64,000 nt of DNA, taken from sequence record NC_135732.1; one strand, given 5' to 3'. The translations under genes were made by a program, and so were the position numbers. The stretch comes from a phage. How positions within the stretch are numbered: position 1 is the first letter of the stretch; every line of letters starts with the position of its first letter. The notes below the pieces were generated by a model, which had not been told where the DNA came from, ran no database searches, and worked only from the letters and a program-made list of their open reading frames with translations. Below are positions 1 through 64,000 of this stretch, in pieces.

Positions 1-157
1 AGGTGACACAACAGAGTTCCACTCGGCGATGATTCCCGCATTCATACTGTCAAGATTGTGATCATACTGAGATCTGTGTTTTTGACATGAATCAAACTCC
101 ATGACCCGCTGGTGGAGAAAGTGTGTGTCGCTTGTTACAAAGTATTTCATACATTCC

Positions 158-568
158 TCATTTAAGTTTAATGCAGTTTTTAAGCTGGCGTTCCATACGA
201 TCCACAACCTTGTCTGGAACATCATGAATGCTTTTATTACCGTGGCGGTTTTCAACCACGATCACGGTATAACTATACCCATGACTGATTGCCATGTCAA
301 CATATTCCTGCACATGTTTTTCTTTTGTAAACGTATTACTTACCACGATACGGTCGTATCCCATACGCATCATATCTTCTACGTTATCTTTGCACCATTT
401 TGCTGCGAGTGTTACTTTACTTGCATCCCAGTTGTAATTGCCGTCATCGTCATACCAGAACATGTCGTTCTCAAAATGTGGATACAGACCCTCTAAAGAT
501 AGCGCATTTGCCAGTGTTGATTTGCCAGACCCTGGTAGACCACGCACGATATATAGCATTTTAGACAT
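158..568 (-). CDS. P-loop kinase, polynucleotide-kinase-like (kinase domain only)
   Basis: Walker A GLPGSGKST near N-terminus; track ORF 158..625 trimmed to ATG at 568 preceded by GGAGGG. Confidence 0.55.
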   Translation of the reverse strand: MSKMLYIVRGLPGSGKSTLANALSLEGLYPHFENDMFWYDDDGNYNWDASKVTLAAKWCKDNVEDMMRMGYDRIVVSNTFTKEKHVQEYVDMAISHGYSYTVIVVENRHGNKSIHDVPDKVVDRMERQLKNCIKLK

Positions 569-689
569 AGTGACCCTCCGTTTTAATTTCAACGGTAGTA
601 TACCTAACTGTTTTGTTAATTTCAAGTGTTGACACTAGGTTATTTGTGTGGCAGGATAGACTGACAAAATGACAAATGAGGAACGTATA

Positions 690-1604
690 ATGAAGTATTT
701 TAATGCAGACGACCTGGTTGACAAAGGTCTTGTAACCAGTAGGTATTACCCAGATCTCGGGTTAAAGATCTATAAATATGCTAGAAAAGTATTTTACAAC
801 AATTTATGGCATTTGTCCCCTCGTTTACTGGAGTGCCGAGGCATTGTTGTAGGTAATGAAGGAAATGTTGTGGCATGGCCCTTCACAAAAGTGTTTAACT
901 TGGGAGAAAACTCCACCAACCTGCCTGACAATAAGCTTGTGACTGCGGTAGAGAAAAAGAACGGATTCCTTGGTGTGGTATCATCTCATAAAGGTGACCT
1001 ATTGTTCTCAACAACCGGGTCTCTTGATTCTCCATATTGTAACCTTGCAAAGGAAACCATCCAAGAGCAATGTGGTAATTTAGATCTTATCAAGAAGGTT
1101 ATGGGCAATGAAAACATGACATTCATGTTTGAAATTTGTCACCCTTCAGATCCGCATATTGTTCAAGAAGACCATGGCGCATATTTGATAGGTTGCAGAT
1201 ATAATGATTCTGGAATAATGCTACCAGAAGCAGCTTTAGATGGGATTGCCAAATACCTTGGTGCAAAACGTCCTCACACTGTGCGTGAAATCCCGTTCAG
1301 CTATGCAAAAGAATTAGCCGCAGAAACAAGGGGCGAAGGGTATATGATCCGTAAGCCTTACTACCCTTATGACCTGCAGCTGAAGATCAAGTCTCCATAC
1401 TACCTGGCACGGAAGGCCGTAATGAGGGGTAAAGCTTGGAAGATTTGGGATGATGATATCTTTAAACGTGTTGACGAAGAGTTTTACGGCATGGTAAACT
1501 TCATTCGTAACAATTACACAGAAGATGTGTGGAACTGCCTCCTGGAGCAGGAACGCCGTGAGATACTTGATTACTATTTCCACAACGAGAACTATATGCA
1601 ATGA
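690..1604 (+). CDS. RNA ligase, T4 RnlA-like (Rnl1 family)
   Basis: LECRGI, KVFNLGEN and EKKNGF (KxxG nucleotidyltransferase lysine) match T4 RNA ligase 1 as recalled; ATG 690 has GAGGAA RBS, alternative ATG 669. Confidence 0.7.
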   Translation: MKYFNADDLVDKGLVTSRYYPDLGLKIYKYARKVFYNNLWHLSPRLLECRGIVVGNEGNVVAWPFTKVFNLGENSTNLPDNKLVTAVEKKNGFLGVVSSHKGDLLFSTTGSLDSPYCNLAKETIQEQCGNLDLIKKVMGNENMTFMFEICHPSDPHIVQEDHGAYLIGCRYNDSGIMLPEAALDGIAKYLGAKRPHTVREIPFSYAKELAAETRGEGYMIRKPYYPYDLQLKIKSPYYLARKAVMRGKAWKIWDDDIFKRVDEEFYGMVNFIRNNYTEDVWNCLLEQERREILDYYFHNENYMQ

Positions 1605-1951
1605 AGAAGTTGATTGTGTGGCTGGATGACTTGAGAGATCCGTCAAATTATGGGCTCCCAGACGCTATTTGGCTAAAGAATTCCTCCGAGTTTATAGATT
1701 TTATTAACGATAGGGGAAAGCTCTACAGACGCGTTTCTGAGTGGCACATGGACAACGACCTTGGAGAGTTGTTCGAAGGGTACGATTGCCTATCTATGTT
1801 GGAGGAAAAATTTGTATTTGGTAAGCCCCCTGTAGTTGACAACGTGAAGATTTTCGTGCATACTTCTAACCCATCAGCGGCTCGTAAATTCATGCTTGCA
1901 GCTGACTCGTTTAAAAAGTTTGGAATAGAGATTAAACAAAACATCTACTGA
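1601..1951 (+). CDS. hypothetical protein
   Basis: ATG overlaps ligase stop (ATGA coupling); 116 aa. Confidence 0.5.
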   Translation: MKKLIVWLDDLRDPSNYGLPDAIWLKNSSEFIDFINDRGKLYRRVSEWHMDNDLGELFEGYDCLSMLEEKFVFGKPPVVDNVKIFVHTSNPSAARKFMLAADSFKKFGIEIKQNIY

Positions 1952-1959
1952 GGACACTT

Positions 1960-2721
1960 ATGCGACGACTGATTATTATCTCCGGTGCTGGTTTGAGCGC
2001 TGAATCTGGTATTCCCACTTTCCGATCTGGTAGCACTGCAATGTGGGAGAATTTCAGCATCGATGAGGTGTGCAACATCCACACCTTTGCCAAGAACTAC
2101 TACAAGGTGCATGACTTTTACAATGCACGTCGTGTAGCTCTAGGCGGTGTTGAGCCTAACCTTGCACATCTTCGGATCGCTGAGTGGTATTCCCGCTGGT
2201 CTGGTCGTGTGATCAACCTTACCACCAATGTAGATGATTTGCTGGAGCGTGCTGGTGTAAAACATGAAGATATTTTACATGTTCACGGGTATTTGCCAGA
2301 AATAGTCTATGAGGACGATGAAGGAAGTGACGTCATTAAGGACATTGGATACTCTGAGGTAGATGCAGGAAAGTATACCTGGGTTAAACCTAATGTGGTG
2401 TTCTTCGGAGAAGTAGCTCCGAAGTATACAGACATGTATGACCTGTTGACTTCTCTTACAAGCAATGATATGGTTATCCTTGTAGGGTGTTCCAACACAG
2501 TTATCAATTTTAACTGGGAGCTATTCCCTGCCTGCAATAAGGGCACCAAACTGCTGATCGTTAACAAATACGACTCACAGCATCTAGAGGAGAATGGCAT
2601 TTCACGTAGTGATATTTACCAGTACGAGGATCGCGGCATCCCGGTTTGGTTTAACGGGGCGGTTGACGCTTTCTCTGATAAAACATTCATTGAGACCGTA
2701 GAAAACTTTATGGAACTTTAA
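1960..2721 (+). CDS. Sir2-family NAD-dependent deacylase / NADase
   Basis: N-terminal GAGLSAESGIPTFR Sir2 signature; GAGGA RBS. Confidence 0.8.
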   Translation: MRRLIIISGAGLSAESGIPTFRSGSTAMWENFSIDEVCNIHTFAKNYYKVHDFYNARRVALGGVEPNLAHLRIAEWYSRWSGRVINLTTNVDDLLERAGVKHEDILHVHGYLPEIVYEDDEGSDVIKDIGYSEVDAGKYTWVKPNVVFFGEVAPKYTDMYDLLTSLTSNDMVILVGCSNTVINFNWELFPACNKGTKLLIVNKYDSQHLEENGISRSDIYQYEDRGIPVWFNGAVDAFSDKTFIETVENFMEL

Positions 2722-2734
2722 AAGGAGACCTTTA

Positions 2735-3448
2735 ATGCTGAATACTAAACTGATCGACAACCTGGAAAAACTGTCTCAGCCTGAAAACTATCTTTGGTCT
2801 GCCAACTGGGTGGAAAACTGGAACCGTGTGGCAGCTAAAGTGAAAAAATCATACACACCATTCGAATTACAGCTTAGCTTCATTGAGGAAGAGTTCAATG
2901 AGGTTTTGGAAGAGCTGGAGAAAGGTGATGGTGGAGATCACCTGCTAAAAGAGGCCTGCGATCTTCACGTTGTCACAAGTTATGCCGCTTATCTTGTTAA
3001 TGATAATCACGAAAAGTGGTCAAACCTGTTTGATAATCCACGAGGTCTTAAGTTCAAGATCGGTGAGTTCTATGATACACTGATCGCTGCGAAAAACACA
3101 TCCAAGCAAAGAGCGTCAGCTTACCGCTTAGCGGAGTTGTCAACAGCTTTGCTGTTCCAGCTTCGCGGCGATGTGTGTGGGATGATGCGGAAGGTTCTCA
3201 AATCCAATGACAGCAAGTTTGCACGGATCAACCATCTACGATATTCTCACGGTGCCAGTGCAGATATGTCTACTGAATTGCTCATAGAGTTAGAGATTGA
3301 AGATCTTGAGCGTCGTTTTGGTGGTCGCTACGAAGGTTTCGTTGCTAAAGAGGAGTTCTACAACGGTAATAAAGTTATTATATTCCTTGACAGTAAAGGT
3401 AAGATTATGAAGCCTTCGAGCTTCAAGGATGTAACAGAGTATATTTAA
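2735..3448 (+). CDS. putative MazG-like nucleotide pyrophosphohydrolase
   Basis: EEEFNEVLEELEK ... KEACDLH acidic helix pattern resembling all-alpha NTP pyrophosphatases; AAGGAGA RBS. Confidence 0.4.
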   Translation: MLNTKLIDNLEKLSQPENYLWSANWVENWNRVAAKVKKSYTPFELQLSFIEEEFNEVLEELEKGDGGDHLLKEACDLHVVTSYAAYLVNDNHEKWSNLFDNPRGLKFKIGEFYDTLIAAKNTSKQRASAYRLAELSTALLFQLRGDVCGMMRKVLKSNDSKFARINHLRYSHGASADMSTELLIELEIEDLERRFGGRYEGFVAKEEFYNGNKVIIFLDSKGKIMKPSSFKDVTEYI

Positions 3449-3454
3449 CAACAT

Positions 3455-3476
3455 AGCCGGGATTACCCGGCTTTAC
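3455..3476 (+). terminator. rho-independent terminator
   Basis: AGCCGGG-ATTA-CCCGGCT hairpin followed by T-rich tract. Confidence 0.55.
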
Positions 3477-3510
3477 TTATTATGGAAAGTATGCAGTGAG
3501 GTAGTTAGTT

Positions 3511-3819
3511 ATGTACAAGCATTCCAGAGATCTTGAAAAAGATGCTGTGTTTGGCGACCAGATGAAGGAGCTGATCAAACTTATAGGTAGAATGGAAGAT
3601 AAGTTTGACACTAAAATCTACATCGATAGCAAGATCTTCAACCACAAAATATGGACAAATGTGTGTGTTGGGCTACATGGTGATAAAGATATTGTAAATT
3701 TGGTTGTAATAAAGTTCATAGTGTGGCAGAATAGGACTATACGTTATTCCGATCCACACTTACTTGTTTATCCTATAAAAGACCTACTACAGAAGGAGGA
3801 CTGCAATGCCGTTATTTAA
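3511..3819 (+). CDS. hypothetical protein
   Basis: ORF with GAGG RBS. Confidence 0.5.
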   Translation: MYKHSRDLEKDAVFGDQMKELIKLIGRMEDKFDTKIYIDSKIFNHKIWTNVCVGLHGDKDIVNLVVIKFIVWQNRTIRYSDPHLLVYPIKDLLQKEDCNAVI

Positions 3820-4075
3820 TCTTGCTAAACCTGTAGAAGCACACCAGTTTGATGGAAGCTCTTCATCAGTATCTGATCTGCAACGGTGGATTGATACAGG
3901 TGTGTTTACATCGTCACCTGTTCGGACCAGAGATATTCGTCGCATGTGTGAGCTTGTTGAGCCGTTTGGCAACTTGGTTTTGTACCAGGGAGATTGGTTA
4001 GTTGACTTTATGGGAGACTGGTTGGTAATGAGTAAAGAAGAGATGTTTAAAATTTTTAAGGAAGAGGCCGAGTAA
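3806..4075 (+). CDS. hypothetical protein
   Basis: AAGGAGG RBS before ATG. Confidence 0.55.
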   Translation: MPLFNLAKPVEAHQFDGSSSSVSDLQRWIDTGVFTSSPVRTRDIRRMCELVEPFGNLVLYQGDWLVDFMGDWLVMSKEEMFKIFKEEAE

Positions 4076-5358
4076 TGCATCAAATCAAAACAACACTGTA
4101 CGCACTGAACAAAGATGGCAGCTACCAACAGTGGAAAGTATTCACTGATGGCGAAAAGGTTATCGTAGAGTTTGGCAAGCTTGACGGTAAATTGCAGTAC
4201 AAAGAGACGGTATGTACACCTAAAAACGTAGGTCGTGCCAACGAGACTACAGCTGAGCAACAGGCCGAGCTTGAGGCTATCAGCAAGTGGGAAAAACAAG
4301 TCCGTCTGGGGTATGTTGAAAACATGGAAGATTGCGAGCAGGGTGTTGATCTTTTACCTATGCTGGTGCATGACTACCTGAAGCGTGGCAAGGCACTTAA
4401 ATTACCTTGCTGGATCTTGCGTAAGTTAGATGGCCTTCGTCTGCTTGTTGTTTTCCAAAATGGTGAGCCTAAATTTATTTCCCGTGGTAATAAGTCCTAC
4501 CCTATTCAAGGAAAGCTTTTAGAGCAACTTCGTTCTTTCCATTCTACCACTGGGATTAAACAACTTGATGGGGAACTATACATTCATGGTCTTCCTTTGC
4601 AGAAAATAGTGTCTCTTGCTAAACGGTGGCGCACACAGGAAGAGATTCAGGCCGAGATCGATAAAGACTATGAGGCAGATAAAAAACGCCGTCATGCAGC
4701 AATTAAGGCAGGCTTATCAACATACAAAAACTTCAACAAGGTAGATATTCCTGTCGATGTTGAGCCTGTTCGTGATGATTTGCGTTACGGTGGATACTGT
4801 AGCTACGATCTGGAGTATCACATTTTTGATATTCCTAGCGACAAGGTGTGGTGGGATCCAGAAACAGAGTCTGGACGCTGCAAGGATCTTATGGATGCAG
4901 AGGATACCGTTACCACTCTGATGCTTGATCATATCAAGGTTGTTGACGCAGAGCTTGCGTACACAGTTGATCATTGCGAAGAATCTGTTGGTATATTCAT
5001 GTCCGAAGGATATGAAGGTACTATCATGCGTAATTTCTGCGGTAAATATGAGTATGGTCAGCGAACATCTGAAGCATTGAAATGGAAAAAGTTCAACGAC
5101 GCAGAGGTGAAAGTTATTGACGTTGAGAAAGATAAGAATGATGAAGGTGTTCTTATCTGTGTTGACAAGGAAGGTGTTGTTGTTAAAATGAAGATGAAAG
5201 GCACGCACGAGGAGCGTAGCTATGACAGAATGCAGGAAATGATCGGCAAGTTTGTCACCTTCAAATATCAAGCAAGGACAGAAGACAACAACTACCAATT
5301 CCCTGTCGGTATCTGCGTCCGAAATGTTAACCCAGACACTTGGGAGGTGCTTGAATGA
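4075..5358 (+). CDS. ATP-dependent DNA ligase
   Basis: Motif I KLDGLR (adenylation lysine), 427 aa; ATG overlaps upstream stop. Confidence 0.85.
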   Translation: MHQIKTTLYALNKDGSYQQWKVFTDGEKVIVEFGKLDGKLQYKETVCTPKNVGRANETTAEQQAELEAISKWEKQVRLGYVENMEDCEQGVDLLPMLVHDYLKRGKALKLPCWILRKLDGLRLLVVFQNGEPKFISRGNKSYPIQGKLLEQLRSFHSTTGIKQLDGELYIHGLPLQKIVSLAKRWRTQEEIQAEIDKDYEADKKRRHAAIKAGLSTYKNFNKVDIPVDVEPVRDDLRYGGYCSYDLEYHIFDIPSDKVWWDPETESGRCKDLMDAEDTVTTLMLDHIKVVDAELAYTVDHCEESVGIFMSEGYEGTIMRNFCGKYEYGQRTSEALKWKKFNDAEVKVIDVEKDKNDEGVLICVDKEGVVVKMKMKGTHEERSYDRMQEMIGKFVTFKYQARTEDNNYQFPVGICVRNVNPDTWEVLE

Positions 5359-5481
5359 TGTAGGAAGGTTCAGTAGGTAACGGTAGCCAATTGAATGATG
5401 GTTTTCAATCGGCACCTACATAACCACACTGTGTAGTGTTGTTGATCGTGTTAGTTATGAGTAAACTGGAGAGTATGAAAA

Positions 5482-5952
5482 ATGAAACTTGATAAAAATG
5501 TTCAACGAAAAGCTTTCTTGGACATGATCGCATATTCGGAAGGCACAGATAATGGTAGGCAACCCACTAAGGATCGGGGATACGATGTCATAGTTGGTGG
5601 CAAGCTGTTTAGCGATTACAGCAAGCATCCAGGTGTGTACGTTAAGCTAAATGCTAAACTTACCTCCTCCGCTGCTGGTCGTTACCAGGTTTTGGAGAAG
5701 TTTGCTAAACACTACATGGAACAGTTAGGATTGCCAGATTTTGGCCCCGCCAGTCAGGACAAGATTGCGTTGCAACTGATCCGTGAGTGCAAGGCTCTCG
5801 CCGACATTGACGAAGGGCGTATCCACGAGGCTATCCATAAATGCCGTTCCCGCTGGGCTTCGTTACCTGGTGCTGGATATGGTCAGCATGAACAGAAGAT
5901 CGAGAAGTTGATCGAGGTGTTTAAAAAGGCAGGCGGTGTTGTCCTTGATTGA
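5482..5952 (+). CDS. endolysin, lambda R-like lytic transglycosylase
   Basis: Near-colinear with lambda R as recalled: QRKAFLDM, AYSEGTDNGRQ, GYDVIVGG, RWASLPGAGYGQ. Confidence 0.9.
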   Translation: MKLDKNVQRKAFLDMIAYSEGTDNGRQPTKDRGYDVIVGGKLFSDYSKHPGVYVKLNAKLTSSAAGRYQVLEKFAKHYMEQLGLPDFGPASQDKIALQLIRECKALADIDEGRIHEAIHKCRSRWASLPGAGYGQHEQKIEKLIEVFKKAGGVVLD

Positions 5953-6015
5953 TCATTGACATAACCACACGGACGTGGTATTGTTACCTCATAAAATGTT
6001 TAGGAGGGCTTAACC

Positions 6016-6222
6016 ATGAAAGATTTTCTGTTGGCAATTTTGTTCATGGTAGCATGTCTGTCCTGTGGTGTCGTGTTTGCAGGTGAAACAGCGTATCTTG
6101 TCGATGTATATCGGGACAATGGTAAACGTATTTGCCTTTATGAGACAAGTCAAGGTGAGCTCTACGAGCTTGTGAAACAAGGTGAGGCAGGTTCCTGCCC
6201 TCGCACCCATTTCTTTGAATGA
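6016..6222 (+). CDS. small secreted or lipoprotein-like protein
   Basis: N-terminal hydrophobic signal-like segment LLAILFMVACLSCG; AGGAGGG RBS. Confidence 0.5.
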   Translation: MKDFLLAILFMVACLSCGVVFAGETAYLVDVYRDNGKRICLYETSQGELYELVKQGEAGSCPRTHFFE

Positions 6223-6232
6223 GGGAGAACAC

Positions 6233-6697
6233 GTGGAAGACGGACGTTTAATGAAGTCTGAACGCAGGCTTATTGTGCAACTGATCCCAGAAACAGCTTG
6301 GTATAATAACCTCCGAAACGCTGTGAAGAAGAGTGAGTGGGATAAGATACGTAAGAAGTGCTATAGAGAAGCCAACTACACTTGTGAGGTGTGCGGCGGT
6401 AAAGGCAGCAAACACCCAGTGGAGTGTCATGAACTTTACACTTTCGAAGAGGGAGTGATCCGGCTTGTCGGACTGATAGCACTGTGCCCGGATTGTCACA
6501 CATCGGTGCATCCTGGGTTAGCAAATATCCGTGGAAAGTATGCTCAGGCAGTTAATCAGTTGGCTAAGGTGAATAAGATCACCAAGAGTATGGCAGAGGC
6601 GTATTACCGAGACTGCTTTGCAGAGTGGCGTGAGCTTAGTAAAGTTCCAGAATGGAAGACTGACTTTTCGTGGATAGAGGGTTACCTTGATGGCTAA
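6233..6697 (+). CDS. HNH-family endonuclease
   Basis: CEVCGG...ECHELY...CPDCH Cys/His pattern; GTG 6233 after GAGGGAG, alternative ATG 6251. Confidence 0.5.
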   Translation: MEDGRLMKSERRLIVQLIPETAWYNNLRNAVKKSEWDKIRKKCYREANYTCEVCGGKGSKHPVECHELYTFEEGVIRLVGLIALCPDCHTSVHPGLANIRGKYAQAVNQLAKVNKITKSMAEAYYRDCFAEWRELSKVPEWKTDFSWIEGYLDG

Positions 6698-6980
6698 GAG
6701 ACCTGTAAAAGAGAAATTCGATAAGACAGCTTTTGTATTCGATACACCTCTGGACGACATCATTAGAGGTATGCAATCATTGTATCGGAAGGCTGAATCT
6801 GAGCAGCTGTCGGAATCAGAACTTTACTGGCTCGGTTGGTGGGAGTTAAACCTGCCTAAAGCTGAAAGTTCTTCTCTGAGAACTGTTAAAACGTGCGCCC
6901 AAGAAAACGCTGCACTTGGAATCTACCACAAAAGGAAAAGATCAACAAAAAGCTCTCCAAGAAAGACTAAAAAGTCTTGA
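6690..6980 (+). CDS. hypothetical protein, basic C-terminus
   Basis: ATG 6690 overlaps upstream stop; track start 6687 is TTG. Confidence 0.5.
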   Translation: MAKRPVKEKFDKTAFVFDTPLDDIIRGMQSLYRKAESEQLSESELYWLGWWELNLPKAESSSLRTVKTCAQENAALGIYHKRKRSTKSSPRKTKKS

Positions 6981-7006
6981 CAAAAGTGTTATTAATCTGA
7001 TATTAT
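6977..7006 (+). promoter_or_regulatory. sigma70-like promoter
   Basis: TTGACA, 18-nt spacer, TATTAT. Confidence 0.55.
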
Positions 7007-7039
7007 CGGTCAGATATCTATAAACTAGGAGAACTAGAT

Positions 7040-7348
7040 ATGCTTAAAATTTTTATTGTTGAAGATAAAGATATTGTCCAGTTGTATGCAAACGAGAATC
7101 ATAAAGGTATGATTCTGAAGAAGGCAAGCAACCTTCATGAAAACACAATTCAACCTGGCGATGTAATTAAGATCTGTGGTTATATGATACCAGACTCCTT
7201 GATGAAAATAACCCACCACTGGGGGTCTAATCCGTTCCTTTTTGAAAAGTATTGGGATGTTGAGTCACTTATTGCAGAGAGTGATGATGCATTCCATTAC
7301 AGCATCCAACCATCTTGCAGAATAACTAACAGGAGGGTCTTTGAGTAG
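7040..7348 (+). CDS. hypothetical protein
   Basis: AGGAGAA RBS. Confidence 0.55.
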   Translation: MLKIFIVEDKDIVQLYANENHKGMILKKASNLHENTIQPGDVIKICGYMIPDSLMKITHHWGSNPFLFEKYWDVESLIAESDDAFHYSIQPSCRITNRRVFE

Positions 7349-8480
7349 AGAATATCCACTTATTGAGTCCATAGATTGTCTGGCTGATCTTCTTGAACCT
7401 GACGCTATAGTTTATTATGACTTCGATCAGGTTGCATATCAAGCTGCAGCAAGTTGTGAAAAAAGGACAATTGAGGTAACACACAAAGCCTCCGGACGTA
7501 AGAAGATGTTTAAAACACGAACAGAGTTCTGGGGGCGGCAGAAGAACACAGTTGGTGGTTGGTTAAAAGCTGAGAATACCAACCGTGAAGCTGCATGTAA
7601 AAAGGCTGGCAAGGAGTTTATTCCGTGGACACGAGAAGATTTCGATGTCTTGGATATCCAAACCCCTGATCCTGTAGAGAACTGCTTGCACACAATTAAG
7701 TGTAAAGCGAATGCAGTCCTTAATTATCTCGGTATTCCGGAAGATCGGTGCGTGGGGGTACTTGGAGGCACAGGTAATTTCAGACTAGATCTTCCCATGC
7801 CGGAAAGATATAAAGCCAACCGTAACAATACTCTTCGACCACTGCTGCTTGGAGATGCAAGACAGTATCTCCAAAAGCAGTATAATGCTCAAGTGATCAA
7901 CGGTATCGAGGCTGACGACTGGTTAGCTATCCAGCAATTTGAAGGTTGGAACCACTACCAAAAAACAGGTAAGTTCAACAAGTTTATTATCTCTATTGAT
8001 AAGGACCAAAGAACACTGCCGGGGCTTGTGTTCGATCCCATGCGAAACGATAAGGGAGATTTTGTAAGGGAAACCCCTATGCTGATCGATAACGGTATGG
8101 GGAACATCTTCATGAAGCCTAATGGAGAGGTTGGTGGTTACGGAATGCTGTTCTTCGGATACCAAATGCTGTGTGGTGACTCTGCCGACAATATCAAGCC
8201 GTATCAAGGACTTATCGGTAAGGGTAAGTTCGGGGATGCCTCAGCATTCTACCTACTGTCTCAGTGCAGCACTCCAAAGGAGATGTGGGTGGCTATTATT
8301 GATCAGTACAAGAAGTGGTTCCCGAAAGGTGTTGTTAAGTATACTGACTTCAATGGTGTTGATCGTAGAATTTCCGTAGGTCAATGGATGAGTATAATTT
8401 TTGACTGTTTGTATATGAAGCGAACATTCAATGATCAAACAAAACTTGTTAACGTTCTCAGAAATGTTGGAGCAATTTGA
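7341..8480 (+). CDS. 5'-3' exonuclease / flap endonuclease (FEN family)
   Basis: GIEADDWLA and GDSADNIKPY acidic motifs typical of phage 5' nucleases; TTG start after AGGAGGG. Confidence 0.6.
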   Translation: MSREYPLIESIDCLADLLEPDAIVYYDFDQVAYQAAASCEKRTIEVTHKASGRKKMFKTRTEFWGRQKNTVGGWLKAENTNREAACKKAGKEFIPWTREDFDVLDIQTPDPVENCLHTIKCKANAVLNYLGIPEDRCVGVLGGTGNFRLDLPMPERYKANRNNTLRPLLLGDARQYLQKQYNAQVINGIEADDWLAIQQFEGWNHYQKTGKFNKFIISIDKDQRTLPGLVFDPMRNDKGDFVRETPMLIDNGMGNIFMKPNGEVGGYGMLFFGYQMLCGDSADNIKPYQGLIGKGKFGDASAFYLLSQCSTPKEMWVAIIDQYKKWFPKGVVKYTDFNGVDRRISVGQWMSIIFDCLYMKRTFNDQTKLVNVLRNVGAI

Positions 8481-8812
8481 TGACTAAAAATTCTGTAGAT
8501 AGTGCAATTATGGAAGCTGTTTTTGAGGATGATCATACAACAGGGACACTTAAAACAAAAAATACATTCGTTGTTGCCACAGGTATGTGGCGGTTGTATG
8601 AAGATGACACCATTTCATACATCCTGTACACTGATGATTACGCAGATGACCGTGTATGGTCTGCTGTTTTAAAAGAGGATTGTGAACTGATTGAGGGCGA
8701 GCGGTTATGCATGTTCACCAGTGTGGAAACAGATGTTAAGCTTTGCTCTCTCGTCTTGTTCAAAGATAAGGCTTATGCTCCTGATGAAGGAGAGGAGGAT
8801 GAGGAAGTATGA
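8480..8812 (+). CDS. hypothetical protein
   Basis: ATG 8480 overlaps upstream stop; GGAG RBS. Confidence 0.5.
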   Translation: MTKNSVDSAIMEAVFEDDHTTGTLKTKNTFVVATGMWRLYEDDTISYILYTDDYADDRVWSAVLKEDCELIEGERLCMFTSVETDVKLCSLVLFKDKAYAPDEGEEDEEV

Positions 8813-9438
8813 GAGAGCGTCTATTATCCATAGACCAGTCGTTGACACACACAGCTTGCGTTGTATGGGACGATGGAAAGCCTGTTCATAAGGTTGTGTT
8901 ACGAACTCAAAGCTCATCTGCAAAAGAGAAGAAACCAGGGACGGTTTCTTTTGCAACAGCTGCTGAGCGTATTGACTGGATCTGCAAACAGGTCAGATAT
9001 TATATCCACACGCATGGAGTTGACACCGTGGTTATGGAAGGACTTTCCTTCGGATCTCGCGGGGATGCCACACGTGAACTGGCTGGGTTGTTTTACGGTC
9101 TCGAAGTTATGCTTTGGGATGCTTTAGCTGATTGTGAAAATGACGGCCTGTTTAAGGTTCACACAGTGACACCAACAACTGCCAAAAAGTTTGCTCGTAG
9201 TCATCTTCCTGAAGAACTTGCTTTTGAGGAGAAGAAAAAGCTTGACAAAAAGACAGGTAAAGAGCATACTGTGAAGAAACCTGTTACGATGGATAAAAAG
9301 TTGATGGTTAAGGCCTGCGAAGTATCTGAACCAGGGTTCCTAGATGGGATCAATTTGGTACAAGGTAAGGCCGATCTCGCAGATGCTTATTGGATAGGCA
9401 GGGCGCATCTGGAGGGGTTATCGCAAAGCGTAAAATAA
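8809..9438 (+). CDS. RuvC-like Holliday junction resolvase
   Basis: LSIDQS...VVMEGLSFG...DLADAYWIGRA resembles RuvC catalytic acidic residues; GAGGAGGA RBS. Confidence 0.5.
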   Translation: MRERLLSIDQSLTHTACVVWDDGKPVHKVVLRTQSSSAKEKKPGTVSFATAAERIDWICKQVRYYIHTHGVDTVVMEGLSFGSRGDATRELAGLFYGLEVMLWDALADCENDGLFKVHTVTPTTAKKFARSHLPEELAFEEKKKLDKKTGKEHTVKKPVTMDKKLMVKACEVSEPGFLDGINLVQGKADLADAYWIGRAHLEGLSQSVK

Positions 9439-9995
9439 GAAAGAAAGCTGTCAAAGCCCCCGTTCATAGCGGGTGGCTAAAAGATTCTAAGGACATAGCC
9501 AACTTTCGAAAAGAATTGTCAGAGGAGCAGGATGGTCTTGATCCGATCTTGTGCGAGCCACTTCGTAAGCCTTGTTTAGATCATGATCATCTGACTGGTC
9601 GTTGCAGGGGTGTTTTGTCTCAGTGCACTAATACCTTTGAGGGGTATGTGCTTAAATACTGGATGAAATACTGTAACGAGTATACAGATTGCAGTTTATC
9701 AGAGGCGTTGCGCCGGATGGCTGACTATCTGGAGAAAGACTACAGCGACTTCCCGCTCCACAAAAACTACAGAGATGATATGACAAAGTTCTTGAGGAGA
9801 TGCTCTAAAGCTACGATTATTGCACGAGCAGAATCAGATCTCAATCTTGTCATTAATCCAGAGTGCACCAAGCATGAGGCTATTGAGTCCTACATGCAGG
9901 AGTTTATAAAGAAAACTGAGGAGAGAGATTTCTATGGGGATGAAAAAGGTATTCAATCCTTGCGACTCAGTCCTGATCAGGATGAAATACCGTAA
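9390..9995 (+). CDS. recombination endonuclease VII-like
   Basis: CLDHDHLTGRCRGVLSQCTN matches the endo VII zinc/His motif; TTG start, overlaps upstream gene. Confidence 0.65.
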   Translation: MDRQGASGGVIAKRKIRKKAVKAPVHSGWLKDSKDIANFRKELSEEQDGLDPILCEPLRKPCLDHDHLTGRCRGVLSQCTNTFEGYVLKYWMKYCNEYTDCSLSEALRRMADYLEKDYSDFPLHKNYRDDMTKFLRRCSKATIIARAESDLNLVINPECTKHEAIESYMQEFIKKTEERDFYGDEKGIQSLRLSPDQDEIP

Positions 9996-10155
9996 CTGGA
10001 AAGGTGCTGTTGCAGATCGCTGCGTTACTGAGCCTAATTTATGGTTTGGCTCTACAGAGTATCATAAAGAAGAGCAGTGGTTGATGCATGCCTTTGATGT
10101 AGACAAGGGCGAATATCGTGACTTCGCTTTAAAAGACATTCTTCAGTTTTACTAA
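9934..10155 (+). CDS. hypothetical protein
   Basis: GAGGAGAGAG RBS; overlaps 3' end of upstream gene by about 60 nt. Confidence 0.4.
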   Translation: MGMKKVFNPCDSVLIRMKYRNWKGAVADRCVTEPNLWFGSTEYHKEEQWLMHAFDVDKGEYRDFALKDILQFY

Positions 10156-10167
10156 GGAATTTTGACG

Positions 10168-11151
10168 ATGATGACAAAGTTAACTCTTGAGCAAATTTTA
10201 ACACTAAAGCAGCAGGGATACACTAATAGACAAATTGCTCGTGAATTTTTAGGCCGTGAGTCACGTGAGAGTTGGATCCGACTACAGCTTAAACGTGCAC
10301 AAGAGAATATGTCAGAGATTGTAGGAGAAGCAACGGAGCGCTTCCTTGAAGAACACAAAGGAGCTAAAGTTTGGGTGTATGATACAGAAACATCACCAAC
10401 AAACGGCTGGTTCTTTGGGCACTATAAGACCAACATTCAAACCTGCGGTATTGAAATTATGCCCTATATGCTAACTTTCGCAGGTAAGTGGTTAGACAGT
10501 CCTAGTGTGGTTGACTGCGCTCTTCCCGATTACAAAATGTGGGATGATGATATTCACAATGACCTCGAATTGATTCAGGACTTGTGGTATTATCTTGATA
10601 AATGTGATGTCGCAGTAGCCCACAATTCAGGTTTTGACTGTGGGTGGGCAAACCAACGATTTGCATTTCACGGGTTGCCTCCAACAAGCCCATACAAAGA
10701 GGTTGACACCCTTAAAATGATCAAGAAGGCATTCCGTTTGAATGCAAACACTTTGGAGTATGCATGCAAATACTTCCAACTTGCCCGACAGAAACTGATT
10801 GACCACACATTTGAAATGTGGATCAAGTGTGTTCATGGTGATCTTGAGGCGTTTAAACAGATGCGGGAGTACAATGTTGGTGATATCCTATCTCTGGAAG
10901 GCCTGTATTTGCTGGCACGCCCGTTTGCTAAGCAGCACCCCAACATGTCATTGTACTACCAGGATGAGGAGCCAAAAGTTCGTTGCCCACGCTGCGGTGG
11001 AGAACACCTTCACGAGGAAGAAGCTTTGGCGTATACTCAACTGAGTGCATTTAAAACATATCGCTGCGAAGGTTGTGGATCTGTTGTTCGTGACCGTAAC
11101 AACATCCGTACCAGAGAAGAAATGAAAAACACCCTGATTCAGATAATCTAA
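10168..11151 (+). CDS. DEDD-family 3'-5' exonuclease with N-terminal HTH
   Basis: VYDTETS and AHNSGFD exonuclease motifs; N-terminal GYTNRQIAREF helix-turn-helix; track TTG start moved to ATG 10168. Confidence 0.55.
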   Translation: MMTKLTLEQILTLKQQGYTNRQIAREFLGRESRESWIRLQLKRAQENMSEIVGEATERFLEEHKGAKVWVYDTETSPTNGWFFGHYKTNIQTCGIEIMPYMLTFAGKWLDSPSVVDCALPDYKMWDDDIHNDLELIQDLWYYLDKCDVAVAHNSGFDCGWANQRFAFHGLPPTSPYKEVDTLKMIKKAFRLNANTLEYACKYFQLARQKLIDHTFEMWIKCVHGDLEAFKQMREYNVGDILSLEGLYLLARPFAKQHPNMSLYYQDEEPKVRCPRCGGEHLHEEEALAYTQLSAFKTYRCEGCGSVVRDRNNIRTREEMKNTLIQII

Positions 11152-11160
11152 TCAAGTATA

Positions 11161-11188
11161 GGGAGGCTTGCGCCTCCCTTTTCCTTTT
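11161..11188 (+). terminator. rho-independent terminator
   Basis: GGGAGGC-TTGC-GCCTCCC hairpin then TTTTCCTTTT. Confidence 0.7.
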
Positions 11189-11197
11189 GGAGGCACT

Positions 11198-12016
11198 TTG
11201 AGCAAGAAAGAGTCCAACGACAAATATTACACAAACCCTGAGTATGCAGAATATCTTGTTGGTAAAGTAAAAGATAAGTATGGAAATTGTGCATACGTTG
11301 AGCCTTCTGCTGGAAGGGGTTCTTTTTCAAAACTATTTTCAGAGATACTGTCTTACGATCTAGTACCAGATCCTGAATTTGAAGGACCAACACCGTGCAT
11401 TCAGGCAAACTTCTTGGAGGTGCATCCCAAGGCAGATGTCTTCATAGGTAACCCACCATTTGGCAAGAATTCATCTTTAGCTTGCAAATTCTTTAACCAT
11501 TGTGCATCATTGCTAGAGCTTGGAGGGGCTATAGCCTTCATCTTGCCACGGACATTTGAAAAAATATTTTTTGCAAACAAACTGGACATGTCGATGCACC
11601 TTGTCTACAGTGAAAGGTGCCCTAAGAACTCGTTTCTACTTAATGGCAAACCTTATGACGTGCCGTGTGTTTTCCAAATTTGGGAGAAAAAGGCGTGCAA
11701 CAGGGATCCTGTAGAGATTGGGGAGAATAAGTTATTTTCTTTTAGCACTCCAGATGACTACGACTTCTGTGTAAGACGTGTTGGGTATAATGCTGGAAAA
11801 GTATTGGGGGAGGATGACCCAAAATCTGAAGAATCAACATATTTCATAAAATCTTTAGTTGACGGTGTTGACAGAGTGTTTGCTGAATGCTATTCTTCTT
11901 TTCAAGAAGAAGCAGGTAAGACTGCCGGAATGAAGAGTATAGGTAAGAAAGAACTACAATACATTTTGGAGACTAGGTATGATCAAAAGCATAGACTTGA
12001 CCAAAGAACTTACTGA
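11198..12016 (+). CDS. DNA N6-adenine methyltransferase
   Basis: Motif I VEPSAGRGSF and motif IV IGNPPFG; TTG start 5 nt after GGAGG. Confidence 0.65.
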   Translation: MSKKESNDKYYTNPEYAEYLVGKVKDKYGNCAYVEPSAGRGSFSKLFSEILSYDLVPDPEFEGPTPCIQANFLEVHPKADVFIGNPPFGKNSSLACKFFNHCASLLELGGAIAFILPRTFEKIFFANKLDMSMHLVYSERCPKNSFLLNGKPYDVPCVFQIWEKKACNRDPVEIGENKLFSFSTPDDYDFCVRRVGYNAGKVLGEDDPKSEESTYFIKSLVDGVDRVFAECYSSFQEEAGKTAGMKSIGKKELQYILETRYDQKHRLDQRTY

Positions 12017-12437
12017 TGCAAAAGCTTTTGGTGAGACAGCGGTACAAAGGGGGCAGGCGATGGGACTGGCACTACCTTTCGTATTAAAAGAGCACTTTAC
12101 AGATTTTCAACTTATCAAGGGTGATAAGGGAATGCTTATCCTGGAGCATAAGTTGAGTAAGAAACGCTATAAAGTTGTTTTTAATTCTAAAGCTCCAACA
12201 AAACTGGGATTCAGAACTTACAATCTTAACCCATCCTACACTAAGGGTGTTGGAAGGGTAGAACAACAGCATTTCAGTGCCAGAGCTTCTTTAGCCCCTT
12301 TGATGCTAAATTTCTCAGGGGTGGCTTTAGGATACCTTGATAAGAAAAGAGTTCTTCATGTCCGTTTCACAGACTTTGTAACGCTTCTAGCCAACAACGA
12401 GGTTGATGAAAAGGGACGTGTAAAAACAAACTTCTAA
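11979..12437 (+). CDS. hypothetical protein
   Basis: ATG ORF overlapping upstream 3' end. Confidence 0.5.
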   Translation: MIKSIDLTKELTDAKAFGETAVQRGQAMGLALPFVLKEHFTDFQLIKGDKGMLILEHKLSKKRYKVVFNSKAPTKLGFRTYNLNPSYTKGVGRVEQQHFSARASLAPLMLNFSGVALGYLDKKRVLHVRFTDFVTLLANNEVDEKGRVKTNF

Positions 12438-12464
12438 TAACGCATAGTATGATTGGAGAACGCA

Positions 12465-12656
12465 ATGACACTAAAGTTAACAATTCCAGACAGCTTTTCA
12501 GAAGACTTTATCCCAGAAATGATGGGTAAGATGCGATCATTGCTTGATCAGATCGAGGAAGCTGTTTGGGAAGACGATGCTGTAGTGGCTAACGAGCTGG
12601 TAGATAAGTGTAAAAGTATTATTGATGCAGTTGAAGAATACCACGGAGGTTTTTGA
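12465..12656 (+). CDS. hypothetical small protein
   Basis: ATG after GGAGAA; track start was TTG. Confidence 0.45.
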   Translation: MTLKLTIPDSFSEDFIPEMMGKMRSLLDQIEEAVWEDDAVVANELVDKCKSIIDAVEEYHGGF

Positions 12657-13270
12657 TGGATATTATTGTTCTTAACGCCCCACCCAGCAGTGGTAAGGAT
12701 CACATTGCAGATCTCTTGTTGGAAGCTATTCCTAACTCACACCACCGTGAGGTTAAGGAGATGCTCTTCAGTGTGGCAATTAAGGCAGCTGGTGTAACTC
12801 CTCAACTCTGGAATGCACTTTATGACCGCCACTACAAAGAAGAGCCTTGCCCTTTCTTAATGATAGACGGCAAGCATGTTTCTCCGCGAGAATGGATGAT
12901 CCATTGTAGTGAAAATCTGATTAAACCTATCTTTGGTGAAGATGCTTTCGGTAAAGCCGCAGTCGCATCTTTGAAGAAAGATTTCCCTAAAGGTAAAGGG
13001 GTTGTTGTTTACTCTGATGGTGGATTCAAAGAGGAGCTGGCATGCCTTAGCGAGTACGCGTACAGCACAGGTGGAGATCTGTTGTTGTTCCGTATTCACC
13101 GTGTCGGATATGACTGGGGAAATGATTCCAGAACCTATCTAAGTCTGGAAAAGAACGGAATAAAAGGAATTGAGTTCGATGTTGTAAACCCTGAAGGTGC
13201 ACCTTGGGAATGTGCATCGGAGATTGTGTGCAAGTATATTGATGCTAAAGAGGCCCAAGAAGAATGTTAA
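12656..13270 (+). CDS. putative deoxynucleoside monophosphate kinase
   Basis: N-terminal P-loop-like LNAPPSSGKD; GGAGG RBS; context of nucleotide-metabolism genes. Confidence 0.45.
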   Translation: MDIIVLNAPPSSGKDHIADLLLEAIPNSHHREVKEMLFSVAIKAAGVTPQLWNALYDRHYKEEPCPFLMIDGKHVSPREWMIHCSENLIKPIFGEDAFGKAAVASLKKDFPKGKGVVVYSDGGFKEELACLSEYAYSTGGDLLLFRIHRVGYDWGNDSRTYLSLEKNGIKGIEFDVVNPEGAPWECASEIVCKYIDAKEAQEEC

Positions 13271-13857
13271 TCGGTATTGATGTAGATTTGACACTGGTAG
13301 ATTCAGGAACAGCATGGTGGGAGTGGTTGGAGCGTTTATATGGTCCAGCCAGTAAGACAGTCACTAAACCTTCTAATGGGTTAATGTATTACGATCTGTC
13401 AAAGTATTGGCCTGATCGCCCCAAAGAAAACATCATAGGGCCTTTTGATTTCTGGAGTGACCCGTTCCTCTACGACTTTCTTAAGCCTGAAGAGGGGGCT
13501 ATTGAGGTTATGAAAGATTTGGTGGCTCGTGGTCACAAGCTTGCATTTATCTCGGTATGCAAGAAAGGTCACCTTGCATCTAAATCAAGGTTCTTAAAGC
13601 GTTGGACTAGTGATTTTATGGATCTGGACGATCACACCCAGGGTCACGGCTTCTACGCCACGCATTTCAAGGGAAATGTGGCTGTAGATGTTATAATTGA
13701 CGACAGGCATGAATACCTGAACCAATTCGCTTCACGCCCTGAAGTTATTAAAATCCTAAAAGATACGCCTTATGAGCAATTTGAGGAGTTAAAGGTCAGT
13801 GTTGACTATACCGCTAATAGCTGGTATAAAATAGGAAAGTTTTTAGAAGGTATTTGA
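13264..13857 (+). CDS. HAD-superfamily phosphatase, putative 5'-deoxyribonucleotidase
   Basis: N-terminal GIDVDLTL (DxDxT HAD motif I). Confidence 0.5.
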   Translation: MLIGIDVDLTLVDSGTAWWEWLERLYGPASKTVTKPSNGLMYYDLSKYWPDRPKENIIGPFDFWSDPFLYDFLKPEEGAIEVMKDLVARGHKLAFISVCKKGHLASKSRFLKRWTSDFMDLDDHTQGHGFYATHFKGNVAVDVIIDDRHEYLNQFASRPEVIKILKDTPYEQFEELKVSVDYTANSWYKIGKFLEGI

Positions 13858-13858
13858 A

Positions 13859-14059
13859 ATGGGCAGATGTTCTAAAGGTGGCGATCCTGTAGTCAGATAC
13901 GGTGACTGGCTAGAGGTGTATGATCTGGGAGGTAAGCTGGTGTATGCCTCCAGGATCACCCAAGACATGTGCTCCGATATGTTCAACAGATACCTTGCAT
14001 TTAAGGCCAACATAAACCCAGACGAAATTTCCAAAATTAAAACAAGGAGAGCTAAATAA
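13859..14059 (+). CDS. hypothetical protein
   Basis: AGAAGG RBS. Confidence 0.45.
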   Translation: MGRCSKGGDPVVRYGDWLEVYDLGGKLVYASRITQDMCSDMFNRYLAFKANINPDEISKIKTRRAK

Positions 14060-15042
14060 TGCTAAAACTGTGCACTGCAAAGATCATTGCTGACAGCATT
14101 TCCGAGAAAGGTAAGCGCATCACAACTTTTGAGCTAGAGTATCCTCGAATTATTCACTCAGAGCTTATGACGCACCGAGTGTTCAGCCGAAACGCCATGT
14201 CTTCCCGTGCAGTGCCTGTCGGAAAGATGCTGCAACAGATTGTGGAGAATCCGGCAATGCCAGTTCGCTTCGGTGTAAATAAGCGAGGAATGGAAGATGG
14301 TGGGGAACACGATCAAAAGATCCGTGTAGAGTACACTGATATGGAGCTAACTCCGGAAGAGTTTTGGAAAGAAGCTGCAAAAAACGCCGCTTGGCATGCA
14401 GAGAAGTTTGCCCTTGCTGGTTACCATAAGCAAGTATGTAACCGCTTAGTGGAGCCTTTTCAGCGCATGAAAACAGTTGTAACAAGCACCGAGTGGAATA
14501 ATTTTTTCCACCTCCGTTGCTGGCACGATGCGGATCCTACGATTCAGATGTTAGCTAATTGTATGTGGGAGGCTCTTGTGAATAGCACTCCTGAAATCCT
14601 TAAACCGGGTCAATGGCACACTCCATATGTAGAGCACGTTTATTTGGACGGGGAGTTTAACTACGCTGTACGTGACACAGAAGGAAAGCTCTGCATTCTC
14701 GATACTAAAGAAGCTCTGTCTATCAGTGCTAGTTGCTGTGCACAAGTATCTTATCGAAATATTGACAGCACGTTTGAAAAGGCAGACAGTGTGGCTAAAA
14801 AATTGATTGGTGGGGATCGTATTCATGCAAGCCCTTACGAGCACCAGGCAACACCTATGGATCACGATAACGCAATGGAACGTTTAAACTACTACCTGTC
14901 TTCATGTGAAATCACACAAGACATCAGTACTTGGCAGGAAGGTGTAACCCATCAAGACCGTGATGGTAAATTCTGGTCTGCCAACTTTTGTGGGTGGGTT
15001 CAGCACAGACAACTGCTTAATAACCACTTCGTGAAAGGTTAA
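14059..15042 (+). CDS. putative flavin-dependent thymidylate synthase (ThyX-like)
   Basis: THRVFSRNAMSSR resembles ThyX RHRx7S signature (first Arg replaced by Thr). Confidence 0.4.
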   Translation: MLKLCTAKIIADSISEKGKRITTFELEYPRIIHSELMTHRVFSRNAMSSRAVPVGKMLQQIVENPAMPVRFGVNKRGMEDGGEHDQKIRVEYTDMELTPEEFWKEAAKNAAWHAEKFALAGYHKQVCNRLVEPFQRMKTVVTSTEWNNFFHLRCWHDADPTIQMLANCMWEALVNSTPEILKPGQWHTPYVEHVYLDGEFNYAVRDTEGKLCILDTKEALSISASCCAQVSYRNIDSTFEKADSVAKKLIGGDRIHASPYEHQATPMDHDNAMERLNYYLSSCEITQDISTWQEGVTHQDRDGKFWSANFCGWVQHRQLLNNHFVKG

Positions 15043-15071
15043 TCCTATCACAGCGATAGGTAACTTTTGTG

Positions 15072-15100
15072 TTGACTAATAGTATTAGATAATCTATAAT
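15072..15100 (+). promoter_or_regulatory. sigma70-like promoter
   Basis: TTGACT, 17-nt spacer, TATAAT. Confidence 0.6.
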
Positions 15101-15128
15101 AATGGCTCACTTTGTTGGTGAGCCAGAA

Positions 15129-15602
15129 ATGGAGACAGATATGAGTAATGTTATGATTCCTAAAAAGACATTTATTTCAGTTACTTTGGATTTCCTATCT
15201 ACCGTTCCCGGGTTTAACGTTCGCACACGAAACGGTCTCCGAGCTGCACTCTTTGCCGTAGGGTTTGATTTAAAAAGTATTGATGTTCTTCGTGGAAAAA
15301 ACGTTCGATGCAAAAATAAGCCAACACATTATCGAAAGGCAGATGTATTTGCTGGTGTCATGCGTGCAGACTTTAGATACCCGCAAATGTATAACGGTGT
15401 AGATATTTTAGATGTGGATAAAGCACCTGGTGAGGCAATGCTTGTTCAAGATCTTCCGTATGATATTCCTGTAGAGGATCGTGTTAATGTAAGAAAGTAT
15501 ACAAAACAATCTGAAAAGGCTGAAGATATTCATATTGTTGATGAACCTTTCAATTTTGAAGATCTGCATCGCCTGGAAAAATTATTCGGTATTGAAAGCT
15601 AA
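15129..15602 (+). CDS. hypothetical protein
   Basis: ATG after GGTGAG; alternative leaderless ATG 15102. Confidence 0.45.
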   Translation: METDMSNVMIPKKTFISVTLDFLSTVPGFNVRTRNGLRAALFAVGFDLKSIDVLRGKNVRCKNKPTHYRKADVFAGVMRADFRYPQMYNGVDILDVDKAPGEAMLVQDLPYDIPVEDRVNVRKYTKQSEKAEDIHIVDEPFNFEDLHRLEKLFGIES

Positions 15603-15612
15603 GGTGGTGAAG

Positions 15613-15843
15613 ATGAGTCATAACTCCAAGTGGAAGGATCTTGGTTTTGCAAGTCGGTCAGAGTATGTTGGTTGGCTTTGGTTCAACGGCCTGACAAACG
15701 ATATTAAAATGTATGATGATGTTTATTATGACGAGTATACAGGCAAAATTATAAATATCTCTGTAGAAGAGGATACCTTTATCCAGCAAGATACTGATAC
15801 CTGCCTTGATAAATACGTTGATGAAGTGGAGGAAGCAAATTGA
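15613..15843 (+). CDS. hypothetical small protein
   Basis: AAGGTGGTGA RBS then ATG; track ORF began upstream at a non-ATG codon. Confidence 0.5.
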   Translation: MSHNSKWKDLGFASRSEYVGWLWFNGLTNDIKMYDDVYYDEYTGKIINISVEEDTFIQQDTDTCLDKYVDEVEEAN

Positions 15844-18155
15844 TCACCAAGGTAATTAAAAGCAACGGATGTGAAGTGGCATTCGATCCAGAACGTTTAA
15901 ATAAGGCAGCTATTTTCGGTGACGACGGTAACGGCAATTGGTCACATATTGCACTGGATGCATACAAACGACTGTATGATGGATGTACAACCAAAGAAGT
16001 TAACCAAGCTATCATAGACTCCTGTGTTAGCCGTAAAGACGAAGCACATTCCCGTATGGCTGGTCGTGTTCTTATTGGTCAGATTTATAAAGAGGCTTTT
16101 GGAGGGTTTACAAAGATCCCTTCCTTACCATCATTTTACAACGACATGGTTGAGAAAGGGTATTGGGAGGATATGGGATATAGCTTTACCGAGCTAAACA
16201 CTTTAGACGCTGTTATTGACCACAGTAAAGATCTCGGTTATGGCTATGCAGTCCTTAAACAGTTTCGCGACAAATACGGGATCAAGGATACTCTTAAAGA
16301 CACCTTGTTTGAATCTCCCCAGATGATGTTTATGGGGATAGCAATGGCTGTCATGAAGAATATGCCGAAAGAACGTCGTATCAACGATGTTGTAAAATTA
16401 TACACTTATCTGTCCGACTTAAAGATCAATGCCCCGACACCGTACTTAAACGGGCTGCGCACAGGTAAGACAGGGTATGCATCTTGTTGTGTAATAAAAG
16501 CTGACGATACAGCAAAATCTATTGGTGTGGCACGTGAAGTTGCGTACACAATGACGGTTAACCAAGCAGGTATCGGCTACTATTTATCATCAAGATCTGC
16601 AGGTGATGGTGTTCGCGGTAACACTATTAAACACATGGGTAAGATTCCATATTATCGAGGTATTGATGCTGGTGTTAAGGAGAACAGACAACAATCACGT
16701 GGCGGTTCTGCAACAGTATCATTCCTTGCACTGGACCCGCAGATTGATGAGCTAATCCGTTTGAGAAACCCTATGACTGTTGCTTCAAAAAGAATCAACA
16801 CCATGGACTACTCCATCGGTATTAATAGGTCGTTTATCAACCGTGTGGCTAAGAATTTAGATTGGATGCTTGTTTCTTATAAGCACGCTCCTCAACTGCA
16901 TGAGGGTATCTTCACCATGTCTATGGAGGAGTTTGATGCAGAGGTTGATCGTATTGCTAAAGATGACAGTATCCCTAAAACATGGATCCGAGCCAGAGAT
17001 CTTGCTGTTGAACTGATCACGCAGCGTACTGAGGTGGGAAGGCTGTATGTATACTGGACAGATGAGATGAATAGACATACACCTTTTAAAGATGTGATCT
17101 ATTCAAGTAACCTGTGTGCAGAAATAGCCCTCCCTACAAAAGGCTATTCAGATATGCGTAATATCTTCAAGTACGATGCTGATGATGGAGAGGTTGCATT
17201 GTGCTTCCTGTCATCTCTTGTAGCTGGAAGGGTTACTCCAGAGGAGTATGAGGATGTTGCATACTACACGGTGCTTATGATTGACAATGTTATGGAAATC
17301 ATGACATATCCGTATGAAAATATGGAAAGCACAGTTAAAAAACGCAGATCCATCGGGGTTGGCCTTACCAATGTTGCACATTTTATTGCCAGCCACAAGG
17401 TTACTTACGGATCTCCTGAAAGTAAACAGCTTGTTCACGATCTTGCAGAACTTCACAGCTACAGCTTGCATAAGGCAAGTTTACGGTTGGCAAAAGAGCG
17501 TGGTGTCTGCGAGTGGATGCATAAAACAAAATATCCAGAAGGTTGGTTACCAATCGACACCTATAACAAAGAGGTCGATAGCGTGGTGAAAGATCCTTCT
17601 CTTAAACAGGATTGGGAAGGGTTACGTAAAGAAATTATTGAAAATGGTGGGCTACGTAATAGCGTTCTTGAAGCATATATGCCTAATGAAAGCTCTTCGC
17701 TGGCAACAGACACCACTAACGGGGTTTATCCTGTCCGTGAGCACATTATCTTTAAAAAGTCGCCACAAGGGCAGGTGCTGTTTATCGTTCCTGACTATGA
17801 TGAGTTGAAAGAGTATTACACCTCGGCTTGGGACGTTGATACTAACGACATGATCGATATGTATGCTGTGATTCAAAAATTTACAGGTCAGGCAATCAGC
17901 GCGGATTTATACATAGACTACACCAAGTTGAAAGATGGTAAAATTTCAATGAAGGAGCAGCTAGGGTACCTTATCCGTGCCACTAAATTCGGGATGAAGA
18001 CATGGTATTATTTAAACTCCAGGGTTGGTGCTGGTGACTCATTGGCAGAGGAACTTCATGCCAAGAAACAGGCTGAAGATGAAACCAGAAAGAACTACCC
18101 TTTGATTGCAGATAGTTCGGTTGAAGATCCGTATTGCGAAAGTTGTGCACTATAA
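15840..18155 (+). CDS. nrdA: ribonucleotide reductase class I large subunit
   Basis: N-terminal ATP-cone, SNLCAEIALP active-site motif, 771 aa; TTG start after GGAGGAAG. Confidence 0.9.
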   Translation: MITKVIKSNGCEVAFDPERLNKAAIFGDDGNGNWSHIALDAYKRLYDGCTTKEVNQAIIDSCVSRKDEAHSRMAGRVLIGQIYKEAFGGFTKIPSLPSFYNDMVEKGYWEDMGYSFTELNTLDAVIDHSKDLGYGYAVLKQFRDKYGIKDTLKDTLFESPQMMFMGIAMAVMKNMPKERRINDVVKLYTYLSDLKINAPTPYLNGLRTGKTGYASCCVIKADDTAKSIGVAREVAYTMTVNQAGIGYYLSSRSAGDGVRGNTIKHMGKIPYYRGIDAGVKENRQQSRGGSATVSFLALDPQIDELIRLRNPMTVASKRINTMDYSIGINRSFINRVAKNLDWMLVSYKHAPQLHEGIFTMSMEEFDAEVDRIAKDDSIPKTWIRARDLAVELITQRTEVGRLYVYWTDEMNRHTPFKDVIYSSNLCAEIALPTKGYSDMRNIFKYDADDGEVALCFLSSLVAGRVTPEEYEDVAYYTVLMIDNVMEIMTYPYENMESTVKKRRSIGVGLTNVAHFIASHKVTYGSPESKQLVHDLAELHSYSLHKASLRLAKERGVCEWMHKTKYPEGWLPIDTYNKEVDSVVKDPSLKQDWEGLRKEIIENGGLRNSVLEAYMPNESSSLATDTTNGVYPVREHIIFKKSPQGQVLFIVPDYDELKEYYTSAWDVDTNDMIDMYAVIQKFTGQAISADLYIDYTKLKDGKISMKEQLGYLIRATKFGMKTWYYLNSRVGAGDSLAEELHAKKQAEDETRKNYPLIADSSVEDPYCESCAL

Positions 18156-18161
18156 TTTTAA

Positions 18162-18183
18162 AGGGGCTTCGGCCCCATTTTAG
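18162..18183 (+). terminator. rho-independent terminator
   Basis: GGGGC-TTCG-GCCCC hairpin then ATTTT. Confidence 0.6.
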
Positions 18184-18194
18184 AGGTTAGAATA

Positions 18195-19283
18195 ATGGCT
18201 GTATTTAATGCTGAGAACACCGCTCATAAAACTGGTGACTATCCGCTGTTTCTAGGACAGCAAATGGGTATGTATGACTCTATCAACAAAAAATATCCAC
18301 AACTGTTTGAACTATACAAAAAACAAAAAGAGCAAGATTGGGCAGAGGATGAAGTGGATTTGTCGCAATCTATTTCAGATTTTGTAACATGCTCCAAGTC
18401 AACTTATGACGTGATGGTGCAGACCTTGATGTGGCAATGGGAGGCTGATAGCGTTGCGGCAAGATCGATCATCTGCCTCTTTTCACCATTCATCACTAAT
18501 AGTGAGCTTTTCACTCTATTGATGAAACAGTCAGAGATTGAAGTTCTTCACGCACTAACTTACTCAGAGATTGTTAGACAATGCCTCCCCAATGCCCGTG
18601 AGATTATAGAAGAGATTCAGGAAAACCAAAACGTTCTGAGCAGATCTGGCGTTATTGTCAAATACATGCAAGAGCTTGAGGTTATTGGTGCAAAATACCG
18701 ACTGGATCCTTCTAGTGTTGAAGAAGATATTGTGCGGAAATGCATTCTTAGAGCGCTTTTTGCACTTTTAGCCCTGGAAAGTATTGAGTTTATTGCAAGT
18801 TTTGCATGCACTTTCGCAGTAGCTGAACAGGGTATTTTTGTTCAGGTGGCGCAGCTTGTTCAAAAAATCATGCTTGACGAAATGCTACACTCGAAAGGTG
18901 ATTTTGCCATCATTGATATCCTGCTTAATGATCCCACATGGGAGAAAAGCTTCCTTGAGATAAAGGGGGAGTTAAAAGAGATTCTTGATGAAGTACGAAC
19001 CAAAGAGTACGGTTGGAGTGACTATATTTTCAGCGAAGGAAGGGCGATTATAGGTCTTAACTCACCGTTGCTTAAAGAATGGGTTGACTATAACTGCTCA
19101 CCGATTTATGATTACTACGACATCGACAAAGACTTTGTGCCGCCAACAAAGGACCCGCTACCGTTTATGCAGGTGTGGATGAAACCTTCATTGCAACAGA
19201 CGGCGAACCAAGAAATGTCGAACACTGACTACCGCGTCAACACAACTGTTAACGACGCTGAAGAAGAAATTTGGGAGTTTTAA
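18195..19283 (+). CDS. nrdB: ribonucleotide reductase class I small subunit
   Basis: R2-like layout, 362 aa, immediately downstream of nrdA. Confidence 0.85.
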   Translation: MAVFNAENTAHKTGDYPLFLGQQMGMYDSINKKYPQLFELYKKQKEQDWAEDEVDLSQSISDFVTCSKSTYDVMVQTLMWQWEADSVAARSIICLFSPFITNSELFTLLMKQSEIEVLHALTYSEIVRQCLPNAREIIEEIQENQNVLSRSGVIVKYMQELEVIGAKYRLDPSSVEEDIVRKCILRALFALLALESIEFIASFACTFAVAEQGIFVQVAQLVQKIMLDEMLHSKGDFAIIDILLNDPTWEKSFLEIKGELKEILDEVRTKEYGWSDYIFSEGRAIIGLNSPLLKEWVDYNCSPIYDYYDIDKDFVPPTKDPLPFMQVWMKPSLQQTANQEMSNTDYRVNTTVNDAEEEIWEF

Positions 19284-19286
19284 TAT

Positions 19287-19565
19287 ATGAGCTGCGAAAA
19301 ATCTTTTTTCATCATCATTTACGGTAAGGATAACTGCCCACATTGTGTCAGAGCAAAAGAATTTGCAATCAGCAAAGGTCTGCCTTTTGTATATAAGACA
19401 CTTGGCGAGGGCTACACAAAAGAAGAGCTTATTGAGAAGTGTAGTCCAATCGTCCCCCGAACGTTGCCGCAGATCTTCTTAGAAAGCGATCTTGACAGTA
19501 TCCATATAGGCGGTGCCGACGATTTCATCTCTTTTGTTAAGAATGGTTTTGGAGAGAAAAAGTGA
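19287..19565 (+). CDS. glutaredoxin / NrdH-like redoxin
   Basis: CPHC active site (YGKDNCPHCVRAK). Confidence 0.7.
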   Translation: MSCEKSFFIIIYGKDNCPHCVRAKEFAISKGLPFVYKTLGEGYTKEELIEKCSPIVPRTLPQIFLESDLDSIHIGGADDFISFVKNGFGEKK

Positions 19566-20422
19566 AAGTTGTAAAACGGGACGGTAGAGAAGAGTTCTAT
19601 AACGGAATTAAGGTGATCAAGGCGGCAGAGTCCGCCTTACTTGAGTCTGGACATACTGAAGAAGAAGCTTACCGGATCGCCTGCGCGGTTAATGAAGTTG
19701 TTGCTAACAATCTACCAACCGACCAGTGCACAATCTCTGTAAAAAATATCCATATCCTTGTTGAAGATGCTCTTATGGATATGGGTTTAAAATGTGCAGC
19801 CAGAGAATACATCCAGTATAGACAGACAAGAGATAATAACAGAGAGGCAGGTGGAAAACTGCTTGCAGATATTAGTGGCTTCTTGGATCGAACTTGTGAT
19901 GAATTTACAAAAGAAAACGCAAATAAGCCTACTAATCATGTACACACTCATCGCGACCTGCTTGCAGGTATTCTTAGCAAACACCTTGCATCAACACAGA
20001 TCCTGCCAGACCGTGTCTCCGAAGAGCACAATAAAGGCTTCATCCATGTGCATGATCTTGACTACTTGATCAGTCCGTTAACAAACTGTTGTTTGGTAAA
20101 TTATCCAGATATGTTGGAAAACGGATTCAACATTGGTAACGCCCATGTCAGTAAGCCGAAGTCAATAGGGGTTGCAACAACAATCCTTAGCCAAATCTCT
20201 AGTGCGGTAGCTAGTGCTCAATATGGGGGTCAGACTATGAGCCATATTGATCATTATCTGGCACAGTATGCTGAAGCGACCTATGAGAAGAACCTTAAAT
20301 TTTGCCAGGAACATTGGTTGCCAGATGCTGAGACTGTTGCAATGCAAATGACAGATAAAGACGTATTTGACAGCATGCAGACTTTGCTCTATCAAATCAA
20401 TACATTAACTTCTGTCAACGGT
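19562..20422 (+). CDS. nrdD: anaerobic ribonucleotide reductase NrdD, exon 1
   Basis: ATP-cone start MKVVKRDGREE (GTG start); frame ends at TAA 20423, which is the proposed first intron codon. Confidence 0.7.
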
Positions 20423-21219
20423 TAACAAACTGGCCGTTGTAAAACTCTCCTAACCTCATAAGAGGGGTCGGTAAATCCGGCTAACGGGGAACGCTAAGGC
20501 GAAAGCTATGCCAATCCCGTGACTAGTTCTTACAGGAGTTGGAACGGTTGTAACGACTAACGAAAGGCAGAAATGCTTGACAAACATTTCTGAACCAAGT
20601 AGTGTAGGGGTTAGTTGAAATACTAACTTCGAAATGGAGAGGCTCTATGAAAAAGATCATTCTTAATGGTGAAGAATCAAACTATGTGATTGATGAGGTT
20701 GGAAACGTATACGGAAAACGTGGAATGCTACACCCAATATTGTGGGGAGGTTATGGAAAAGGTAACAAGCATGTTAAACGCCGTTATATGTACTCTTTCG
20801 ACCACAAAGGTAAAAAGATTCGAATCCAAACCTCAAGGATTGTTGCCTTGTATTGTTTGCCGGATGTCCCAGAAGACCCTGAAAACTGGGAAGTGAATCA
20901 TAAAGATGGCAATACATTGAATGATCATCCGTCTAACCTAGAGTGGGTTTTGCCGGAAGATAATAAGAGACATGCTTTCCGAACAGGACTTTGTCCAGGT
21001 AAGTGCTATAGGAAAGTGCAGGCATACAAAGGGAAAACCTTGGTGGGTGAATATCCTTCACTCTATGCCTGTGCAAAAGCCTTAAATTTGAACGTAGGTA
21101 ACGTTCATAGGGCTATTGAAGGAAATGCCGAAGGTAAGCATCTCACAATAAAGGGTTATTATCTTATTGAAGTAGAGTAAGAGATAGTCTGGCCCTGTGG
21201 AAACACAGGGAGGAGACAG
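20423..21219 (+). mobile_element. group I self-splicing intron in nrdD (boundaries approximate)
   Basis: P/Q/R/S-like core elements AACGGGGAAC 20483-20492, CAATCCCGTG 20512-20521, GTAACGACTAACG 20550-20562, GAGATAGTCTGG 21181-21192; P9 hairpin 21193-21210; P1 pairing of exon CAACGGT with GCCGTTG 20433-20439. Confidence 0.65.
20647..21180 (+). CDS. HNH homing endonuclease (intron-encoded)
   Basis: VNHKDGNTLNDHPSNLEWV HNH motif; GGAGAGG RBS; inside the intron. Confidence 0.75.
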   Translation: MKKIILNGEESNYVIDEVGNVYGKRGMLHPILWGGYGKGNKHVKRRYMYSFDHKGKKIRIQTSRIVALYCLPDVPEDPENWEVNHKDGNTLNDHPSNLEWVLPEDNKRHAFRTGLCPGKCYRKVQAYKGKTLVGEYPSLYACAKALNLNVGNVHRAIEGNAEGKHLTIKGYYLIEVE

Positions 21220-22482
21220 CAGACTCCATTCATCACATTAAGTTTAGGACTGGATACCTCGGTCTTTGGTAGAATGATTACCAAAAATTACTTGAAAGTC
21301 CACAAAATGGGTCTTGGTGAAGAACGGATCACACCTGTGTTCCCTAAAGTGCTGTTCTTCCTAGAAGAGGGTGTCAACATGAACCCTGGAGATCCTAACT
21401 ATGATTTGAAACGATTAGCTCTGGAATGCTGTGCAGAACGTATCTATCCTGACTTCGTATCTGTACCACTAAATAGGAAAGTGACAGGCTCGACAGATGG
21501 CAAAGTAACGAGCATGGGTTGCCGGAGTTTTCTTAGCAAATACAATGACTTGGAAACAGGCGAGGAGAAATACCTTGGCAGATTTAACTTAGGCGTTGTT
21601 AGCCTTAACCTGCCAATGATTGCGGCAAAAGCTAAGACGGAAGGTGTTGATTTCTTTGCAGTTCTTGACGAATACTTGGATCTTGCATACGAGGCTCACC
21701 TTGTAAGGGTTAACCGTCTAAAAGGAACAAAGGCAGGGCAGAACCCCATCATGTGGTGTGAAGGCGCTCTTGCTCGCCTGGATCCTGAAGAAAGTATTGA
21801 TAAACTCTTCTATGATGGGTACGCTTCCATCAGCATTGGGTATATTGGTGTGTATGAAACCTGTCAGATTTTGGGCAGAGAAGGTGACAAGGCTTTAGCT
21901 CTTGGAATCCTTCAGCACATGAGAGATGCTTGTGAGCGGTACAAGAAGGAAAGTAGACTAGCATTTAGCTTGTACGGCACTCCTTCTGAGAGTCTATGCT
22001 ATAAAGCTGCAACCTGTCTGGATCGTGAATATCCTGAAGTGTTGAAGCACGAGCATGAATATCTCACCAACAGTTTCCATCAGCCAGTATGGATAAATAG
22101 CTCTCCTTTTGATAAGTGGGAGTATGAGGAAGGTTTTGCTATGATCTCCTCTGGTGGCAACATCGGATACGTAGAAACACCTAACCTGAAAAACAACCTG
22201 GATGCTTTAGAGGCTCTTGTTGACTTCGGGTATAAACACATTATGTATTTTGGTATTAACCAACCTGTGGATAAATGTCTCAAGTGTGGTTTCTCTGGTG
22301 AGTTCAGTGCAACAGCTAAAGGCTTTGTATGCCCAGAGTGTGGAAACCATGAAGAGGGAACGATCAGTGTAATTCGACGTGTGTCTGGATACCTTTCCAG
22401 TCCTAACTCCCGTCCTTACAATAAAGGTAAGCAAGCGGAAGTTATCGAGCGAGTTAAGCACTACGGAAGTTGTGGTTGCTGA
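21220..22482 (+). CDS. nrdD: anaerobic ribonucleotide reductase NrdD, exon 2
   Basis: C-terminal glycyl-radical region RRVSGYLSSP and Cys cluster CLKCG...CPECG; frame open from 21181; 3' splice site after G 21219 (alternatives 21210-21261). Confidence 0.65.
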   Translation, partial: QTPFITLSLGLDTSVFGRMITKNYLKVHKMGLGEERITPVFPKVLFFLEEGVNMNPGDPNYDLKRLALECCAERIYPDFVSVPLNRKVTGSTDGKVTSMGCRSFLSKYNDLETGEEKYLGRFNLGVVSLNLPMIAAKAKTEGVDFFAVLDEYLDLAYEAHLVRVNRLKGTKAGQNPIMWCEGALARLDPEESIDKLFYDGYASISIGYIGVYETCQILGREGDKALALGILQHMRDACERYKKESRLAFSLYGTPSESLCYKAATCLDREYPEVLKHEHEYLTNSFHQPVWINSSPFDKWEYEEGFAMISSGGNIGYVETPNLKNNLDALEALVDFGYKHIMYFGINQPVDKCLKCGFSGEFSATAKGFVCPECGNHEEGTISVIRRVSGYLSSPNSRPYNKGKQAEVIERVKHYGSCGC

Positions 22483-22545
22483 TTCTTGACAAAAGCCACA
22501 AGGATGTGGCATATTATTGACACACAGTGAGCTAGGAGGTGTAGT

Positions 22546-22662
22546 ATGTCATCAGGTATTTATAAAATTTGCAAGTGCGGCTGTAGTTGTAATCTTCGTT
22601 GGTGCAAGGCACTAGACGATTTTATTTGGCATTGCCCTAAATGTGATGCGGAGTATCTATGA
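22546..22662 (+). CDS. small Cys-rich peptide (38 aa)
   Basis: AGGAGG RBS then ATG; CKCGCSC...CPKC; stop overlaps nrdG start; below track length cut-off. Confidence 0.4.
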   Translation: MSSGIYKICKCGCSCNLRWCKALDDFIWHCPKCDAEYL

Positions 22663-23132
22663 ACATTGCTGGATACACAGAAATATCTTACACCGAAGGA
22701 CCAGGTATTAGAACTGCCTTGTGGGTATCTGGGTGCCCACACGCTTGCCCTGGTTGCTTTAATCAGGCATTTTGGTCAAAAGATAAGGGGAGGGAGTTCA
22801 CTGAAGAAGACTTGCAAAAAATCTTGTCAGATTTAGATAACCCGTCTGTGTGCGGTATCTCTCTACTGGGTGGAGAACCCTTAGCATACTATAATGAGCC
22901 AGATATTATTAGCCTGATGGAGAAAATTAAGGAAAAATTTGGTGACAAGAAAACTATTCTTGTATATACTGGGTTCACATTTGACCATATCTCTAGTGAT
23001 GTTCTTAAACTGGCTGATATCATCATTGACGGTAAGTATGTAAAAGATTTACCAACCAAGAAACCGTTCCGAGGCAGTGATAACCAAAGAATGTTTAAAA
23101 AAGTATCAGGCGGTTGGGTTCAGGTAGACTAG
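22659..23132 (+). CDS. nrdG: anaerobic RNR activating enzyme (radical SAM)
   Basis: GPGIRTALWVSGCPHACPGCFN cluster typical of NrdG. Confidence 0.85.
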   Translation: MNIAGYTEISYTEGPGIRTALWVSGCPHACPGCFNQAFWSKDKGREFTEEDLQKILSDLDNPSVCGISLLGGEPLAYYNEPDIISLMEKIKEKFGDKKTILVYTGFTFDHISSDVLKLADIIIDGKYVKDLPTKKPFRGSDNQRMFKKVSGGWVQVD

Positions 23133-23135
23133 TTG

Positions 23136-23165
23136 TTGACAAAGCTTTGTTGAGTTGGTTATAAT
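23136..23165 (+). promoter_or_regulatory. sigma70-like promoter
   Basis: TTGACA, about 18-nt spacer, TATAAT. Confidence 0.6.
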
Positions 23166-23194
23166 TGCCGTAATGAAAGCAGAGGAGGTGCCAA

Positions 23195-23308
23195 ATGGCT
23201 AAAAAAGCCTTGAAGAAGGCGTACAAGAAAGAGATTGCGCTTGAGCTTAAGAAAAAACACAAGCGTGAAAAGAAACATCATGAAGATGAAGAGGGGGTGC
23301 AACAGTGA
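23195..23308 (+). CDS. small lysine-rich basic peptide (37 aa)
   Basis: AGGAGG RBS, ATG 23195; stop overlaps GTG of next ORF; below track cut-off. Confidence 0.4.
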   Translation: MAKKALKKAYKKEIALELKKKHKREKKHHEDEEGVQQ

Positions 23309-23655
23309 CACAAGAACGTATCGATTTGGCTAATAAGTTTGTAGACCTCATTTTGCCACGGTTAGTTACTCAACATGCAGATGCTATTTCTACTAATCTT
23401 GATGGCTTACGCCTAATGCTGAATCGCACAGATGACCCTCGTATTCGGGCTGATTTAGAAGCCTCTGCCAACAAACTGGAAAAGTTCTTGCAAGTAGACA
23501 CGCAAGAAGCCTTGCACAAGATTATGGTGGAAGGTTTCTCTAAAGAATTTACCATTAAAGAGCTTAAGGAGCTGATCCACCAAGAAGAGATGAATATCCG
23601 AGTTCAGGCTGTTGCAAGCAGCATGGAAGCGGCTATTGAAAAACTGTTGCAGTAA
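23305..23655 (+). CDS. hypothetical protein
   Basis: GTG start after GAGGGGG. Confidence 0.5.
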   Translation: MTQERIDLANKFVDLILPRLVTQHADAISTNLDGLRLMLNRTDDPRIRADLEASANKLEKFLQVDTQEALHKIMVEGFSKEFTIKELKELIHQEEMNIRVQAVASSMEAAIEKLLQ

Positions 23656-23693
23656 AAGTACTTGGCACATCTCAATCTGAAAGGAGTCCCAAC

Positions 23694-24482
23694 ATGGGTC
23701 GAGCTAAAGAAACAAAACGCATGCGTGATGAAGCTAGAGAGGCTCGCAAATCTGATCGCCTGCGTAAGGCTGCTGAGAAATTTGCTGACGAAAGAGAGCA
23801 CACCGCTCCAGCTCTCCGACCAATGAATAAGAAGCAGCAAAAGTATCTTGATTATCTAGGGTCACGTAAGATTATTATTGTAAACGGTGTGTTTGGATCC
23901 GGTAAGACATTCATGGCATCTGCATATGCAGGTGATCTTCTGCGTAAGAACGAGATTGATAAGATTATTGTTGCACGTCCTTACGTTCAGACAGGAAAGA
24001 CTTCAGGATTTAAACCTGGAAATGCAATGCAGAAACTGTGGCCCTATCTTCGAAGCATGATGGACACGATTTGTCGTCGTGTTGGCAAAGGTGCTTTTGC
24101 CGCAATGCTGGGAGACGGTCAGAACAGCCGTATCGAGATTTGTGAAGTTGAAAGCATTCGTGGTCGTAGTTTCGATGAGCGATGCTTTGTCCTGATTGAC
24201 GAGGCACAGCAAACTAACCCTGAAGAAATGTTGTCAATTATCACAAGGATCTCTGATCAAGCCACCCTTGTAATTATGGGTGATAATAGCCAACGTGACA
24301 TCCCTGGTAAATCTGGCCTTGCATGGGTGACGGATTTCTTTACTCGTCATCCAGATCCTGAGGTTGGAATGATCAGCTTTGATAGTCCAGACGATGTCGT
24401 TCGTTCTGGGTTGGGCCGTCAGATCGCACTCAATCTTATTGAGGATCGTGCAAATCATATTTGGACCCCTGTTTCCGAGTAA
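23694..24482 (+). CDS. PhoH-like ATPase
   Basis: Walker A GVFGSGKTF and LIDEAQ Walker B; AAGGAG RBS. Confidence 0.7.
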   Translation: MGRAKETKRMRDEAREARKSDRLRKAAEKFADEREHTAPALRPMNKKQQKYLDYLGSRKIIIVNGVFGSGKTFMASAYAGDLLRKNEIDKIIVARPYVQTGKTSGFKPGNAMQKLWPYLRSMMDTICRRVGKGAFAAMLGDGQNSRIEICEVESIRGRSFDERCFVLIDEAQQTNPEEMLSIITRISDQATLVIMGDNSQRDIPGKSGLAWVTDFFTRHPDPEVGMISFDSPDDVVRSGLGRQIALNLIEDRANHIWTPVSE

Positions 24483-24526
24483 TACAGAAGGGTGGTTATT
24501 CCACCCTTAAATATCTAAAACAGTTG

Positions 24527-24555
24527 TTGACAAATAGGTAAGCTTTAGATATTAT
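24527..24555 (+). promoter_or_regulatory. sigma70-like promoter
   Basis: TTGACA, 17-nt spacer, TATTAT. Confidence 0.6.
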
Positions 24556-24583
24556 TATCGGACAAAACAGAGAGAAGGACAGT

Positions 24584-24895
24584 ATGGCTACAATACAAGA
24601 GAAACTGAATAAAATATACTGCCTGTTTGTCTATAACGGCGAGACAATTTTGGCAAATAAAGGATCCAAGAATGTGTGGATCAAGGACAGCGGTGGTAAC
24701 ATAATCAACTTAGCGTTGCTACGTGAGCGCCGACACAGATTCTTTATCGAGTCTCGAATTATTGAAAGCAGCATCTGCTACAGAACAGGCGATAAAGTAA
24801 TTGTTGACAATGATACGTGGTATGTGGTAGACTGGCAATCATTGAGTTGTGATGCTTCTGACAATCGTAAGTATTCCATAGTAATTGCTAAATAA
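24584..24895 (+). CDS. hypothetical protein
   Basis: AGAAGGA RBS. Confidence 0.5.
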   Translation: MATIQEKLNKIYCLFVYNGETILANKGSKNVWIKDSGGNIINLALLRERRHRFFIESRIIESSICYRTGDKVIVDNDTWYVVDWQSLSCDASDNRKYSIVIAK

Positions 24896-24955
24896 AGGTA
24901 AATGTGAATCAGGTTTAAATAAATAGCTTTCAACTTCCAATATTAAGGATTTCTC

Positions 24956-26005
24956 ATGAATTTAACACCTCGCAGCACCATGGTACACGGCATGAAAGAA
25001 AAACAGAACGGTTTCGAACCTATGAGTAATAAAATGTTTGGTATGCCGGGTGGTATTATGGAAACATACAGCTACCCAACACCTGTTGTTGACCACGTTC
25101 TTTATATCGACGATTTGGAGGACCTGCAGGATCATATGTCTCGTCTGCAGACGATCCGTATGGCTCAGCCGGAAGAAAGCATTCGTGTGATCATCAATAG
25201 CCCTGGGGGTTGCGTGCACATTGCAATGGCTTATCTACAGGCATTCCGCGAGTCTCAGGCAAGCGTTGTTGCACATGCTGAAGGGATGTGCTGCTCTGCT
25301 GGAACAATCCTATGGCTGGGTTGCAAAGAACGCACTGTGGCTCCGGACACAGAGTTTATGTTCCACTACTATCAAGGCGGCACTTATGGCAATGGTGTGA
25401 ACATGAATACTCAGGTCAGCTACTGGAAAAAACGTTTCGAACGCCTGATCGAAAAATACTACGGTTGGGTGCTGACAGAAGATGAGATCGCATCCATCAC
25501 AGCGGGTGGCGAAGTGTGGTTGGACGGAGAGGAGCTGGCAGCTCGAACTGGAGCTATCATTCTGGATGAAGGCAACATACAACGCATCCAGAACGGACAA
25601 AAACCTAAAAAGCTTTTGGCAAAAGGTGATGAAGAAGGTGTGCTAGGTGAAGCAGGTCTTCCGGAGATTCACCAGTGCACCTCTTTAGATGAGCTAGTTC
25701 ATGCTGTTGAATCTGCAAAAGCGGGTGGTTCGAAAGGTGATGTTCACACTGTGTTCCTGAACCTGCAGATGGAAAGTGGTGAGACCGTTAAGATTGCCTT
25801 AGGCGAGATTACCTCAGAAGATCTGCAGCGATTCTCTGTCGTTGAACTTCAAGACATTCTGTCCCAATTGAAGACAACCCTGAACGGCGGTGAAGAGGTT
25901 AAGGTAAAAGATAAGACTCGCAAGCGTCTGGTGGACAATATTATTAAAACAGCAAAAGAGCTCAATGAAAAAATCCTGGGTGCAGGAATTGTCGAAGAAG
26001 CTTAA
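24956..26005 (+). CDS. ClpP-like serine protease with C-terminal extension
   Basis: INSPGG motif, candidate nucleophile in GMCCSAG and His in FMFHYYQG; roughly 150-aa acidic C-terminal extension. Confidence 0.55.
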   Translation: MNLTPRSTMVHGMKEKQNGFEPMSNKMFGMPGGIMETYSYPTPVVDHVLYIDDLEDLQDHMSRLQTIRMAQPEESIRVIINSPGGCVHIAMAYLQAFRESQASVVAHAEGMCCSAGTILWLGCKERTVAPDTEFMFHYYQGGTYGNGVNMNTQVSYWKKRFERLIEKYYGWVLTEDEIASITAGGEVWLDGEELAARTGAIILDEGNIQRIQNGQKPKKLLAKGDEEGVLGEAGLPEIHQCTSLDELVHAVESAKAGGSKGDVHTVFLNLQMESGETVKIALGEITSEDLQRFSVVELQDILSQLKTTLNGGEEVKVKDKTRKRLVDNIIKTAKELNEKILGAGIVEEA

Positions 26006-26016
26006 ACATTAATTCT

Positions 26017-26040
26017 AAAGCCCTCTTCGGAGGGCTTTTA
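26017..26040 (+). terminator. rho-independent terminator
   Basis: AAGCCCTC-TTCG-GAGGGCTT hairpin then TTTA. Confidence 0.55.
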
Positions 26041-26056
26041 TGATCTGGAGATTTGC

Positions 26057-26590
26057 ATGACTTGTGCTCGAAAACCTGATGAACAACGTAACGCCTACGA
26101 TGAGTATGTGACACCGGAGTGGTGTGCAGAAGGGCTGTATGACCTTATTCCGTTCCCAGAAGACTGGACCTACTTAGAGCCTTGCAGGAATAGTGCCTCA
26201 GGTGTGTTCTACTCCCGTATGCCGTTAGGATCTGCATGGGGAGAAATCCAAGAAGGTGTTGACTATCTGAATACAGAATACAACCATGTTGACTGTATTA
26301 TCACCAACCCACCATACAGTTTGGCTCGTGAGTTTGTAGACAAGGCGTTGAAAGATGCTGACGTAGTTATTATGCTTTTGCGTCTTAATTTTCTGGAAAG
26401 CAAAGCCAGATTTGAATGGTGGCTTGATAATGCACCTACCACTGTGATCACAATATCTAAGCGTCCATCTTTTCAATCAAATGGCAGAACTGACGGGCAA
26501 GCATATGCATATTTTGTGTGGGATAAGAAAAACCGTTTAGGCTTGCCGCCATTTATGTGGTTGGCACCACCAGAGGTAGACCTGAAATGA
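26057..26590 (+). CDS. putative DNA methyltransferase (NPPY motif)
   Basis: DCIITNPPYS motif IV; small 177 aa. Confidence 0.45.
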   Translation: MTCARKPDEQRNAYDEYVTPEWCAEGLYDLIPFPEDWTYLEPCRNSASGVFYSRMPLGSAWGEIQEGVDYLNTEYNHVDCIITNPPYSLAREFVDKALKDADVVIMLLRLNFLESKARFEWWLDNAPTTVITISKRPSFQSNGRTDGQAYAYFVWDKKNRLGLPPFMWLAPPEVDLK

Positions 26591-26871
26591 AAATGAGTGC
26601 TAAGGACAAATTACACCAGTTAGCGCTAAAACGTCCTGTAACGCTCCCTGACGAGCTTAACTCCATTTATGATGCGATTGTAGGGGAGATACAAAATAAA
26701 GCGTTAGCAGGCTTTCTGGGGTGCGGATTTTCGATAAATCTACCCTCGCATCTCTCAGATTACTTCCCGCACATTGTTGGAGATTTAAGGGCAGGAGGTC
26801 TGCAGGTAGATGTTGTTGGCATCTCCCCAGAGAAAAATAATACGGTTGCCTACTTGACAGTAACCTGGTAG
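26587..26871 (+). CDS. hypothetical protein
   Basis: ATG overlaps upstream stop. Confidence 0.45.
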   Translation: MKMSAKDKLHQLALKRPVTLPDELNSIYDAIVGEIQNKALAGFLGCGFSINLPSHLSDYFPHIVGDLRAGGLQVDVVGISPEKNNTVAYLTVTW

Positions 26872-26907
26872 TTGTGTATTGTTGTTTTCAACAAGAGGGG
26901 GTCATTT

Positions 26908-27147
26908 ATGTACAAGTCATTTTCAATCTACTCAAGACAGGCGAAACACTACACAGAGATCCTGATCACTCAGAAAAAATCTGTGGAAGGTGAGTGGGAA
27001 TATCACCATAAAATGTTGCGTCCAGACTGGGTTTTTGATAGACTTATTGCTATGATCCCTCTCGGAGAAGTATACCCTCTGACAGCCCATCGCGATGCTT
27101 GGGATTTAATTGATTACATAGATTCATTTAAGGAGCCTAGATTATGA
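26908..27147 (+). CDS. hypothetical protein
   Basis: AGAGGGGG RBS then ATG. Confidence 0.45.
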   Translation: MYKSFSIYSRQAKHYTEILITQKKSVEGEWEYHHKMLRPDWVFDRLIAMIPLGEVYPLTAHRDAWDLIDYIDSFKEPRL

Positions 27148-27542
27148 AGATTGAGATTACTAAAGAAGGTAAGAAAGTGTCCGGCAACTATGCAACAGTA
27201 ATTCGGGATTTAATGTTTGAAGCCACCAAGATCGGTACATCTAAAGTTGGTCAAACTGTTAGTGTGAAAAGTAATATCGCCACAGGAGAGAAGGTATTCA
27301 TTGTGGTCAAAGGGCAGGATCCCGTGGAAGGAACAGTGGGCCGAGGTGGCTACCTGTGCATTTCTGAAGAGCCGCGTATGTTAGTGGCTGACGCTACTAT
27401 GGGTGGGAAACGTGTGTGCGAGGCGGATGAGGTAATGATTATCCAACCTGTTGATCCAGATGACCCAGCAACTTGGGTGGTAGGAAATGAAATCTTCTCT
27501 TTAGAAGAGTTATCCTTCCCAGCACCGCGCTCTGTTCAGTAA
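27144..27542 (+). CDS. hypothetical protein
   Basis: AAGGAG RBS. Confidence 0.5.
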   Translation: MKIEITKEGKKVSGNYATVIRDLMFEATKIGTSKVGQTVSVKSNIATGEKVFIVVKGQDPVEGTVGRGGYLCISEEPRMLVADATMGGKRVCEADEVMIIQPVDPDDPATWVVGNEIFSLEELSFPAPRSVQ

Positions 27543-27579
27543 TAATTTATCTTACCAGGGACGGTAGGTAGGAGGTAGC

Positions 27580-27813
27580 ATGAAAGTTAAATTTCTTACA
27601 GATTTAGGGTACCCTTCCTTGGTTGACTGTGTTGGTAAAATTGTGGAAGCAAAACGGCTATCTGCAAACGAGAATGTTGTCCTGGTTAAAGGGAAGGATT
27701 TACTAGCTGCAGGTGCAGAGTCTGGCAGGATCTCTCCTGATTATATGTATTACCTATCTTTAAGTAATCTGCCAGAGCGAGGCGGTAAAGGCCTTGAAGT
27801 TGTGGAGGAGTGA
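27580..27813 (+). CDS. small acidic protein, MKVK...VEIVEE paralog family
   Basis: AGGAGG RBS; KGKDLLAAGAESG and C-terminal LEVVEE shared with 31239 and 31453 ORFs. Confidence 0.55.
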   Translation: MKVKFLTDLGYPSLVDCVGKIVEAKRLSANENVVLVKGKDLLAAGAESGRISPDYMYYLSLSNLPERGGKGLEVVEE

Positions 27814-27818
27814 CAGGT

Positions 27819-28343
27819 ATGCTTCTGATTAACTGGGAAGACCTCTATGGGGACAAAGACCCTGTTGCGTTTGTTGATCGTAGGTGGAGATACACTGAAG
27901 AACAACTGGCGGCAAAAAATTTAACTGCAAAACGCAGAAAGATCATCCAGTGCAAGTACAAATACGCACAGTTTGCTGCAAAAGTGTCTCCACAAATCGA
28001 GAGCTTTGTGCTTAAATTGTATGACGAGTACCTCAAATTCAAATTGGATTTTGTGCAGGTGTACCGTGCACAGGTACGACCAGATACCAACATATGTAGA
28101 TGGGAGGTTGTTTGTGAAGGTAAAGATTTGCCGCTCAGCTTGACAATTGAGTGGCGTTATGGGTATCATGAGTGTGGTCTGTATGATATTTGGGATGTCA
28201 TTGTAGATCCTGCTAAGCATCTGAACACAGAGGAGCTGGAATATATCAATAAGGTTATTCTCGATATGTTTTTCAGCTACACACATGAAAACTCTGAGAA
28301 AGAACGGGATAATTTTCTTGACACCCTCAGCGACCATTTGTAG
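27819..28343 (+). CDS. hypothetical protein
   Basis: GGAGGAG RBS then ATG. Confidence 0.5.
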   Translation: MLLINWEDLYGDKDPVAFVDRRWRYTEEQLAAKNLTAKRRKIIQCKYKYAQFAAKVSPQIESFVLKLYDEYLKFKLDFVQVYRAQVRPDTNICRWEVVCEGKDLPLSLTIEWRYGYHECGLYDIWDVIVDPAKHLNTEELEYINKVILDMFFSYTHENSEKERDNFLDTLSDHL

Positions 28344-28373
28344 TATACAATTTAACCTACAAAGGGAGGACCA

Positions 28374-28601
28374 ATGAGTATAAATGTTGTGCTAATAGGT
28401 TACCTGGTAATGTCCGTTATAACAGCGGTATTCTTGACAGGTGTATGCATCGTGTCCAGACGAAGGGTGAAGTTTGATGATTTTATCACCATCATCACTG
28501 CTGCACCTTTTTGGCCTGTTGTTATCTTCATCGTAATAATGTGCCTAGTTGATTACTACAAGAATATCAGGAAGGAGAGTAGGGATGGAGACCGCACCTA
28601 A
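28374..28601 (+). CDS. small membrane protein (two hydrophobic segments)
   Basis: AGGGAGGA RBS; hydrophobic helices. Confidence 0.5.
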   Translation: MSINVVLIGYLVMSVITAVFLTGVCIVSRRRVKFDDFITIITAAPFWPVVIFIVIMCLVDYYKNIRKESRDGDRT

Positions 28602-28737
28602 AACTATCTATACTGTTCTTAAAGAGATTGCGTTCTACGCAGATCTTAGCCAGGCACCTTTATGGGAAAAGAGCATGTATTTAAAATGGTGCGTTAATTT
28701 AGGGAGACCTTCCAGTGTTTCAAGCCATGTTTATTGA
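28585..28737 (+). CDS. hypothetical small protein
   Basis: AAGGAGAG RBS then ATG; overlaps upstream gene. Confidence 0.35.
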   Translation: METAPKTIYTVLKEIAFYADLSQAPLWEKSMYLKWCVNLGRPSSVSSHVY

Positions 28738-28820
28738 GATGCTATCTGGGATATTGTTACTGGTAGCCATCTTAGGTGGTGCAGTTCTGATGTATAACTA
28801 TCTTGAAAAAGGAGACAGCA

Positions 28821-29006
28821 ATGGTAAAAAATAAATCTTTAGAGCAGGCTGAAAACCTTCTCCACGAGCTGGTAAAGGAGTGGAAAGTTGAATACTCAGA
28901 TTTTAATGCACGAGAGGGTGAAGATTATTGGCCTACGGAGCGCTCAGAGGGCGAATGGTATCAAGATTTTATAGAGTGGTTATATCAGACGTGCGATGAG
29001 GGGTGA
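28821..29006 (+). CDS. hypothetical small protein
   Basis: AAAGGAGA RBS then ATG. Confidence 0.45.
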   Translation: MVKNKSLEQAENLLHELVKEWKVEYSDFNAREGEDYWPTERSEGEWYQDFIEWLYQTCDEG

Positions 29007-29008
29007 CG

Positions 29009-29473
29009 ATGTTTGTTAAATATGTAAAAACGTGCCTCAACAGTCTTGGCAGAGAGCATTGGTACACCTTGCTTGAAAAAGGGGAAATTTTAACAAAATC
29101 TGGAAAGATAACTTTGATACCTCTTGATAGTAAAGGTAAAGACCCGTCACGACTTGTTATAGATGATTACGTTACAGGTGTGACGTTCGAGGTCTCTGTG
29201 GAGAGGTTAATACGCAGAGCTGGCGGCCCTTATGACCGAAGAGAGTATGTTTTCGATTCCGTTACAGAGATGGGGGAGCATCCGTCTTTAATGTTCAGGA
29301 TGGTAATCAGAGATATGAGGTCATCTATAGATAGGATCGTAAAGGACATTAAGGAACCTTTTAGAGTAAAAGTTAAGAAGTTTTTCGATTCTAAGATTAA
29401 CATACTCGCCGTTGCACTAGGTGTAGTTCAACTTCTGTTAATTTTGCACTATTTTGAACTACTATTTAAGTAG
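29009..29473 (+). CDS. hypothetical protein, C-terminal hydrophobic segment
   Basis: GAGGGG RBS then ATG. Confidence 0.5.
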   Translation: MFVKYVKTCLNSLGREHWYTLLEKGEILTKSGKITLIPLDSKGKDPSRLVIDDYVTGVTFEVSVERLIRRAGGPYDRREYVFDSVTEMGEHPSLMFRMVIRDMRSSIDRIVKDIKEPFRVKVKKFFDSKINILAVALGVVQLLLILHYFELLFK

Positions 29474-29535
29474 TAGTTGAGATATGGCACAAAGGATGTG
29501 CCATAGTGAAATAAACTAAGAAAGAGGTAGAGAGA

Positions 29536-29883
29536 ATGCCAAAGATTAAAACGTTATTACTGTGGGTAGCTGTTTTAGCTTTTATAGGGTACTGGACTTG
29601 GGAAACTGAATTAAAAGATATCGGATATACCAGTCTTGAGAGCAAGGCGTGCATTGGCATAACCGATGCGTTCAGGCAAAATGCTCTGGATCACGAATGT
29701 GTTGATGCAGATATAGATGAGAAACTGTCTAAGGACAAAGATTTTTACCATGGGCATGCTTTACTTGATAGTGGTGACACTGTAGAGTTCTGGTCGTGGT
29801 TTCGTGAAGATGGAACAATAAAAACAGCAGTAAAGATCTCTAACAAAGAGTTAATGCTGTTGCAGCAAAAGGAGGCTCAATGA
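29536..29883 (+). CDS. hypothetical protein, N-terminal membrane anchor
   Basis: RBS; N-terminal LLLWVAVLAFIGYW. Confidence 0.5.
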   Translation: MPKIKTLLLWVAVLAFIGYWTWETELKDIGYTSLESKACIGITDAFRQNALDHECVDADIDEKLSKDKDFYHGHALLDSGDTVEFWSWFREDGTIKTAVKISNKELMLLQQKEAQ

Positions 29884-30167
29884 TCTGGATATCCTATGCT
29901 GATGGCACCATGCTGTATACTGCAGGTACCAGATATGAAGTTCAGGAGAACGATAAAAAATTTATCGTAAAAACATTTGACAAGGACGACAACCTTTTGC
30001 TAGAATTGACTTACAAAGTTGGAGAGGTATCCAATATCCAGTTGGATTGTGGTCATAAAGATAATCCACTCAAAAAACCTGGAGTAGGTAAGGCTTCAGA
30101 AGAACGTCTGTCTCGTATTGCAGAAAGCGTTTCTCCCCAAAAATCTAAGAAGAGGACTAGAAAATGA
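29880..30167 (+). CDS. hypothetical protein
   Basis: AAGGAGG RBS. Confidence 0.5.
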   Translation: MIWISYADGTMLYTAGTRYEVQENDKKFIVKTFDKDDNLLLELTYKVGEVSNIQLDCGHKDNPLKKPGVGKASEERLSRIAESVSPQKSKKRTRK

Positions 30168-30358
30168 AAAACTTACGTTTTAACACTTATTACTACAACA
30201 CATTGAATGATTTGTATTATATTGTTCGAAGTAAAAGTCCTGAAACAGTCCTATTCTGCCGCGAACCTTTCAAAGGGGAGGAAGTAGAGTCTGAGATGAA
30301 TGTTAGCCAGATCACCTCTTTGTTGCTCTCAGGCGCAATGGAAGAAGCAATATTCTAA
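30164..30358 (+). CDS. hypothetical small protein
   Basis: AGAGGA RBS. Confidence 0.45.
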   Translation: MKNLRFNTYYYNTLNDLYYIVRSKSPETVLFCREPFKGEEVESEMNVSQITSLLLSGAMEEAIF

Positions 30359-30377
30359 ACCGGGCGGGAGGGTTTTT

Positions 30378-30563
30378 ATGAAGCACTATTGTCTGTCTGG
30401 TAGAATGGGTGCAGATTGTGATTGGGTTTTCTTAAAACTTGTCAGTATTCGAGAGTTCATCCCAGAGGAAGAGCAAGAAAGTGAGCTGATGTCATGGATC
30501 AACCATTACGGTAACACTTTTCGGCATGTTAAGGTAGAAGAGTTGCCAGGCGAGGCTGATTGA
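30378..30563 (+). CDS. hypothetical small protein
   Basis: GGGAGGG RBS then ATG. Confidence 0.45.
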   Translation: MKHYCLSGRMGADCDWVFLKLVSIREFIPEEEQESELMSWINHYGNTFRHVKVEELPGEAD

Positions 30564-30658
30564 CTATGATTGCATCAATATTAACGTTTATGGGTGGCGT
30601 GTCATTCGGATTCATTGTTTGCCTATTTATAGTGATTATGTCTATGCGGGGCTGAATT

Positions 30659-30955
30659 ATGAAACTTTTTGAGTGGTTTAAAAAGTTTAAATATAAAGCT
30701 GTAGCCATCGTGCCGTGGTCAATTCAGTGGGTTGATGAAGGTGGTCTACCGATACCTGGTGACAAAGATACTGGGTACTGGATTATGATGGAGAACGGGT
30801 TTGGAAAGCGAAAGTATACGTGCACAAACTCTACTCGATCTGCACTTAATAGAGTGCCTGGTTATAAACTTATGGTTGTGTGGAAAATGTCAGGCGTGCC
30901 TCCAGCCAATGCTCAATTTCTTACTGACAATCCGACCACGGTAGAGGGAGATTGA
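30659..30955 (+). CDS. hypothetical protein
   Basis: ORF with ATG start. Confidence 0.45.
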   Translation: MKLFEWFKKFKYKAVAIVPWSIQWVDEGGLPIPGDKDTGYWIMMENGFGKRKYTCTNSTRSALNRVPGYKLMVVWKMSGVPPANAQFLTDNPTTVEGD

Positions 30956-30957
30956 TA

Positions 30958-31239
30958 ATGAAAAAGATTAACAGTAGTGAAGTAGAGTTTAAACTTGTCG
31001 GAAAAGGCACTTACTGGGAAGTTCGTCAAAAGGTATATTTGTTCGGTCTTATTCCCTACTGGTCTAAATTCTACTGGGGAGCTAACGAGTGGGGAAGATA
31101 CGCCACCAAATCAATGGCACTTGTTGGTATAGCAGAGTACATTGCAGCCCGAGATAGGGTTGGAACCACTTATTACTACACTGCTGACGATATTCGTAAC
31201 AGTGTTTACGTCCCACAACCGCCTGAGGGAGACCGTTGA
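30958..31239 (+). CDS. hypothetical protein
   Basis: GAGGGAG RBS then ATG; track start was TTG. Confidence 0.5.
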   Translation: MKKINSSEVEFKLVGKGTYWEVRQKVYLFGLIPYWSKFYWGANEWGRYATKSMALVGIAEYIAARDRVGTTYYYTADDIRNSVYVPQPPEGDR

Positions 31240-31463
31240 TGAAAGTTAAAGTTTTAGATTCAAGCTTCTATATTGGTCAGGAGCCCTTAGTGGGGAAAGT
31301 GTTTACCGCTATCCCTAACGAAGATTATCCTGACCTTTTAAAAATAAAAGGTGCAGATCTTATTGCCGCTGGTGCATCTCAGGACTGCTTTGACAGCCAG
31401 TGGACCTACAACTTTGCCCTTGGTGAGGATGTAGAGATAGTGGAGGACGAGAATGAAGGTTAA
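31239..31463 (+). CDS. small acidic protein, MKVK...VEIVEE paralog family
   Basis: GAGGGAGA RBS; KGADLIAAGASQD and DVEIVEDE tail. Confidence 0.55.
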   Translation: MKVKVLDSSFYIGQEPLVGKVFTAIPNEDYPDLLKIKGADLIAAGASQDCFDSQWTYNFALGEDVEIVEDENEG

Positions 31464-31707
31464 AATTCTTGATTCTAACGTCTACTTGGGACAATCCTTC
31501 CTGAAGGGAAAGGTTGTACCTGCGGTGTACTTTGAATGGTTGCCTGACAACGATCCTGTGCGTCAGAAGCATTCCACTGTATCACACGGTGTGGTATTTA
31601 TTCGCGGGTTAGATCTGATCAAAGCGGGTGTCCCCAAGTATTACTTTGGGGAAGAACATTACTATGCCTTCGGTGTAGGAACAGACGTAGAGATTGTAGA
31701 GCGGTAG
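31453..31707 (+). CDS. small acidic protein, MKVK...VEIVEE paralog family
   Basis: GGAGGA RBS; MKVKILDSNVYLGQ and DVEIVER tail. Confidence 0.55.
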   Translation: MKVKILDSNVYLGQSFLKGKVVPAVYFEWLPDNDPVRQKHSTVSHGVVFIRGLDLIKAGVPKYYFGEEHYYAFGVGTDVEIVER

Positions 31708-31708
31708 T

Positions 31709-32107
31709 ATGAAGAACAAGCTTTTCAAAGTAACAATGAAAATTCGCGGAGCTTGGAGCGTAAAGCAAGGGCGTATTCCGGAATTTGAGAAAGACTTCTA
31801 CGTAGTCTCCACCTCGGAGGAGGCTGCATGCTGGCAGGCTGGCTATGCCTATGCAAGAACCTGGTACGAAGGATACCAGACTGGGGGCTATGACGGAGAA
31901 ATTATCAGCAAGGGTGTAGAAGAAATTAATGTGTTGACAAGTGAAAAAGTTTTTGTTATAGTGCATCCAGATTCCAGAGTGAAGCATTACTGGAATGCCA
32001 GAACAAAAACTTGGACACCGTTTGCAGATTCTGCTACGCCACTTTTAAACCAGAAAGCTCTTGACTCTGCCCCAAGTTATGGGGTTGTTGAAGAAAAGCT
32101 AAACTGA
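31709..32107 (+). CDS. hypothetical protein (paralog of 33919 ORF)
   Basis: VIVHPDSRVKHYWNARTKTWTPF resembles VMRHPHSNIAYYWDVLNNEWTPDL in 33919 ORF. Confidence 0.5.
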   Translation: MKNKLFKVTMKIRGAWSVKQGRIPEFEKDFYVVSTSEEAACWQAGYAYARTWYEGYQTGGYDGEIISKGVEEINVLTSEKVFVIVHPDSRVKHYWNARTKTWTPFADSATPLLNQKALDSAPSYGVVEEKLN

Positions 32108-32124
32108 AACAGTGAGGTGTCACC

Positions 32125-32415
32125 ATGATGGATTTAATTCTAAATATTGATAACGCAGAAGAGTTTAAAGACGATGGTGTAACAAGCATGGACAAACCCT
32201 GCTCTGCTAAGGTTGACTCAAAATGGACCTACAAGTTTGACGGAGAGATCTTCGCAAATGATGAGAAGGTTGTAGATGCTGCAGCCATTTTAAACGCTCT
32301 AGGGTACGACCCTGTGAATTCTTTGATCAAGGATCCTGTTGAGTTTGCAGAGTATGTTCGAAAAATGGCAGATCTTGCTGTGGATATTTTAAAAACTATC
32401 GACAACAAGCTGTAA
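32125..32415 (+). CDS. hypothetical protein
   Basis: GTGAGGTG RBS. Confidence 0.5.
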   Translation: MMDLILNIDNAEEFKDDGVTSMDKPCSAKVDSKWTYKFDGEIFANDEKVVDAAAILNALGYDPVNSLIKDPVEFAEYVRKMADLAVDILKTIDNKL

Positions 32416-32421
32416 AAACTG

Positions 32422-32450
32422 TTGACACAACGCTTCAGATTTAGTATCAT
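32422..32450 (+). promoter_or_regulatory. sigma70-like promoter
   Basis: TTGACA, 17-nt spacer, TATCAT. Confidence 0.5.
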
Positions 32451-32499
32451 TGTTTTCAAAGAGAGATAGTTATTCCCTCTTCCTTAAAAGGAACACGTT

Positions 32500-32820
32500 A
32501 TGCAAATTGAAATCACTGGCAACAATGTAGAAATCACAGAAGGTATGGTATCTTTTATTTCCCGCAAAATGTCCAAGCTGGAGCGTTTACATCCCTCTGT
32601 TAACTATGCACGTGTGAGTGTAAAAGTTGAAAATGATCACCAGGAAGTTATGGCGTTCATTTTTGACAATTCTGGAAAAGAAGTTATTGCCAAGGCTAAA
32701 GGCAGTGATGCTTACGAGGCAACTGACCGTATGGTAGATGTTGCAGCACGTCAGCTGGCTAAATGCGGTGGAAAGAAAGGTAAGGGGAAAGGCAAAGTAA
32801 AGATTGACTTTGGAGAATGA
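32500..32820 (+). CDS. hpf: ribosome hibernation promoting factor homolog (HPF/RaiA family)
   Basis: MQIEITGNNVEITEGM...VSVKVEN...ARQLAK matches E. coli HPF as recalled; AAAGGAAC RBS. Confidence 0.7.
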   Translation: MQIEITGNNVEITEGMVSFISRKMSKLERLHPSVNYARVSVKVENDHQEVMAFIFDNSGKEVIAKAKGSDAYEATDRMVDVAARQLAKCGGKKGKGKGKVKIDFGE

Positions 32821-32957
32821 GGTGCTACAATGGGTGTGATTAAGAAATTAGTCCCAAATGTAGAGATTGCATGCTTTGAAATTATGTTTGCAATCGCAGT
32901 TGTAGTTAATGTGTTAGGTTACGGCTATTAATATCAAATAATTGAGGAGACCTCTAA

Positions 32958-33227
32958 ATGAAAATTAAATTATTCAAAACTGAGCTGGCAGACAAAAATT
33001 GTGGTCTGGTTGAAGGCATGATTGTTGAAGCACAACCAGTGGACTATATGAAGGTGGTTCGTGATGCCCTGGGTGAAGGTTTTGATCTGATGGAGCCAGC
33101 TCTGCGAGAAGATGTTATCGAGATGGCTAAAAAGCACACACCTGAGGGTTTGGTGGTGTTTGTTGCACCTGGTAATGGAGAAGAGTTGATTGTAACTCCT
33201 GATGTGTATGAGATTGTAGAGGAATAA
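32958..33227 (+). CDS. small acidic protein (VEIVEE-tail family)
   Basis: GAGGAGA RBS; C-terminal DVYEIVEE. Confidence 0.5.
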   Translation: MKIKLFKTELADKNCGLVEGMIVEAQPVDYMKVVRDALGEGFDLMEPALREDVIEMAKKHTPEGLVVFVAPGNGEELIVTPDVYEIVEE

Positions 33228-33318
33228 TCCTGCTTGGATTAGCATACTTCCTCGCTAAGGAAGATTTGTAATTATTTGTGGGAAAGGAATCCCAATATCT
33301 TACCAGAGGTGATATTAT

Positions 33319-33582
33319 ATGATTGTTTATTTTAAAACTTCAGGTGGATACCCTGATTCTCAAAGCTTGATCGGAAAAACGTGCACAGCATACTCACCTC
33401 TTGATGAGGAGGTAAGTGATATTCTACGAAATATGTATCGGATTGACCCCCAAGAAGCTTTTGATCAAAACCTTGTATTTGTCAAGGGCTCAGACATGAA
33501 GTCTTTGGGAGCATTCCCTGAAGCAGATGATGATGCCGTTTATTCGTTCATGACTCCTTTTGAAGCTATGGTTGTTGGGTGA
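33319..33582 (+). CDS. small acidic protein (family-like)
   Basis: GAGGTGA RBS; LVFVKGSDMKSLGAF resembles family core. Confidence 0.5.
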   Translation: MIVYFKTSGGYPDSQSLIGKTCTAYSPLDEEVSDILRNMYRIDPQEAFDQNLVFVKGSDMKSLGAFPEADDDAVYSFMTPFEAMVVG

Positions 33583-33586
33583 TAAT

Positions 33587-33919
33587 ATGAAAGTACGCTT
33601 TATTGGTGAAACAATTCCTGTGCATCTCCGGTCTCCTGAGGATTCTGCAGATCTTGCATCTCAAAAGGCGAGAGGTTATGATAAGAAAGTAACCTCAACC
33701 GATGTAGTGCTTGAGGCTACTAGTCTACCTGACCCTGCTGCATTCTTTAATCATTATGGGTACTATTTCAGCAATCTGATGAATATCGGTGAGCTTGTGT
33801 TTATTAGTGGTGGAGAAATTGTTAGCAAGCTTGGCGGAGATCCGGATGTCTTTCATGAAACCTGTCCTTTTGCATTTGTGGTGGGTTCAGATGTGGAAGT
33901 TATTGAGGAGGTGCGGTAA
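33587..33919 (+). CDS. small acidic protein (VEIVEE-tail family)
   Basis: ATG 33587 (MKVRFIG); C-terminal DVEVIEEVR. Confidence 0.5.
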   Translation: MKVRFIGETIPVHLRSPEDSADLASQKARGYDKKVTSTDVVLEATSLPDPAAFFNHYGYYFSNLMNIGELVFISGGEIVSKLGGDPDVFHETCPFAFVVGSDVEVIEEVR

Positions 33920-34314
33920 TGGTAAGCCTATACCGTGTTGAGTATAGCTCAGATACTGTATACAACGTAAGAAGCAAAGATCGCAGCGACAGAGTGCAAG
34001 AAATGTACGTTCTTGCCGACAGTCCGTTATCTGCAGCGTTCAAGGCAGGGGCTCTTGCATCTCGTTGGAAATTTGAAGGTGGATCTTTCTATGAAGAAAC
34101 CCTTGAAGATTCTGTTGTTATTTCTTCTGTAGAGGTTTCAGATGACTACGAAGGGAAAAAGTTCGTAATGCGGCACCCACACAGCAATATTGCGTACTAC
34201 TGGGATGTTCTGAACAACGAGTGGACCCCAGATCTTCAGAAGGCTACTGTGCTAACACCGTTTTTGGCAGATAAGTTCCCACCAGAAGGTAATTTATCTG
34301 CACTGTTTCAGTAA
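33919..34314 (+). CDS. hypothetical protein (paralog of 31709 ORF)
   Basis: GAGGAGG RBS; shared HP..YW...WTP motif. Confidence 0.5.
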   Translation: MVSLYRVEYSSDTVYNVRSKDRSDRVQEMYVLADSPLSAAFKAGALASRWKFEGGSFYEETLEDSVVISSVEVSDDYEGKKFVMRHPHSNIAYYWDVLNNEWTPDLQKATVLTPFLADKFPPEGNLSALFQ

Positions 34315-34393
34315 TTTTCTTGCACACAGGTGTTGACAACGCCAACCCTGTGTGAAATAATACCTTCATCTTAACAAGACAGGAGACCGATTG

Positions 34394-34651
34394 ATGAAGA
34401 TTAAATTGAAAAACCTTGAAACGGCAGAGATTCAGGACGGTGTTGATTTCCGTTCTAAAGATGGTGACATCTTAGAGGTAAATATTCCAACCTACGAGCT
34501 GATCAAAGGTTTTGGCAACGTCCCCGAGGAAGGTATCGCAGACGTTCTTCTAATGTTAATCGTTAGTGGGACAGTGTTCTTGGGTGAAGGTGAGAACGCT
34601 ATTGCAATCCCAAGCCATTTTTATGAAGTAGTTGACGAAGAGGTGCTGTAA
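34394..34651 (+). CDS. small acidic protein (VEIVEE-tail family)
   Basis: ATG after TTG; C-terminal FYEVVDEEVL. Confidence 0.5.
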   Translation: MKIKLKNLETAEIQDGVDFRSKDGDILEVNIPTYELIKGFGNVPEEGIADVLLMLIVSGTVFLGEGENAIAIPSHFYEVVDEEVL

Positions 34652-35002
34652 ATGAAAGTAGAAATTACTGGTTTTGATGTGAATGTGGTTCCGGAAGATA
34701 TTTTAGCTAAACTCCCGGAAGGTTTTGGTAACGGTGTTGTGGTGGATGCTGTTCCTCCTACCAAAGACATTCTGCTGCAGTATGGTGTAGCAGAGGAAGA
34801 TGTCGATAAAGTTCTTACAATGATGGCAATCGATCGTGTTGTCGTTGTTAAAGGTCTCGATAATTTTGAGAGTGATCCCCTGATTATTCGTGGAGATGAC
34901 TATAAAATCATCGATAATGAAGGCCAAGAGTTCTATGAGCCTTGTGCAGAAGATATTCTTAGCTTATTACTGGAAGCAGGTACCGAAGAGGAGGACGAAT
35001 AA
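34652..35002 (+). CDS. small acidic protein
   Basis: GAGGTG RBS; MKVEITGFDV. Confidence 0.5.
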   Translation: MKVEITGFDVNVVPEDILAKLPEGFGNGVVVDAVPPTKDILLQYGVAEEDVDKVLTMMAIDRVVVVKGLDNFESDPLIIRGDDYKIIDNEGQEFYEPCAEDILSLLLEAGTEEEDE

Positions 35003-35331
35003 TGAAGATTGACCCGTTACTGAAGGCTCGTGCAGAAAAAGCGTACACCATTAAGCTGACCAACCTGGTTCCTACTTGTCATCCAGATGTAGGTTGGCCT
35101 GAAGGTCTGGTAGAGGGGACTGTAACAGCTGCATACCTCCCTAACATCAAATACCTTATGGAAATCTTGGAGCTGGATGAGGAAACGGCAGAAGAGTTCC
35201 AGTTGGACATGAAACAAAGTGGGACTCTGGTTATTCACGGGTGGTATAATACTAAAGACGCAGAAGACCCTCTTGTAACTTCTAATCTGGCATATGAAAT
35301 CTTAGGACCTTTGAACCTGGGGGAAGACTAA
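35002..35331 (+). CDS. hypothetical acidic protein
   Basis: GAGGAGGA RBS. Confidence 0.5.
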   Translation: MKIDPLLKARAEKAYTIKLTNLVPTCHPDVGWPEGLVEGTVTAAYLPNIKYLMEILELDEETAEEFQLDMKQSGTLVIHGWYNTKDAEDPLVTSNLAYEILGPLNLGED

Positions 35332-35618
35332 TGAAAGATCTGGTTAAGATTAAGATTAAAGATACCAACGGCGAACTCAGCCATTTTGGAATTAATGATG
35401 GTGACGAGCTGATCGCACACCTGCCTACCAAGGAAGTTGTAAGCAAAGCAGTTGCCGGAGAAGAAGATGCAATGCAGGCTGCAGGTGTGGATGAAAACTA
35501 TGTAGCCATGTGCATGTGCCGAGACCAGGTTGTTCTGTATAAAGCGTATCGACCAAACGGAGCCACGGAGTGGCTTGTATTCCGACCCGAAGGATATGAA
35601 ATCTTAGAGGCACTATGA
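35331..35618 (+). CDS. hypothetical acidic protein
   Basis: GGGGGAAG RBS. Confidence 0.5.
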   Translation: MKDLVKIKIKDTNGELSHFGINDGDELIAHLPTKEVVSKAVAGEEDAMQAAGVDENYVAMCMCRDQVVLYKAYRPNGATEWLVFRPEGYEILEAL

Positions 35619-35707
35619 TAAATCTTGCCAAGGTTGCAACGGTACTGTTAATTATTTGCTGGTCAGTAACCTTAACACTGTGTCTTGTATTTCAGTAAGG
35701 TGCTTAT

Positions 35708-35971
35708 ATGAACATCCTGATGTGGGTTGTAGCAGTGGCGTTTGTTGCATGTTTTTGCTGCTGGGTTGCGGTGAGGATTTCTGTAGCTACCCTTCGGAAG
35801 TTGGGGTTCTCAGAGTGGGATATTAATATCCTTTCTTTTCGCAATGAAACAATCTCAGCCGCCCTGCTCTGTAAGAAATTCAAGTGGGAACCTTGCGAGG
35901 TCATGAACTATCTAAGAACGGGAGATATCCCTGAAAGATTTAAAAAAGTTCTTGACGACAAGGATAAATGA
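35708..35971 (+). CDS. small membrane protein
   Basis: AAGGTG RBS; N-terminal hydrophobic helix. Confidence 0.45.
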   Translation: MNILMWVVAVAFVACFCCWVAVRISVATLRKLGFSEWDINILSFRNETISAALLCKKFKWEPCEVMNYLRTGDIPERFKKVLDDKDK

Positions 35972-36126
35972 TAGTATAGTGACTAACAAGAGGTGAGGAA
36001 TGACTGATTTTACTGAAGCTTTAATGATGGCCTTGTCTGTTTTAGCGCTATCGGTGTGTTTTGGGGCGTTATTCACATCTCTGGTTAAAGTTTTACATAC
36101 AGTATTATTACCCAAGGAGCGCAGTA

Positions 36127-36378
36127 ATGACGAAGATTGACTTGAATGCTGGCGATCATGTTGTTGTCAAATGCATTGGAGATTATCTTGGATTCACAAT
36201 CGGCAATACTTACGAGGCGGTAGTGGCGAAGGTTTACTATGATAAAGTCCTCAGTCTTGTATTTGACTGCGATGATGATGGGGATGACCGATACGTCTGT
36301 GAGGTGCTGGCACGAGACGATAGTGAAGACCAGAAATTCCTGGTTATTGAACTGAACGGTATTTTTGTAGAACGTTAA
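36127..36378 (+). CDS. hypothetical small protein
   Basis: AAGGAG RBS then ATG 36127; track ORF started upstream. Confidence 0.45.
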   Translation: MTKIDLNAGDHVVVKCIGDYLGFTIGNTYEAVVAKVYYDKVLSLVFDCDDDGDDRYVCEVLARDDSEDQKFLVIELNGIFVER

Positions 36379-36406
36379 TTTAAAACAACATAAGGAGACT
36401 CTTACT

Positions 36407-36712
36407 ATGGCTAAATCTAAAGTTGAACTGTTCACCTCTCTTCCTTCTGACACTGCAGAGCGTGATCGCCTTCGCAAAACAATCGAAGAACTGGTAGAAC
36501 TCCAACTTCAGATTAAAGATCTGAAAGATGCCATTAAGGATATCATTCTCGTTGAGAAGCAGGATCACCTGTATTCTCCTAAATTCATCAAATCTCTGGT
36601 GGCTACCGAGTTCGATATTCGCTATGAGGCTGAAAAACGTCGCGCTAAAATCGAAGAAGAGGTTGAGCACATGTCTGAGGCAGACATTCTGTTCAAACGC
36701 TCTGTAGAATAA
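36407..36712 (+). CDS. hypothetical protein (charged, helical)
   Basis: AAGGAGA RBS. Confidence 0.5.
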   Translation: MAKSKVELFTSLPSDTAERDRLRKTIEELVELQLQIKDLKDAIKDIILVEKQDHLYSPKFIKSLVATEFDIRYEAEKRRAKIEEEVEHMSEADILFKRSVE

Positions 36713-36718
36713 TGACAA

Positions 36719-36746
36719 AGAGGGGGGCTTGGGCCCCTCTTTTTTC
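36719..36746 (+). terminator. rho-independent terminator
   Basis: GAGGGGGG-CTTG-GGCCCCTC hairpin then TTTTTTC. Confidence 0.7.
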
Positions 36747-36767
36747 TATCTATGAAGGAGATTTGAG

Positions 36768-37094
36768 ATGGGTATACCGATTACTGTAAAAGAGCTAAAT
36801 GAACGTGATGCAGGTGGTCTATGGCCTGCACGAAAAATCCGCTGCGTCTATATGAAAGAGAATCTTGAACATCTTGATCAACAGATAAAGGTCGGCGATA
36901 TTTTCGAGGTCTTCTATTCCAATCGTCGCAACTGGGAAACCATTCAACCTTCCGGTTTTGTTCTTGCTAAGCTCGACACTGGAGAAGTGATTATCCCAGG
37001 GTTGGATATTGTCTTCGAAATTATCCAGGAGTGGGATCCGGATAAGATTAGATACGAAGAGTTATTCGGTAAAGGTATTATCAAACCTGTGTGA
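36768..37094 (+). CDS. hypothetical protein
   Basis: GAAGGAGA RBS. Confidence 0.5.
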   Translation: MGIPITVKELNERDAGGLWPARKIRCVYMKENLEHLDQQIKVGDIFEVFYSNRRNWETIQPSGFVLAKLDTGEVIIPGLDIVFEIIQEWDPDKIRYEELFGKGIIKPV

Positions 37095-37402
37095 GGTGGA
37101 TTATGTCTACAAAGGCGGCTAAATACTCTTACATGCCATCAACCTCTGCAGAGGTAGACTTTAGTTTCGATGTGTTTCCACTGTTTGAGGTGGTTCTGGC
37201 ATACCCAACAATACTATCTACTCCTGAATCACTTGTGCCTGTTAAATTGCAGAACGCTATGCATTCTATGCACTACAACAATAAATGTAGGCACAGATGG
37301 TGTCAGGACGAGGAAAAAGATTTAGATAGTTTGAGAGATTTTGACAGTCACCTTTTGACACCTTTCAGCTACTCCAACCTTGATAAGCCCTCATGGGTAT
37401 AG
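37091..37402 (+). CDS. hypothetical protein
   Basis: GAGGTGGA RBS. Confidence 0.45.
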   Translation: MRWIMSTKAAKYSYMPSTSAEVDFSFDVFPLFEVVLAYPTILSTPESLVPVKLQNAMHSMHYNNKCRHRWCQDEEKDLDSLRDFDSHLLTPFSYSNLDKPSWV

Positions 37403-37427
37403 CAAAATATCAAATTTAAGACACCTA

Positions 37428-37455
37428 GGACGCTCTGTGGCGTCCTTTTCTTTAT
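37428..37455 (+). terminator. rho-independent terminator
   Basis: AGGACGC-TCTGTG-GCGTCCT hairpin then TTTCTTT. Confidence 0.7.
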
Positions 37456-37615
37456 CTGGTGCACGATTGCATACCTTGGACAGATAATCTCATTACAGAG
37501 CGTTTAAGAGCTTCCTACAAACAAATCTCTCTTTCGAGCGTAGCGAGAACGCACGTCCGTTTTGACCCAAATCACCATACGCTCGGATTTTAACCAAACC
37601 CTCGCGGCGTTTCTG

Positions 37616-37644
37616 TTGACACATTACCGCTCTCGTGATAGTAT
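37616..37644 (+). promoter_or_regulatory. sigma70-like promoter
   Basis: TTGACA, 17-nt spacer, TAGTAT. Confidence 0.5.
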
Positions 37645-37664
37645 CCACACATCGTTTGGAGAAT

Positions 37665-37766
37665 ATGGAATACACAATGAGAACATTGTCTGAAGTTTTA
37701 GTGGTGATCCTGATGATCATTACATCCATAGCGGCTGTTGCCGGAATACTCACAGGTGGAACATGA
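37665..37766 (+). CDS. small hydrophobic peptide (33 aa)
   Basis: GGAG RBS; MEYTMRTLSEVLVVILMIITSIAAVAGILTGGT; stop overlaps next ATG; below track cut-off. Confidence 0.35.
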   Translation: MEYTMRTLSEVLVVILMIITSIAAVAGILTGGT

Positions 37767-37978
37767 TCAACACACATGCATCTGAAGAGACATCCGAAGG
37801 AGTGACGACCATATGTAACCTGGCTGAGCCAGTGAAAGAGGAAAACTTCGATTCTGAAGATTCTCCATCTTCGCTCCAGGTAGACCCTGAGGCTGATGAC
37901 CTGACGTGGGAGGACATCGTAGACATCTGGTTCTCTATTATGCCTGAGCACGAAGAGTTCAGAGGTGGTAGACTATGA
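37763..37978 (+). CDS. small acidic protein
   Basis: GGTGGA RBS; ATG overlapping upstream stop. Confidence 0.45.
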   Translation: MINTHASEETSEGVTTICNLAEPVKEENFDSEDSPSSLQVDPEADDLTWEDIVDIWFSIMPEHEEFRGGRL

Positions 37979-38098
37979 AGCACCGAGCCCACACAGGTTC
38001 CTCATGCTAAAGCATGACCTGAAGAGGCAAACGTGCATAATTCCTGTGCATTGAAACGTATAAACCCTGTTCACACTCTCATTCACAGAGGAGATTTC

Positions 38099-38314
38099 AT
38101 GAAGATAGAAATATTTGGTGGGGCTGACAACACTCGTGGCCTGATTTACCTTGAATTCGATGAATCATACCTGCCAGAGGTGTTAAATATAGACTCTGTT
38201 GCTGAGGCTTTGGGAGTAAACCCTAAAGAACTCCACTCTTGTGCTGAGATCGATGGTTGGGAAGAGACCATGAACATTGATTTCAGTGAAGTAGAGGATG
38301 AACCGCTGGACTGA
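38099..38314 (+). CDS. small acidic protein (MKIEI family-like)
   Basis: AGGAGA RBS then ATG 38099; track ORF started upstream. Confidence 0.5.
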   Translation: MKIEIFGGADNTRGLIYLEFDESYLPEVLNIDSVAEALGVNPKELHSCAEIDGWEETMNIDFSEVEDEPLD

Positions 38315-38443
38315 CACACAATTAGCTGCCCGGCTAAAGTGCTGGAAGCGCACCTATAACACATATTTCAACTAAATTTCCCACCACCACAATCACTTAC
38401 CTACCACACGTGACTGTTTGCTTGTTTAGTGAGCAGTCATGCC

Positions 38444-38471
38444 TTGACATTCTTGCCTATCCTGATAAAAT
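38444..38471 (+). promoter_or_regulatory. sigma70-like promoter firing into non-coding region
   Basis: TTGACA, 16-nt spacer, TAAAAT; no credible ORF downstream. Confidence 0.4.
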
Positions 38472-39791
38472 TAAGTTCTTCTCTTTTCTTTTACCGAGTA
38501 ATTCGGGTTTTCTGTTCTCTTCGGTTTGAAGGGGTATGGAGATACACCTGAGTGAACAGGGTGAACAACCGAACCATTAGCTATGGCATTAGCATGGCGA
38601 AGCGGACGGGTGACGAAAGAGGGGCCGGAGGACACCAGTCACTGCCATATGATATATGGGTGATAACCTGAAGAGTCTGAATAAGTGTTTAAGTACCAGT
38701 CAGAGGAAAAGGTGAATGGTAGCCGAAGGGGGAGGGGGGGTTTCTTGTATCTTTAATTTGTATATTATGTATACACTTGTAAACCAATTTCATATGAATC
38801 TGTTTACCACACAAAGTGGATTGAGACAAATATTACCTATTAAACTTGAATTATTTATAGAAAATACCACAACACACCTTAAGTCTTTGATTTTACACAT
38901 AAATCTTACAGATATTCAACCTCCATATTTAACATACTTGTAACATATCCTATACCACACCTGCCTGATCAATTCCCCCAACTACATCCTCTATATTTTC
39001 CCTGTCTGTACTACCCCATCCCCGCCGGGAGTCCCGTCATATCTGGCTTTCCAGCAAATATCACACCCACAAATATCATTGCCTGAAGAGGGTTTCATCC
39101 TCTAATACCTGCCTTACCTGAAGAGCGCTTCATACACCACGTAAATTTTTTAATTGACCTGCAATTTTCCCGTCATGACCCCCTGCCCCGCCGGAGAGGT
39201 TGGCTTTTCCCACACAGACCTGAAGAGTCAGCCAGAAATATCTGAACAGGCCCAATTCTACCACGATTTTGACCTGACCTACAGGAGTGCTGCCAGGCGG
39301 ACGAAATGGGAATACTTCTCATTCTTATAATAATTCTCAAATATCGAGGCAGTGAAGCAAATTAATAGGTGAGGCCGTTCACATAGTGGCACAACATTTG
39401 CAATCTATTTTGTGTGGGGGAATGAGAATACCTATCATTGTGAGAACTGTTATCATTACGGGCAATTTAACATAATACCCATTATGCGCACCACTGGCGA
39501 TACATACAGGGATTGATAACATGAGTTACTGTTTACGCATATAACAATTATATTTATTACTATTTGTGTGGGATATAGTTAGCAGCCGATAGATTAGATA
39601 TTGACCTGCGGACTTCTGACCGTCTAGACGTCTAAACGCCCACACAGCAAGAGTTATACATACATCGCTGAATGTAAACAGGGCCGCAAAAATGCTACCA
39701 TACCAGTTTGTAAATTTTTCATGCAGCACTTGACAAAGAGGAGAAAAACTTGTCTGACATAATGTGACCTAACTGACACAACATGACACTT

Positions 39792-39875
39792 TTACACACC
39801 TATTAGTTTACACACTGGATTGTTTACATTCCTGATTGTTCACATGCTAACCATTTACATGATTGACTGTTTACA
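39792..39875. repeat. iteron-like array of TTTACA(C/T)A motifs
   Basis: Six copies at about 15-16 bp spacing (39792, 39807, 39823, 39838 variant, 39854, 39870). Confidence 0.6.
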
Positions 39876-39888
39876 CACCGATAATCAG

Positions 39889-40138
39889 CCATGCCATTCG
39901 TTTGCATGACAATAATTATACATGACAATAATCGCACTGATTATAATTAGCATGACATAATATAAAAGCAGGGCAACTATTAGCAGATCTATAGTTGCCT
40001 TGCTTGTTATGTCATGATTAACTAAATACAAGGCAACTATGATCTGATTAATAGTTTGCAGACAAACTATCACGGGGGTGATGGTTACTGCTTTTATATT
40101 ATGTCGCGACTCCGTCGCGCCATGCCATTCGTTTGCAT
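39889..40138. repeat. symmetric element: 18-bp direct repeats flanking inverted repeats
   Basis: CATGCCATTCGTTTGCAT at 39890 and 40121; inverted arms 39950-39971 and 40089-40111; internal hairpin 39971-39998. Confidence 0.6.
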
Positions 40139-40763
40139 AGTTGCCTTATTGTTACAGATAAAATAATTGTATTGTTAATTATTTCTTATCTTTCTATTAG
40201 TCATCTAATGATTTCAGTTAATATAGTAACGTACAGTAAACATTAGACGACTAAAGATTTCTCTGCTTATGGTAACCTAACGTGACAATTCCAGACTGTT
40301 TACGAAAAATGTTGACACCTGGGCCGATTTATGTTATGCAGTTTACACGAATAATTATTTTATGCAGGTATTGACTATTCCGTTATTCTACGGTTGGAAT
40401 AAATGCTTAGCAGGCTATAGAATGGCGAGCGTACGTAAATTCTGAGATCTGGCGGCTATAGTTATACTCGATTTTTCACGTAGAAAACGCTTTTGTAGTT
40501 ATGTAAGTGTATGACTTATAAGAATTTTTAGTTGTTGACAAGCTATTGAAGATATGCATCAGGTTAAATTTTGTGCAAATGCTGCATTACGTGCAATTTT
40601 GGAAGGAAAAACGTGTAAAAATGGCCCTGCTACCACACAATGAAAAATTATGCAATAGTTATTTTATATGTATGTTTGTACAGTGGGGTTAATTGCTGGC
40701 TTGTTGATTATTCCATTTGCCAGGCGGGGCCATTTGTGGTAGGAAAAGAGGAGACAAAAAGAA

Positions 40764-40788
40764 AGGGGCTTTAAGCCCCTGACCGTGC
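40764..40788 (-). terminator. rho-independent terminator for minus-strand block
   Basis: GGGGC-TTTAA-GCCCC hairpin followed on the minus strand by TTTCTTTTT. Confidence 0.6.
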
Positions 40789-40799
40789 ACCTTGTTGTA

Positions 40800-41064
40800 T
40801 TATTTGTTGCTCATCCAGTTTTCCCAAGCTGCCTGATAATCTGCCTCACTACGGCGGATCTCTTCTTGCTCTTCAAGGCGGATCTCTTCTTCCAGGTACC
40901 CCAAGATGTCAGCCTTTTTGGTCTGGCGTAACATCCAATCATCTTTTTTTACGAGTGAAGATCTTATAAGCTTTCTCGCAAACCTCTTTTTTGCTACCTT
41001 TCTGGACTTCAAGAATTCTGTAGGCCATGTACTGAACTAATTTAAGCTGATCCAGACGTTTCAT
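40800..41064 (-). pseudogene. small basic protein gene with apparent 1-nt frameshift at an A7 tract
   Basis: ATG 41064 frame stops at 40939; downstream frame (track ORF 40800..41012, TTG start) continues; junction at homopolymer 40944-40950. Confidence 0.4.
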
Positions 41065-41141
41065 GATGTTTCCTCTTTATGTGGTTCGTTTTGATTAGTT
41101 GATAATACAGCAGTTCGCAGATCAGTCTTTAGCAATTCATG

Positions 41142-41360
41142 CTATTTACTCACAACGGTGTCGAAAACAAATTTTTCTTTATTGTCTAAACTCACGTATC
41201 CGATTCGACCACGCAAGCCGCAAGTAGTGCCGTACTCGTAACCATTAAGGCCTTTAACCTTCCAATCCGTACCCATTAAAACCGCATTATATTCCTGACC
41301 AACTACAAAAGCGCCCCCAGTCGATTCAATGCAAACAACTTTAATTTTACGGGTTGTCAT
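41142..41360 (-). CDS. hypothetical protein
   Basis: ATG 41360 with AGAAAG upstream. Confidence 0.5.
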   Translation of the reverse strand: MTTRKIKVVCIESTGGAFVVGQEYNAVLMGTDWKVKGLNGYEYGTTCGLRGRIGYVSLDNKEKFVFDTVVSK

Positions 41361-41420
41361 TTTCTTTCTCTCTTTGTGTGGTTCTGATTAGTGGGCCTTT
41401 TGGCCCGTGTCATTATCTTA

Positions 41421-41693
41421 TTACTTACGGCGGCAGAATTCAAGCGTTTTTAATTGATAATCTTCCTCAGCCTGGAGTACAACCGCCTCGATCATTTCGT
41501 TGGCATTGTTGAAGCCATACCCTTTAGCGAACTCATCCGCACCACCTTCGTGATCATGTTCTGCGTTCATCGCTTCCACGAAATGGAATTCAAGATTATT
41601 GAGATAAGGGCTTGATGTTCCGTCCTCTTTTTCGATGAGATCCCAAATAGCATTAAAACGTGATTCGACTTCTTGATTAATCCAGCTTGACAT
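41421..41693 (-). CDS. hypothetical acidic protein
   Basis: GAGGAAAAC RBS. Confidence 0.5.
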   Translation of the reverse strand: MSSWINQEVESRFNAIWDLIEKEDGTSSPYLNNLEFHFVEAMNAEHDHEGGADEFAKGYGFNNANEMIEAVVLQAEEDYQLKTLEFCRRK

Positions 41694-41946
41694 AATGTTT
41701 TCCTCTCTTCTGGTTGTTGTGTGGGCACTTTTGCCCCTTCAAGATAAATGTTACCCCACCCCATGGCAGATGTCAACGGTTTTTATAGTTCTTATATGAC
41801 AGGCAGGCCCGGTGATTTGCGATCATAGTGATTCCTCCAGATCTTCCCGAACCTTTTCGGTTTATTCAGTTTATTGTTACGCTGGCGGCGTTCTGGCAGC
41901 TCTTCGGAATCGTGGGGGCGCTTTACAATTTTTTCGAAATTAATTT

Positions 41947-42294
41947 TCATAAATTTCCCCCTTTACTAATTTCAATATTTGCCTGAATCGCCCGGATACG
42001 ACGTTTTATGACCTCCTGATCCTTGCAATCATATCCCCAAAAGTCTACGATCTTTGCGCCTCCGGCCTTTAGGCGGTATAGTGTTTCCTGCATCTTGTAA
42101 GCTGGGATCGGTCGCGGTGTTACCTGGTCGCCTCTCTCATCTTTGTACTTGATTATGTAGTCTTCGTTGTCGTTGAATACCCAAAATGGGTATTCTGTGA
42201 GCGCGTTGCTATCTTTTTCGTTTTTAGATTGGATCTTGTTTACAATTAAAGCCGTAGCAATAGCGCCAATAATAAAACTTGCCCCGCTGATCAT
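41947..42294 (-). CDS. hypothetical protein, N-terminal membrane anchor
   Basis: ATG 42294; N-terminal hydrophobic helix. Confidence 0.5.
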   Translation of the reverse strand: MISGASFIIGAIATALIVNKIQSKNEKDSNALTEYPFWVFNDNEDYIIKYKDERGDQVTPRPIPAYKMQETLYRLKAGGAKIVDFWGYDCKDQEVIKRRIRAIQANIEISKGGNL

Positions 42295-42368
42295 GTACTT
42301 TCTCCTTTCATGGTGTTAATAAATTATCTTTATAGATGGCCCTGCAACCAGGACCACCGAAAAAATAA

Positions 42369-42614
42369 CTATTTCACAATGCCTACAAAACAGATCCCGC
42401 CTTCACCTATATAAGCAATATCGGTCACTTTATAACTTGTCAAGATCTGCTTATTTAGTTCATTAATAAAATCGGTCATTGCGTTGGTGTAGTTGTCTTC
42501 CGTGTCTAAGGCATAATCCCAAGTGTACACCTTTTTACGTCCGAAGCCTTTTACCATGATACGGGCGCTTTTGGTGTTGGTAGGGGCATAATATTTGGTG
42601 ATTAGTGCTGCCAT
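42369..42614 (-). CDS. hypothetical protein
   Basis: GGAG RBS. Confidence 0.5.
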   Translation of the reverse strand: MAALITKYYAPTNTKSARIMVKGFGRKKVYTWDYALDTEDNYTNAMTDFINELNKQILTSYKVTDIAYIGEGGICFVGIVK

Positions 42615-42703
42615 GGTTTTAACTCCTATGCATTAGTTCAGTGTTAACAGTATAAAGTTTACTTTATTGATGGCCCTGGTGTCAAGGCCATCTAAAAATA
42701 AGC

Positions 42704-43045
42704 TTACTCGTTTTCTTCCAGCTCCGCAAGCTCTTCTTTTGCTTCTTCTAACTCTGTCTGTAATTCCTGGTATTCTTCATCGTCCTCAATATCCAGGCTG
42801 TCGATGTAGTCGCTAAATCCGCAGCGGTAAGCGATAGGATCTAGCTCCTTGAGGATACGCGACGGAAGAAAAGAAATGTTTCCGATCATAATTTCGCCGT
42901 AGATCTCGTCTAACCATTCATCATAGTTTTCGTCGTACTTGTCCTCGTCGATTTCAAAGTTATCGATCTTATTCTCAAGGTCTGCGATCTGTTTTTTCAG
43001 TTCAGCGATCTGCATAGCTTTTTCTGAGGCGGTCATAGTAGTCAT
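42704..43045 (-). CDS. acidic coiled-coil protein
   Basis: AAGGAGAAAAAC RBS; heptad-like QIAELKKQIADLENKI and acidic C-terminus. Confidence 0.5.
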   Translation of the reverse strand: MTTMTASEKAMQIAELKKQIADLENKIDNFEIDEDKYDENYDEWLDEIYGEIMIGNISFLPSRILKELDPIAYRCGFSDYIDSLDIEDDEEYQELQTELEEAKEELAELEENE

Positions 43046-43096
43046 GGTGTTTTTCTCCTTTTGTGTGTTCTGGGAAGTTTTCCCGTTTATGTGCTT

Positions 43097-43124
43097 ATTA
43101 TATCGATTTAAGTTAGCTTGTCAA
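43097..43124 (-). promoter_or_regulatory. sigma70-like promoter (minus strand)
   Basis: Minus-strand TTGACA, 16-nt spacer, TATAAT upstream of 43045 gene. Confidence 0.55.
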
Positions 43125-43307
43125 TTAAAAGTTTAAGAAAAATTTTGCGACACCGTTGGCGCTACCCATCAACATTTGCGCCAGGATGTACCCAATGATG
43201 CAAACGATGATGGTTACCTTTGTGTGCTGGCGGGAAACATTCCCGCCTTTTGTGTCTAGTTTACTTAAATTTTGCAGCGTGTCAATGATTTTTATTCGTG
43301 GGCGCAT
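43125..43307 (-). CDS. small membrane protein
   Basis: ATG 43307 with no clear RBS, possibly coupled; hydrophobic core. Confidence 0.35.
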   Translation of the reverse strand: MRPRIKIIDTLQNLSKLDTKGGNVSRQHTKVTIIVCIIGYILAQMLMGSANGVAKFFLNF

Positions 43308-43690
43308 GTTACAATGTGCTTTTTATAGCCCAGGTGGTCAGCAAGTGCCGACAAAAACTCTTCTTCGTAGATCCAGCCGTCGGCAGTGATCCCCATAGCA
43401 TTTAATGCGCTCTCAAGTGCTGCGTTAGCTTTATCATAACCGTGACCGCTCGCCTTGCCGCCAGTATAGCCGTACTTATTGTTCTTGTTGTCGTGAATCC
43501 AAAACACGCAGTAGTGAGTGTTCCCGCTGGCGGCGGCATAATACCGGATCTCAGCTACTTCGTGCAAATTATTGTCATCGTCCAGGCCCACCAGATTATA
43601 AGCCTTGTAAAATCCACGATCACGGCGGCAGTTCTTGACATCAGAAAAAGAAAAGTCCGCATTATCAAAATTAAAGGTAGTGGTTTTCAT
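43292..43690 (-). CDS. hypothetical protein
   Basis: AAGAGGA RBS; GYTGGKASGHGYDK motif, function unknown. Confidence 0.5.
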   Translation of the reverse strand: MKTTTFNFDNADFSFSDVKNCRRDRGFYKAYNLVGLDDDNNLHEVAEIRYYAAASGNTHYCVFWIHDNKNNKYGYTGGKASGHGYDKANAALESALNAMGITADGWIYEEEFLSALADHLGYKKHIVTCAHE

Positions 43691-43754
43691 GATTTTATCC
43701 TCTTAGTGTCTTTTGTGCTTTTAGTGTATTTGGTGTCGGACTATATGTCAATAC

Positions 43755-43952
43755 TTATTTTTTATTAAACCAGTGGTTGATCTGTCCTTTTGTCAGGGCG
43801 CAACGATTAAGCTGTTGCCGGGTATAGCTCTGACCGCGACGGAATTTATAAAGGCCTTGCCCGTTGTTGATGGTTACGTCCACCTGGCAAACCATTTGAT
43901 CGGTGACCACCTGGCGAGTGTTGCGACGTACTTTGATCCCGTATGCGTTCAT
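43755..43952 (-). CDS. hypothetical small basic protein
   Basis: AGAGGA RBS then ATG 43952; track ORF extended upstream to a TTG. Confidence 0.45.
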   Translation of the reverse strand: MNAYGIKVRRNTRQVVTDQMVCQVDVTINNGQGLYKFRRGQSYTRQQLNRCALTKGQINHWFNKK

Positions 43953-44392
43953 AAATTTATCCTCTTTACTGGTTAGTGCGGTGTTGTTCACCTTGTAGGG
44001 TAATAATACCATGATTAACCTTGTTGTCAACGATTATTTTAAATTATTTTTATGATAGAATCCACCTGCCGCCCCCGCCAGGTTAACCACCATTTTTCGT
44101 ACTCTTCTTTATGTTCCCGCGCTTCTGTATCATTAATCACTACATTTCCCAGGTGAGTAGCATTACCTTTCATTTTTGTACCTCCTCTTCAATTGTTTAC
44201 CCTACAGCATGGGCCTACCAGGTTTGCAAGATTTCACCCTCTCCCACCTGGTCAGTTAGGTCCTGCCAGGCTGGCCCCGCCAGGTTGCAACGGTTAGCGC
44301 ATCAGGTTAGAAAAATTTTTTGAAAAGGTGTTGACAGCGGCCCCGCCAGGGGGCACAATATACCTATCGAAAGGACGGCAGGCACCGGTGAC

Positions 44393-44590
44393 GGGGGAGA
44401 CAACCACCGGGGATGGGCGCTGCATAAAATGAGAACGGTTATCATTATCATTTAAAAATTTATGCAAAAAATCCTTGCCTTCTTTGTCCTGTGTGATACT
44501 ATAATAACAAGCCGGGGCAACAGGGGCCGGGAGACAATCACCGGGCCTGCCCGTTATTCTGCAAACGAGAATGATTATCATTCAAAATTC
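44393..44590. repeat. two copies of a roughly 65-nt repeat
   Basis: GAGACAA(C/T)CACCGGG...GAGAA(C/T)G(G/A)TTATCATT...AAAATT at 44393-44460 and 44527-44590. Confidence 0.55.
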
Positions 44591-44786
44591 TAAATGAGAA
44601 CTCCTCGCATTTAATAAATTTAATTAGCATGCTAATTACCCTCCGTAACAATTTCCTATAAAACAGTATCCCATAAAATATTCCCATATAGAAATTTTAA
44701 AAATCCATTTCTGAAAACGAAAAATCGATTTCGTCCCCAAAAATTTCAGGTCGAGAGCTGGAACGATTTCCAGAAAATCCGATTCA

Positions 44787-44882
44787 GAAAACGAAAAACA
44801 GATCGAGTACTTGGAAATTTATCGAGAAAAATTTTCAGAAAATTCAATCTTTGAAACGAAAAACAGATCGAGTACTTGGAAA
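44787..44882. repeat. tandem direct repeats, about 66-bp period
   Basis: AACGAAAAACAGATCGAGTACTTGGAA identical at about 44790 and 44856; degenerate third copy near 44711. Confidence 0.6.
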
Positions 44883-45187
44883 GCTGTACCGCAACTTCAA
44901 GATAGTGGTTAGATTATTACCATAAAAGGTCAAGGGTAAGTGGAGGAAGTTCTAGTAGAAGGATGTGAGCATGTGCGGGAAATCTGTAATGGTGGTCTGG
45001 AATATGGTGCAAACGATAGGATGAGCGATTCAGCTTGTCGCGCCTACTCTGAAAAATCCATTTTAGTTTTCGATCCATTTTCTGATTTTCTAAGAATTTT
45101 AAAATATCTGGTCCGGTTAAATATCAAAAGGAGGAAATCCATTTTAGAAATCCTCCTGATCTCTAGCAACCTGATAACTTAAAAATA

Positions 45188-45520
45188 TCAGGTGCCCAGT
45201 TTGTTCTTTCCTTTATACAACCGTAAGGGTATAGTTTTTGTAACAGTCCATCTCCCCAGCCCTTCCCAGTTCCAGTTGTAGGCATGGTACCCGGTTACGC
45301 ATGCACTGCTAGAGTGGTCATAGGCATAAGAGAACGCTATACGCACCAAATGGAACCAGTCTTTCCACGGTTGTGGTCCGTAAGCTTTTCTCCAACACCG
45401 ACACAAACTAAATGTCTCAAGAATAGGCAGGATAACAAATCCATACACCGCCACCAGAATAGCCAACGCAATGATTGTCAGGAATACATACCCTGCAGTT
45501 GAAACGATGATCTCTGTCAT
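45188..45520 (-). CDS. membrane protein
   Basis: GGGGA RBS; N-terminal transmembrane helix. Confidence 0.5.
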   Translation of the reverse strand: MTEIIVSTAGYVFLTIIALAILVAVYGFVILPILETFSLCRCWRKAYGPQPWKDWFHLVRIAFSYAYDHSSSACVTGYHAYNWNWEGLGRWTVTKTIPLRLYKGKNKLGT

Positions 45521-45715
45521 TTGTCGTCCCCTTTCTTACGGATATAGATGTGAGAGCCTGCCTGTATATAAATTTCTCGACCATCTTCTGCAAAGATATG
45601 AAATACACGATCACCTTCATACTCGATACGTGATATCTTCATAATGGTCTTTCCACCTGGGATGCGGATCTCGTCCCCCACAGCGATGTTCCATGCAGAT
45701 TTAAGCTTAAACATC
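45517..45715 (-). CDS. hypothetical small protein
   Basis: GGAGG RBS then ATG 45715; track start was GTG. Confidence 0.5.
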
Positions 45716-45952
45716 TGCACCCTCCTTTGGGAGCTCTAACTCTGGCATAGCCATATACGCCACAACAGGGTTGTAATCAAAGTAGAAATGGCCGTTAATT
45801 ATCCCAGTTTTGTGAGCATAGTCACCAGATCCTGCAAGAACAACCTCGCAAACTCCGAAATCCACCTTGCCATTCTCATCTGCCATGGCTACAATATACT
45901 TTCCTAGAGGCATGTTTTCAACGCCGTCTACAAATGTCCACCCTTTGTTCAT
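45707..45952 (-). CDS. hypothetical protein
   Basis: AGGAGA RBS. Confidence 0.5.
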   Translation of the reverse strand: MNKGWTFVDGVENMPLGKYIVAMADENGKVDFGVCEVVLAGSGDYAHKTGIINGHFYFDYNPVVAYMAMPELELPKEGADV

Positions 45953-45972
45953 ACTTTATCTCCTGCATTCTC

Positions 45973-46305
45973 TTAAGGTAACCAGTAAACAATCTCGCCT
46001 TTCAGCTTCATGTCGTTTCCAACATAAATTTGCCAGCCATCCATCTTAGCAGCTGCAGGCCCAAAGTCATCCGCACCCCTTACCTCTTTCCAGGCCCAGT
46101 AGTCAGGCTGCCAGATGTAAAATCCACCTTCTTTGTCCCATGCTCCATACACTACGTTTAACAAGTTTCCCATTGCAACAATAGTGGGCCGTGGGAACAA
46201 TGCATCTACAGATGCGCCACAATTTCTGGTATCTTTTAAGTTGCAATCCCAAAAGATGTCTGCCAGTGTGGCGGCGATAGCTTTACGTCTTTCCAATGTT
46301 ACCAT
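45973..46305 (-). CDS. hypothetical protein
   Basis: ATG ORF, weak RBS. Confidence 0.45.
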   Translation of the reverse strand: MVTLERRKAIAATLADIFWDCNLKDTRNCGASVDALFPRPTIVAMGNLLNVVYGAWDKEGGFYIWQPDYWAWKEVRGADDFGPAAAKMDGWQIYVGNDMKLKGEIVYWLP

Positions 46306-46312
46306 ATCATAC

Positions 46313-46504
46313 TCACTTGTTGTTAATAAGTTCTAAAACTTTCTGTCTTACTTTGTCAAGGTCTGTGGATTCAAAAACTGTACGGTATCCCCAACTTTGC
46401 CCATAGGAGTGACTGCAATCCCCGTAGCACCATTGCTCAATTTGATAGTATTCAAGGAACGGGTGCTGTCTAACTATGATACTATCCCGGTTAAAAATTA
46501 CCAT
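46313..46504 (-). CDS. hypothetical small protein
   Basis: ATG ORF. Confidence 0.45.
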   Translation of the reverse strand: MVIFNRDSIIVRQHPFLEYYQIEQWCYGDCSHSYGQSWGYRTVFESTDLDKVRQKVLELINNK

Positions 46505-46567
46505 AATACATCGCTCTCTGTTAGTTTATGCGTATATTATACACTGCAGTTTTCAGATGTCAACCTC

Positions 46568-46762
46568 TTACAGATTGCTCCAGTACAATCGGCATTTACA
46601 TTTTGGGCAATGAGGTTCTTTTATGTAATAACCATCAGTCTTTGGAACACTTTTTGGTGCAGTTTTAAGATTGTACCTGGTAAAACATCGGAAGCAGGTT
46701 ACCTCTCCCACCTGTTGATCGTTGATCCACTCACCAGAGTAAAGCTCTTTCTTGTTTCTCAT
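46568..46762 (-). CDS. small zinc-ribbon-like protein
   Basis: GGAGAG RBS then ATG 46762; CFRC...CPKC pairs. Confidence 0.5.
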   Translation of the reverse strand: MRNKKELYSGEWINDQQVGEVTCFRCFTRYNLKTAPKSVPKTDGYYIKEPHCPKCKCRLYWSNL

Positions 46763-47013
46763 AATTCTCTCCCAAATCATCTGCAATCTTATACCAAAAT
46801 CTCCAGCCAGAAAGCACACGGGAACACTTTGAGGATTGAATCTTTACTTGGCTCGGAAGTTCTTTTTCCGTATGGTAGGTAGAAATACCCTCCTGCAGAT
46901 TCGAATATAGCTCCTTCGGTTGTATCTACCACAGCAAGAATTAAGATTTTAGTCTCCACAGTGCTCTCCTCTCTTAGTTGTTGTGGAAACTATATCACCT
47001 CAGAAGATGGTCG

Positions 47014-47472
47014 TCAACACTTTTTGTACTCCACCACGATAATATCCATATCAAAAGTGGCAAGGTTAATAACGTCCTCTACGTGCTCCCACTTCAAACC
47101 GCCTATGCCGCACCCGATCTTAGGGATGTAGAATGGTAAAGTCGATCCACCGAATACCTCGTTGACTAGCTCAAAGCCTTTCAGGATTGAGAAATATTCA
47201 GCATTAGGTCCTGGGTAGAACTGAGTATACAGATTGATTCCGTAGACAATACCTCTCGGAGATAAGTGCTCCCATCGGGAGAATGCACCCAGTTTACTTA
47301 GGCAACCGTGTCTAGTCTCTTTGTCGGCTGACAATGCTTGAGGGAACTCACGGGCAATATCTTTCGCTATGCCTGCACCCATTGTGTGAAAGCAGTTACA
47401 ACCGTGGATCATGTGTCCTGCCCCTTTCTTGAAAAGGGAGATTAGATCTCCTTCTACAGTATCAATAATCAC
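47014..47472 (-). CDS. macro-domain protein (ADP-ribose binding / processing)
   Basis: VEGDLISL...MIHGCNCFHTMGAGIAKDI...PKIGCGIGGL resemble macro-domain motifs; start uncertain (GTG 47472 overlapping upstream stop; alternatives ATG 47553, GTG 47571). Confidence 0.55.
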   Translation of the reverse strand: MIIDTVEGDLISLFKKGAGHMIHGCNCFHTMGAGIAKDIAREFPQALSADKETRHGCLSKLGAFSRWEHLSPRGIVYGINLYTQFYPGPNAEYFSILKGFELVNEVFGGSTLPFYIPKIGCGIGGLKWEHVEDVINLATFDMDIIVVEYKKC

Positions 47473-47887
47473 GGTATGCCAGCTCCTCTTCCGCAATTTC
47501 AAAAAACTCAGTCCAGCACTGTGGCATATTGGAGTTACCGAAGTGGCTTTCATAGTAAAGGTTCTCACCACTCGGGAGATAGAAATCTGTTACCTCATAG
47601 AATCCACAATCGTCGCACTCACCTTCTTCAAACTTGGCCTCGACCTTAATACCGAGGAAGGTGAAAAGTTTATGGATATCTTCAGTTTCGAACTCCCAGT
47701 GAATGTTGTTTTCCGCATCGGTGTAGAACTGGATCAGCAGACCATTGTCCAGTTTACCAAAATACTCTGTGAAGTAACTTCCTTCCCAGAAATCTTTATG
47801 ACAAATAATATCCATGCGTTTGCCCATAATAATGGTGTGAGCGTTTTGGGCATCATCACGAATCAGTTTTGGCATTTCATAGATCAT
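47462..47887 (-). CDS. hypothetical protein
   Basis: GGAG RBS. Confidence 0.5.
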   Translation of the reverse strand: MIYEMPKLIRDDAQNAHTIIMGKRMDIICHKDFWEGSYFTEYFGKLDNGLLIQFYTDAENNIHWEFETEDIHKLFTFLGIKVEAKFEEGECDDCGFYEVTDFYLPSGENLYYESHFGNSNMPQCWTEFFEIAEEELAYRDY

Positions 47888-47955
47888 CTTAGTTCTCCGG
47901 GTTCAACAGGTGGTGGTGCTACAGGAAGATCATAAAACATGGCTATCACAGTCTC

Positions 47956-48153
47956 TTACACAGGAATTGCTTCAAATAGACCGTTATCTATACCGTCCTT
48001 CAGATAGAGATTATATTCTATATCGGTATCTGTATAAAGGGCAGCATCCAGCATTCTATCTGTGAGTCCATCCATCGGGTGGAGAAACCACCACCCACGC
48101 CAGTCAAAGTAACAGCCTGGTGCATCTTCTCTTACACGGATTCTATAAATCAT
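47956..48153 (-). CDS. hypothetical small protein
   Basis: AGGAGG RBS. Confidence 0.5.
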   Translation of the reverse strand: MIYRIRVREDAPGCYFDWRGWWFLHPMDGLTDRMLDAALYTDTDIEYNLYLKDGIDNGLFEAIPV

Positions 48154-48249
48154 GGGCAGTGGCCTCCTGTTAGTTATACATCCCAGTTTTCTTCGTTCAT
48201 CACGTCCTCCCGTTCTATGAAGTTATAATTACACACCTTTCAACTTGTG

Positions 48250-48666
48250 TCAACAGAAAACTTCAACAAATTCTTCCACAGTTTTAATGTCGTGTGAAAA
48301 AGGTTTACGGCTATAACGGGCAATAGCACTATCAACCACCGCCCGGTACTCCAAATCTTCAGAATATTTCATGAAGCATTGCAGCGTCTCTGGGCAGATA
48401 GCTAAATAGCTCCACCACCCCTCTTCAGATTGGTAGTCGAATCCCATACTCTCCAACCATGAAGCATATACGCCTGCACCCTCAAGCCAGTGAGTATTTT
48501 CATCCAGAAACTTGTTAATAGACATGTGAGCTTCTAAGCATTTATCCAGCTCTTTTCCGTTAACCAGCCACGCACTGACCGTGGCGCATCCAAAGTCTAC
48601 AGATTGAGTTGACAGGTTGTATTGGTCATAGTTCTCAGGTTTAACAATGATATCTTCTAATGTCAT
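48250..48666 (-). CDS. hypothetical protein
   Basis: AGGAGA RBS. Confidence 0.5.
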   Translation of the reverse strand: MTLEDIIVKPENYDQYNLSTQSVDFGCATVSAWLVNGKELDKCLEAHMSINKFLDENTHWLEGAGVYASWLESMGFDYQSEEGWWSYLAICPETLQCFMKYSEDLEYRAVVDSAIARYSRKPFSHDIKTVEEFVEVFC

Positions 48667-48685
48667 TTTTCAGATCTCCTTATAC

Positions 48686-48714
48686 AAAAATGCCCCACCC
48701 TTTCGGGCAGGGCT
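48686..48714 (-). terminator. rho-independent terminator (repeated element)
   Basis: Minus-strand CCCTGCCC-GAAA-GGGTGGGG hairpin then U-run; same 20-nt core recurs at 59681-59700. Confidence 0.6.
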
Positions 48715-48728
48715 ATGTTAACTAGATG

Positions 48729-49955
48729 TTAGAATGGGATGTCATCATCAAAGGCGTACTGTGCTGGATTCTGATCCATCGGGTCATCTTCCTCGTCATT
48801 TACAGGAGGAGCGTCTACAGTATTTTGCTGTGAAGCAGCTTCCTGTTTGGCAGCTTGAGGTTCTTGATGGTCAGTGGACCCAGCACCGTTCTTGATCCAA
48901 TCGTACAACGGCTCAGCCAGATTAGTCAAGACATCTTTTGCTTCTGCAGTAATTGCCGCTGCAAAATCATCAACTTTCGTTTTCTTGTCAATACGGCGAC
49001 AAGCGTTCAACACCGCATTACCGACACTGGCACCTACTTCATCTTCAGTTCGGTTGGTGGCTTGAGCATACTCTTTCTTAAGCTCAATAGTGACTACGTG
49101 CAGTGTTTTAGCCACACCTAGTGGGTCGTCTACCTTAAACCCGCGATCCAGGATGATTTGCAACGCATTGATGCTATGTCCCGTCTCCACACCAATAGGG
49201 TCGTAAGAGGATTTACGCTTGCCACCAGAGCCTTGAGTGCCGTTCTCTGCCTTAGGTGGATAGGCTTTGAAACCACTGATAATGTTTCCGGTGTCTTTGT
49301 CAACAATGGCTGCAACACGACCACCTACCACCAGGTCTTTAAGCTGCTCATCAGTAACAACCATGGCACCTTCGCCAATCTTGTGGTCATTAACAGTAAC
49401 CACGTTGCCAACAATCTGAGTCACATCGCCATAGATGCGTAAAACGTCCTGATTGGCATTCTGCTGAGGTTTCTGCTTCTGGCCTTGTGATTGTGCACCT
49501 TGTTGCTGTTTTTGCTGCTGAGTCGCTGCTGGAGCCTCTCCTGCACCCAGCTTGACCATCTTAGCCAGTGAGCCTTTGTAATAGGTCTTACCGTTATGCT
49601 CGTTTGCCTTCAAAGGGATATTTACGATCCATCCCGGCGTTACGGTTTCCCACTTGTCATCAATCTTAACAGAGACAGAGTCTTGATGACCAGGTTTAAG
49701 CAGCTTATCACCCATACTGATCCAAACTTCTTCACCACCTTGAAGCAGGTTATCAGAGGAATCCAGTTCAGAAATCAGTAAAGAGATGGTGTGGCTGGAT
49801 TCAATTTTCTTACCTTGCCACACAGTGGTTTTAATACCTGTTGTAGGATCAGCACCTTTGATAGGTTTGATGCTGACACGTTTAATCATGCCGTGAGCCA
49901 GTAAAACAGTTTCACGCGGATTCATCGGGTTAGCGAATTGTTGAATAACGCTCAT
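48729..49955 (-). CDS. SSB-like protein with C-terminal acidic DDDIPF tail
   Basis: C-terminus ...AFDDDIPF as in bacterial SSB; Gln-rich linker; AGGAGA RBS; N-terminal domain not assigned. Confidence 0.5.
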   Translation of the reverse strand: MSVIQQFANPMNPRETVLLAHGMIKRVSIKPIKGADPTTGIKTTVWQGKKIESSHTISLLISELDSSDNLLQGGEEVWISMGDKLLKPGHQDSVSVKIDDKWETVTPGWIVNIPLKANEHNGKTYYKGSLAKMVKLGAGEAPAATQQQKQQQGAQSQGQKQKPQQNANQDVLRIYGDVTQIVGNVVTVNDHKIGEGAMVVTDEQLKDLVVGGRVAAIVDKDTGNIISGFKAYPPKAENGTQGSGGKRKSSYDPIGVETGHSINALQIILDRGFKVDDPLGVAKTLHVVTIELKKEYAQATNRTEDEVGASVGNAVLNACRRIDKKTKVDDFAAAITAEAKDVLTNLAEPLYDWIKNGAGSTDHQEPQAAKQEAASQQNTVDAPPVNDEEDDPMDQNPAQYAFDDDIPF

Positions 49956-50320
49956 TATTTGTCTCCTTGTTCTTCGTTAGTGTTTGCCGTGTGTGCAAAC
50001 CCTGCTTGAATTAATTTGTCCTGAACTTGAGCCAACAGGCCCATTGCAAAACTTGTGGTCCCAGAGAGGGCCATCAACATATCTCGTTGTTGAGCTACCC
50101 AACCTAAGGCATAGTCCAAACGACGATATTTTTCTTCTTCACGCAGAGCCTGAAATAATTGTTCAGCCTCCGGTTGTTGTGTGAGCTCCTGAAGTCTTCC
50201 CATGAAAGAAGAAAGCACTAGCAAAAGAGACACTTGATCTTTACTTAACCCTAAGAAAAATTCTTGAGGTTGTTCTTGCTCGTTCATCGCAACCGACGCT
50301 TGATCGTTCATTTGTTCCAT
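49955..50320 (-). CDS. hypothetical protein
   Basis: GGAGA RBS. Confidence 0.5.
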   Translation of the reverse strand: MEQMNDQASVAMNEQEQPQEFFLGLSKDQVSLLLVLSSFMGRLQELTQQPEAEQLFQALREEEKYRRLDYALGWVAQQRDMLMALSGTTSFAMGLLAQVQDKLIQAGFAHTANTNEEQGDK

Positions 50321-50403
50321 TATGGAATCTCCGATTTTATTTGAACAACATAGAAGGAGACACTATTTTAGCATCCCCTTCTGTAAATTACAATAGATAT
50401 TTG

Positions 50404-50649
50404 TTAGCCAATCACTTCAAAAGTTCCCCAATTCCCGTCCAGCAGGCAGGTGATCGGATCCCCATCGTCGTCAAAGATTTCAAAGTTTTCAGCATCCAGG
50501 ATGTGGCCCTCGAACACAATACTTTCGTCGCCACCACCAGAAATAACAGCGTATTCCTTACCTTGAGTCAAGTTTTGACACCCTTTGCCACCAAAACCTA
50601 CTTCAACACAACGTACTTTCTGTCCTGCGCGAGCAACTACTCCAGTCAT
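50404..50649 (-). CDS. hypothetical protein
   Basis: AGGAGA RBS. Confidence 0.5.
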   Translation of the reverse strand: MTGVVARAGQKVRCVEVGFGGKGCQNLTQGKEYAVISGGGDESIVFEGHILDAENFEIFDDDGDPITCLLDGNWGTFEVIG

Positions 50650-50666
50650 CTTAAGGTCTCCTGATA

Positions 50667-50969
50667 TTAATCGTCAAGTTCAAAATAGATTTTAACAGCT
50701 TCATCAAAGATTGGAATCCCGATGTTGTTGATAAGCTGCCAAACTACCATATCTTTACCTGGGTCTGGGAGAATGTCAACCTTTCTCCATGCGCTGTATA
50801 TCCAGTTCGGACCACCTTCTGCACTAACTGGCAGATTTTCACCAGCCTCCTGCAGATACTTATACAGCAAAAGATATTCTGGATACTCTAGAACACTGTC
50901 CTCTGTAGTATATAGCAGTTCACGGTATACTTTTAAGAACCCTGCGGGGGTGATGTTTTCAGTCTTCAT
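50667..50969 (-). CDS. hypothetical protein
   Basis: AGGAGA RBS then ATG 50969. Confidence 0.5.
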   Translation of the reverse strand: MKTENITPAGFLKVYRELLYTTEDSVLEYPEYLLLYKYLQEAGENLPVSAEGGPNWIYSAWRKVDILPDPGKDMVVWQLINNIGIPIFDEAVKIYFELDD

Positions 50970-51348
50970 TTGCTGCTTCTCCTGCATTCATCAGATCTGC
51001 CATAGCGTCACCCACGAAGAGAACAACCACATCGTTGATCGCGTCAGCATCATCTTTGTTGACGTTGCTGAATTTAGGACACACAGCAATGATCATATAG
51101 ACACCGTTACCAACCTGGACTGTCCGTGTGGTGCACATCATGGCGGTATTTGTGCCTTCTTTGAAGGCGAAGCCTTGAAGACGCTCCTCTAAAGTGTTAC
51201 CGGTAGATTTCAGAAGCGCCAGCTCGTCCAAGGCATAGATGATATCTCCGGAAGTTAGTGTTGCCTTGCCATCAGACACCATAATCACTCCATCAGCACC
51301 GTCAAGCTTAGAGGCTTCAAAGATATCAATATCCCAAATATTTTTCAT
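50959..51348 (-). CDS. hypothetical protein
   Basis: GAGGAA RBS. Confidence 0.5.
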   Translation of the reverse strand: MKNIWDIDIFEASKLDGADGVIMVSDGKATLTSGDIIYALDELALLKSTGNTLEERLQGFAFKEGTNTAMMCTTRTVQVGNGVYMIIAVCPKFSNVNKDDADAINDVVVLFVGDAMADLMNAGEAANED

Positions 51349-51620
51349 TACGCTTCCTCGTCGTCTAAGTAATCATCAAGAGAGGTGAAGATTTCACCGA
51401 AGTATTCTAAGATTGCTAGCTCACGTGTGGTGCAGCAAACATAATCGCCTTGGTCGTCCTTAATAGTGGCCTCTTTACCCAGAACATGCACTTCAAATTC
51501 ATCGTTCAGCAGGACGGCCCCTGTGTAAACTTTGTCAGCTGTGCAGTCCCGAAAAGCAGAGTCCTTTTCCAGATAGTCTGGCTTAACCTTGGCTTTAATT
51601 CGTTGATATTGTTTGGTCAT
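51348..51620 (-). CDS. hypothetical protein (paralog of 51684 ORF)
   Basis: GGGGA RBS then ATG 51620; AFRDCT and KDDQGDYVCCT shared with neighbour. Confidence 0.5.
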   Translation of the reverse strand: MTKQYQRIKAKVKPDYLEKDSAFRDCTADKVYTGAVLLNDEFEVHVLGKEATIKDDQGDYVCCTTRELAILEYFGEIFTSLDDYLDDEEA

Positions 51621-51683
51621 TGCTGTGGTCCCCTTTCGTTTTGATAGGGCCATTATATTAGGCCCTATCACTGTTGTCAAGTA

Positions 51684-51938
51684 TTAATGTTCAGGTTTTA
51701 CAAAAACTACTTCATTAACAGTGCACCAGACAGAGTCTCCTTCGTCATCTTTAAAGGTAAGGCACTGTGCTGAGTTTTCCAGCTCATCAATCTCTTCTTG
51801 TGATAAAGGAGCCCCTTCTTCCAGAAGGGCTTTTACCAAAGGGTTCTCACAAAACTCTGCTTCATAAACTACACCGATTGTGCAATCTTTAAAAGCTCGG
51901 TCATTTTCAACGCATTCTGGCTTCAGAGTAATTTTCAT
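51684..51938 (-). CDS. hypothetical protein (paralog of 51348 ORF)
   Basis: AGGAGA RBS; AFKDCT and KDDEGDSVWCT. Confidence 0.5.
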   Translation of the reverse strand: MKITLKPECVENDRAFKDCTIGVVYEAEFCENPLVKALLEEGAPLSQEEIDELENSAQCLTFKDDEGDSVWCTVNEVVFVKPEH

Positions 51939-52014
51939 CTTGGCAGTCTCCTTAATTATTTAAAAATCAACTCTTTGTTTGTGTGAAACATCTTATACCT
52001 AATCTTACTTCTTG

Positions 52015-52386
52015 TCAACGACTATTTTCAATCATCCACCAAGGATCAAGGTAGGTTTGTTGACTTTTTGCCCACTGGCAAACATCTTCGTACATCTGAA
52101 CTTCGTTTTCAGTCAGTTCGCGAATAGGCTCATCTATACCCTCATTTTTGTGGTAATCCCAGCTGGCATCGATTTCCCATAGCCACGGTTTGTTATTTCC
52201 ACGTTTACGTACACAGAAGTCACCGGGACGGCCTGCCAATGCATTTAAGAACTCGTTCTCCGCTCGCTCCTGAAGAATACTAAGGAGCAAAACGTTGGAG
52301 CATGACCGTAAAATATGCTTCAGCTCACAATCATCAATCTCAACTTCAATACGTTGTTTGACTGTGTGGGTACCTTTTACTAACAT
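52015..52386 (-). CDS. hypothetical protein
   Basis: AGGAGG RBS then ATG 52386. Confidence 0.5.
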   Translation of the reverse strand: MLVKGTHTVKQRIEVEIDDCELKHILRSCSNVLLLSILQERAENEFLNALAGRPGDFCVRKRGNNKPWLWEIDASWDYHKNEGIDEPIRELTENEVQMYEDVCQWAKSQQTYLDPWWMIENSR

Positions 52387-52396
52387 CCTACCTCCT

Positions 52397-52591
52397 CTAA
52401 ACGAACTCTGCAAGGGTTGTGTTGTTCACTGCACCGCAGTAAATGGAGTATCCCAGCCCATTAGAGTGCAGAAACCACGGCGTGCCGAAATTATCTTTCA
52501 CGTAGACATCGCCGTTGCTTGTAAAGGGCCAATATTCTTCACCAAGGGTGAAATACCTACTCATACCCTCAGCCAGATACTTTACTTTCAT
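52397..52591 (-). CDS. hypothetical small protein (three-member paralog set)
   Basis: GAAGAGGA RBS; WFLHSNGLGYSIY resembles neighbours. Confidence 0.5.
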   Translation of the reverse strand: MKVKYLAEGMSRYFTLGEEYWPFTSNGDVYVKDNFGTPWFLHSNGLGYSIYCGAVNNTTLAEFV

Positions 52592-52815
52592 AGGTCCTCT
52601 TCAACAGCTACAAACTTGGCAAGCAGGGTGGTTCCGTAGATATGATACTCACCGTTTGCCAGATGGGAGATAAACCAGGCAATCCCTTCCTCGTCTTTAA
52701 TCATCTTGTTTGCACGATTTTTATCGTAATAAACCTCGTAGGTCTTTCCTTCTTTAAAGAAGGACAGGTCTGTCATCTTTTCTTCTACAAAAGTAGCTTT
52801 AACCAAAGTTGTCAT
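52588..52815 (-). CDS. hypothetical small protein (paralog set)
   Basis: AAGGAGA RBS; WFISHLANGEYHIY. Confidence 0.5.
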   Translation of the reverse strand: MTTLVKATFVEEKMTDLSFFKEGKTYEVYYDKNRANKMIKDEEGIAWFISHLANGEYHIYGTTLLAKFVAVEEDL

Positions 52816-53096
52816 TGATCGGTCTCCTTCTTGTTAAGTCTGAATACTGCAATAATAGCATTCCCAAGGTGCAGTGTCAAATCATTTCCAAGATACCACA
52901 GCATCCCACGGTCATCTTTAATGAAAGGGTGACAATCTGGTGCCTTCCAGACATTGTACACTTTCCCAACCTGAAAGAAATCAGGCCCTGTCGGGATTTT
53001 GGTGCCTGGCCACACTTGAGATACCTGAACACACTCCACCTGCATAATAACAGGGATAGTCATGGATGTAAATGTTTTTGTTGGCTCTACTACCAT
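52812..53096 (-). CDS. hypothetical protein (paralog set)
   Basis: AAAGAGGAGA RBS then ATG 53096; track start was GTG 53186. Confidence 0.5.
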   Translation of the reverse strand: MVVEPTKTFTSMTIPVIMQVECVQVSQVWPGTKIPTGPDFFQVGKVYNVWKAPDCHPFIKDDRGMLWYLGNDLTLHLGNAIIAVFRLNKKETDQ

Positions 53097-53145
53097 AAAA
53101 GTCTCCTCTTTGCTCAACAACACTTCCATGTGTTGATAGTTTACA

Positions 53146-53499
53146 TTAGTGACAATCACCCCAATTACGACCACACAAGTATTCACCTGTGATCTGGAAC
53201 GGGACTCCCATCATTTTAGAAGCTTGCCAGAAGCAATGCACCACCATTTCACCCACCGGGCTCCAGATAAGTTCAAGCTTCCCGTCATCGTTCAGGATAG
53301 GATCGTACACCGTGTTTCCGTCTCTGTCAACCACTTCGTTTCCGTTCTCATCCTTGCGTGCCTTTTTGTACTTATGACCGTCAAACACATGAAGTTTGGC
53401 TTCCTGCTCTGCCTTAAATGCTTCCAATTCTTCAATTGTGTCGAAGGTGTACACAGTCTTATACTTAGGCGTGTCAGGGACCTGAAGTTGGTACTCATC
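53146..53499 (-). CDS. DNA polymerase family A, exon 2
   Basis: Begins DEYQ (completes motif C YHDE with exon 1); ends ...VPFQITGEYLCGRNWGDCH like Pol I / T7 gp5 C-termini; no in-frame ATG. Confidence 0.7.
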   Translation of the reverse strand, partial: DEYQLQVPDTPKYKTVYTFDTIEELEAFKAEQEAKLHVFDGHKYKKARKDENGNEVVDRDGNTVYDPILNDDGKLELIWSPVGEMVVHCFWQASKMMGVPFQITGEYLCGRNWGDCH

Positions 53500-54341
53500 C
53501 AATAGTTCAGGTAGGTCGTTAAGCTACCCCGCACCATTACGTGCACAGCCATACGGTTTCCTGTATGGATCGGACTATCTCACTACCTTGTTACCAAGGC
53601 ACCTCTCATTTCGACCGCACTTGCTGGCCTACTCTACTCGCTTCTTCACACCAAACTATGTTGGAGCTATGCTTTCGATAGTCTCTGAACGTTACTACCA
53701 GGTGTAGTTTTTAGAGATATGTTTCCACTGTCTTCTTTGCTTTATGGCTCTGACCGTCTCATAAGGATACCCAAGATCCCTAATCTCGCATTGTCGTAGA
53801 CCACTCTGCAACAGTTCGCAAATCTCCGTTACCTCATCCTCGGTCAGCACAGCGTTGGCATTATACTCACCGACTGGCCTTACTCTGAGTTCATTATCGT
53901 AGGCGTGTTTGATATTTCCACCAGGGGTAGTCCATTCCAGGTTCCAGTGTGCATTGTTGTACTTATTTCCATCCTTATGGTTCACCCATGTGAGCTTTTC
54001 AGGATCAGGGTTCGGTACAAAGCATTCAGCAACCAAGTGGTGGACACCTTTTGTGCACTGCTTCCCCTCGATGAGCATGGTTACGCAAAGGTAACCTCTA
54101 CCATTATCAAAACAAAACATTGTTGTATGATCACGTTTCGATAAAGGTATTGTTCCATCATCAAACACGGTATACCCGTGATAATCAGCTGATCTAGCCA
54201 TTTTAACTACACCCCTTTAGTCTTCGCTGCGGATTAGCATATTAAGCTTTTACCATGTTCAGGTGTAAAAGTCAACTTAGCCTTCCCGTCAATTAAAGAG
54301 GTTTTCGACGTGCATCACTGCACGAAGCCACAATGTTATTT
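53500..54341 (-). mobile_element. group I self-splicing intron in DNA polymerase gene
   Basis: Minus-strand P AATTGACGGGAAGG (54294-54281), Q TAATCCGCAGCG (54236-54225), R GTTCAGAGACTATC (53690-53677), S GAGATAGTCC (53581-53572), P9 hairpin with GAAA loop; guide sequence CATTGTGG (54335-54328) pairs exon 1 end CCAT and exon 2 start GATG. Confidence 0.75.
53695..54201 (-). CDS. HNH homing endonuclease (intron-encoded)
   Basis: HHLVAECF...VNHKDGNKYNNAHWNLEW HNH motif; AAGGGGTG RBS; between Q and R elements. Confidence 0.75.
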   Translation of the reverse strand: MARSADYHGYTVFDDGTIPLSKRDHTTMFCFDNGRGYLCVTMLIEGKQCTKGVHHLVAECFVPNPDPEKLTWVNHKDGNKYNNAHWNLEWTTPGGNIKHAYDNELRVRPVGEYNANAVLTEDEVTEICELLQSGLRQCEIRDLGYPYETVRAIKQRRQWKHISKNYTW

Positions 54342-56765
54342 ATGGTAATAAATAATACGACGAACACCTTCATCGTACCACCCGCGCTTCACCATTTGGT
54401 GGTGCATGAGTATCCCAACTAAGTCACACAACGATGCACCACCATTCTGTTGGTATGCATTAAGTAAAGAGTGTTTAGATCGGGTCCAGATAGCATGACC
54501 ATCAAAAGAGTAGATAAACTTCTTACCCGTTGCTTCCCAGAATTTCTCCAGATCTTCTTTACGCCCCTTAAGACCGGGGTTGGCATCCCAAAGTGCATCG
54601 ATTACCCTTTGTCCCAACTCTGGGGAGATATCCAGCATGTCTGCAACTTTGTCTTTTTGTGCCCCATACATAACCCCATACGTGATAGGTTTACCGTCGT
54701 TACGAGACACCTCTCTGCCTGCTACTTTTGTATATGCCTCAGCATTGTTTTGGTGTGCGTCCCCGTTACTTACAACATCATAATACAAGCCGTTGTCGAA
54801 CTCAAAGGCACCCCAAGCCCCGATAAGCTGCTCTAAGTTGGACCCGTCAATACCGATCTCAAAGTATCCCGGAGGAACACCCCACAGACTACGCATCTCT
54901 TTACCCATAACAACTTTAGGAGATGGTTTAGGCATGTTTGCACAAATACTGTGTTTCTGTCTGGAAGTGTTTGTTAATCCAGAGCTTTTAGCAGGAAGCT
55001 TATGGTCAATCTTCAAACGTGGGTGATTAAGAAGACCAGTGTCAACCTTATCCTCCTTGATTGGATCAAGTACCGATCTGCGGTTTCGCAATGATAACCA
55101 CAAGACGATATCTTTAGCCATCTCTCCGTTCAATTTTTCAAGATTCGGGCACAGGTGTCCAAACGTATCTTTCAGTTGCGGAGAAGTAATAAGTGCCCTA
55201 GCTTTTCTACGTATTTTCCCGAATACTTCCTTTTTAATCCTTTCGGAGTTAGGAAAGCTTCGGAACTTGTGCACGGTTGTCTGGAACTTAGCATCAGTTT
55301 TGTTCCAGAAGTTGATAATTAGATCACAATACTCTGACTCTAAAAGCTCGTCCATATATGCATATACTCGTGCATCAACATCTGCATCAGGTAGAGCTTT
55401 CTTCTTGCTGTCTTTAGTTACATCCTTAGTTCTCCACATTGTCGGAAGCCAACCAGCACTGATCAGATACCGCTTAATGTCGTCCTGATTGCTGATTTTC
55501 ATAGGTATCTTGCAGTCCGGCATTCGCTTCTGCTGTAGATCACTTATTGCCTGATCCATTAGCTCTTTAGGTAAAGGTTGTGGTGTGGAGGTGCCCTTAA
55601 TATAGCCTCTCAAGAAATCAGCCATCTTATCTGGGTCTTTGCAGCCCATCTCTTCACACCATTTTATCCCCATCTTACTGACATCTCCTGTGGAGGTAAA
55701 TGCTCGCTTAGGCGGGGCTTTGAACTCTAAAGCACTCATGTCTACAGGATAGCCAAGCTTATCTTTTAACCATTTCCAACCATTATTGGAAATTGTCCCA
55801 TCTTGGTTAAATGGCTTTTCAGGGAACTTGGGCCGCTGAGACATTGACAGCTCTTTTAAAGGTAGTTGTGGTTCAACACGATCAGCGATTTCTTTCATCC
55901 ACGCATCGCAACGGTCACGTAAAGCAATAGCTCCATCTATGTCAAAATACACACCCTGACGGGCCTGCAGCTCCATCAGGAAGTGCTGCAGCATGCCTCG
56001 GCGCAATGCGTTCTTCCAGGTGATTTTCTTGAACCCTTTCGGCTTCTCTTTGGCTGGATCGTACATAAAGTTCTGCATGTCAGATTTGCCGTAGAATACA
56101 CCTTTTGATTCCGCTACCAGCTCTTTCCAGAGCAGCTCCTGGATGATAACGTCCTCGAATACACGATCCACATACTTCCACAACGGAAGATCGCGCCAGT
56201 CATCAATTTGAACTTTCTGGTTACCAAGGGCGTAGCCCCATGCCATAAGGCCGTGAGGACCAACAGGCTGCATTTTCTTAGTAACCGGGTTGAATACAGA
56301 GTCCGGACAACCTTTTGGTAAAGGGCGATCAGGCCACAAGATTCTGCTCATCGCCAACGTATCAAACAGGTTAACCTGGTGGTCGTTGATAGTCCCCATG
56401 CATTTAGGATCACGGAACATATCAAAATGAATACCGGATAATCTTTCCATCAGCATAAAGTCATAACTGTAGCAGTTATGGCAGTTCAAAGCTGTTGGTG
56501 ACCAGTCGGAATTGCCTGTAAGCCAACCTTCCAACTCCGAAAAATCTGCTATGCGAACTTCAAAATCTTTATGAAGAGTTTTCTTTGCCAGAATAAAGTT
56601 CTTAGCCTTCTCTATATCCTCTTCGGAGTAGTGTGTGCGGTCATTTAGAGGAAGGAACAGCATAAAACGGTTCTTATTCAGCTCTTTAAACAGGCCGCAG
56701 TGATAATAAAGATCTGGATCTTCCAGCAAACCGGATGACTCAAAGTCGAACGACCACATGCTCAT
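54342..56765 (-). CDS. DNA polymerase family A, exon 1
   Basis: Motif A FEIGIDGSNLEQLI, motif B RNDGKPITYGVMYG; AAGGAGA RBS; frame reaches stop 2 codons into the intron. Confidence 0.8.
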
Positions 56766-56823
56766 ATACAGTTCTCCTTAAAGGGGAGGCGGTTGTACTA
56801 CCCCTCCCACTCTTTGTTAAACA

Positions 56824-58902
56824 TTAAAAAGGTGTTTCATCATCCTCAAAACCAGGGACCGGATCAGAGGATGGATCATCGTATTGGAGGTCTTCCTGCG
56901 TGTCAATAGGCTTGACAGTGGGTGTTACAACCTTATCAGCCACAACCTTGCCCATAGGTGTTTCTACAACTGCATGCTCCTGATCCTCAAACATAGCCTG
57001 AGGTCTCCAAACAACCTCCCCACCTTCTCCGTCTGTAAACATCTGCATTTCTTTGTCCCAGTACCAATTACTGGCATCATGGAACTTACCTGTATGCGGA
57101 TCCATAACTAAAGTGTCAGCAATACCTAAAGTTTTTGCTGGACGGTTTTTAAGACCTACCAGACGGACACGTCCACGAGAACGATCCACCATTTCTTCGG
57201 CCTCGACACCTATGACTACCCAACTCAACTGTTCAAGCCCAGCCGATCCTCGCAAATTCTCTTTTCGCACAGGATACCAGAAAGGTAATGGGTTACCATC
57301 CTTGTCCTTAGGGGGCACAATCTCTGTACGTTTGAGGTGAGCGATCACCAAGATAAACACGTTAAACTGCTTACAAAACGCAGCCAGTTGGGTCATAGCC
57401 ATGTCCAGTTCTTTTCGCTCATCCTTAACATTAAGCCCTGAAATTACCATGGACAGGTGATCCAGCACAATATAACGACAATGGTACAGGCAAACCATTT
57501 GCTTAAGCTTGGTAATCAACTCGTCCACTGGAATAGACCCGAAATGTTTGAACACTTTGATTTTTCCAGCTTTTGCCCATGATTGGTGAATCTCTGCGTG
57601 TTCTTGATCAGTTAAAAACTGGCTAGGATCTTCAACAAACTCTTTAACATCAAACCCTAACTGGTTTGCATACAAGGAGTTAATTGCTTCCTCTGGGTCC
57701 TCCTCAAGATGGATCATACATAGACGATCATCCTCTTCATAGTCATCAGCCTTCGGGCATGTTGGGTCCATTAGGTATCTTGCAATACAATGTTCCAGTT
57801 TTTTAGCTACGGTTGTTTTACCGCCACCTGATGGGCCTGTAAGCATTACAAGTGTCCCCTTGTGCAAGCCTTTTAACATTTTTTGCAGTTTTGGGAACTC
57901 TGCACTGATATCTACCCCGTTGGAAGTCTTTTTCCGCAAAGACTCGATAGAGAAGTCTTCTAAGTCCGACACAGCATCAGGCACATATTTAACAGGATGC
58001 CGGAACATGTTGACAATATCTTCCAGCTTTTTAGCCTTCAGCATGTCACGGATATCTTTTACCCCGTCAGGGTCATTTACTTCACCAGGGTATTCTACGT
58101 GGTAAACGTTATCAGCCATCAAAAATGCTGCGATATTGTGCGTGGCCTCAACACCTTTAATGACGTGTTTTTGCTTCTCTACCTCGTTGGCTGCATCGTT
58201 ATCCATTGCCAGCACAACTGTTCCATAGCTACGGATAAACTTCTCATTGTTTGCAAAAGTATCTACTGCGTTTGCACATCCACAGTTAATTCCAACAAAA
58301 GGTAGGCAGGGTTTTCCTGCCAGATCACCACCGTTGATAACTGCATCGATCCCGTCCTGGACCTCTTTAGCCCACTGTTTCACCTTTGCCGGGGCTTTAG
58401 CATTGGTGAGAATCCCTTTTACTTGTATCTGATATGCAGCCTGCCATGCTGCAATAACATCGCCTTCCCCCTCACAAACGTTAATCTGCTTACGGTTGTT
58501 AGAAGATGCACACAGCTTTTGCCCAAACATTTGGGAGTTAGCCTTTACGATCCCAACCGTCGTAAAGTGCCCACGTTGCTCTTTGGGGATCGTCCAGTCA
58601 CGCTTTTTGAAACCGGACAGATTCCCGTAGCGGTCGTAATATGGGAAATATGTTGCAGTAACTGTCACACCGTCTTCTTGGGACAATGCTGATCGCACAC
58701 CAAAATATTGTGCAGCCATCAGACCGATATTTTGTTGTGGGACAGGGACAATTTTAGTATTTTCTAAAACAGTCTCTACAGTTTCAACTTCTTTTTCATC
58801 ACGATAGTCTCGTTTCACACTTCCCCCACTTTTATACTTAGTTGCTTTCGGGTTTGGCTCACCGAAACGGTTGTATGCAGATGCCATAAATTTACTTCCC
58901 AT
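56824..58902 (-). CDS. primase-helicase (T7 gp4-like)
   Basis: TOPRIM-like CEGEGD and AMDNDAANE, Walker A LTGPSGGGKTT, Walker B IVLDHL; acidic tail ending DDETPF. Confidence 0.8.
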   Translation of the reverse strand: MGSKFMASAYNRFGEPNPKATKYKSGGSVKRDYRDEKEVETVETVLENTKIVPVPQQNIGLMAAQYFGVRSALSQEDGVTVTATYFPYYDRYGNLSGFKKRDWTIPKEQRGHFTTVGIVKANSQMFGQKLCASSNNRKQINVCEGEGDVIAAWQAAYQIQVKGILTNAKAPAKVKQWAKEVQDGIDAVINGGDLAGKPCLPFVGINCGCANAVDTFANNEKFIRSYGTVVLAMDNDAANEVEKQKHVIKGVEATHNIAAFLMADNVYHVEYPGEVNDPDGVKDIRDMLKAKKLEDIVNMFRHPVKYVPDAVSDLEDFSIESLRKKTSNGVDISAEFPKLQKMLKGLHKGTLVMLTGPSGGGKTTVAKKLEHCIARYLMDPTCPKADDYEEDDRLCMIHLEEDPEEAINSLYANQLGFDVKEFVEDPSQFLTDQEHAEIHQSWAKAGKIKVFKHFGSIPVDELITKLKQMVCLYHCRYIVLDHLSMVISGLNVKDERKELDMAMTQLAAFCKQFNVFILVIAHLKRTEIVPPKDKDGNPLPFWYPVRKENLRGSAGLEQLSWVVIGVEAEEMVDRSRGRVRLVGLKNRPAKTLGIADTLVMDPHTGKFHDASNWYWDKEMQMFTDGEGGEVVWRPQAMFEDQEHAVVETPMGKVVADKVVTPTVKPIDTQEDLQYDDPSSDPVPGFEDDETPF

Positions 58903-59656
58903 TAATTCTGCTCCTTACTACAGGCTCGTTTGCTAAGAATACGGCTTTTGCCCAGCCACGTGGTGTGAGGCTTCGGATCATCTTCGTTCTTGCACTCTTC
59001 CCACCCAGCTTGGCGTGTTGCATGGAATACCCGCTAACCGCGTCAACTATTTGCGGGACAGGTTTTGTGGCCGGGATTATAAATCCATTACCTATCCAGC
59101 CGCAAGTTATTTTTGGATAGGCATCACGTGGAGCTATAAATTCAGGAAACCAGGGGTTTACATCATCCTCCGGTAAATACCCGCCATAGTCAGAAGGATG
59201 AAAACGGTAATCAGGTTTGCGCCACAGTGTGGACATAACACCAACAGGATTCTCTACATGCCACGGGCAATCGTAAATCTCTCCCAGCTCTTCCGCAACC
59301 CGAGCATCCTTTACAGCATTAATTTGGATCAAAGGATCCTTAGCCAGCTTTTTCTTAAAATGTGCAGCACCTGATACCGCTAAATGCGTGCACGGAGGAA
59401 ATGCAAGAATAAAGTCTGGAGCTGGATACATGCAAAAAGTTTCCTGAGGGAACCATGGGTCAATCCAATAATCCACATAGTGAATGTTAGGATGATCGGT
59501 TATCACCTCTGCATAACTGCCGTGGTCAGCACCTTCTGCATTAAAGCACAGGCACAGGTACCCAGCTTTTGCCCAGTCAATAACTGCACCACCAGACCCG
59601 TCAAATAGACTCCACACAACACCTTTGTGGTAGTGTTCTTTGTAGATGAATTTCAA
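58892..59656 (-). CDS. DNA cytosine-5 methyltransferase-like
   Basis: Motif I LFDGSGG, motif IV FPPCTH, motif VI HVENPVG; start uncertain: track GTG 59686 lies inside terminator hairpin, TTG 59656 follows GGAG. Confidence 0.5.
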   Translation of the reverse strand: MKFIYKEHYHKGVVWSLFDGSGGAVIDWAKAGYLCLCFNAEGADHGSYAEVITDHPNIHYVDYWIDPWFPQETFCMYPAPDFILAFPPCTHLAVSGAAHFKKKLAKDPLIQINAVKDARVAEELGEIYDCPWHVENPVGVMSTLWRKPDYRFHPSDYGGYLPEDDVNPWFPEFIAPRDAYPKITCGWIGNGFIIPATKPVPQIVDAVSGYSMQHAKLGGKSARTKMIRSLTPRGWAKAVFLANEPVVRSRINGK

Positions 59657-59673
59657 TTTGCTGTCTCCTAATG

Positions 59674-59702
59674 CAAAAAGCCCCACCCTTTCGGGCAGGG
59701 CC
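59674..59702 (-). terminator. rho-independent terminator (second copy of repeated element)
   Basis: Same CCCTGCCC-GAAA-GGGTGGGG hairpin then U-run as at 48693. Confidence 0.6.
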
Positions 59703-59707
59703 TAGTG

Positions 59708-60190
59708 TTAAACCCGGATACCTATTGTATACTCGGTGGATACCAATGTCAAATCTAAATTTAAAATTTCTTGCATCTCATAATATGCGTCCAGGGTTAG
59801 ATACATTTCCCCATCCTTTTCTACATACTTGTCCAAGTGCTTGAGGCATTTCGGATAACTATCAAGTGCAGCTTTCAGGCACTCAAACTCTGTGCTGTTG
59901 ATGAATCCTTCCATCTTGGCTACCCGTTCTGGGGTAATGATAGCACTGTAGTGAGATTTAGCTTCCTGAATGCAATGGGTCCAAGCATCAACCTTCTCTT
60001 CGAAAAGTCCAAAGAACTTCTTTTTGGTGAGCTTCAGATTCTTTAAGTGCTTAAGCACTCGGTTGCCGATTACAGCCACATCACGAAACTTAAGGATCAC
60101 CTTGTCGATATCCTCGCGGCCTATTTTCACAAAGCAGGCTTCGCACATTTCAGGGGCTGCGTAACCTACTTTCCACATAAAATCTGACAT
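59708..60190 (-). CDS. hypothetical protein
   Basis: AAGGAGAAGG RBS. Confidence 0.5.
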   Translation of the reverse strand: MSDFMWKVGYAAPEMCEACFVKIGREDIDKVILKFRDVAVIGNRVLKHLKNLKLTKKKFFGLFEEKVDAWTHCIQEAKSHYSAIITPERVAKMEGFINSTEFECLKAALDSYPKCLKHLDKYVEKDGEMYLTLDAYYEMQEILNLDLTLVSTEYTIGIRV

Positions 60191-60202
60191 ACCGCCTTCT
60201 CC

Positions 60203-60598
60203 TTATTCCTTAAAAGCTATGATATCATAGGAACTTGCAGATGATTCTGGTGAAGAATGACTCCAGTCCAGGTCATCAGAATAGTCAGCGTACTGTGCAC
60301 CACTACGTAGTTTATATTTTACCCACTTACCTGGTGCAGGGTTTTCACCACCTTCCCATACTTCCCAGCCTTCTGGCAGGCCGTCCTGGGGATAGTCATC
60401 CACCTCACTAATAATCTTAGGGTTTGGCACCAAGATCCCTGCAGGCTCTTCCTTCCGGATAAGTGTCCACACAACGTAGGTGTCTGAGCAGGCGCATGAT
60501 AGCAAAGTATATCCACTATTCAGAACTTCTGCAAGCTCTTTTTCAGCATCTTCCAATTTGGTTAAGTGGTATTGGATAATCTTCACACCTGTAATCAT
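60203..60598 (-). CDS. hypothetical protein
   Basis: GGGAGG RBS. Confidence 0.5.
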   Translation of the reverse strand: MITGVKIIQYHLTKLEDAEKELAEVLNSGYTLLSCACSDTYVVWTLIRKEEPAGILVPNPKIISEVDDYPQDGLPEGWEVWEGGENPAPGKWVKYKLRSGAQYADYSDDLDWSHSSPESSASSYDIIAFKE

Positions 60599-60903
60599 CA
60601 GAAACCTCCCACTTCTTCAGCAAATGCAGCTGCTGTCGTCGCTGCATCCAGATAGGACTCTAGTTCACGGGCTGCACGTTTGTAAATTGAGTGGCGCATA
60701 TCGTTTGGCAGTTGGTGGAAGTCCACCTCTTCACCGTTGTGGTAAACATGCACATCGGTGATTTGTCTAAATCCGTAACAGTCAACATCAGAATCCCGGC
60801 ACTCCGGATCTGGCAACTGAACAACTGCCTGAGCTTCCACAGTAAACATATCGTCAAGTTCGAAATCGATTTCAAAAGTGTATGGTTTATAACGTTTCAT
60901 CAT
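60598..60903 (-). CDS. hypothetical protein
   Basis: ATG ORF, likely coupled to upstream gene. Confidence 0.45.
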   Translation of the reverse strand: MMKRYKPYTFEIDFELDDMFTVEAQAVVQLPDPECRDSDVDCYGFRQITDVHVYHNGEEVDFHQLPNDMRHSIYKRAARELESYLDAATTAAAFAEEVGGF

Positions 60904-60916
60904 TTGATTGTACTCT

Positions 60917-62242
60917 TTATTGATCAGAATTATCTTTCGTAATTAAGGTCTGGGTAAGTTTGTAATAGCGGAAGCCACCGCCACCTTGCCAGCTTGCAGA
61001 CTTAGAAATACCACCTTGATCTTCACCATCAATCACTTTTTGCAAGCGAGGGATAATATGGGTATGACAATGATCACCCAGTTCGATCAAGATCCAACGT
61101 CTTTTCATCTTGTGGGCTACAGCAGCAGTAGTTCCCGAACCGCCGAATGAATCCAATACCAAATCACCTTCTCGCGTACACATTTCGAGAATCCGCTTCA
61201 AAAGCGCTTCTGGTTTTTTTCCATTTTTGAAACTAACGCCGCCTTCATTTGCTATTCCATTCCAACTAATGTCTGTCCAAACATCAGTTATTAGTTCCGC
61301 AGGTTGCATCTCACCGTCAATTTCCAAAAGCCTGTTGGAGTAAAAGACCATTTGCCTACCATTTGCGATATAAAATCCTTCAACATCCTCATTCGGATGT
61401 ACATAAACCTTATCCCTATCTTTCTTTGACTTCTCGATAGTTTCTTTTCTCTTTATTTTAGCGCCACCACCAATTGCAACAGATTGAAATACACGTTCTG
61501 CATTATCAATTGCGAATTGTGCTAATTCATCATCGAATGTGTCAGGCAGTTTTTTCTTAGCTTCTTTTGCATCTTTATAGCCATTGGCCTTTGCAAACGC
61601 ATCGGCAATACCGCACCACGTCCAATTTTTATAATGGTCATCCGGGTTTAATAGGTATTTGTTATATCCTGTATCATACCCTTTAGTTATATAGATTTTG
61701 TTAAGCGGTTTCTGGTTGCGATCTTTTGCATATACAAGCAAAAAGTTTGCTGTGGAGAAAACTGTGGCTCCTGTTGCCTTAAATCCCGAAGGGGAATTTG
61801 TGGTCATCGATATGGTATTTAGCTGATTTGCACGACCAAAAATCTCGTCCATCAAAACTTTTAAATACGCCATTTCGCAACCATCTAAGTGAACGAATAT
61901 TACCCCATCATCACTCAGAAGATTACGAATTATTTCTAACCTATCCCTCATTAAGCCCAGCCAAATGGAATGCTCCAGACTATCATCGTAGTGCTCAAAA
62001 GCCCTTCCGGTATTGAATGGTGGGTCTATGTAAACACACTTCACTTTGCCTGCATACTCTTGCTCTAGCGCCTTCAATGCTAATAAGTTATCTCCAAAAA
62101 TCAGCTTATTATCAAAAATATCGTTTTCGGTCACTTTCTGGCTGTGGTAAGACTTGCTCGAATCTTCTAACAAAGTGTGCGGCTCTAGCTTTTTGCGCTC
62201 GTTTTTACCTATCCAGGTGAGTTCTAATTTGGTTTTGCTCAT
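60917..62242 (-). CDS. DNA amino-methyltransferase (N6-adenine or N4-cytosine, beta class)
   Basis: Motif IV VYIDPPFNTG precedes motif I DSFGGSGTT (circularly permuted order). Confidence 0.7.
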   Translation of the reverse strand: MSKTKLELTWIGKNERKKLEPHTLLEDSSKSYHSQKVTENDIFDNKLIFGDNLLALKALEQEYAGKVKCVYIDPPFNTGRAFEHYDDSLEHSIWLGLMRDRLEIIRNLLSDDGVIFVHLDGCEMAYLKVLMDEIFGRANQLNTISMTTNSPSGFKATGATVFSTANFLLVYAKDRNQKPLNKIYITKGYDTGYNKYLLNPDDHYKNWTWCGIADAFAKANGYKDAKEAKKKLPDTFDDELAQFAIDNAERVFQSVAIGGGAKIKRKETIEKSKKDRDKVYVHPNEDVEGFYIANGRQMVFYSNRLLEIDGEMQPAELITDVWTDISWNGIANEGGVSFKNGKKPEALLKRILEMCTREGDLVLDSFGGSGTTAAVAHKMKRRWILIELGDHCHTHIIPRLQKVIDGEDQGGISKSASWQGGGGFRYYKLTQTLITKDNSDQ

Positions 62243-62303
62243 AGTTTGGTGCTCTCCTTAGTTTTTGTGGGGAGGAGTGCCTCCCCTTTAGACTCACATC
62301 TTA

Positions 62304-62645
62304 CTACTGAAGGTCTTCACAGTCAAGCTCAAAAAGAATCAAACTGTGCATGCCTGCAGAGAGATCGACACACCCTGCAACAATAAGGGTCTGATAGTAA
62401 GGTTCAGCACCCTCGATGTCTTCGTTAAAATCCACAACAAGATAGTCACCTTTGTTAAAGGTGTATTTGTCCGATGTAAACGCAAAACCTGCCCAGTCCC
62501 CTACTGCAGGATCTTTATCAGTCACCTTTGTCAGCAGTAGATCTTTTTCACGAGATCTTTTAGTAAAATCGTGAATCACAACATCCTTCTCCTCAGGAGT
62601 TGGATTGCCACACACGTAGTTAACTATATTTCTCCACAAACTCAT
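62304..62645 (-). CDS. hypothetical protein
   Basis: ATG ORF overlapping helicase stop. Confidence 0.5.
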   Translation of the reverse strand: MSLWRNIVNYVCGNPTPEEKDVVIHDFTKRSREKDLLLTKVTDKDPAVGDWAGFAFTSDKYTFNKGDYLVVDFNEDIEGAEPYYQTLIVAGCVDLSAGMHSLILFELDCEDLQ

Positions 62646-63961
62646 ACGTCCCCCTCTTCTGCTCTGGTTTCAAAATCTTTCCTGACAATTTTGTCTAAGT
62701 CAGGAAAGGTTGTATTGTAAAACTCTACGACTCGCGGGTCAACAATAATGTCAACTTCTCTTAGTGGACGCAACAAGTTTATTCCTTGTATTGTCTTAAC
62801 TCGACTCAAAGCAACATACGTCATCCCAGGAGAGAAAGCTCCGTTCTTTCCAAGGTCCAGGTTGTAACAATCTAGCGTAAGTCCTTGACTTTTATGAGAT
62901 GTTACGGCGTACCCAGATTTCAGAGGGAGTTGCTTGTATGATCCAATCACTACCCTCTCTATAAACTTCTCCATCTTCCTTTCTGCAATGTTGTATCTTT
63001 GAGATGGCTTATACTCGTTATTCTCCCACAACCTTTGTTCTATGTCAACCTGTGTTCCATCTTCAAGCTCCACCACCACCGCCTTGTTCTTAAATTTAAC
63101 AATTGTGGCACGTGTTCCGTTAACATAATAAGGTACTTTGTGCGTCGGGTCAACATCGTTGGCGGTTATCATAACTTTCATGCCAATTTTCAACTTCATC
63201 TCCTGCTCAACTGGCAAGGTGGAGGGAAACTTACCCTTCATTTCACCAGTGTATACCTTCTCTGGGGCGTTGATGGCATCATAGAACCTTCTGTTCACTT
63301 CCTCTGCTTGTTTGTTGGTGGCGCAAATTGTGAGAGCGTCTGTTGGTACACCTCCTTTGTAACAGCGAGCATTAAGTTCTGCTACAACCTCTTTTATACG
63401 ACGACCCTCACGAACACAGTTGAGCATTGTAGCAAATCGAATAGACTCCTGTCGGAACTGATCTATTAGGGCTATGTTGTGGAGGTCAAGCTCTTTCCAA
63501 GATTCGGTATAGCAACACAAGTCCGTATGGTAGAAGTTGAAGTAGGCTTCCTTCTCCATAGAAGAGACAACAGGAGGTGCCTGGTAAAAATCGCCAAACA
63601 ATATGACCTGTATGCCTCCGAAAGGTTTGTCATTTTTTCGAAGGAAGCGGAGTTTCCTATCCATCTCTATAAACTTATCAGCACGGATCATAGAGATTTC
63701 ATCGATAATTAGGATGGTAAATGCCTTGCTTTTCAAAGGCTTTGCTGTTTTTGCCCTTATTGCGGTCCAGTCCGACTCCATGCTCACACCTGCTGCAAGA
63801 TCGAAGGTTCGGTGTGCTGTTGCTCCATTAACGTTTAAAGCGGCTACCCCTGTCGGGGCAACCGTTATGCAAGAGTCTCCATACATTGACTGGATCATGT
63901 TGATGAGGTACGTCTTCCCACAACCTGCGGGTCCTGAAACGAAGACATTCTCACCGCTCAT
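62642..63961 (-). CDS. SF1 DNA helicase, Dda/RecD-like
   Basis: Walker A VSGPAGCGKT, Walker B ILIIDEISM, GDFYQAPPV and VTSHKSQG motifs. Confidence 0.75.
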   Translation of the reverse strand: MSGENVFVSGPAGCGKTYLINMIQSMYGDSCITVAPTGVAALNVNGATAHRTFDLAAGVSMESDWTAIRAKTAKPLKSKAFTILIIDEISMIRADKFIEMDRKLRFLRKNDKPFGGIQVILFGDFYQAPPVVSSMEKEAYFNFYHTDLCCYTESWKELDLHNIALIDQFRQESIRFATMLNCVREGRRIKEVVAELNARCYKGGVPTDALTICATNKQAEEVNRRFYDAINAPEKVYTGEMKGKFPSTLPVEQEMKLKIGMKVMITANDVDPTHKVPYYVNGTRATIVKFKNKAVVVELEDGTQVDIEQRLWENNEYKPSQRYNIAERKMEKFIERVVIGSYKQLPLKSGYAVTSHKSQGLTLDCYNLDLGKNGAFSPGMTYVALSRVKTIQGINLLRPLREVDIIVDPRVVEFYNTTFPDLDKIVRKDFETRAEEGDV

Positions 63962-64000
63962 GATTGCAACGAGGGCAGCATCTGTGCCTACATCATACTG

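Follow-up and report, generated by a model that had tools for sequence, protein, structure and literature searches.

A diverged, phage-lineage-specific short HPF/YfiA family protein with a partly remodelled rRNA-contact surface in rV5-like vequintaviruses

The window analyzed here, a stretch of 64,000 nucleotides from the phage record NC_135732.1, comes from a Vequintavirus (Vequintavirinae), i.e., an rV5-like myovirus of E. coli. The 3 kb around the gene of interest are 99.7% identical to Escherichia phage naswa and 95–99% identical to dozens of rV5-like phages. The gene itself (hereafter HPF) is a forward-strand ORF (32500..32820, +) that runs from an ATG start through 106 codons to a TGA stop (32818..32820, +). 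It is preceded by the Shine–Dalgarno sequence AAGGAA (32488..32493, +), read from the sequence and kept in relatives, and its GGA core is separated from the ATG by 7 nt. The ORF divides into a part coding for the core domain (32500..32766, +), as supported by PF02482, TIGR00741, an AlphaFold2 (AF2) model and Foldseek, and a part coding for a polybasic Gly-rich C-terminal tail formed by residues 90–106, GGKKGKGKGKVKIDFGE (32767..32817, +), which is predicted to be disordered and varies in length among isolates. The gene belongs to an extended series of small, closely spaced same-strand ORFs spanning about 20.6–38.9 kb; for rV5, a block of 88 mainly small ORFs and predicted host-type promoters are reported in the genome paper (PMC3606486). 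An earlier note on this DNA, made from the letters alone, had placed the gene in an array of small early genes. The array of small same-strand genes stands, whereas its "early" expression is something that we infer from promoter type and gene layout; the literature searched yielded no vequintavirus transcriptome.

Directly past the TAA (32413..32415) of the preceding gene, a consensus scan recovered a sigma70-type promoter-like site, TTGACA-17 nt-TATCAT (32422..32450, +), that matches 11 of 12 consensus positions. The sigma70-like promoter that had been read at 32422 is thus confirmed as a conserved site: its block AAACTGTTGACA is unchanged in five vequintavirus relatives and in a divergent vequintavirus-like lineage (L002), its −35 element is kept in a phage lineage whose HPF is 64% identical (see below), and the rV5 GenBank record labels it "Sigma70-type promoter; P144". 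As a class, promoter-like sites across the region are barely above expectation, with 20 observed versus 15.9 ± 3.6 in shuffled sequence. Further 11/12 sites occur along the gene block at 29977, 31934 and 34333. The 3′ end of the HPF gene itself contains a second promoter-like site (32804..32831, +), TTGACT-16-TACAAT, preceded by a TG. Between the upstream promoter-like site and the ribosome-binding site is a small 5′-leader hairpin, AAGAGrG ... CCCTCTT (32460..32480, +), of doubtful significance. In rV5, Aya and a further relative (L007) it forms a perfect 7-bp stem (AAGAGGG-N7-CCCTCTT), in the window and in YN3 it carries one A mismatch and is hence weak in the window, and it is absent from L002. 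As the leader folds no better than shuffled sequence (z = −0.5), we make no claim of a riboswitch or attenuator. Rfam and tRNA scans across the whole window came back empty.

Immediately downstream of HPF lies a tiny hydrophobic ORF of 33 aa (phrog_15151; 32830..32931, +). Vequintavirus records annotate this ORF, and it is conserved among them, but L002 lacks it and has a gap of only 84 nt between HPF and the following gene. HPF is flanked by two phrog_7379 paralogues of 132 and 131 aa (31709..32107 and 33919..34314, both +), of which the divergent lineage L002 has one copy only. Two or three members of phrog_5009 (31236..31463, 31453..31707 and 33319..33582, all +), which often end in a (D)VEIVE-like motif, are also found in this neighborhood. 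In naswa, magaca, nomo, navn, SophiaRose and other records, the label "sigma 54 modulation factor" occurs twice, once on the 89-aa ORF at 32958..33227 (+). We considered this ORF as a second HPF paralogue and rejected it, as it has no Pfam match and matches only phrog_11868 (function unknown). Phage APCEc02 carries the label on this downstream gene (APCEc02_082) and lists its actual HPF gene (APCEc02_083) as hypothetical; the label on 32958..33227 is a misannotation that has been propagated from APCEc02.

A profile search against the S30AE/HPF family, which had been proposed earlier as a check, returned matches above the curated cut-offs of both models concerned. PF02482 (Ribosomal_S30AE) aligns positions 1–83 of its 88-position profile with residues 3–89 of the protein (E = 4.2e-15; 56.7 bits versus a cut-off of 23.7), and TIGR00741 (HPF/YfiA family) scores 56.8 bits versus a cut-off of 40.9. 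In the Pfam scan, PF02482 was the sole significant match, with PF18444 (RRM_9) also listed far under its cut-off. The best sequence matches in the PDB are the E. coli HPF chains 2rql, 4v8h and 6h4n (E ~4e-15 to 2e-14), and tblastn with E. coli HPF gives 44.3% identity across 87 aa. The likeness to E. coli HPF that had been noticed at both ends of the protein is real and far beyond chance: the quoted motifs are present and fall in register in the HMMER alignment (MQIEITGNNVEITE = MQLNITGNNVEITE, VSVKVEN = VVLKVEK and ARQLAK = ARQLTK, phage sequence first). At a finer level, neither the short-HPF equivalog (NF007780/PRK10470; 65.2 bits versus 125) nor the YfiA/RaiA equivalog (NF007654/PRK10324; 22.8 bits versus 158) is reached; it is therefore a member of the family without being the equivalog of either host protein. 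Judged by these sequence scores, it is clearly closer to HPF than to RaiA. The dimerisation domain that follows a linker at the C-terminus of long HPFs is not present in this protein of 106 aa, of which residues 92–104 are predicted to be disordered.

The predicted fold points the same way. The AF2 model, computed from an alignment of 89 sequences, has a mean pLDDT of 83.7, with values of about 84–94 per 10-residue block in the core and below 50 in tail residues 92–104. Its secondary structure (strand 2–8, helix 14–30, strands 34–44, 47–56 and 61–68, helix 71–90) superposes on solved HPF structures, the outcome that structure prediction had been proposed to look for. All 35 of the 35 Foldseek matches in the PDB at E ≤ 1e-3 are HPF, YfiA or pY chains, and the best of them, 4hei (V. 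cholerae HPF), 2rql and 6h4n, align with rmsd values of 1.0–1.6 Å and target-normalised TM-scores (TMt) of 0.86–0.94. Profile, sequence and fold thus make membership in the HPF/YfiA (RaiA, Ribosomal_S30AE) family practically certain and bear out the earlier note's reading of a phage-encoded HPF/RaiA homologue.

The gene is already known, being annotated in over 100 GenBank/RefSeq phage records and having been tested in 2019. Most annotated records name it "sigma 54 modulation factor", "ribosome hibernation (promoting) factor" or "ribosome-associated translation inhibitor RaiA". An exact or at least 93% identical protein is encoded in 117 of the 118 matching records of the phage collection, the 118th being a mis-filed Salmonella contig with 42% identity. 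When E. coli HPF was used as the query against 50,697 phage records, 129 were recovered at E ≤ 0.01; about 118 of these are vequintaviruses, and most of the remainder are short contigs of probable bacterial origin. Eighteen MG0656xx records ("Campylobacter phage C12, C14, C2, A138 ...") are about 97% identical to rV5-like phages across the region, and their Campylobacter jejuni host labels look doubtful, possibly owing to contamination or mislabelling.

The gene might alternatively be a decaying passenger (moron) devoid of phage function, a reading with which the frameshifted tails of Murica and APCEc02 and the lack of a known phenotype would agree. Murica has a −1 shift in the tail, and APCEc02 has an indel that shifts the frame within the same run of purines; both truncate the KIDFGE end. 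These frameshifts might represent real variation or, as both fall in a homopolymer-rich repeat, sequencing errors. Of the 118 records, about 116 carry the gene intact, vequintavirus orthologues show dN/dS of 0.03–0.05 at dS up to 0.74, i.e., strong purifying selection, and its position is unchanged in a lineage whose synonymous divergence is saturated. The selection analysis effectively refutes this reading, and we regard it as extremely improbable.

A word-indexed protein search returned only the phage clade, and an exhaustive phmmer search was needed to reach cellular relatives. Among 1.84 billion cluster representatives, it gave a single match below 1e-10, a protein (P0004) with 64–66% identity; the next best match is 44% identical, and the remainder are typical cellular HPFs with 25–40% identity. 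The contigs that encode P0004 are phage-sized (124–137 kb) and stem from metagenomes and a single E. coli assembly. On them, the P0004 gene occupies the same place in a colinear array of small genes, and the proteins of this array are 28–85% identical to their counterparts in the window. The HPF gene therefore predates the split of the two phage lineages. The divergent vequintavirus-like lineage (L002–L005) shows about 65–87% DNA identity across the blastn-aligned segments of the region and was not found at the HPF locus in the 2025 phage collection; one of its members (L005) is the 136,793-bp contig AATLQU010000010.1 of the E. coli assembly GCA_012894635.1. A scan of 185,579 species-representative bacterial genomes in GTDB recovered just two loci, both Firmicutes HPFs with 34–37% identity, and thus no close relative; an IMG/VR scan likewise yielded two loci only. 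Neither a donor lineage nor prophage copies of the phage HPF were found in the IMG/VR and GTDB genome scans. Taken together, the selection, the retention in every sequenced relative and the synteny in the 64%-identical lineage indicate that the phage uses the gene. It is the Vequintavirus orthologue of rV5 ORF144 and a diverged, phage-lineage-specific short member of the HPF/YfiA family.

We then asked which features of the family the phage protein has kept by aligning it with 109 cellular representatives and counting conserved columns. It retains 35 of the 42 physico-chemically conserved columns, against a cellular mean of 37.1, which puts it at about the 14th percentile. Six of nine conserved basic columns are kept; about 7% of the 109 cellular representatives keep fewer and about 13% as few or fewer. 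The family's basic 16S rRNA contacts on helices 1 and 2 comprise E. coli R17, K23, K26, K80, R83, K87, K89 and K91; R17, K80 and K89 are the ones missing from the phage protein. Phage positions past residue 57 correspond to the E. coli HPF position plus one, such that E. coli R83 is phage R84. The retained residues are K23, K26, R29, E44, G59, D70, Y72, D76, D80, R84, Q85, L86, K88 and K92, and the changes are R17→V and, in E. coli HPF numbering, D/E51→M, M70→A, I74→T, K80→V, L81→A and K89→G. The 64%-identical lineage departs from the family at each of these changed positions as well; being common to both phage lineages, the changes are therefore old and fixed.

A comparable split emerges from the contacts seen by cryo-EM in Gram-negative HPF/YfiA (10.1101/2025.10.07.680626), which in E. 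coli HPF numbering comprise K26, Q29, T53, H55, E60, H62, D75, K80, R83, K87, K89, K91 and K93. The phage protein retains K26, E60, D75, R83, which contacts m4Cm1402 (10.1101/2025.10.07.680626), K87 and K91. It has lost the β-sheet contacts T53 and H55, both replaced by Phe in the two phage lineages alike, and K80 and K89, both replaced by non-basic residues. Basic residues have been gained at R22, R29, R38, K60, K65 and K67 and in the tail, and these additions in core and tail raise the pI to 9.0 versus 6.5 for E. coli HPF. Fixed lineage-specific substitutions under strong purifying selection are compatible with a changed function. Such a change might have taken the fold off the ribosome altogether, with a basic dsRBD-like surface serving to bind another RNA, a host protein or a nucleotide immune signal. 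The seven changed conserved positions fixed in both lineages and the now aromatic exposed β-sheet residues (F53 and F55) would suit such a neofunctionalised protein. Phage early regions are also rich in counter-defense genes. A published parallel is the anti-CBASS sponge Acb4, a phage cyclic-nucleotide sponge reported as structurally similar to V. cholerae HPF 4HEI (PMC11722364). An Acb4-like sponge is not supported by Foldseek, as the Acb4 structure 9E4W is not among the best 50 PDB matches. The topology of Acb4 is different, with three strands and five helices in a tetramer, and all Foldseek matches at E ≤ 1e-3 are HPF, YfiA or pY chains. Direct full-length homology to genuine HPFs and the key 16S-contact Arg and Lys residues kept under purifying selection further argue against departure from the ribosome, which we consider unlikely even with the negative ribosome pull-down of the rV5 protein described below counted in its favor (Mizuno 2019).

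The Lys/Gly-rich tail that the earlier note had described is present as CGGKKGKGKGKVKIDFGE. Eighteen residues follow the RQLxK motif in the phage protein versus eight in E. coli HPF. The tail of YfiA, about 26 residues long in a sequence that is one residue short and serves only as illustration, is unlike it in composition. The phage tail is encoded by the repeat AAAGGTAAGGGGAAAGGCAAAGTAAAG, in which the number of GK repeats differs among isolates: YN3 has two residues fewer and L007 shows another repeat pattern. It usually ends in KIDFGE; the 64%-identical lineage has a different tail that ends in a similar KWDY, such that the two share a terminal K-hydrophobic-D-aromatic motif (KIDF / KWDY). 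The C-terminal peptide VKIDFGE of the rV5 protein was detected by mass spectrometry in lysate (Mizuno 2019, PMC6375957).

Experimental evidence comes from Mizuno et al. (2019, Nat Commun 10:752; PMC6375957), who counted the HPFs of the rV5 group as ribosomal proteins encoded by viruses, grouped them with gammaproteobacterial sequences and suggested that they might compete with host factors and thereby prevent ribosome dimerisation. The rV5 protein was expressed from pBAD in E. coli and detected in the lysate; mass spectrometry found none of its peptides in 70S or 100S ribosomes that had been washed at high salt, and its expression caused no discernible change in 100S formation (PMC6375957). 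The caveats attached to these results are growth phase, true loss of binding, dissociation in the salt wash and the absence of infection (PMC6375957). We found no later functional study in the literature searched. The polysome-profile check that had been proposed earlier was thus already run on a 97%-identical orthologue, with the protein stably made and the profiles unaffected (Mizuno 2019). Accordingly, the functional half of the earlier reading, that the product could shut down or protect host ribosomes during takeover, is unproven, partly contradicted by the rV5 ribosome profiles, and speculation as it stands.

A general switch-off of translation by the phage HPF is unlikely. In its specific form, the protein would block initiation on free ribosomes early in infection and so shut off host translation, for which the host-type promoter of the gene and its place in a putatively early gene block might speak. 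However, its binding mode cannot separate host from phage mRNAs, the phage needs the same ribosomes, and E. coli cells expressing the rV5 protein had normal 70S profiles, with no toxicity reported (Mizuno 2019). We therefore judge host shut-off to be very improbable.

The same experiments also bear on a subtler possibility, namely that the protein is an anti-hibernation competitor and hence a variant of ribosome binding. It would fill the HPF/YfiA site and, through its tail, the path of RMF, without supporting 100S formation and with easy dissociation. Host hibernation, whether in stationary phase, starvation or infection stress, would thereby be prevented or reversed and phage mRNAs translated. 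Such a role was explicitly proposed by Mizuno 2019 (PMC6375957), who saw no promotion of 100S formation by the rV5 protein. It would accord with the longer tail of the phage protein (18 residues versus 8 in HPF), given that the tail of YfiA heads towards the RMF site, and with the loss of K80 and K89, which fits weaker, reversible binding. Yet a protein occupying the A and P sites itself blocks translation, such that any benefit needs fast exchange, and ribosome association was not detected at all (Mizuno 2019). Moreover, the Lys/Gly tail is unlike that of YfiA and is frameshift-truncated in two deposited genomes. We see this competitor role as rather unlikely.

The role that we find most likely is that of a weak-binding plug of the decoding site. 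The host RNA polymerase would transcribe the gene soon after infection, and the product would enter the tRNA/mRNA channel of the 30S subunit on non-translating ribosomes, as HPF and YfiA do. Binding would be mediated by the retained K23, K26, R29, D76, R84 (E. coli R83) and K88, and the flexible polybasic tail might add non-specific rRNA contacts towards the path taken by RMF and the YfiA tail. The loss of R17, K80 and K89 probably makes the phage protein a weaker binder than host HPF and its binding more sensitive to salt, and such a lower, salt-sensitive affinity would reconcile the kept contact residues with the negative salt-wash result. Ribosomes freed from host mRNAs could then be kept as protected, non-dimerised and quickly reusable 70S particles, in competition with the host hibernation factors RMF, HPF and YfiA and with the decoding centre and the 3′ end of 16S rRNA shielded from nucleases. 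Against ribosome binding stand the negative ribosome association of the rV5 protein, the three lost basic positions, the replacement of T53 and H55 by Phe and the missed equivalog cut-offs. On balance, the explanation as a whole, i.e., a diverged phage HPF that binds the ribosome and protects idle ribosomes, strikes us as somewhat better than an even bet. More tentatively, the gene might be a specialised counter-measure: either a fast-exchanging plug of the decoding site, with its tail in the path of RMF and the YfiA tail, that blocks host-imposed hibernation or shields the decoding centre and 3′ end of 16S rRNA from ribosome-directed abortive-infection or stress nucleases during takeover, or a protein that has left the ribosome for a new RNA or nucleotide ligand. 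This is a possible reading, though one to which we give a minor share of our confidence.

Phage genes that directly touch the ribosome are rare and bear on the means by which viruses obtain translation capacity in starved or defending hosts. The vequintavirus HPF is the best-conserved HPF homologue of cultivated phages and belongs to a tractable group of E. coli phages, with rV5-like phages in the BASEL collection; it therefore offers a good experimental handle. To the published account, our analysis adds, at residue level, the partial remodelling of the rRNA-contact surface under strong purifying selection, a phage HPF lineage without a close cellular relative and the propagated false label "sigma 54 modulation factor" of the neighboring gene. 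The remaining interest lies in the physiological role of the phage HPF in infection.

Among known proteins, the closest counterpart is the orthologue encoded by rV5 ORF144 (gp139; YP_002003641, ABI79209), which is 97% identical and shares the position, the promoter P144, the fold and the K/G tail. The window protein differs from it by an extra Asn (ITGNNVEITE, as in E. coli HPF, versus ITGNVEITE), which accounts for its length of 106 versus 105 aa, and by a few substitutions (R22/H22 and V34/A34). More distant are the HPF-like proteins of jumbo phages, namely K4F6Q6 of Cronobacter phage GAP32 and L7TII8 of Escherichia phage PBECO4, which also display the S30AE fold and come from large virulent myoviruses. 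These are only 18–26% identical to the window protein and were not found by tblastn at E ≤ 1e-5. As GAP32 is placed elsewhere in the published tree (PMC6375957), the jumbo-phage HPFs are independent acquisitions.

Of the host proteins, E. coli short HPF (YhbH; 2RQL, 4V8H and 6H4N) has the same fold (rmsd 1.1–1.6 Å) and about 43–44% identity, with a nearly identical N-terminal β1 motif and with K23, K26, E60, D75, R83, K87 and K91 kept in the phage protein. In contrast, the phage protein extends 10 residues further at its C-terminus, which is rich in Gly and Lys where E. coli HPF has the helical KHKDKLKQH, its gene lies behind a phage sigma70-type promoter-like site rather than in the rpoN operon, and neither 100S promotion nor stable ribosome association was detected for the rV5 orthologue. 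E. coli YfiA/RaiA (protein Y; 1N3G and 4V8I) consists of the same domain and likewise bears a C-terminal extension past the second helix, which in YfiA points to the RMF site and counteracts 100S formation. The RefSeq name of the phage protein is "RaiA", yet its match to YfiA is much weaker than that to HPF (PDB E ~0.02). The two extensions also differ in kind: that of the phage protein is polybasic and Gly-rich, whereas that of YfiA is an Arg/Ala stretch followed by an acidic end.

Follow-up and report, generated by a model that had tools for sequence, protein, structure and literature searches.

The exact terminal repeats of phages T7 and T3, 160 and 231 bp long, are short direct repeats that stand at both ends of the genome and occur once per unit in concatemers, and the ends are fixed. 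At lambda cos (cosN with cosB), the site cut by terminase is partly palindromic; the enzyme nicks the two strands at positions related by that symmetry, and accessory binding sites adjoin. The nicks lie 12 bp apart in one site and leave cohesive ends. The stretch of 64,000 nucleotides analyzed here (the window) belongs, by sequence comparison, to the genome of a Vequintavirus (rV5-like) E. coli phage, and contains a gene-free region of 2.5 kb that is very probably the genome terminus, or concatemer junction, with ends placed from relatives and from the conservation of the sites. This locus would share with T7 and T3 the exact direct repeat at both ends, its single occurrence per unit in concatemers and the fixed ends. 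As in T7, repeat arrays stand beside the direct terminal repeat (DTR) and a promoter reads toward the right end—the T7 counterparts are reportedly the SRL and SRR arrays and the phiOR promoter—and the phage encodes a primase-helicase and a family-A polymerase of T7 type. The differences are also considerable: the phage is a myovirus of 137 kb, a phage RNA polymerase gene was not seen in the window, its repeat is three times longer, both predicted ends fall in the same kind of quasi-palindrome, a conserved dyad box stands in mid-repeat, and the flanking genes converge on the ends, whereas T7 and T3 early genes read inward from the left end.

Terminal repeats have already been published for related phages. 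Korf et al. 2019 report "terminal redundancies of 458 bp" for EdH4 and HdK5, the DTR of PBES-02 was given as 443 bp with termini at 200 and 642 (PhageTerm paper), and that of KPP-1 as 514 bp (116316-116829) from coverage and PhageTerm. The accessible parts of these papers give DTR lengths or coordinates only, and do not tie the DTR to the rV5 "non-coding box", a cut-site consensus, a conserved box or flanking arrays. Reading the present region as a DTR locus would explain the "non-coding box" left unexplained on the rV5 map, and would reconcile the statements of circular permutation and of short terminal repeats made for these commonly isolated therapeutic coliphages.

The region is composite, combining a conserved packaging core with genus-specific accessory parts (Table 1). 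The gene on its left border is a CDS of 216 nt in the annotations of relatives; its reading frame is unbroken in 19 of 20 genomes, and 69% of its diversity falls at codon position 3. IMG/VR contains only three relatives of the flanking gene. The convergent gene blocks noted in the first-pass annotation are confirmed, and all the repeats that it lists prove real and beyond what chance would give. A turn of the GC skew at the region is real as well. It coincides with the change of coding strand and is explained by gene orientation, which is also the conclusion of the rV5 authors. The region is non-coding, in agreement with the earlier statement that no credible ORF lies in it: most ORFs are broken in relatives, and the intact ones lack third-position bias, with 20-46% of the diversity at codon position 3 versus 68-89% in the flanking genes. 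Codon-position analysis rules out the small ORFs as genes, including two intact ones within the DTR, as well as a 75-aa ORF spanning the G-run, where the length polymorphism of the G-run speaks against a gene too. No tRNA or tmRNA genes were found.

Table 1. Features of the gene-free region and its borders, in window positions
Feature	Position	Strand	Remarks
CCTGAAGAG (five copies) and CCCCGCCGG (two copies)	38018..39227	+	Every copy lies upstream of the left cut
Last gene of the + strand block, ortholog of rV5 ORF163	38099..38314	+	Left border of the gene-free region
Sigma70-type promoter, TTGACA-16-TGATAAAAT	38444..38471	+	11/12 matches and extended -10 (TG); predicted start ~38478
Ultra-conserved ~265-nt block, candidate non-coding RNA	38478..38745	+	5' pyrimidine tract; G5AG7 then TTT at the end
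AT-rich zone, at least 75% AT	38755..38894		Directly 3' of the G-run; >99th percentile of 60-nt windows in 64 kb
Left cleavage site TGCCA|GGCG	39291..39299	+	Predicted cut between 39295 and 39296
Direct terminal repeat (DTR), 459 bp	39296..39754		Single copy in the circularized window; two copies expected in virion DNA
DTR core box TTTAACATAATACCCATTATGCGCAC, dyad CATAAT-N4-ATTATG	39466..39491	+	26 bp, conserved across genera
Right cleavage site TGTC|TGACA	39751..39759	+	Perfect palindrome; predicted cut between 39754 and 39755
TGACA(C/T) array, ~10-bp spacing	39755..39789	+	Repeats the right half-site of the cleavage palindrome
Six-unit TT(T/C)ACA array, 16-bp period	39791..39877	+	The "iterons" of the first-pass annotation; hypervariable, genus-specific
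Cassette between 20-nt direct repeats GCCATGCCATTCGTTTGCAT	39888..40138		Repeats at 39888-39907 and 40119-40138
Long imperfect palindrome, two predicted face-to-face intrinsic terminators	39954..40105		Hairpin and U-tract for each strand
Hairpin of the - strand	40005-39966	-	U-tract 39965-39955
Hairpin of the + strand	40058-40091	+	U-tract 40092-40102
AT-rich spacer, moderately conserved	40139..40754		40135-40234 up to 82% AT
Intrinsic terminator ending the - strand gene block	40755..40780	-	Right border of the gene-free region

Genome ends and predicted cut sites

In the record of HdK5 (MK373780) the first 459 nt equal the last 459 nt, and they map nucleotide for nucleotide to the segment listed as the DTR. 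This segment is the ortholog of the DTRs published for the Vequintavirinae phages HdK5, EdH4, PBES-02 and KPP-1. Position 39296 is the start of the records of HdK5 and the bov phages and the restart point of a duplication in CM1, while the records of HdK5, ECP2303 and Aya end at 39754; the end positions for EdH4 and YN3 are estimates made without alignment. The relatives behind this mapping are 93-96% identical across the region. PBES-02 and KPP-1 also have a gene-free gap between convergent blocks, and an IMG/VR genome of 148.8 kb carries 519 identical nucleotides at both ends and starts and ends exactly at the cuts predicted by the motif given below. Codon periodicity is absent from the DTR in all frames, and both of its boundaries are switches between conserved and hypervariable sequence, with an indel hotspot at ~39280, just outside the left site. 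The region had earlier been proposed as an origin or packaging site; the packaging part of this proposal is supported, with the DTR and both cut sites inside the region, and the part concerning an iteron origin is not.

Both DTR boundaries fall in related quasi-palindromic 9-mers, which follow the rule TGYYW|RRCR (the bar marks the predicted cut), so that the mature 5' nucleotide at either end is the purine right after the central A/T. The left site is kept in 19 of 20 genomes, with a central T in the remaining one, and the right site in all 20. The motif stands at six mapped ends from three genera, including those of PBES-02 and KPP-1, an agreement with a chance probability of ~1e-5, or ~1e-4 when slack in the register is allowed. 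Approximately 20 Vequintavirinae genomes share one layout: site, 175-220 bp, a 26-bp box, 200-290 bp, site. In the locus panel, a site at fixed distance from the box is found on the left in 16 of 21 loci and on the right in 18 of 21, where 0.02 per zone would be expected. The degenerate 9-mer occurs eight times in the 64 kb, and therefore cannot be the sole determinant of specificity. It is absent from the annotated DTR boundaries of the phi92-like phage BME3 (Stephanstirmvirinae, another subfamily), whose record includes assembly duplications.

Within the 3.2 kb, only the 26-bp box is similar across genera; it falls inside the mapped DTRs of KPP-1 and PBES-02. It coincides with an island of low diversity (pi 0.015), has one copy in the window against 0 expected, and is matched in 21 IMG/VR contigs, mostly of 120-153 kb. 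It is a candidate for the terminase recognition site. Other genera have strong motifs resembling Fur boxes near their termini; those in the window are weak (13/19), and we make no claim for them. The cut-site motif together with the candidate box can be tested in the whole subfamily Vequintavirinae; both would help to open and annotate genomes correctly and would serve in vitro packaging and genome engineering.

Packaging would follow a scheme that is, overall, of the classical T7 type. The replicating concatemer would hold one repeat copy between neighboring genomes; terminase would recognize the repeat, most likely via the dyad box, and opposite strands would be nicked at the two sites 459 bp apart, by a chemistry that we presume. 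Strand-displacing synthesis by DNA polymerase would then carry both 3' ends across the repeat, leaving a full copy to each daughter genome. We infer this duplication by fill-in after staggered terminase nicks from the symmetry of the 5' ends only. The difference from lambda cos is that two separate sites would be used, that a duplicated repeat would be the product, and that DNA synthesis would be required.

Arrays and predicted terminators beside the right cut

The TGACA array begins at the right cut. Five TGACA repeats had been reported here; four are exact (39731, 39755, 39774 and 39784), and the fifth (39765) reads TGACC. Four occurrences of TGAC[AC] in 45 nt are a density reached nowhere else in the 64 kb; in relatives the copy number ranges from 1 to 11, and other genera lack the array. 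The adjoining array was likewise described as six TTTACA repeats at ~15-bp spacing. Five units match (39791, 39807, 39823, 39854 and 39870), the sixth (39839) is TTCACA, and the spacing is indeed regular but measures 16, 16, 16, 15 and 16, hence ~16 bp. Six units in 90 nt compare with a next-best cluster of 2 within the window. No other part of the region varies as much as this array (pi ~0.35): units are gained and lost (1-8 copies), and the unit type depends on the clade, TTTACAC versus TTCACGC. The array is shortened in FV3 and missing from other genera that have the terminus core. Taken together, the two arrays probably serve as an accessory platform for protein binding, one that evolves fast, at the left end of the genome. 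The description of the units as DnaA-box-like does not survive comparison, since only 3-7 of the 9 positions of the DnaA box agree, and positions 38315-40800 contain no DnaA box (TTATNCACA) even with one mismatch allowed.

The next element is a cassette that is deleted in FV3. Its flanking direct repeats had been recognized; they start at 39888 and 40119 and are 20 nt long, not 18, and the perfect inverted repeat inside them is borne out as 18 nt at 39954-39971 and 40088-40105. Within the palindrome that these arms delimit, GGCAACTAT occurs four times in alternating orientation. The RNA folds of the two terminator hairpins reach -20.3 and -20.1 kcal/mol (z -4.4 and -3.9), each followed by UUUUAUAUUAU, and the terminator scan itself called one of the two; as single-stranded DNA, the palindrome folds with z = -9.3. 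Nearly all of 117 records carry its core at ~97-100% identity; where a 33-nt insert is present, the figure is ~83%. In Murica and Alma the palindrome has been annotated as a terminator by others. From these features the inverted-repeat cassette is predicted to be a bidirectional terminator pair, which would stop transcription crossing the junction.

A conserved unit downstream of the 38444 promoter

The sigma70-like promoter proposed at 38444 is upheld by its 11 matches out of 12 and its extended -10. Both hexamers are kept in L005, the most diverged relative, where the spacer differs in sequence and length. In the block that follows, the limits of conservation coincide exactly with the predicted start on one side and the G-run with its T-tract on the other; the G-rich tract had been placed at about 38725, and is found as G5AG7 at 38728-38740. 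Diversity in the block is 0.000-0.03 (pi), as compared with ~0.05 in the flanking genes, and 118 genomes carry it at 97.5% identity or more, 71 of them at 99% or more. Control segments reach 99% in 15 of 119 genomes for nrdA and 32 of 117 for DNA polymerase, and the block is thus more conserved than core enzyme genes. In the comparison with LL12, it ranks at the 99th percentile of pairwise identity over 50 kb, a rank that does not decide the matter, since mosaic recombination yields other identical stretches. Among 26 sequences, 13 sites are variable, one hotspot being the loop of the hairpin CCATAT-GAT-ATATGG; in the consensus fold, variable sites lie mostly in loops, with no compensatory pairs, and the folding energy is unremarkable (z = -0.98).

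Searches place the block within the genus. None of 5,426 E. coli genomes matches it, matches among 50,697 phage records are confined to the genus even with the E limit raised to 1, and the terminus regions of other genera lack a homolog. Rfam 15 gives no match in the whole window at gathering thresholds, and at E up to 10 positions 38300-40900 yield two chance-level miRNA matches only (E >2). An exact-pattern scan of metagenomes added five vequintavirus copies and two chance matches in GC-rich contigs; the copies vary too little for covariation to be assessed. The literature on these phages contained no relevant transcriptome or described RNA that we could find. The promoter would drive a separate, genus-specific and extremely constrained unit of ~265 nt, probably a non-coding RNA, and the exceptional constraint makes the element a candidate for a new phage RNA. 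We would only tentatively suggest that it is a highly expressed structured RNA restricted to the genus, in which the pyrimidine and G5AG7 tracts close the fold and which acts at the nearby genome end. If so, it could serve as the primer or R-loop RNA for replication initiation by the right terminus or, alternatively, as a factor in junction processing or host takeover. The G5AG7TTT tract resembles human mitochondrial CSB II (G5-6AG7-8), a lead only, and stops of bacterial RNA polymerase at such tracts are not known.

Competing readings and dispersed repeats

The order of promoter, structured RNA, G-run and AT-rich DNA recalls ColE1 RNA II and T4 ori(uvsY), and further parallels are offered by the R-loops of T4 ori(34) and by T7 origins, which consist of a promoter and an AT-rich stretch. 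An origin at which RNA from the 38444 promoter forms a persistent hybrid at G5AG7 and primes synthesis into the AT-rich zone would be compatible with terminus function, and would account for the strong, conserved promoter, the exact limits of conservation, the extreme AT content right behind the G-run and the T7-type replisome. We nevertheless consider it unlikely: the block is missing from other genera of the Vequintavirinae that share the replisome and the terminus core, so that an origin, if essential, would have to be confined to one genus; 265 near-invariant bases are more than a simple primer needs; and the skew turn follows gene orientation. The known primer and R-loop RNAs differ in this genus restriction, and hybrid formation or priming is hypothetical here. 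Less probable still is an iteron origin, in which an initiator or host DnaA would bind to the TTTACA array and an unwinding element close by would open. A regular 16-bp array unique in the 64 kb, with AT-rich DNA at most 300 bp away, invites this reading; the AT-rich zones lie at 38755-38894 and 40135-40234, neither of them adjoining the array. Against it, no initiator gene is adjacent, DnaA boxes are missing at up to one mismatch, and a segment so variable in copy number and unit, short in FV3 and absent in other genera, is not what such an origin predicts.

Headful (pac) packaging with circular permutation has been stated for rV5, the bov phages and BpE1AUH; it would leave at most a pac site here and make the shared record ends assembly artefacts. 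We give it very little credence, as an exact 459-bp repeat has been deposited and published for HdK5 and EdH4, PhageTerm and coverage map short DTRs in PBES-02 and KPP-1, records of independent groups end at identical nucleotides, and cut sites are conserved at fixed distances across ~20 genomes. At least one of the calls of permutation comes from Nextera libraries, which lose termini according to the PhageTerm authors. It is equally improbable that the region is only a buffer between converging transcripts, made of terminators and a drifting spacer that accumulates repeats. Convergent blocks, three terminators, indel hotspots and small mobile hairpin modules are all in keeping with a buffer; several sub-segments are, however, more conserved than the neighboring genes, and the termini map here, as the terminus reading that we favor would have it.

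The remaining same-strand repeats lie left of the DTR. The four copies of CCTGAAGAG first listed (38667, 39082, 39117 and 39219) are all present, and a fifth is found at 38018; the 64 kb contain six on the + strand and none on the - strand, with ~0.25 expected per strand. CCCCGCCGG does occur twice, at 39020 and 39186, within a few bases of where it had been placed. The cores of both repeats are conserved in 20 genomes, while their flanking bases vary.

Genome ends within a gene-free region

The window comes from an rV5-like E. coli myovirus (Vequintavirus, ~137 kb), and 133 phage records match the query 38000-41200 at 90-97% identity. All annotated relatives carry an orthologous stretch of ~2.5 kb without a credible gene. 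The first-pass annotation had likewise seen no credible ORF here, and this holds: most ORFs are broken in relatives, and the codon-position test indicates non-coding sequence. In the few intact ORFs, third codon positions account for 20-46% of diversity, compared with 68-89% for five flanking genes. The rV5 genome paper draws the region as a grey box "labeled non-coding", reports that the expected bidirectional terminators were not found in it, and ascribes the GC-skew change to gene orientation. Conservation across the region is very uneven, and four kinds of segment stand out.

Segments distinguished by conservation across the gene-free region
Segment	Window position	Basis
Nearly invariant block	38415-38765	Alignment with 19 relatives
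Small conserved island	39465-39514	Alignment with 19 relatives
Hypervariable zone, exactly the "iteron" zone	39765-39964	Alignment with 19 relatives
Highly conserved inverted-repeat element	39965-40114	Alignment with 19 relatives

Two coordinates in the region recur as the opening points of several GenBank records. In the HdK5 record, the first base falls at window position 39296 and the last at 39754, and the two ends carry an identical sequence of 459 nt; the ECP2303 and Aya records also end at 39754, and the bov phage records start at 39296. Both repeat boundaries are sharp switches between conserved sequence inside and indel-rich sequence outside. The evidence supports the proposed packaging site and places it far more precisely, with the termini inside the region at 39296 and 39754. 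Some reports state circular permutation for these phages on the basis of assembly or PhageTerm; at least one relied on Nextera XT libraries, which according to the PhageTerm authors lose the termini. A terminal repeat has already been published for close relatives, and this kind of element is known; its placement in the non-coding box of rV5 is new as far as the searched literature shows.

Several records show irregularities near these ends. Shigella phage CM1 (MK962749; locus 4028-4055) contains a ~525-bp tandem duplication; its second copy begins again precisely at the left cut, 39296. Either an artefact in assembling the terminal repeat or genuine end joining could have produced this duplication. 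The ends of the BME3 record (PP239276) hold duplications of 343, 415 and 789 nt, with several Ns around the annotated repeat, a sign that the terminal repeat was probably not resolved in assembly. An indel hotspot lies at ~39280, slightly to the left of the left cut; relatives have there either a CTACAGGAG… module or a GGCCCGAAGGGTC/CTAGCTTTCAGCTAG hairpin module, inserts of 35-60 nt with no relation to each other, and the window has neither.

A cut-site pattern and box shared across genera

The gene-free gap between convergent gene blocks also houses the terminal repeat in Cronobacter phage PBES-02 (Certrevirus; 443 bp, 200-642, mapped by PhageTerm) and Klebsiella phage KPP-1 (Mydovirus; 116316-116829, mapped by coverage and PhageTerm). 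With the cut marked by a slash, the boundaries are TGCCA/GGCG (left) and TGTC/TGACA (right) in the window, TTTTGCCT/GGCAAAA and CATGCC/TGGCAG in PBES-02—the same 9-bp palindrome at both—and TGCTA/GACG and, on the other strand, TGCTA/AACA in KPP-1. When each end is read on the strand that receives its 5' terminus from the cut, TGYYW/RRCR fits all six in the same register. The chance probability of the KPP-1 pair, with the pattern taken from the other two genera, is ~1e-5, or ~1e-4 with ±1 nt slack. Vequintaviruses keep the left site in 19 of 20 cases and the right in 20 of 20. With eight occurrences of the degenerate 9-mer TGYYWRRCR in 64 kb, specificity must draw on further determinants as well.

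Cross-genus similarity in the 3.2 kb is confined to a box at 39466-39491, TTTAACATAATACCCATTATGCGCAC, with a 6-bp dyad, which coincides with the conserved island and lies inside the repeats of KPP-1 and PBES-02. It occurs once in the window (0 expected) and in 21 IMG/VR contigs, mostly of 120-153 kb. One TGYYWRRCR site is found 175-220 bp left of the box in 16 of these 21 loci and another 222-311 bp right of it in 18, against ~0.02 expected per zone at a background of 2e-4 per nt. In a 148,842-bp genome the first bases, GACGGAC…, immediately follow TGTTA/ and the last, …AAGTGTT, immediately precede /TAGCA, and the two ends share an identical 519-bp repeat. The cut prediction is thereby confirmed to the exact nucleotide at either end. 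The subfamily-wide cut-site consensus with its box appears to be new in the literature searched.

From these end positions we infer a packaging route: terminase would recognise the repeat, probably via the box, and nick opposite strands at the two sites, and polymerase fill-in across the 459 bp would give each genome a copy of the repeat. This route is the T7-type scheme, and the phage's own T7-like primase-helicase and family-A polymerase fit it.

Flanking arrays and the inverted-repeat element

All the repeats listed by the first-pass annotation are present, with small corrections: the period of the "iteron" array is 16 rather than about 15 bp, the direct repeats of the inverted-repeat element measure 20 rather than 18 nt, and the four copies of CCTGAAGAG are joined by a fifth at 38018. 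The CCTGAAGAG cores are conserved and their flanks variable. Every repeat cluster is unique or strongly over-represented within 64 kb. The TGACA array starts at the right cut and repeats the half-site of the right site. Within the genus, this array and the 16-bp array differ from phage to phage in the number and type of their units, and the other genera lack both. The region contains no DnaA boxes. The arrays are therefore accessory rather than core, and the suggested iteron/DnaA origin is not supported. In place of the arrays, other genera have a Fur-box-like motif at a distance of 30-50 nt from the cut, outside the repeat. Such motifs (up to 16/19 matches to GATAATGATAATCATTATC) recur within the terminal repeats of Certrevirus, Mydovirus and phi92-like phages and a little outside them (loci L037, L039, L025/L026 and most of L040-L058), often 30-50 nt past the right cut; the window reaches 13/19 in the terminus region and 14-15/19 at 44425-44585.

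As ssDNA the inverted-repeat element forms one long palindromic fold (z = -9.3), and each RNA strand has a -20 kcal/mol hairpin followed by UUUUAUAUUAU. In the folding model, two predicted terminators face each other and take both their stem bases and their U-tracts from the perfect 18-nt inverted repeat. The element is near-universal in the genus; in FV3, a deletion between the two 20-nt direct repeats has removed it. At ~39937 some relatives have, and others lack, a GC-rich double-hairpin module of ~31 nt, GCCAGGTGACC(T)TTGGTCACCCCTTCGGGTG (seen at ~39937 and ~38027 in loci L007-L011, L014, L016, L017 and L020). One genome carries the module reverse-complemented at 38027, directly after CCTGAAGAG, and its behaviour is that of a very small mobile hairpin element. 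The same kind of polymorphism is shown by a 33-nt insert after 40006.

The nearly invariant block and neighbouring genes

Conservation begins at the predicted transcription start (~38478) and continues as far as G5AG7TTT (~38743), with an AT-rich zone directly beyond. The most diverged relative keeps the promoter hexamers with a different spacer. In 118 genomes the block is at least 97.5% identical, and in 71 of them at least 99%; at 99%, equal-length controls reach 15 of 119 genomes (nrdA segment) and 32 of 117 (DNA polymerase segment). Among 26 block sequences only 13 sites vary, one hotspot being a hairpin loop. Codon-position analysis gives no codon signal, and the block has no match in Rfam or E. 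coli and no counterpart in the terminus regions of other genera; its fold energy is ordinary and covariation has no power. Judged from sequence, the block most likely encodes a non-coding RNA, which might serve an origin as primer or R-loop RNA. As an ultra-conserved block behind a predicted promoter it is, within the literature searched, new. The G-run at 38728-38740 varies in length (G5AG7 in the window, mostly G5AG6 elsewhere), which may reflect genuine polymorphism or errors in sequencing a homopolymer. At the position of the block, PBES-02 has an unannotated ~78-aa ORF, membrane-protein-like by eye (locus L038 ~2530-2770; record ~149030-149270), with its own promoter-like site and a strong terminator.

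Beyond the region, the ortholog of rV5 ORF165 (87 aa; "DNA translocase FtsK" in some records) is split at 40800-41066 on the minus strand by a +1 frameshift in an A-run (A7 in the window, A6 in phage nomo), which could be sequencing error, pseudogene or slippage. Many relatives have an extra 420-nt gene between 40780 and 40800 that is absent from the window (rV5 ORF164, naswa_157, bas54_0134), marked "Rel homology domain" in the Murica record. The anaerobic ribonucleotide reductase gene nrdD, contiguous in LL12, is split into 19562-20425 and 21274-22482; the ~850-nt insert holds a 177-aa ORF (20647-21180) with an HNH-type motif, NHKDGN…NLEW, gives no Rfam intron at gathering score, and is probably a homing-endonuclease or intron insertion. 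Nineteen GenBank MG0656xx "Campylobacter phage" records, flagged UNVERIFIED, are ordinary vequintaviruses whose host labels are probably wrong.

Follow-up and report, generated by a model that had tools for sequence, protein, structure and literature searches.

Whether a small gene that is interrupted by a run of seven A residues in a phage genome is a genuine mutant allele, a sequencing artefact or a site of recoding is the question raised by this locus. The window, by which we mean the whole 64-kb stretch of DNA analysed here, belongs to a Vequintavirus, an rV5-like phage of Escherichia coli. Its best match in the phage collection searched is about 96% identical over 24 kb of the window, and the region of the interrupted gene shares 99.5% identity with Escherichia phage APECc02 and 95% with rV5, both of the genus Vequintavirus. 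Complete E. coli genomes gave no match, and plasmid sequences gave a single one, at 95.5%. After weighing the alternatives, we think it very probable that the interrupted gene, a small early accessory gene of Vequintavirus, is present here as a genuine and heritable allele in which replication slippage turned A6 into A7.

A small gene split at a run of seven A residues

An earlier note on this DNA had described an ATG at 41064 opening a frame that stops at 40939, a second frame, listed from a TTG, that continues to 40800, and a meeting of the two at seven A residues on the coding strand. All three observations were confirmed by reading the window sequence and, for the second frame, the list of open reading frames (Table 1). 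The first frame (ORF1) starts at the ATG at 41064-41062 on the minus strand, translates as MKRLDQLKLVQYMAYRILEVQKGSKKEVCEKAYKIFTRKKR and closes straight after the A7 run at a TGA (40941-40939); it contains ancestral residues 1-40, then one out-of-frame Arg and the stop. The second frame, listed from the TTG at 41012, overlaps the A7 run and reaches its stop at 40802-40800. Within it, the ATG of a downstream 44-aa ORF (40934-40932) lies 4 nt past the ORF1 stop, and no recognisable Shine-Dalgarno sequence was seen before this ATG when the sequence was read.

Deletion of one A from the A7 run gives a single 264-nt ORF. The fusion proposed in the earlier note is therefore correct, with the amendment that the product has 87 residues and the figure of 88 counts codons including the stop. 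Similarly, the description of the product as a small basic protein applies to the N-terminal 41 residues (pI 10.2); the C-terminal 44 residues are acidic (pI 4.6), and the whole repaired protein is only mildly basic (pI 8.6). Members of this family are expected to be single uninterrupted ORFs of about 87 codons, and the window instead has 41 and 44 codons in separate pieces. Judged from its sequence, the window carries a disrupted allele of a member of the PHROG 11701 / rV5 gp160 family.

Table 1. Features of the split gene, its operon and other loci of the window mentioned in the text
Feature	Position	Strand	Description
Sigma-70-like promoter	41748..41776	minus	TTGACA, 17 nt spacer, TAACAT; 10/12 matches
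First operon gene	41421..41693	minus	90 aa, intact; ortholog of rV5 gp162; PHROG 7287, no assigned function
Second operon gene	41142..41360	minus	72 aa, intact; ortholog of rV5 gp161; PHROG 27558, no assigned function
Shine-Dalgarno sequence of ORF1	41071..41077	minus	AAGAGGA, from reading the sequence; 6 nt between its end and the ORF1 ATG
Split gene	40800-41064	minus	265 nt in the window, split by A7
ORF1	40939..41064	minus	41 aa (MKRLDQ...IFTRKKR); N-terminal remnant of the rV5 gp160 ortholog
First A6 tract (tract 1)	40987..40992	minus	Lys25-Lys26; wild-type length in the window, A5 or A7 in other assemblies
A7 run (tract 2)	40944..40950	minus	Frameshift site; Lys39-Lys40 plus one extra A; A6 in relatives
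Downstream ORF	40800..40934	minus	44 aa (MLRQTKK...WMSNK); ancestral residues 44-87 in the ancestral frame
Intrinsic terminator	40754..40780	minus	AGGGGCTTAAAGCCCCT, then T-run; closes the three-gene operon
ORF-free stretch	39500-40700		AT-rich (34-36% GC), between two convergent transcription units
Iteron-like repeats	39860-40160		CAAGGCAACTAT in direct and inverted copies
Inverted repeat	39954-39971 / 40088-40105		18 nt, perfect
Direct repeat	39888 / 40119		20 nt, perfect
95-aa accessory gene	29880-30167		Ortholog of APCEc02_092; two A6 tracts; intact in the window
Variable A6 tract of the 95-aa gene	30072-30077		
Second 7-nt A/T run	61214-61220		Inside an intact 441-aa ORF
Length difference from APECc02	28826-28831		A6 vs A7, in APCEc02_095, within about 20 nt of its 3′ end
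Length difference from APECc02	32784-32788		G4 vs G5, in APCEc02_083, within about 20 nt of its 3′ end

Identity of the gene and its operon

The split gene is the ortholog of rV5 gp160 (ORF165, YP_002003662.1), of APCEc02_064 and of bas55_0130, and it belongs to PHROG 11701, which has no assigned function. The repaired 87-aa protein matched the PHROG 11701 profile over residues 1-87 of 87 (E = 1e-54), and ORF1 alone matched profile positions 1-40 of 87 (E = 1e-22). Because homologs align with the locus base for base and the repaired protein matches PHROG 11701 over its full length, the two frames are more than a chance juxtaposition. The gene stands at a conserved position as the last member of a gp162-gp161-gp160 early operon, before the terminator. 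The promoter precedes the first gene of the operon by 55 nt, the same spacing as that of promoter P168 annotated in rV5. The window and rV5 thus share both the locus and the whole arrangement of promoter, gp162, gp161, gp160 and terminator, and differ in that the window has A7 and a split ORF.

Some variation was seen around this arrangement. The 72-aa gp161 ortholog is missing from some relatives. A 139-aa gene (rV5 gp159 and others) follows about 155 nt downstream of the gp160 ortholog in many relatives and is absent from the window and from APECc02, as seen when window positions of about 40640-40800 were compared with five relatives (L003, L011, L013, L017 and L020). The neighbouring ORF-free stretch with its iteron-like repeats (Table 1) could be an origin or a regulatory region; an Rfam search gave no match in the window, this stretch included.

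A Pfam search with the repaired protein returned no significant match. AlphaFold predicted four helices (residues 3-20, 25-35, 39-47 and 50-86) with a pLDDT of 92, only one of the five models being confident, and Foldseek found no PDB structure that matched this model at E below 3 (best E = 3). APCEc02_064 and several relatives carry the label 'DNA translocase FtsK'. This label has no support here: a protein of the FtsK/SpoIIIE kind would have an ATPase domain in a chain of several hundred residues, and the product here has only 87 residues, no FtsK domain in Pfam (E up to 1) and no fold match. Product names in the APECc02 record (KR698074.1) look displaced by one gene, with 'glutaredoxin 1' assigned to a CDS of 2124 nt and 'anaerobic ribonucleoside-triphosphate reductase' to one of 117 nt, and its labels, including the one on the present gene, are therefore unreliable.

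Ancestral state of the tract

An alignment of the gene from APECc02, JeffSchatz and rV5 with that of the window has a single length difference, A6 versus A7; DNA identity in the gene between the window and rV5 gp160, APCEc02_064 and bas55_0130 is 96-99.6%. Of about 85 distinct phage records, namely those listed in two rankings of the 112 matching phage records that hold the gene, all except one have a gene of 264 nt (265 in the window). The exception is an 'UNVERIFIED' record, Campylobacter phage D1, which has A6 and a GC insertion 12 nt downstream. Every phage record aligned has an in-frame A6 or AAAAAG at the site. Phage Alma shows several frameshifts in or near the gene. The two lysine codons read AAAAAG in one IMG/VR relative, and Lys-Ala replaces them in a Septuagintavirus homolog; the homopolymer itself is therefore not conserved. 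On these alignments, the ancestral state is one ORF with A6, which was broken in the window by one added base.

This comparison of homologs for A6 or A7 had been proposed in the earlier note, which regarded homologs encoding two separate small proteins, together with reads that clearly support A7, as evidence against its reading. Aligned phage relatives have A6 or AAAAAG, A7 is a small minority, and only that minority of homologs has the two-protein arrangement. The minority of split homologs shows a real allele and does not make two ORFs the usual arrangement.

Reality of the A7 allele

A homopolymer error in sequencing or assembly would mean that the phage truly has A6 and an intact 87-aa gene. 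The uniform A6 or AAAAAG of the aligned phage-collection relatives and the 264-nt length of all listed records but one would agree with such an error. The site is also at the upper limit of A/T run length in the window, which has 43 A6/T6 runs, two runs of 7 and none longer. In addition, IMG/VR, JGI metagenomes and GTDB genomes were scanned for the exact A7 pattern without a match; the A7 alleles found here sit in ENA and NCBI assemblies, outside the coverage of those scans. One of the A5 alleles described below stems from an early and possibly 454-sequenced sample (SRR053015 / JGI 2051223002).

However, the A7 run recurs in independent assemblies. An ENA metagenome scaffold (ERZ28598976 scaffold_4773, 3211 nt; L022) is 100% identical to window positions 40534-43744 without a gap, A7 included. 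Three more cases of A7 are a 136-kb contig of the E. coli assembly GCA_028607445.2 (L018), with about 92% identity over the gene, and the metagenome contigs L020 and L021. These last three assemblies fall in two other sequence backgrounds, and synonymous sites 1-6 nt from the tract differ among the A7 backgrounds.

The remainder of the window also speaks against an error-prone sequence. We compared the whole window with APECc02 gap by gap, in place of a scan in which every homopolymer was edited by one base and ORF fusions were sought; that scan was too noisy, since close-packed genes fuse by chance, and it missed the real case. The comparison yielded 77 gaps, and the one isolated mid-gene frameshift among them, in 64 kb with 43 A6/T6 runs, is the A7 site. 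Other homopolymer length differences from APECc02 are intergenic or within a few codons of gene ends; the two in APCEc02_095 and APCEc02_083 (Table 1) alter only the last few codons of small annotated CDSs.

Illumina MiSeq sequencing makes few homopolymer errors at a length of 7. The exact 41-aa product is on record as 'Phage protein [Escherichia phage rV5_ev146]', and annotations of the exact 44-aa product exist for rV5_ev146 and for a contig of an E. coli assembly, so that the split appears to have been annotated already as two ORFs in that phage, as far as protein identity indicates. The ev-named rV5 phages were sequenced on the Illumina MiSeq and assembled with SPAdes (PMC6969025). On the protein match to rV5_ev146, the window probably is that phage, and Illumina MiSeq is the probable platform of the window as well, which is a further point against an error. 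Taken with the control genes considered below, these data make a sequencing or assembly error distinctly unlikely.

Tract-length alleles across assemblies

Length variants were found at both A6 tracts of the gene. Tract 2 has A7 in the window and L022, in L018, and in L020 and L021, and A5 in JGI 2051223002 / SRR053015 (L009, L014 and L015) and in ERR4562514 (L017). Tract 1 has A5 in ERZ28584856 / SRR8353813 (L011 and L012) and in ERR7366388 (L013), and A7 in SRR8316686 (L016). In all tract variants, the downstream codons, although out of frame, still encode the wild-type protein, and background differences are synonymous in the original frame; we therefore regard the tract events as recent and independent. 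Recoding of one kind or another that kept the A7 allele expressed would leave the downstream codons equally intact. No stop interrupts the +1 frame of the gene for about 67 codons, as a result of which the A5 alleles yield 83-aa basic chimeric products. Elsewhere in the gene, in-frame deletions were observed, of 8 aa between direct repeats GAAGAAGAGATCCGCC (P0013), of 14 aa exactly between the two A6 tracts (P0018) and of 10 aa (P0020).

The contig collection is heterogeneous and some contigs are short; the 5′ end of L020 is rearranged, L021 has odd substitutions, and minority-variant contigs produced by assemblers could inflate the variant counts. One contig (L019, Logan SRR2193611_270) was left out of the A7 count, as it begins past the tract. 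With a length of 127 kb, it breaks off 19 nt downstream of the second A tract, and such a break beside a homopolymer could reflect tract-length heterogeneity within the sample.

For comparison, we turned to A6 tracts in other genes of the window, predicted the proteins that a change to A5 or A7 would create there, and sought each of them as an exact match; homology searching, tried with a control gene, is unusable for frequencies, because truncated products are hidden in clusters with full-length representatives. In the same background, the split gene gave 4 A5/A7 variants to 94 wild-type contigs. The second tract of the 95-aa accessory gene gave 8 variants (3 A5 and 5 A7) to 352 wild-type. 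No A5/A7 variants were found for NrdG (129 wild-type contigs), ThyX (164), a 166-aa conserved protein (402) or a ClpP-like protease (32), three of these four larger control genes being enzyme or protease genes. The difference between the two accessory genes (12/458) and the four other genes (0/727, with at least 727 wild-type observations) is significant by Fisher's test (p = 1e-5). Random sequencing errors would not have spared the four larger genes. The pattern fits real slippage mutations that are removed where a gene matters and tolerated where it does not. The 95-aa gene thus also appears to be dispensable, and the split gene does not seem special among dispensable genes, judging from the similar ratios of the two accessory genes (4:94 versus 8:352, p = 0.30, with small counts and uneven sampling).

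The same numbers bear on the idea of a contingency, or phase-variable, locus, in which the A6 tracts would be selected on/off switches of a gene that benefits the phage on certain hosts and is a burden on others. Such a locus would be in keeping with the +1 or -1 events in two tracts of one 264-nt gene, of which at least eight seem to be independent, and with the other disruptions nearby in Campylobacter phage D1 (the GC insertion) and phage Alma (the several shifts). Homopolymer-slippage pseudogenes and contingency loci of bacteria and some phages likewise show a one-base change in a run that switches the frame and recurs in several lineages. However, the tracts of the present gene have only 6-7 nt, and tracts of 6 are short for a contingency locus. 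No significant excess of variants over the control tract was found, as the ratios above show, and one relative breaks tract 2 with a G while another has Lys-Ala there. A contingency locus is thus highly improbable, and we likewise hold it very improbable that both A6 tracts form a mutational on/off switch kept by selection. If that were true, the gene product would help the phage on certain E. coli hosts and harm it on others, for instance by triggering an abortive-infection defence, and there would be a standing pool of A5/A7 'off' alleles, possibly with leaky A7 alleles that make some full-length protein through slips on the A run.

Recoding and split-gene function

Programmed recoding would produce the full-length protein from the A7 allele, either by a +1 slip of tRNA-Lys on AAA_AAA_A before AGA-UGA or by slippage of RNA polymerase such that the transcript loses one A. 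The sequence at the junction would allow the first: tRNA-Lys that slips by +1 from the second AAA finds a perfect match again and would yield the exact ancestral 87-aa sequence, and such re-pairing is needed for recoding but does not suffice for it; ahead in the original frame lie AGA, a rare codon in E. coli, and then UGA; and the downstream codons are undamaged in all A7 alleles. Nevertheless, we consider programmed recoding extremely unlikely. The in-frame A6 is the rule among relatives and the shifted arrangement a rare exception, so that no two-frame organisation is conserved, and neither is the run (AAAAAG in one relative, Lys-Ala in another). No Shine-Dalgarno-like sequence lies upstream of the run, the downstream 101 nt of RNA fold no better than shuffled sequence (z = -0.92), and a local hairpin is broken in rV5 by a U-to-C substitution. 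The rV5-like phages carry their own tRNA-Arg(UCU), which reads AGA. Moreover, the control accessory gene has similar A5/A7 alleles without a comparable rescue path. As for the polymerase, efficient transcriptional slippage in E. coli needs about 9 or more A's, and the present run has 7.

Three known systems resemble the locus in part. The -1 frameshift of E. coli dnaX (A AAA AAG), which gives the truncated gamma product, shares with it an A-run encoding lysine and a stop soon after in the shifted frame, and a -1 shift in the A6 wild type would give exactly the 41-aa product of the window. However, the present gene has no conserved heptamer, upstream Shine-Dalgarno-like element or conserved downstream hairpin, and the shift lies in the DNA, not in translation. 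The +1 shifts of the prfB type and those at AGA/AGG 'hungry codons' share the need for +1 movement before an in-frame UGA and a rare AGA in the A site; here, in contrast, there is no Shine-Dalgarno-like stimulator, the arrangement is not conserved, and the phage group has the tRNA-Arg(UCU). In transcriptional slippage of bacterial IS elements and in the frameshift rescue of endosymbionts, an A-run at the frameshift is also present and a slip of the polymerase could restore the frame, but known cases have runs of about 9 or more, compared with 7 in the window.

A second possibility is a functional split gene, in which the A7 allele makes 41-aa and 44-aa pieces that jointly keep the function, the latter by termination-reinitiation at the ATG past the stop. 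The 4-nt distance from the ORF1 stop to this in-frame ATG is compatible with translational coupling, the break adjoins residues 36-38, a predicted loop that joins helix 2 to helix 3, and both ORFs are annotated as proteins in two records. However, no Shine-Dalgarno sequence precedes the second ATG, and the split would cut predicted helix 3 (residues 39-47) and lose residues 41-43, on a structure in which one of five models is confident. Furthermore, the tract-2 A5 allele and both tract-1 alleles cannot give the same pieces, yet are about as frequent as A7; this similar frequency points to tolerated loss rather than a selected split. We therefore consider a functional split gene unlikely.

Discussion

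Overall, we favour a natural slippage allele and propose the following putative mechanism. Slippage of the polymerase during DNA replication would lengthen the A6 of codons Lys39-Lys40 to A7. In the window, translation from the normal start ends two codons later at TGA and yields a 41-aa basic peptide, corresponding in the only confident structure model to helices 1-2 of the predicted four-helix protein, and the acidic C-terminal 44 codons are left out of frame behind ORF1. The polymorphism suggests that the gene is dispensable at least on some hosts. Alleles with +1 or -1 changes in the tracts may thus arise repeatedly, be tolerated for a while and persist as low-frequency polymorphisms in natural rV5-like populations.

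The A7 allele is most probably a loss-of-function or hypomorphic allele. It is possible that a little of the C-terminal half is made by termination-reinitiation at the ATG 4 nt past the stop, and equally a little full-length protein may possibly arise by unprogrammed slippage on the A run. Among the three explanations that the earlier note had offered, a pseudogene or split-gene allele fits the data, a sequencing error is unlikely, and programmed slippage is without support.

The finding is real but ordinary, a recurrent frameshift polymorphism in a small early gene of an rV5-like phage. Annotators should regard the 41-aa and 44-aa ORFs as a single disrupted ortholog of rV5 gp160 and drop the inherited name 'DNA translocase FtsK'. 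Its meaning for biology at large is small; it is an example of how slippage in short homopolymers disables small accessory genes of virulent phages. In phage biology, natural frameshifts are tolerated in the split gene and in the 95-aa gene, which suggests that both are dispensable, and the A6 tracts of the two genes are places where escape or adaptation mutants are to be expected.

Follow-up and report, generated by a model that had tools for sequence, protein, structure and literature searches.

The 'iss' repeat region of phage T5 is untranslated, packed with repeats and better conserved than the surrounding ORFs (Davison, bioRxiv 10.1101/866236). The stretch described here was found in a 64,000-nt window of phage DNA (sequence record NC_135732.1; all positions are counted from the first letter of this window), the source being an rV5-like E. 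coli phage, a Vequintavirus 96% identical to phage ime. Phages of the rV5 type are widely used as broad-host-range candidates for therapy and biocontrol, and to our knowledge they have no described replication origin, early regulatory circuit or non-coding RNA. Within a minus-strand gene block of the window lies a gene-free island of about 1 kb. No other non-coding DNA in this part of the genome is conserved as well, and the island is therefore a concrete place to look.

The island core (44330-44850 and 45050-45100) was 97–99% identical in phages that share only 67–88% in the flanks. Across eight Vequintavirus phages, 44350-44600 and 44700-44850 were 96–99% identical, compared with 67–88% in the flanks and in the spacer at 44900-45050. 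The first-pass annotation had proposed a comparison with related phages; the core proved to be conserved as DNA with no coding-type conservation of its ORFs, and the island is under purifying selection at the nucleotide level. The same layout was found again in five Vequintavirinae genera and in Stephanstirmvirinae, the order of elements is common to Seunavirus, Mydovirus, Certrevirus, Henunavirus and Phapecoctavirus, and the module has been kept across two subfamilies. The only island part recovered by blastn from distant genera was leader 2 (RNA B, below), at 70–88% identity, and the annotation of the stretch differs among relatives. A scan of the region for tRNA and tmRNA genes found none. 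A host origin of the cassettes was ruled out: no island homologue was matched in 5,426 E. coli genomes, and the sole 'plasmid' match was a mis-filed rV5-like genome. A second, larger non-coding island at 38.3–40.8 kb has some motifs in common with the one at 44–45 kb.

A unit of roughly 65 nt had been reported twice in the island. It is present, but the true unit is about 135 nt and includes a promoter: 44395-44411 and 44529-44545 are 94% identical and 44427-44459 and 44563-44595 are 73% identical, in a register of 134–136 nt. The units are two tandem plus-strand cassettes, each with a sigma-70 promoter, a G+C-rich leader carrying GAGACAAnCACC and a Fur-box-like palindrome. Both read opposite to the flanking genes and point into the A+T-richest 300 bp, home of three bipartite iteron-like repeats, with a distal block of related repeats beyond (45050-45160). 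The left edge, promoters and leaders are as follows:

44039..44173, minus strand: small ORF of 44 aa at the left edge of the island, with Shine-Dalgarno AGGAGG; contains G+C box copy 1
44072-44082: G+C box copy 1, CCCCCGCCAGG, inside the 44-aa ORF
44262..44313, plus strand: G+C box copy 2, GCCCCGCCAGG at 44274-44284, in CCTGCCAGGCTGGCCCCGCCAGG; adjoins promoter Pa
44285-44290 and 44308-44313, plus strand: degenerate promoter Pa, -35 TTGCAA and weak -10 TAGAAA
44331..44359, plus strand: predicted promoter Pb, TTGACA, 17-nt spacer, CACAAT; putative start near 44366
44340-44350, plus strand: G+C box copy 3, GCCCCGCCAGG, within the Pb spacer
44366..44430, plus strand: leader 1, G+C-rich possible hairpin at 44378-44423, GAGACAACCACC at 44397-44408
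44456..44502, plus strand: predicted promoter Pc, -35 TTGCCT at 44475-44480, 16-nt spacer, extended -10 TGaTACTAT at 44494-44502
44509..44560, plus strand: leader 2 ('RNA B'), G+C-rich hairpin at 44513-44553, GAGACAATCACC at 44531-44542, then TTATTCT at 44554-44560

We tentatively read the island as a Fur-gated, host-transcribed cis control region that feeds an origin-like iteron array; it would act mainly in cis and may link phage transcription or DNA replication to host iron status. Host sigma-70 RNA polymerase would read it opposite to the neighbouring genes, starting early in infection at Pb (near 44366) and Pc (near 44509). Most transcripts would be stopped by the leader-2 hairpin and U-rich tail (44513-44560), where their 3' ends would fall, with Fe-Fur bound immediately behind as a roadblock. 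Once Fur was off the DNA (low iron, or dilution by replicating phage DNA), read-through into the iteron region would follow, and a phage-specific DNA-binding protein would assemble there. Such an assembly would most likely serve as a replication origin, of the T7 type with tandem promoters and an A+T-rich region or of the lambda type with iterons, or alternatively as an early/middle regulatory switch. Counting against the Fur-gated reading are the position of the boxes at +56 to +82, the 8/12 score of Pc, leader hairpins no more stable than shuffles and the lack of DnaA boxes. Nothing relevant on a Vequintavirus transcriptome was found in the literature searched.

The three repeat classes first described are all present, within 1 nt of the positions then given, and they are real and far in excess of chance. 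The motif GCCCCGCCAGG, claimed to occur three times, was exact at 44274 and 44340; the copy at 44072 has one mismatch. With up to one mismatch it was matched six times in 64 kb, where 0.35 matches would be expected, and six were reached in 0 of 100 shuffles. The 21-nt core of the iteron-like repeats occurs nowhere else in the window (0 matches expected by chance). The motif GCCCCGCCAGG is not an iteron but a G+C box associated with promoters; it may bear some likeness to the stem of the type I-E CRISPR repeat of E. coli. Pa occupies the position of P2 in other genera (aligned to P2 of GAP31 and PVP-SE1, CCTGGGGC-TTGCAA-N17-TATATT), and its -35 region is mutated in DrSchubert. Pb scored 10/12 in the promoter scan and is nearly invariant in eight Vequintavirus genomes. 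The score of Pc, 8/12, is below the scan threshold; an A/T-rich, UP-like stretch (44456-44474) precedes its -35, and its putative start is A44509. Pc is homologous to P3 of other genera, and alignment indicates conserved hexamers and spacing, with 16–17 nt kept in 10 genus-level variants that differ in spacer sequence. The GAP31 homologue of Pc was called by the scan, with TG, in a stretch that holds four plus-strand promoter-like sites including P2, P3 and P4; the scan gave five matches in GAP31 on both strands against 1.5 expected. Pb and Pc, predicted sigma-70 promoters on the plus strand, are probably active.

Leader 1 is without a U-tract (MFE -20.1 kcal/mol, z = -1.7, not significant), and leader 2 (MFE -21.6 kcal/mol, z = -0.96), a possible intrinsic terminator, is not more stable than its shuffles and is followed by UUAUUCU. 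Hairpin z-scores ranged between +0.64 and -3.2; eight of the 11 fell in the interval -1 to +0.7. RNAalifold gave no consensus structure for RNA B, a simple motif search for which found only two copies in the window. The leader hairpins are no stabler than shuffles and have no consensus fold, which makes the terminator step a weak one. Covariance-model searching, suggested in the first pass, yielded no meaningful Rfam match: scans of the window region and four relatives gave only two chance-level matches (E 0.1–0.15, far below gathering scores), none of them in the cassettes. In other genera RNA B has a neighbour, RNA A, which folds as an H-type pseudoknot plus hairpin with 96% of cells paired and three pairs in which both sides have changed. 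Its covariation score is 0.169 (0.069 in shuffles, at most 0.062 in slid controls), its G-U pairs favour the plus strand, and its motif is absent from the 64-kb window.

These data bear on the main rival reading, in which the island holds clustered genes for small RNAs that regulate in trans. The products of Pb and Pc would then be nested RNAs of about 190 and 50 nt that stop at the 44554-44560 U-tract, their exposed GAGACAAnCACC loop would bind mRNAs of the host or the phage by base pairing, and the downstream repeats would be further RNA or a sponge for an RNA-binding protein. The conserved promoters do lie directly 5' of G+C-rich hairpins, no other leader sequence is as well conserved across genera as the loop motif, TTATTCT directly follows leader 2, and in other genera the neighbouring RNA A has covariation and a plus-strand bias of its G-U pairs. 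Most hairpin z-scores are near zero, however, and RNA B has no shared RNAalifold fold; the pairing register of its 5' arm shifts between genera, leader 1 has no terminator, the cassettes match no Rfam family at E < 1 and RNA A is missing from the window. Small structured RNAs, one of the options first listed, are not supported for the window's own units. This reading also leaves the Fur boxes, the fixed-length spacers and the genus-specific iterons unexplained, and we consider it unlikely while according it some weight.

The Fur-gated reading turns on the palindromes behind the leaders, which were scored by their match to the 19-bp E. coli Fur consensus, GATAATGATAATCATTATC:

44425..44455: Fur-box-like site 1, core GAGAACGGTTATCATTATC at 44431-44449, 16/19
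44561..44585: Fur-box-like site 2, GAGAATGATTATCATTCAA at 44567-44585, 15/19, with an overlapping 14/19 site at 44561; contains palindrome GAATGATtATCATTC
44592-44612: degenerate third palindrome, AAATGAGAACTCCTCGCATTT
44621-44638: perfect 18-bp palindrome, TAATTAGCATGCTAATTA

Site 1 is the best match in the window and reaches 17/19 in rV5; its offset-6 neighbours at 44425 and 44437 score 13/19 each. Site 2, conserved in all 11 relatives examined, includes AAACGAGAATGATTAT, which over 16 nt is the same as the fhuA operator of E. coli K-12 in reverse complement. Real E. coli Fur operators scored 13–16/19 in the same scan, a range that holds the island sites, and 0.3 sites of at least 15/19 are expected per 64 kb; the island palindromes thus match the consensus as well as real operators do. 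Their offset-6 pattern of overlapping hexamers is also present at fepA-fes, fhuA and entC. In each of the 11 relatives, sites of 14/19 or better are confined to the corresponding cluster of palindromes next to RNA B. The 44592..44638 stretch is conserved within Vequintavirus, and relatives have one to three further Fur-like palindromes at this position. Counted from the starts of Pb and Pc, the boxes are at about +56 to +82 and do not overlap the -35/-10 elements of these promoters; the end of box 1 is 26 nt before the Pc -35, and no good minus-strand promoter overlapping the boxes was found. From these matches we lean slightly towards Fur binding the island boxes. No report of Fur boxes or of a link to iron status in virulent phages was found in the literature searched. 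If Fur does bind here, host iron status would be linked to a strictly lytic phage programme, and the long-unexplained T5 repeat region would gain a testable new reading.

Fur binding could also matter as a decoy, replicating phage DNA soaking up host Fur so that iron uptake and the Fur-controlled ribonucleotide reductase are de-repressed and phage DNA synthesis is supported. The position of sites relative to promoters would then be irrelevant, and the sites are indeed clear of the core promoters. Their number would fit as well: several near-consensus sites occur in the window (two in the island and weaker ones at 39320 and 39418-39460), phAPEC8 has four tandem palindromes about 30 nt apart, two of which reach at least 14/19, and three perfect copies follow one another at a 30-nt period in one IMG/VR contig. 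However, Fur is an abundant protein, so that titration needs many genome copies, and the fact that each leader, in every genus, invariably has its box immediately behind it points to a local role. We regard the decoy as improbable. Boxes similar to those of the island were found in more than 120 viral contigs and cluster in T5-like terminal repeats. It is conceivable, if rather doubtful, that at least three unrelated virulent enterobacterial lineages (Vequintavirinae, Stephanstirmvirinae and T5-like Demerecviridae) and many uncultured phages carry conserved Fur operator arrays in non-coding control regions. If so, phages would sense host iron to gate early transcription or replication, or would titrate Fur to re-programme iron metabolism, and the T5 'iss' repeat region would in part be a Fur-binding region.

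Downstream of the cassettes the following elements were found:

44564..44863: A+T-rich block, 69.7% A+T, the highest of any 300 bp in the 64-kb window, directly downstream of Pb and Pc
44687..44882, plus strand: iteron-like direct repeats R1 (44687-44743), R2 (44761-44817) and R3 (44826-44882)
44900..45049, no strand: variable spacer, 81–85% column identity, ORFs on both strands broken in relatives
45050..45160: distal conserved block, AAATCCATTTTAG twice (45054-45066 and 45135-45147)

Direct repeats with a period of about 66 bp and a degenerate further copy had been noted beforehand, and both were borne out: R2 and R3 share 82% of their 57 nt, including a 27-nt core that is the same in both, and have a period of 65 nt, and R1 is the degenerate copy at 61%. 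Each repeat is bipartite, with a box 1 resembling AAATCCATTTCTG and a box 2, GATCGAGTAC (GGTCGAGAGC in R1), and the A-tracts of R1–R3 are almost only on the plus strand. There are likewise three copies in 4MG, Mydo, F2M1E and Hena1, and three to four in POP15, with boxes whose sequence is particular to the genus; in GAP31, PVP-SE1 and KpS11 the reading covered the array up to its first repeat only. A different repeat, AAACTTTAAAT, occurs in phAPEC8 and ESCO13. The distal block has AAATATC at 45102-45108 and 45119-45125, separated by a spacer that is always 10 nt and variable in sequence; 4MG, Mydo and POP15 carry homologous repeats, GAAAACCATTT and AAATATC. The initial suggestion of iterons, operator arrays or small RNA genes was right in direction and incomplete in its anatomy, as it missed the cassettes and the G+C box, and only the 65–74-bp repeats behave like iterons.

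The repeats, the A+T richness and the genus-specific variation are real. Iteron sequences vary between genera and subfamilies and the Fur boxes and leaders do not, which is the pattern to be expected of iterons that evolve together with a phage protein and of other elements that are in contact with conserved host factors. On this pattern, we see an even chance that the iterons bind a phage protein. By analogy with known origins the region may be a replication origin, a possibility that we hold with some doubt. At least three direct repeats in the same orientation (R1–R3) and an adjoining A+T-rich region are present; no DnaA box (TTWTNCACA) was found in 44000-45200, and no initiator gene adjoins the island, the flanking ORFs being small proteins with no assigned function. 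Non-coding DNA is A+T-rich anyway, which counts against the A+T-rich block as a sign of an origin. The only shift in GC skew, near 37.5 kb, coincides with the change in the direction of transcription, and skew was uninformative as a marker of the origin; the rV5 genome paper described the same pattern and could not place the origin (PMC3606486). The island at 38.3–40.8 kb could equally be an origin.

The orientation of the cassettes also allows the island to be read as a transcriptional insulator between two minus-strand gene groups, in which head-on plus-strand promoters and G+C-rich hairpins would stop or process read-through and the repeats would be bent A-tract DNA with no specific partner. 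The promoters do face the flow of the flanking genes, A-tracts are frequent, and the RNA A hairpin of GAP31 and phAPEC8 is a textbook minus-strand terminator (CGCCGTGGGGTGGCG then TTTTCTCTTC). However, the window is without the RNA A terminator, and a minus-strand terminator scan of the island gave only a weak A/U-rich one at 44744-44707. An insulator would not need 500 bp of near-invariant sequence, genus-specific bipartite repeats fixed at three copies or Fur boxes, which makes this explanation improbable too.

Far less probable is that the island encodes small proteins, as in the annotation of some relatives. The first pass had seen no convincing ORF, which is correct for 44174-45187; this stretch is non-coding, no ORF in it has third-position bias and several are broken in relatives. 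At the left edge, however, the 44-aa ORF (44039..44173) has a strong Shine-Dalgarno sequence and matches phrog_21957 (E 1e-10). It is stopped or frameshifted in three of eight relatives (rV5, DrSchubert and NHEP1), its variable columns are spread 9/13/7 over the codon positions, and its standing as a gene is doubtful. The candidates within the island are ORFs of 95 aa (44294..44581, minus strand), 80 aa (44940..45182, plus strand) and 32 aa (from the ATG at 45143-45141, minus strand). Two of them match PHROG families (phrog_14993, E 4e-62; phrog_35702, E 7e-31), and the 95-aa ORF is open in all eight Vequintavirus genomes compared. These families are collections of auto-annotated ORFs from near-identical DNA, so that the matches are annotation echoes, and a Pfam search of the candidate ORFs gave no matches. 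Codon-position spreads are even (10/10/13 and 24/29/33), relatives have stops or frameshifts within the 80-aa ORF and a 53-aa ORF, DrSchubert has a frameshift in the 32-aa ORF, and other genera keep the DNA elements of the island but not the ORFs. The 95-aa ORF, to which the 10/10/13 spread belongs, was rightly called probably spurious at the outset, and it is spurious: its changes are nearly all non-synonymous, it has no ribosome-binding site or Shine-Dalgarno sequence, and it is absent outside the genus. Protein coding was rejected on the codon-position and ORF-integrity tests.

Lastly, phiTE, also of the Vequintavirinae, uses tandem non-coding repeats as a type III antitoxin mimic (PMC3475682), but a pseudo-ToxI-like role for the 65-nt repeats is the most remote of the alternatives and was rejected because the phiTE locus lies elsewhere (106,714-106,772, between tRNA-Tyr and phiTE_203, near the terminase) and is not an island homologue, the island repeats being 65–74 nt rather than 36 nt, with no ToxI similarity and with their number fixed at three in most genera examined.

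Returning to the Fur-gated reading, the island can be compared with described systems element by element. As at the T7 primary origin, tandem promoters read into an A+T-rich stretch, and as in a lambda-type iteron origin, at least three repeats in the same orientation, with A-tracts, lie next to it; the island repeats, however, are bipartite and 57–74 bp long against about 19 bp, no initiator gene overlaps or adjoins them and the promoters are of the host-polymerase type. Like lambda oop, the island has a putative constitutive host-type promoter directed against the main operon, which would give a short RNA ending at a hairpin, but no coding sequence lies opposite the putative island RNA and its structure is without statistical support. 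The boxes resemble the E. coli Fur operators of fhuA, iucA, fepD-entS and entC in their consensus match, offset-6 hexamer arrays and AATGAT-n-ATCATT core. Classical sites lie over the -35/-10 whereas those of the island are 56–82 nt past the putative starts, in a virulent phage with no iron-related gene nearby. The T5 region differs in its paired DnaA boxes within inverted repeats, which define it and are absent from the island, and in its place in a terminal repeat tied to two-step DNA injection, whereas rV5-like genomes are reported as circularly permuted in relatives (PMC3475682); in sequence, only the palindromes are shared. In form, Repeat Region 3 ('iss') of the T5 left terminal repeat likewise spans about 1 kb, is untranslated and dense in direct repeats and palindromes, and is better conserved than the surrounding ORFs. 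A T5-like contig carries the same Fur-like palindrome and a four-box cluster, and one box is identical over 25 nt to a phAPEC8 box.

By nucleotide similarity, the window is that of an rV5-like phage of the genus Vequintavirus: 43700-45300, which includes the repeat-rich island at ~44040-45180 in the minus-strand gene block, shares 96% identity with Escherichia phage ime and 80–96% with 121 phage records. Among database entries, 16–17 records under the name "Campylobacter phage" (MG0656xx) share ~91% identity with this region of an E. coli phage, and CP057073.1 (137.6 kb), entered as an E. coli "plasmid", shares 95%; all of them are probably rV5-like genomes that were wrongly labelled or filed. 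Every repeat that the first-pass annotation had named in the island was recovered within 1 nt of its position. A pseudo-ToxI reading of the repeats was rejected.

Features of the island
44072, 44274 and 44340: GCCCCGCCAGG, the first with one mismatch, the others exact
44331-44359, + strand: candidate promoter Pb, TTGACA-17-CACAAT
44475-44502, + strand: candidate promoter Pc, TTGCCT-16-TGaTACTAT
44431 and 44567: Fur-box-like palindromes GAGAACGGTTATCATTATC and GAGAATGATTATCATTCAA, the 3' parts of the two 65-nt units (units 1 and 2)
44621-44638: perfect 18-bp palindrome TAATTAGCATGCTAATTA, between the Fur-like boxes and the iterons
44761-44817 and 44826-44882: long direct repeats, 82% identical, with a degenerate third copy at 44687-44743
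45054 and 45135: further copies of the iteron box-1 motif
45100-45125: two AAATATC motifs

Allowing at most one mismatch, GCCCCGCCAGG had 6 matches versus 0.35 expected. The 65-nt units are 94% identical between 44395-44411 and 44529-44545, and 73% between 44427-44459 and 44563-44595. The 18-bp palindrome is kept within Vequintavirus; by a simple calculation, ~0.24 such perfect palindromes are expected per 64 kb.

A protein-coding reading of the island was rejected on codon-position and ORF-integrity tests. In an alignment of eight Vequintavirus genomes, variable columns were concentrated on third codon positions in none of the seven candidate ORFs; the 80-aa (+) and 53-aa (-) ORFs have stops or frameshifts in relatives, and a 44-aa ORF (44039-44173) with a good Shine-Dalgarno sequence is nevertheless disrupted in three of the eight. 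ORF 44294..44581 (95 aa), suspected from the outset of being spurious, proved to be so: its changes are nearly all non-synonymous, its C-terminus frameshifts, it is without a ribosome-binding site, and it stays open because the underlying DNA scarcely varies. Annotations of close relatives place ORFs in the island differently and on different strands. A Pfam search of the island ORFs gave no matches, and the PHROG families that do match them are made of similar auto-called ORFs. Column identity is 96–99% in 44350-44600 and 44700-44850 and 97% in 45050-45099, compared with 67–88% in 44000-44350, 81–85% in 44900-45050 and 79% in 45150-45199. The AAATATC pair is invariant in the eight genomes, while its 10-nt spacer varies in sequence and is constant in length. 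This pattern shows selection at the level of the DNA. Our tentative reading is that of a cis control region, transcribed by the host and gated by Fur, that would feed an origin-like iteron array.

Judged by its spread among genera, the underlying module is old. Sensitive blastn matched 44514-44623 at 70–88% in unannotated DNA of Seunavirus, Mydovirus, Certrevirus, Henunavirus and Phapecoctavirus (the last of subfamily Stephanstirmvirinae), and the matched loci have one element order in common, with the flanking genes on the other strand.

Order of elements in the module
1: promoter P1 and a small DUF7170 ORF (some genera)
2: promoter P2 and conserved RNA A
3: promoter P3 and RNA B (unit 2 of the window)
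4: one to four Fur-box-like palindromes
5: promoter P4 (some genera)
6: about three direct repeats of 70 bp
7: spacer
8: GAAAACCATTT and AAATATC repeats

In Vequintavirus the DUF7170 ORF, which has no counterpart in the window island, and RNA A have been lost; in their place is another B-like unit (unit 1), which has a promoter of its own. The ORF at the module head (+ strand; L004 1069-1260 and L005 1097-1279, Seunavirus and Mydovirus) matches Pfam DUF7170 with E values of 2e-24 and 6e-26. RNA A itself, an element of ~90 nt situated downstream of P2, is almost identical across two subfamilies (L004 1320-1405, L005, L006, L007, L132-L137) and belongs to no Rfam family. Its fold combines two hairpins, the first of four pairs (CGCC/GGCG), with a loop-to-downstream pseudoknot (CCC/GGG). 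The pseudoknot changes from C-G to A-U in Hena1 and L114, and the second hairpin has A-U to G-C swaps. Of the cells, 96% are paired, and 3 pairs are changed on both sides; the covariation score was 0.169, compared with 0.069 for shuffled sequences and no more than 0.062 for slid partners. Taken on the opposite strand, the first hairpin resembles an intrinsic terminator.

Pb scored 10/12 in the promoter scan and holds the third GCCCCGCCAGG copy in its spacer; the second copy adjoins the -35 of degenerate Pa, which aligns to P2 of other genera, where P2 likewise lies in G+C-rich surroundings. Pc scored only 8/12, yet ten genus-level variants of its homologue P3, with differing spacer sequences, keep TTGnnn, a spacing of 16–17 nt and a TAnnnT-type -10 that is often preceded by TG. 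In GAP31 the scan gave 5 hits over both strands versus 1.5 expected, and four + strand promoter-like sites were called, including P2, P3 and P4. Together, these data make it likely that the + strand of the island is transcribed. Directly upstream of the P3 -35 stands GTAAA-N5-GTAAA (L004 1415-1438; same position in L005, L006, L007, L132, L133, L135 and L137), the consensus of CpxR, a regulator of the envelope-stress response; in the Vequintavirus window, an A/T-rich UP-like stretch takes its place.

Behind each promoter comes a G+C-rich leader that can fold as a long irregular hairpin, its best-conserved motif being the apex GAGACAAnCACC (GTACAAAACACC in some genera). Leader 2 with the following UUAUUCU could be a terminator; leader 1 has no U-tract behind it. 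The main rival to a cis control region, a pair of small trans-acting RNAs, is somewhat less probable than that reading: hairpin stability did not differ significantly from dinucleotide shuffles (z-scores mostly near zero), RNAalifold returned no consensus fold for the leaders, and the pairing register of the 5' arm differs from genus to genus.

Scored against the Fur consensus GATAATGATAATCATTATC, the palindromes at 44431 and 44567 reached 16/19 and 15/19, both with offset-6 neighbours; proven E. coli K-12 operators scored 13 (fepA-fes), 16 (fepD-entS), 15 (entC) and 14 (fhuA) in the same scan, and a Markov null gives 0.3 sites scoring at least 15 per 64 kb. AAACGAGAATGATTAT is an exact reverse complement match to the fhuA operator, and the rV5 unit-1 box scored 17/19. 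In each of 11 relatives, sites of at least 14/19 occur only in the corresponding cluster beside RNA B. The boxes are clear of the -35 and -10, lying ~56–82 nt downstream of the inferred starts, directly behind each leader. No homologue of the cassette was found in 5,426 E. coli genomes. Readings of the island as a decoy for Fur or as a transcriptional insulator are both improbable. The palindrome AAAYGAGAATGATTNTCATT is present in >120 IMG/VR viral contigs (L008-L127), from many phages that seem unrelated; among the matches listed, it often lies a few bases behind a TTGACA-N17-TATAAT promoter and a cggcgcc motif, sometimes in 2–3 tandem copies with a 30-nt period (L084). It looks like a widespread phage operator of Fur-box character.

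Directly downstream of the cassettes lies 44564-44863, which at 69.7% has a higher A+T content than any other 300-bp stretch of the window, with 13 A-runs versus 2 T-runs on its + strand. Each of its three repeats consists of box 1 (AAATCCATTTCTG-like) and box 2 (GATCGAGTAC) with a gap of 26 nt (48 nt in repeat R1). Most other genomes in which the block was read also have three copies, with their own boxes: AAATACGATCT...GATCGAGAACC in Seunavirus, Mydovirus and Certrevirus, AAATCCAAATG...CTCAAGTC in Hena1, and the unrelated repeat AAACTTTAAAT in phAPEC8. Fur-like boxes and leaders are unchanged across these genera, a contrast in line with co-evolution between the repeats and a phage protein, beside elements that would contact conserved host machinery.

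For an origin, we counted the likeness to T7 (tandem promoters into an A+T-rich region) and to lambda (iterons); against it, the lack of DnaA boxes in the island and of an initiator gene next to it, an uninformative GC skew, and a larger non-coding island with common motifs at 38.3-40.8 kb, a candidate alternative origin. This ORF-free stretch (38300-40760), at the junction of + and - gene blocks, has Fur-like palindromes at 39320 and 39418-39460 (13/19 each), AAATATCA paired at 39056 and 39071, and GCCCCGCCTGG at 40720 (minus strand); its own repeat CCTGAAGAG has 5 copies between 38018 and 39227 (window, 6 versus 0.5 expected). The box marked "non-coding" in a drawing of the rV5 genome paper (PMC3606486) is probably this stretch.

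No origin is given in that paper, nor is the present island described there (PMC3606486), and our literature search turned up no account of virulent phages with Fur boxes. Of the objects described so far, Repeat Region 3 in the terminal repeat of T5 comes closest: it is untranslated, conserved above neighbouring ORFs and rich in repeats and palindromes (Davison, bioRxiv 10.1101/866236). A T5-like contig carries the same palindrome as the island plus four clustered Fur-like boxes; the defining DnaA-box pairs of T5 are absent from the island. In this contig, chee24 (L013 3162-3680; left terminal repeat, record ~9.0-9.7 kb), the four boxes score 14–16/19, their cluster lies at the start of Davison's Repeat Region 3 (the injection-stop region), and one, TTAAATGCGAATCATTATCATTTGC, matches a box of phAPEC8 and ESCO13 exactly over 25 nt. 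Given the T5 likeness and the lack of an earlier description, we would class the island as a phage non-coding control or origin-type region whose new part is the putative host Fur-type operators.
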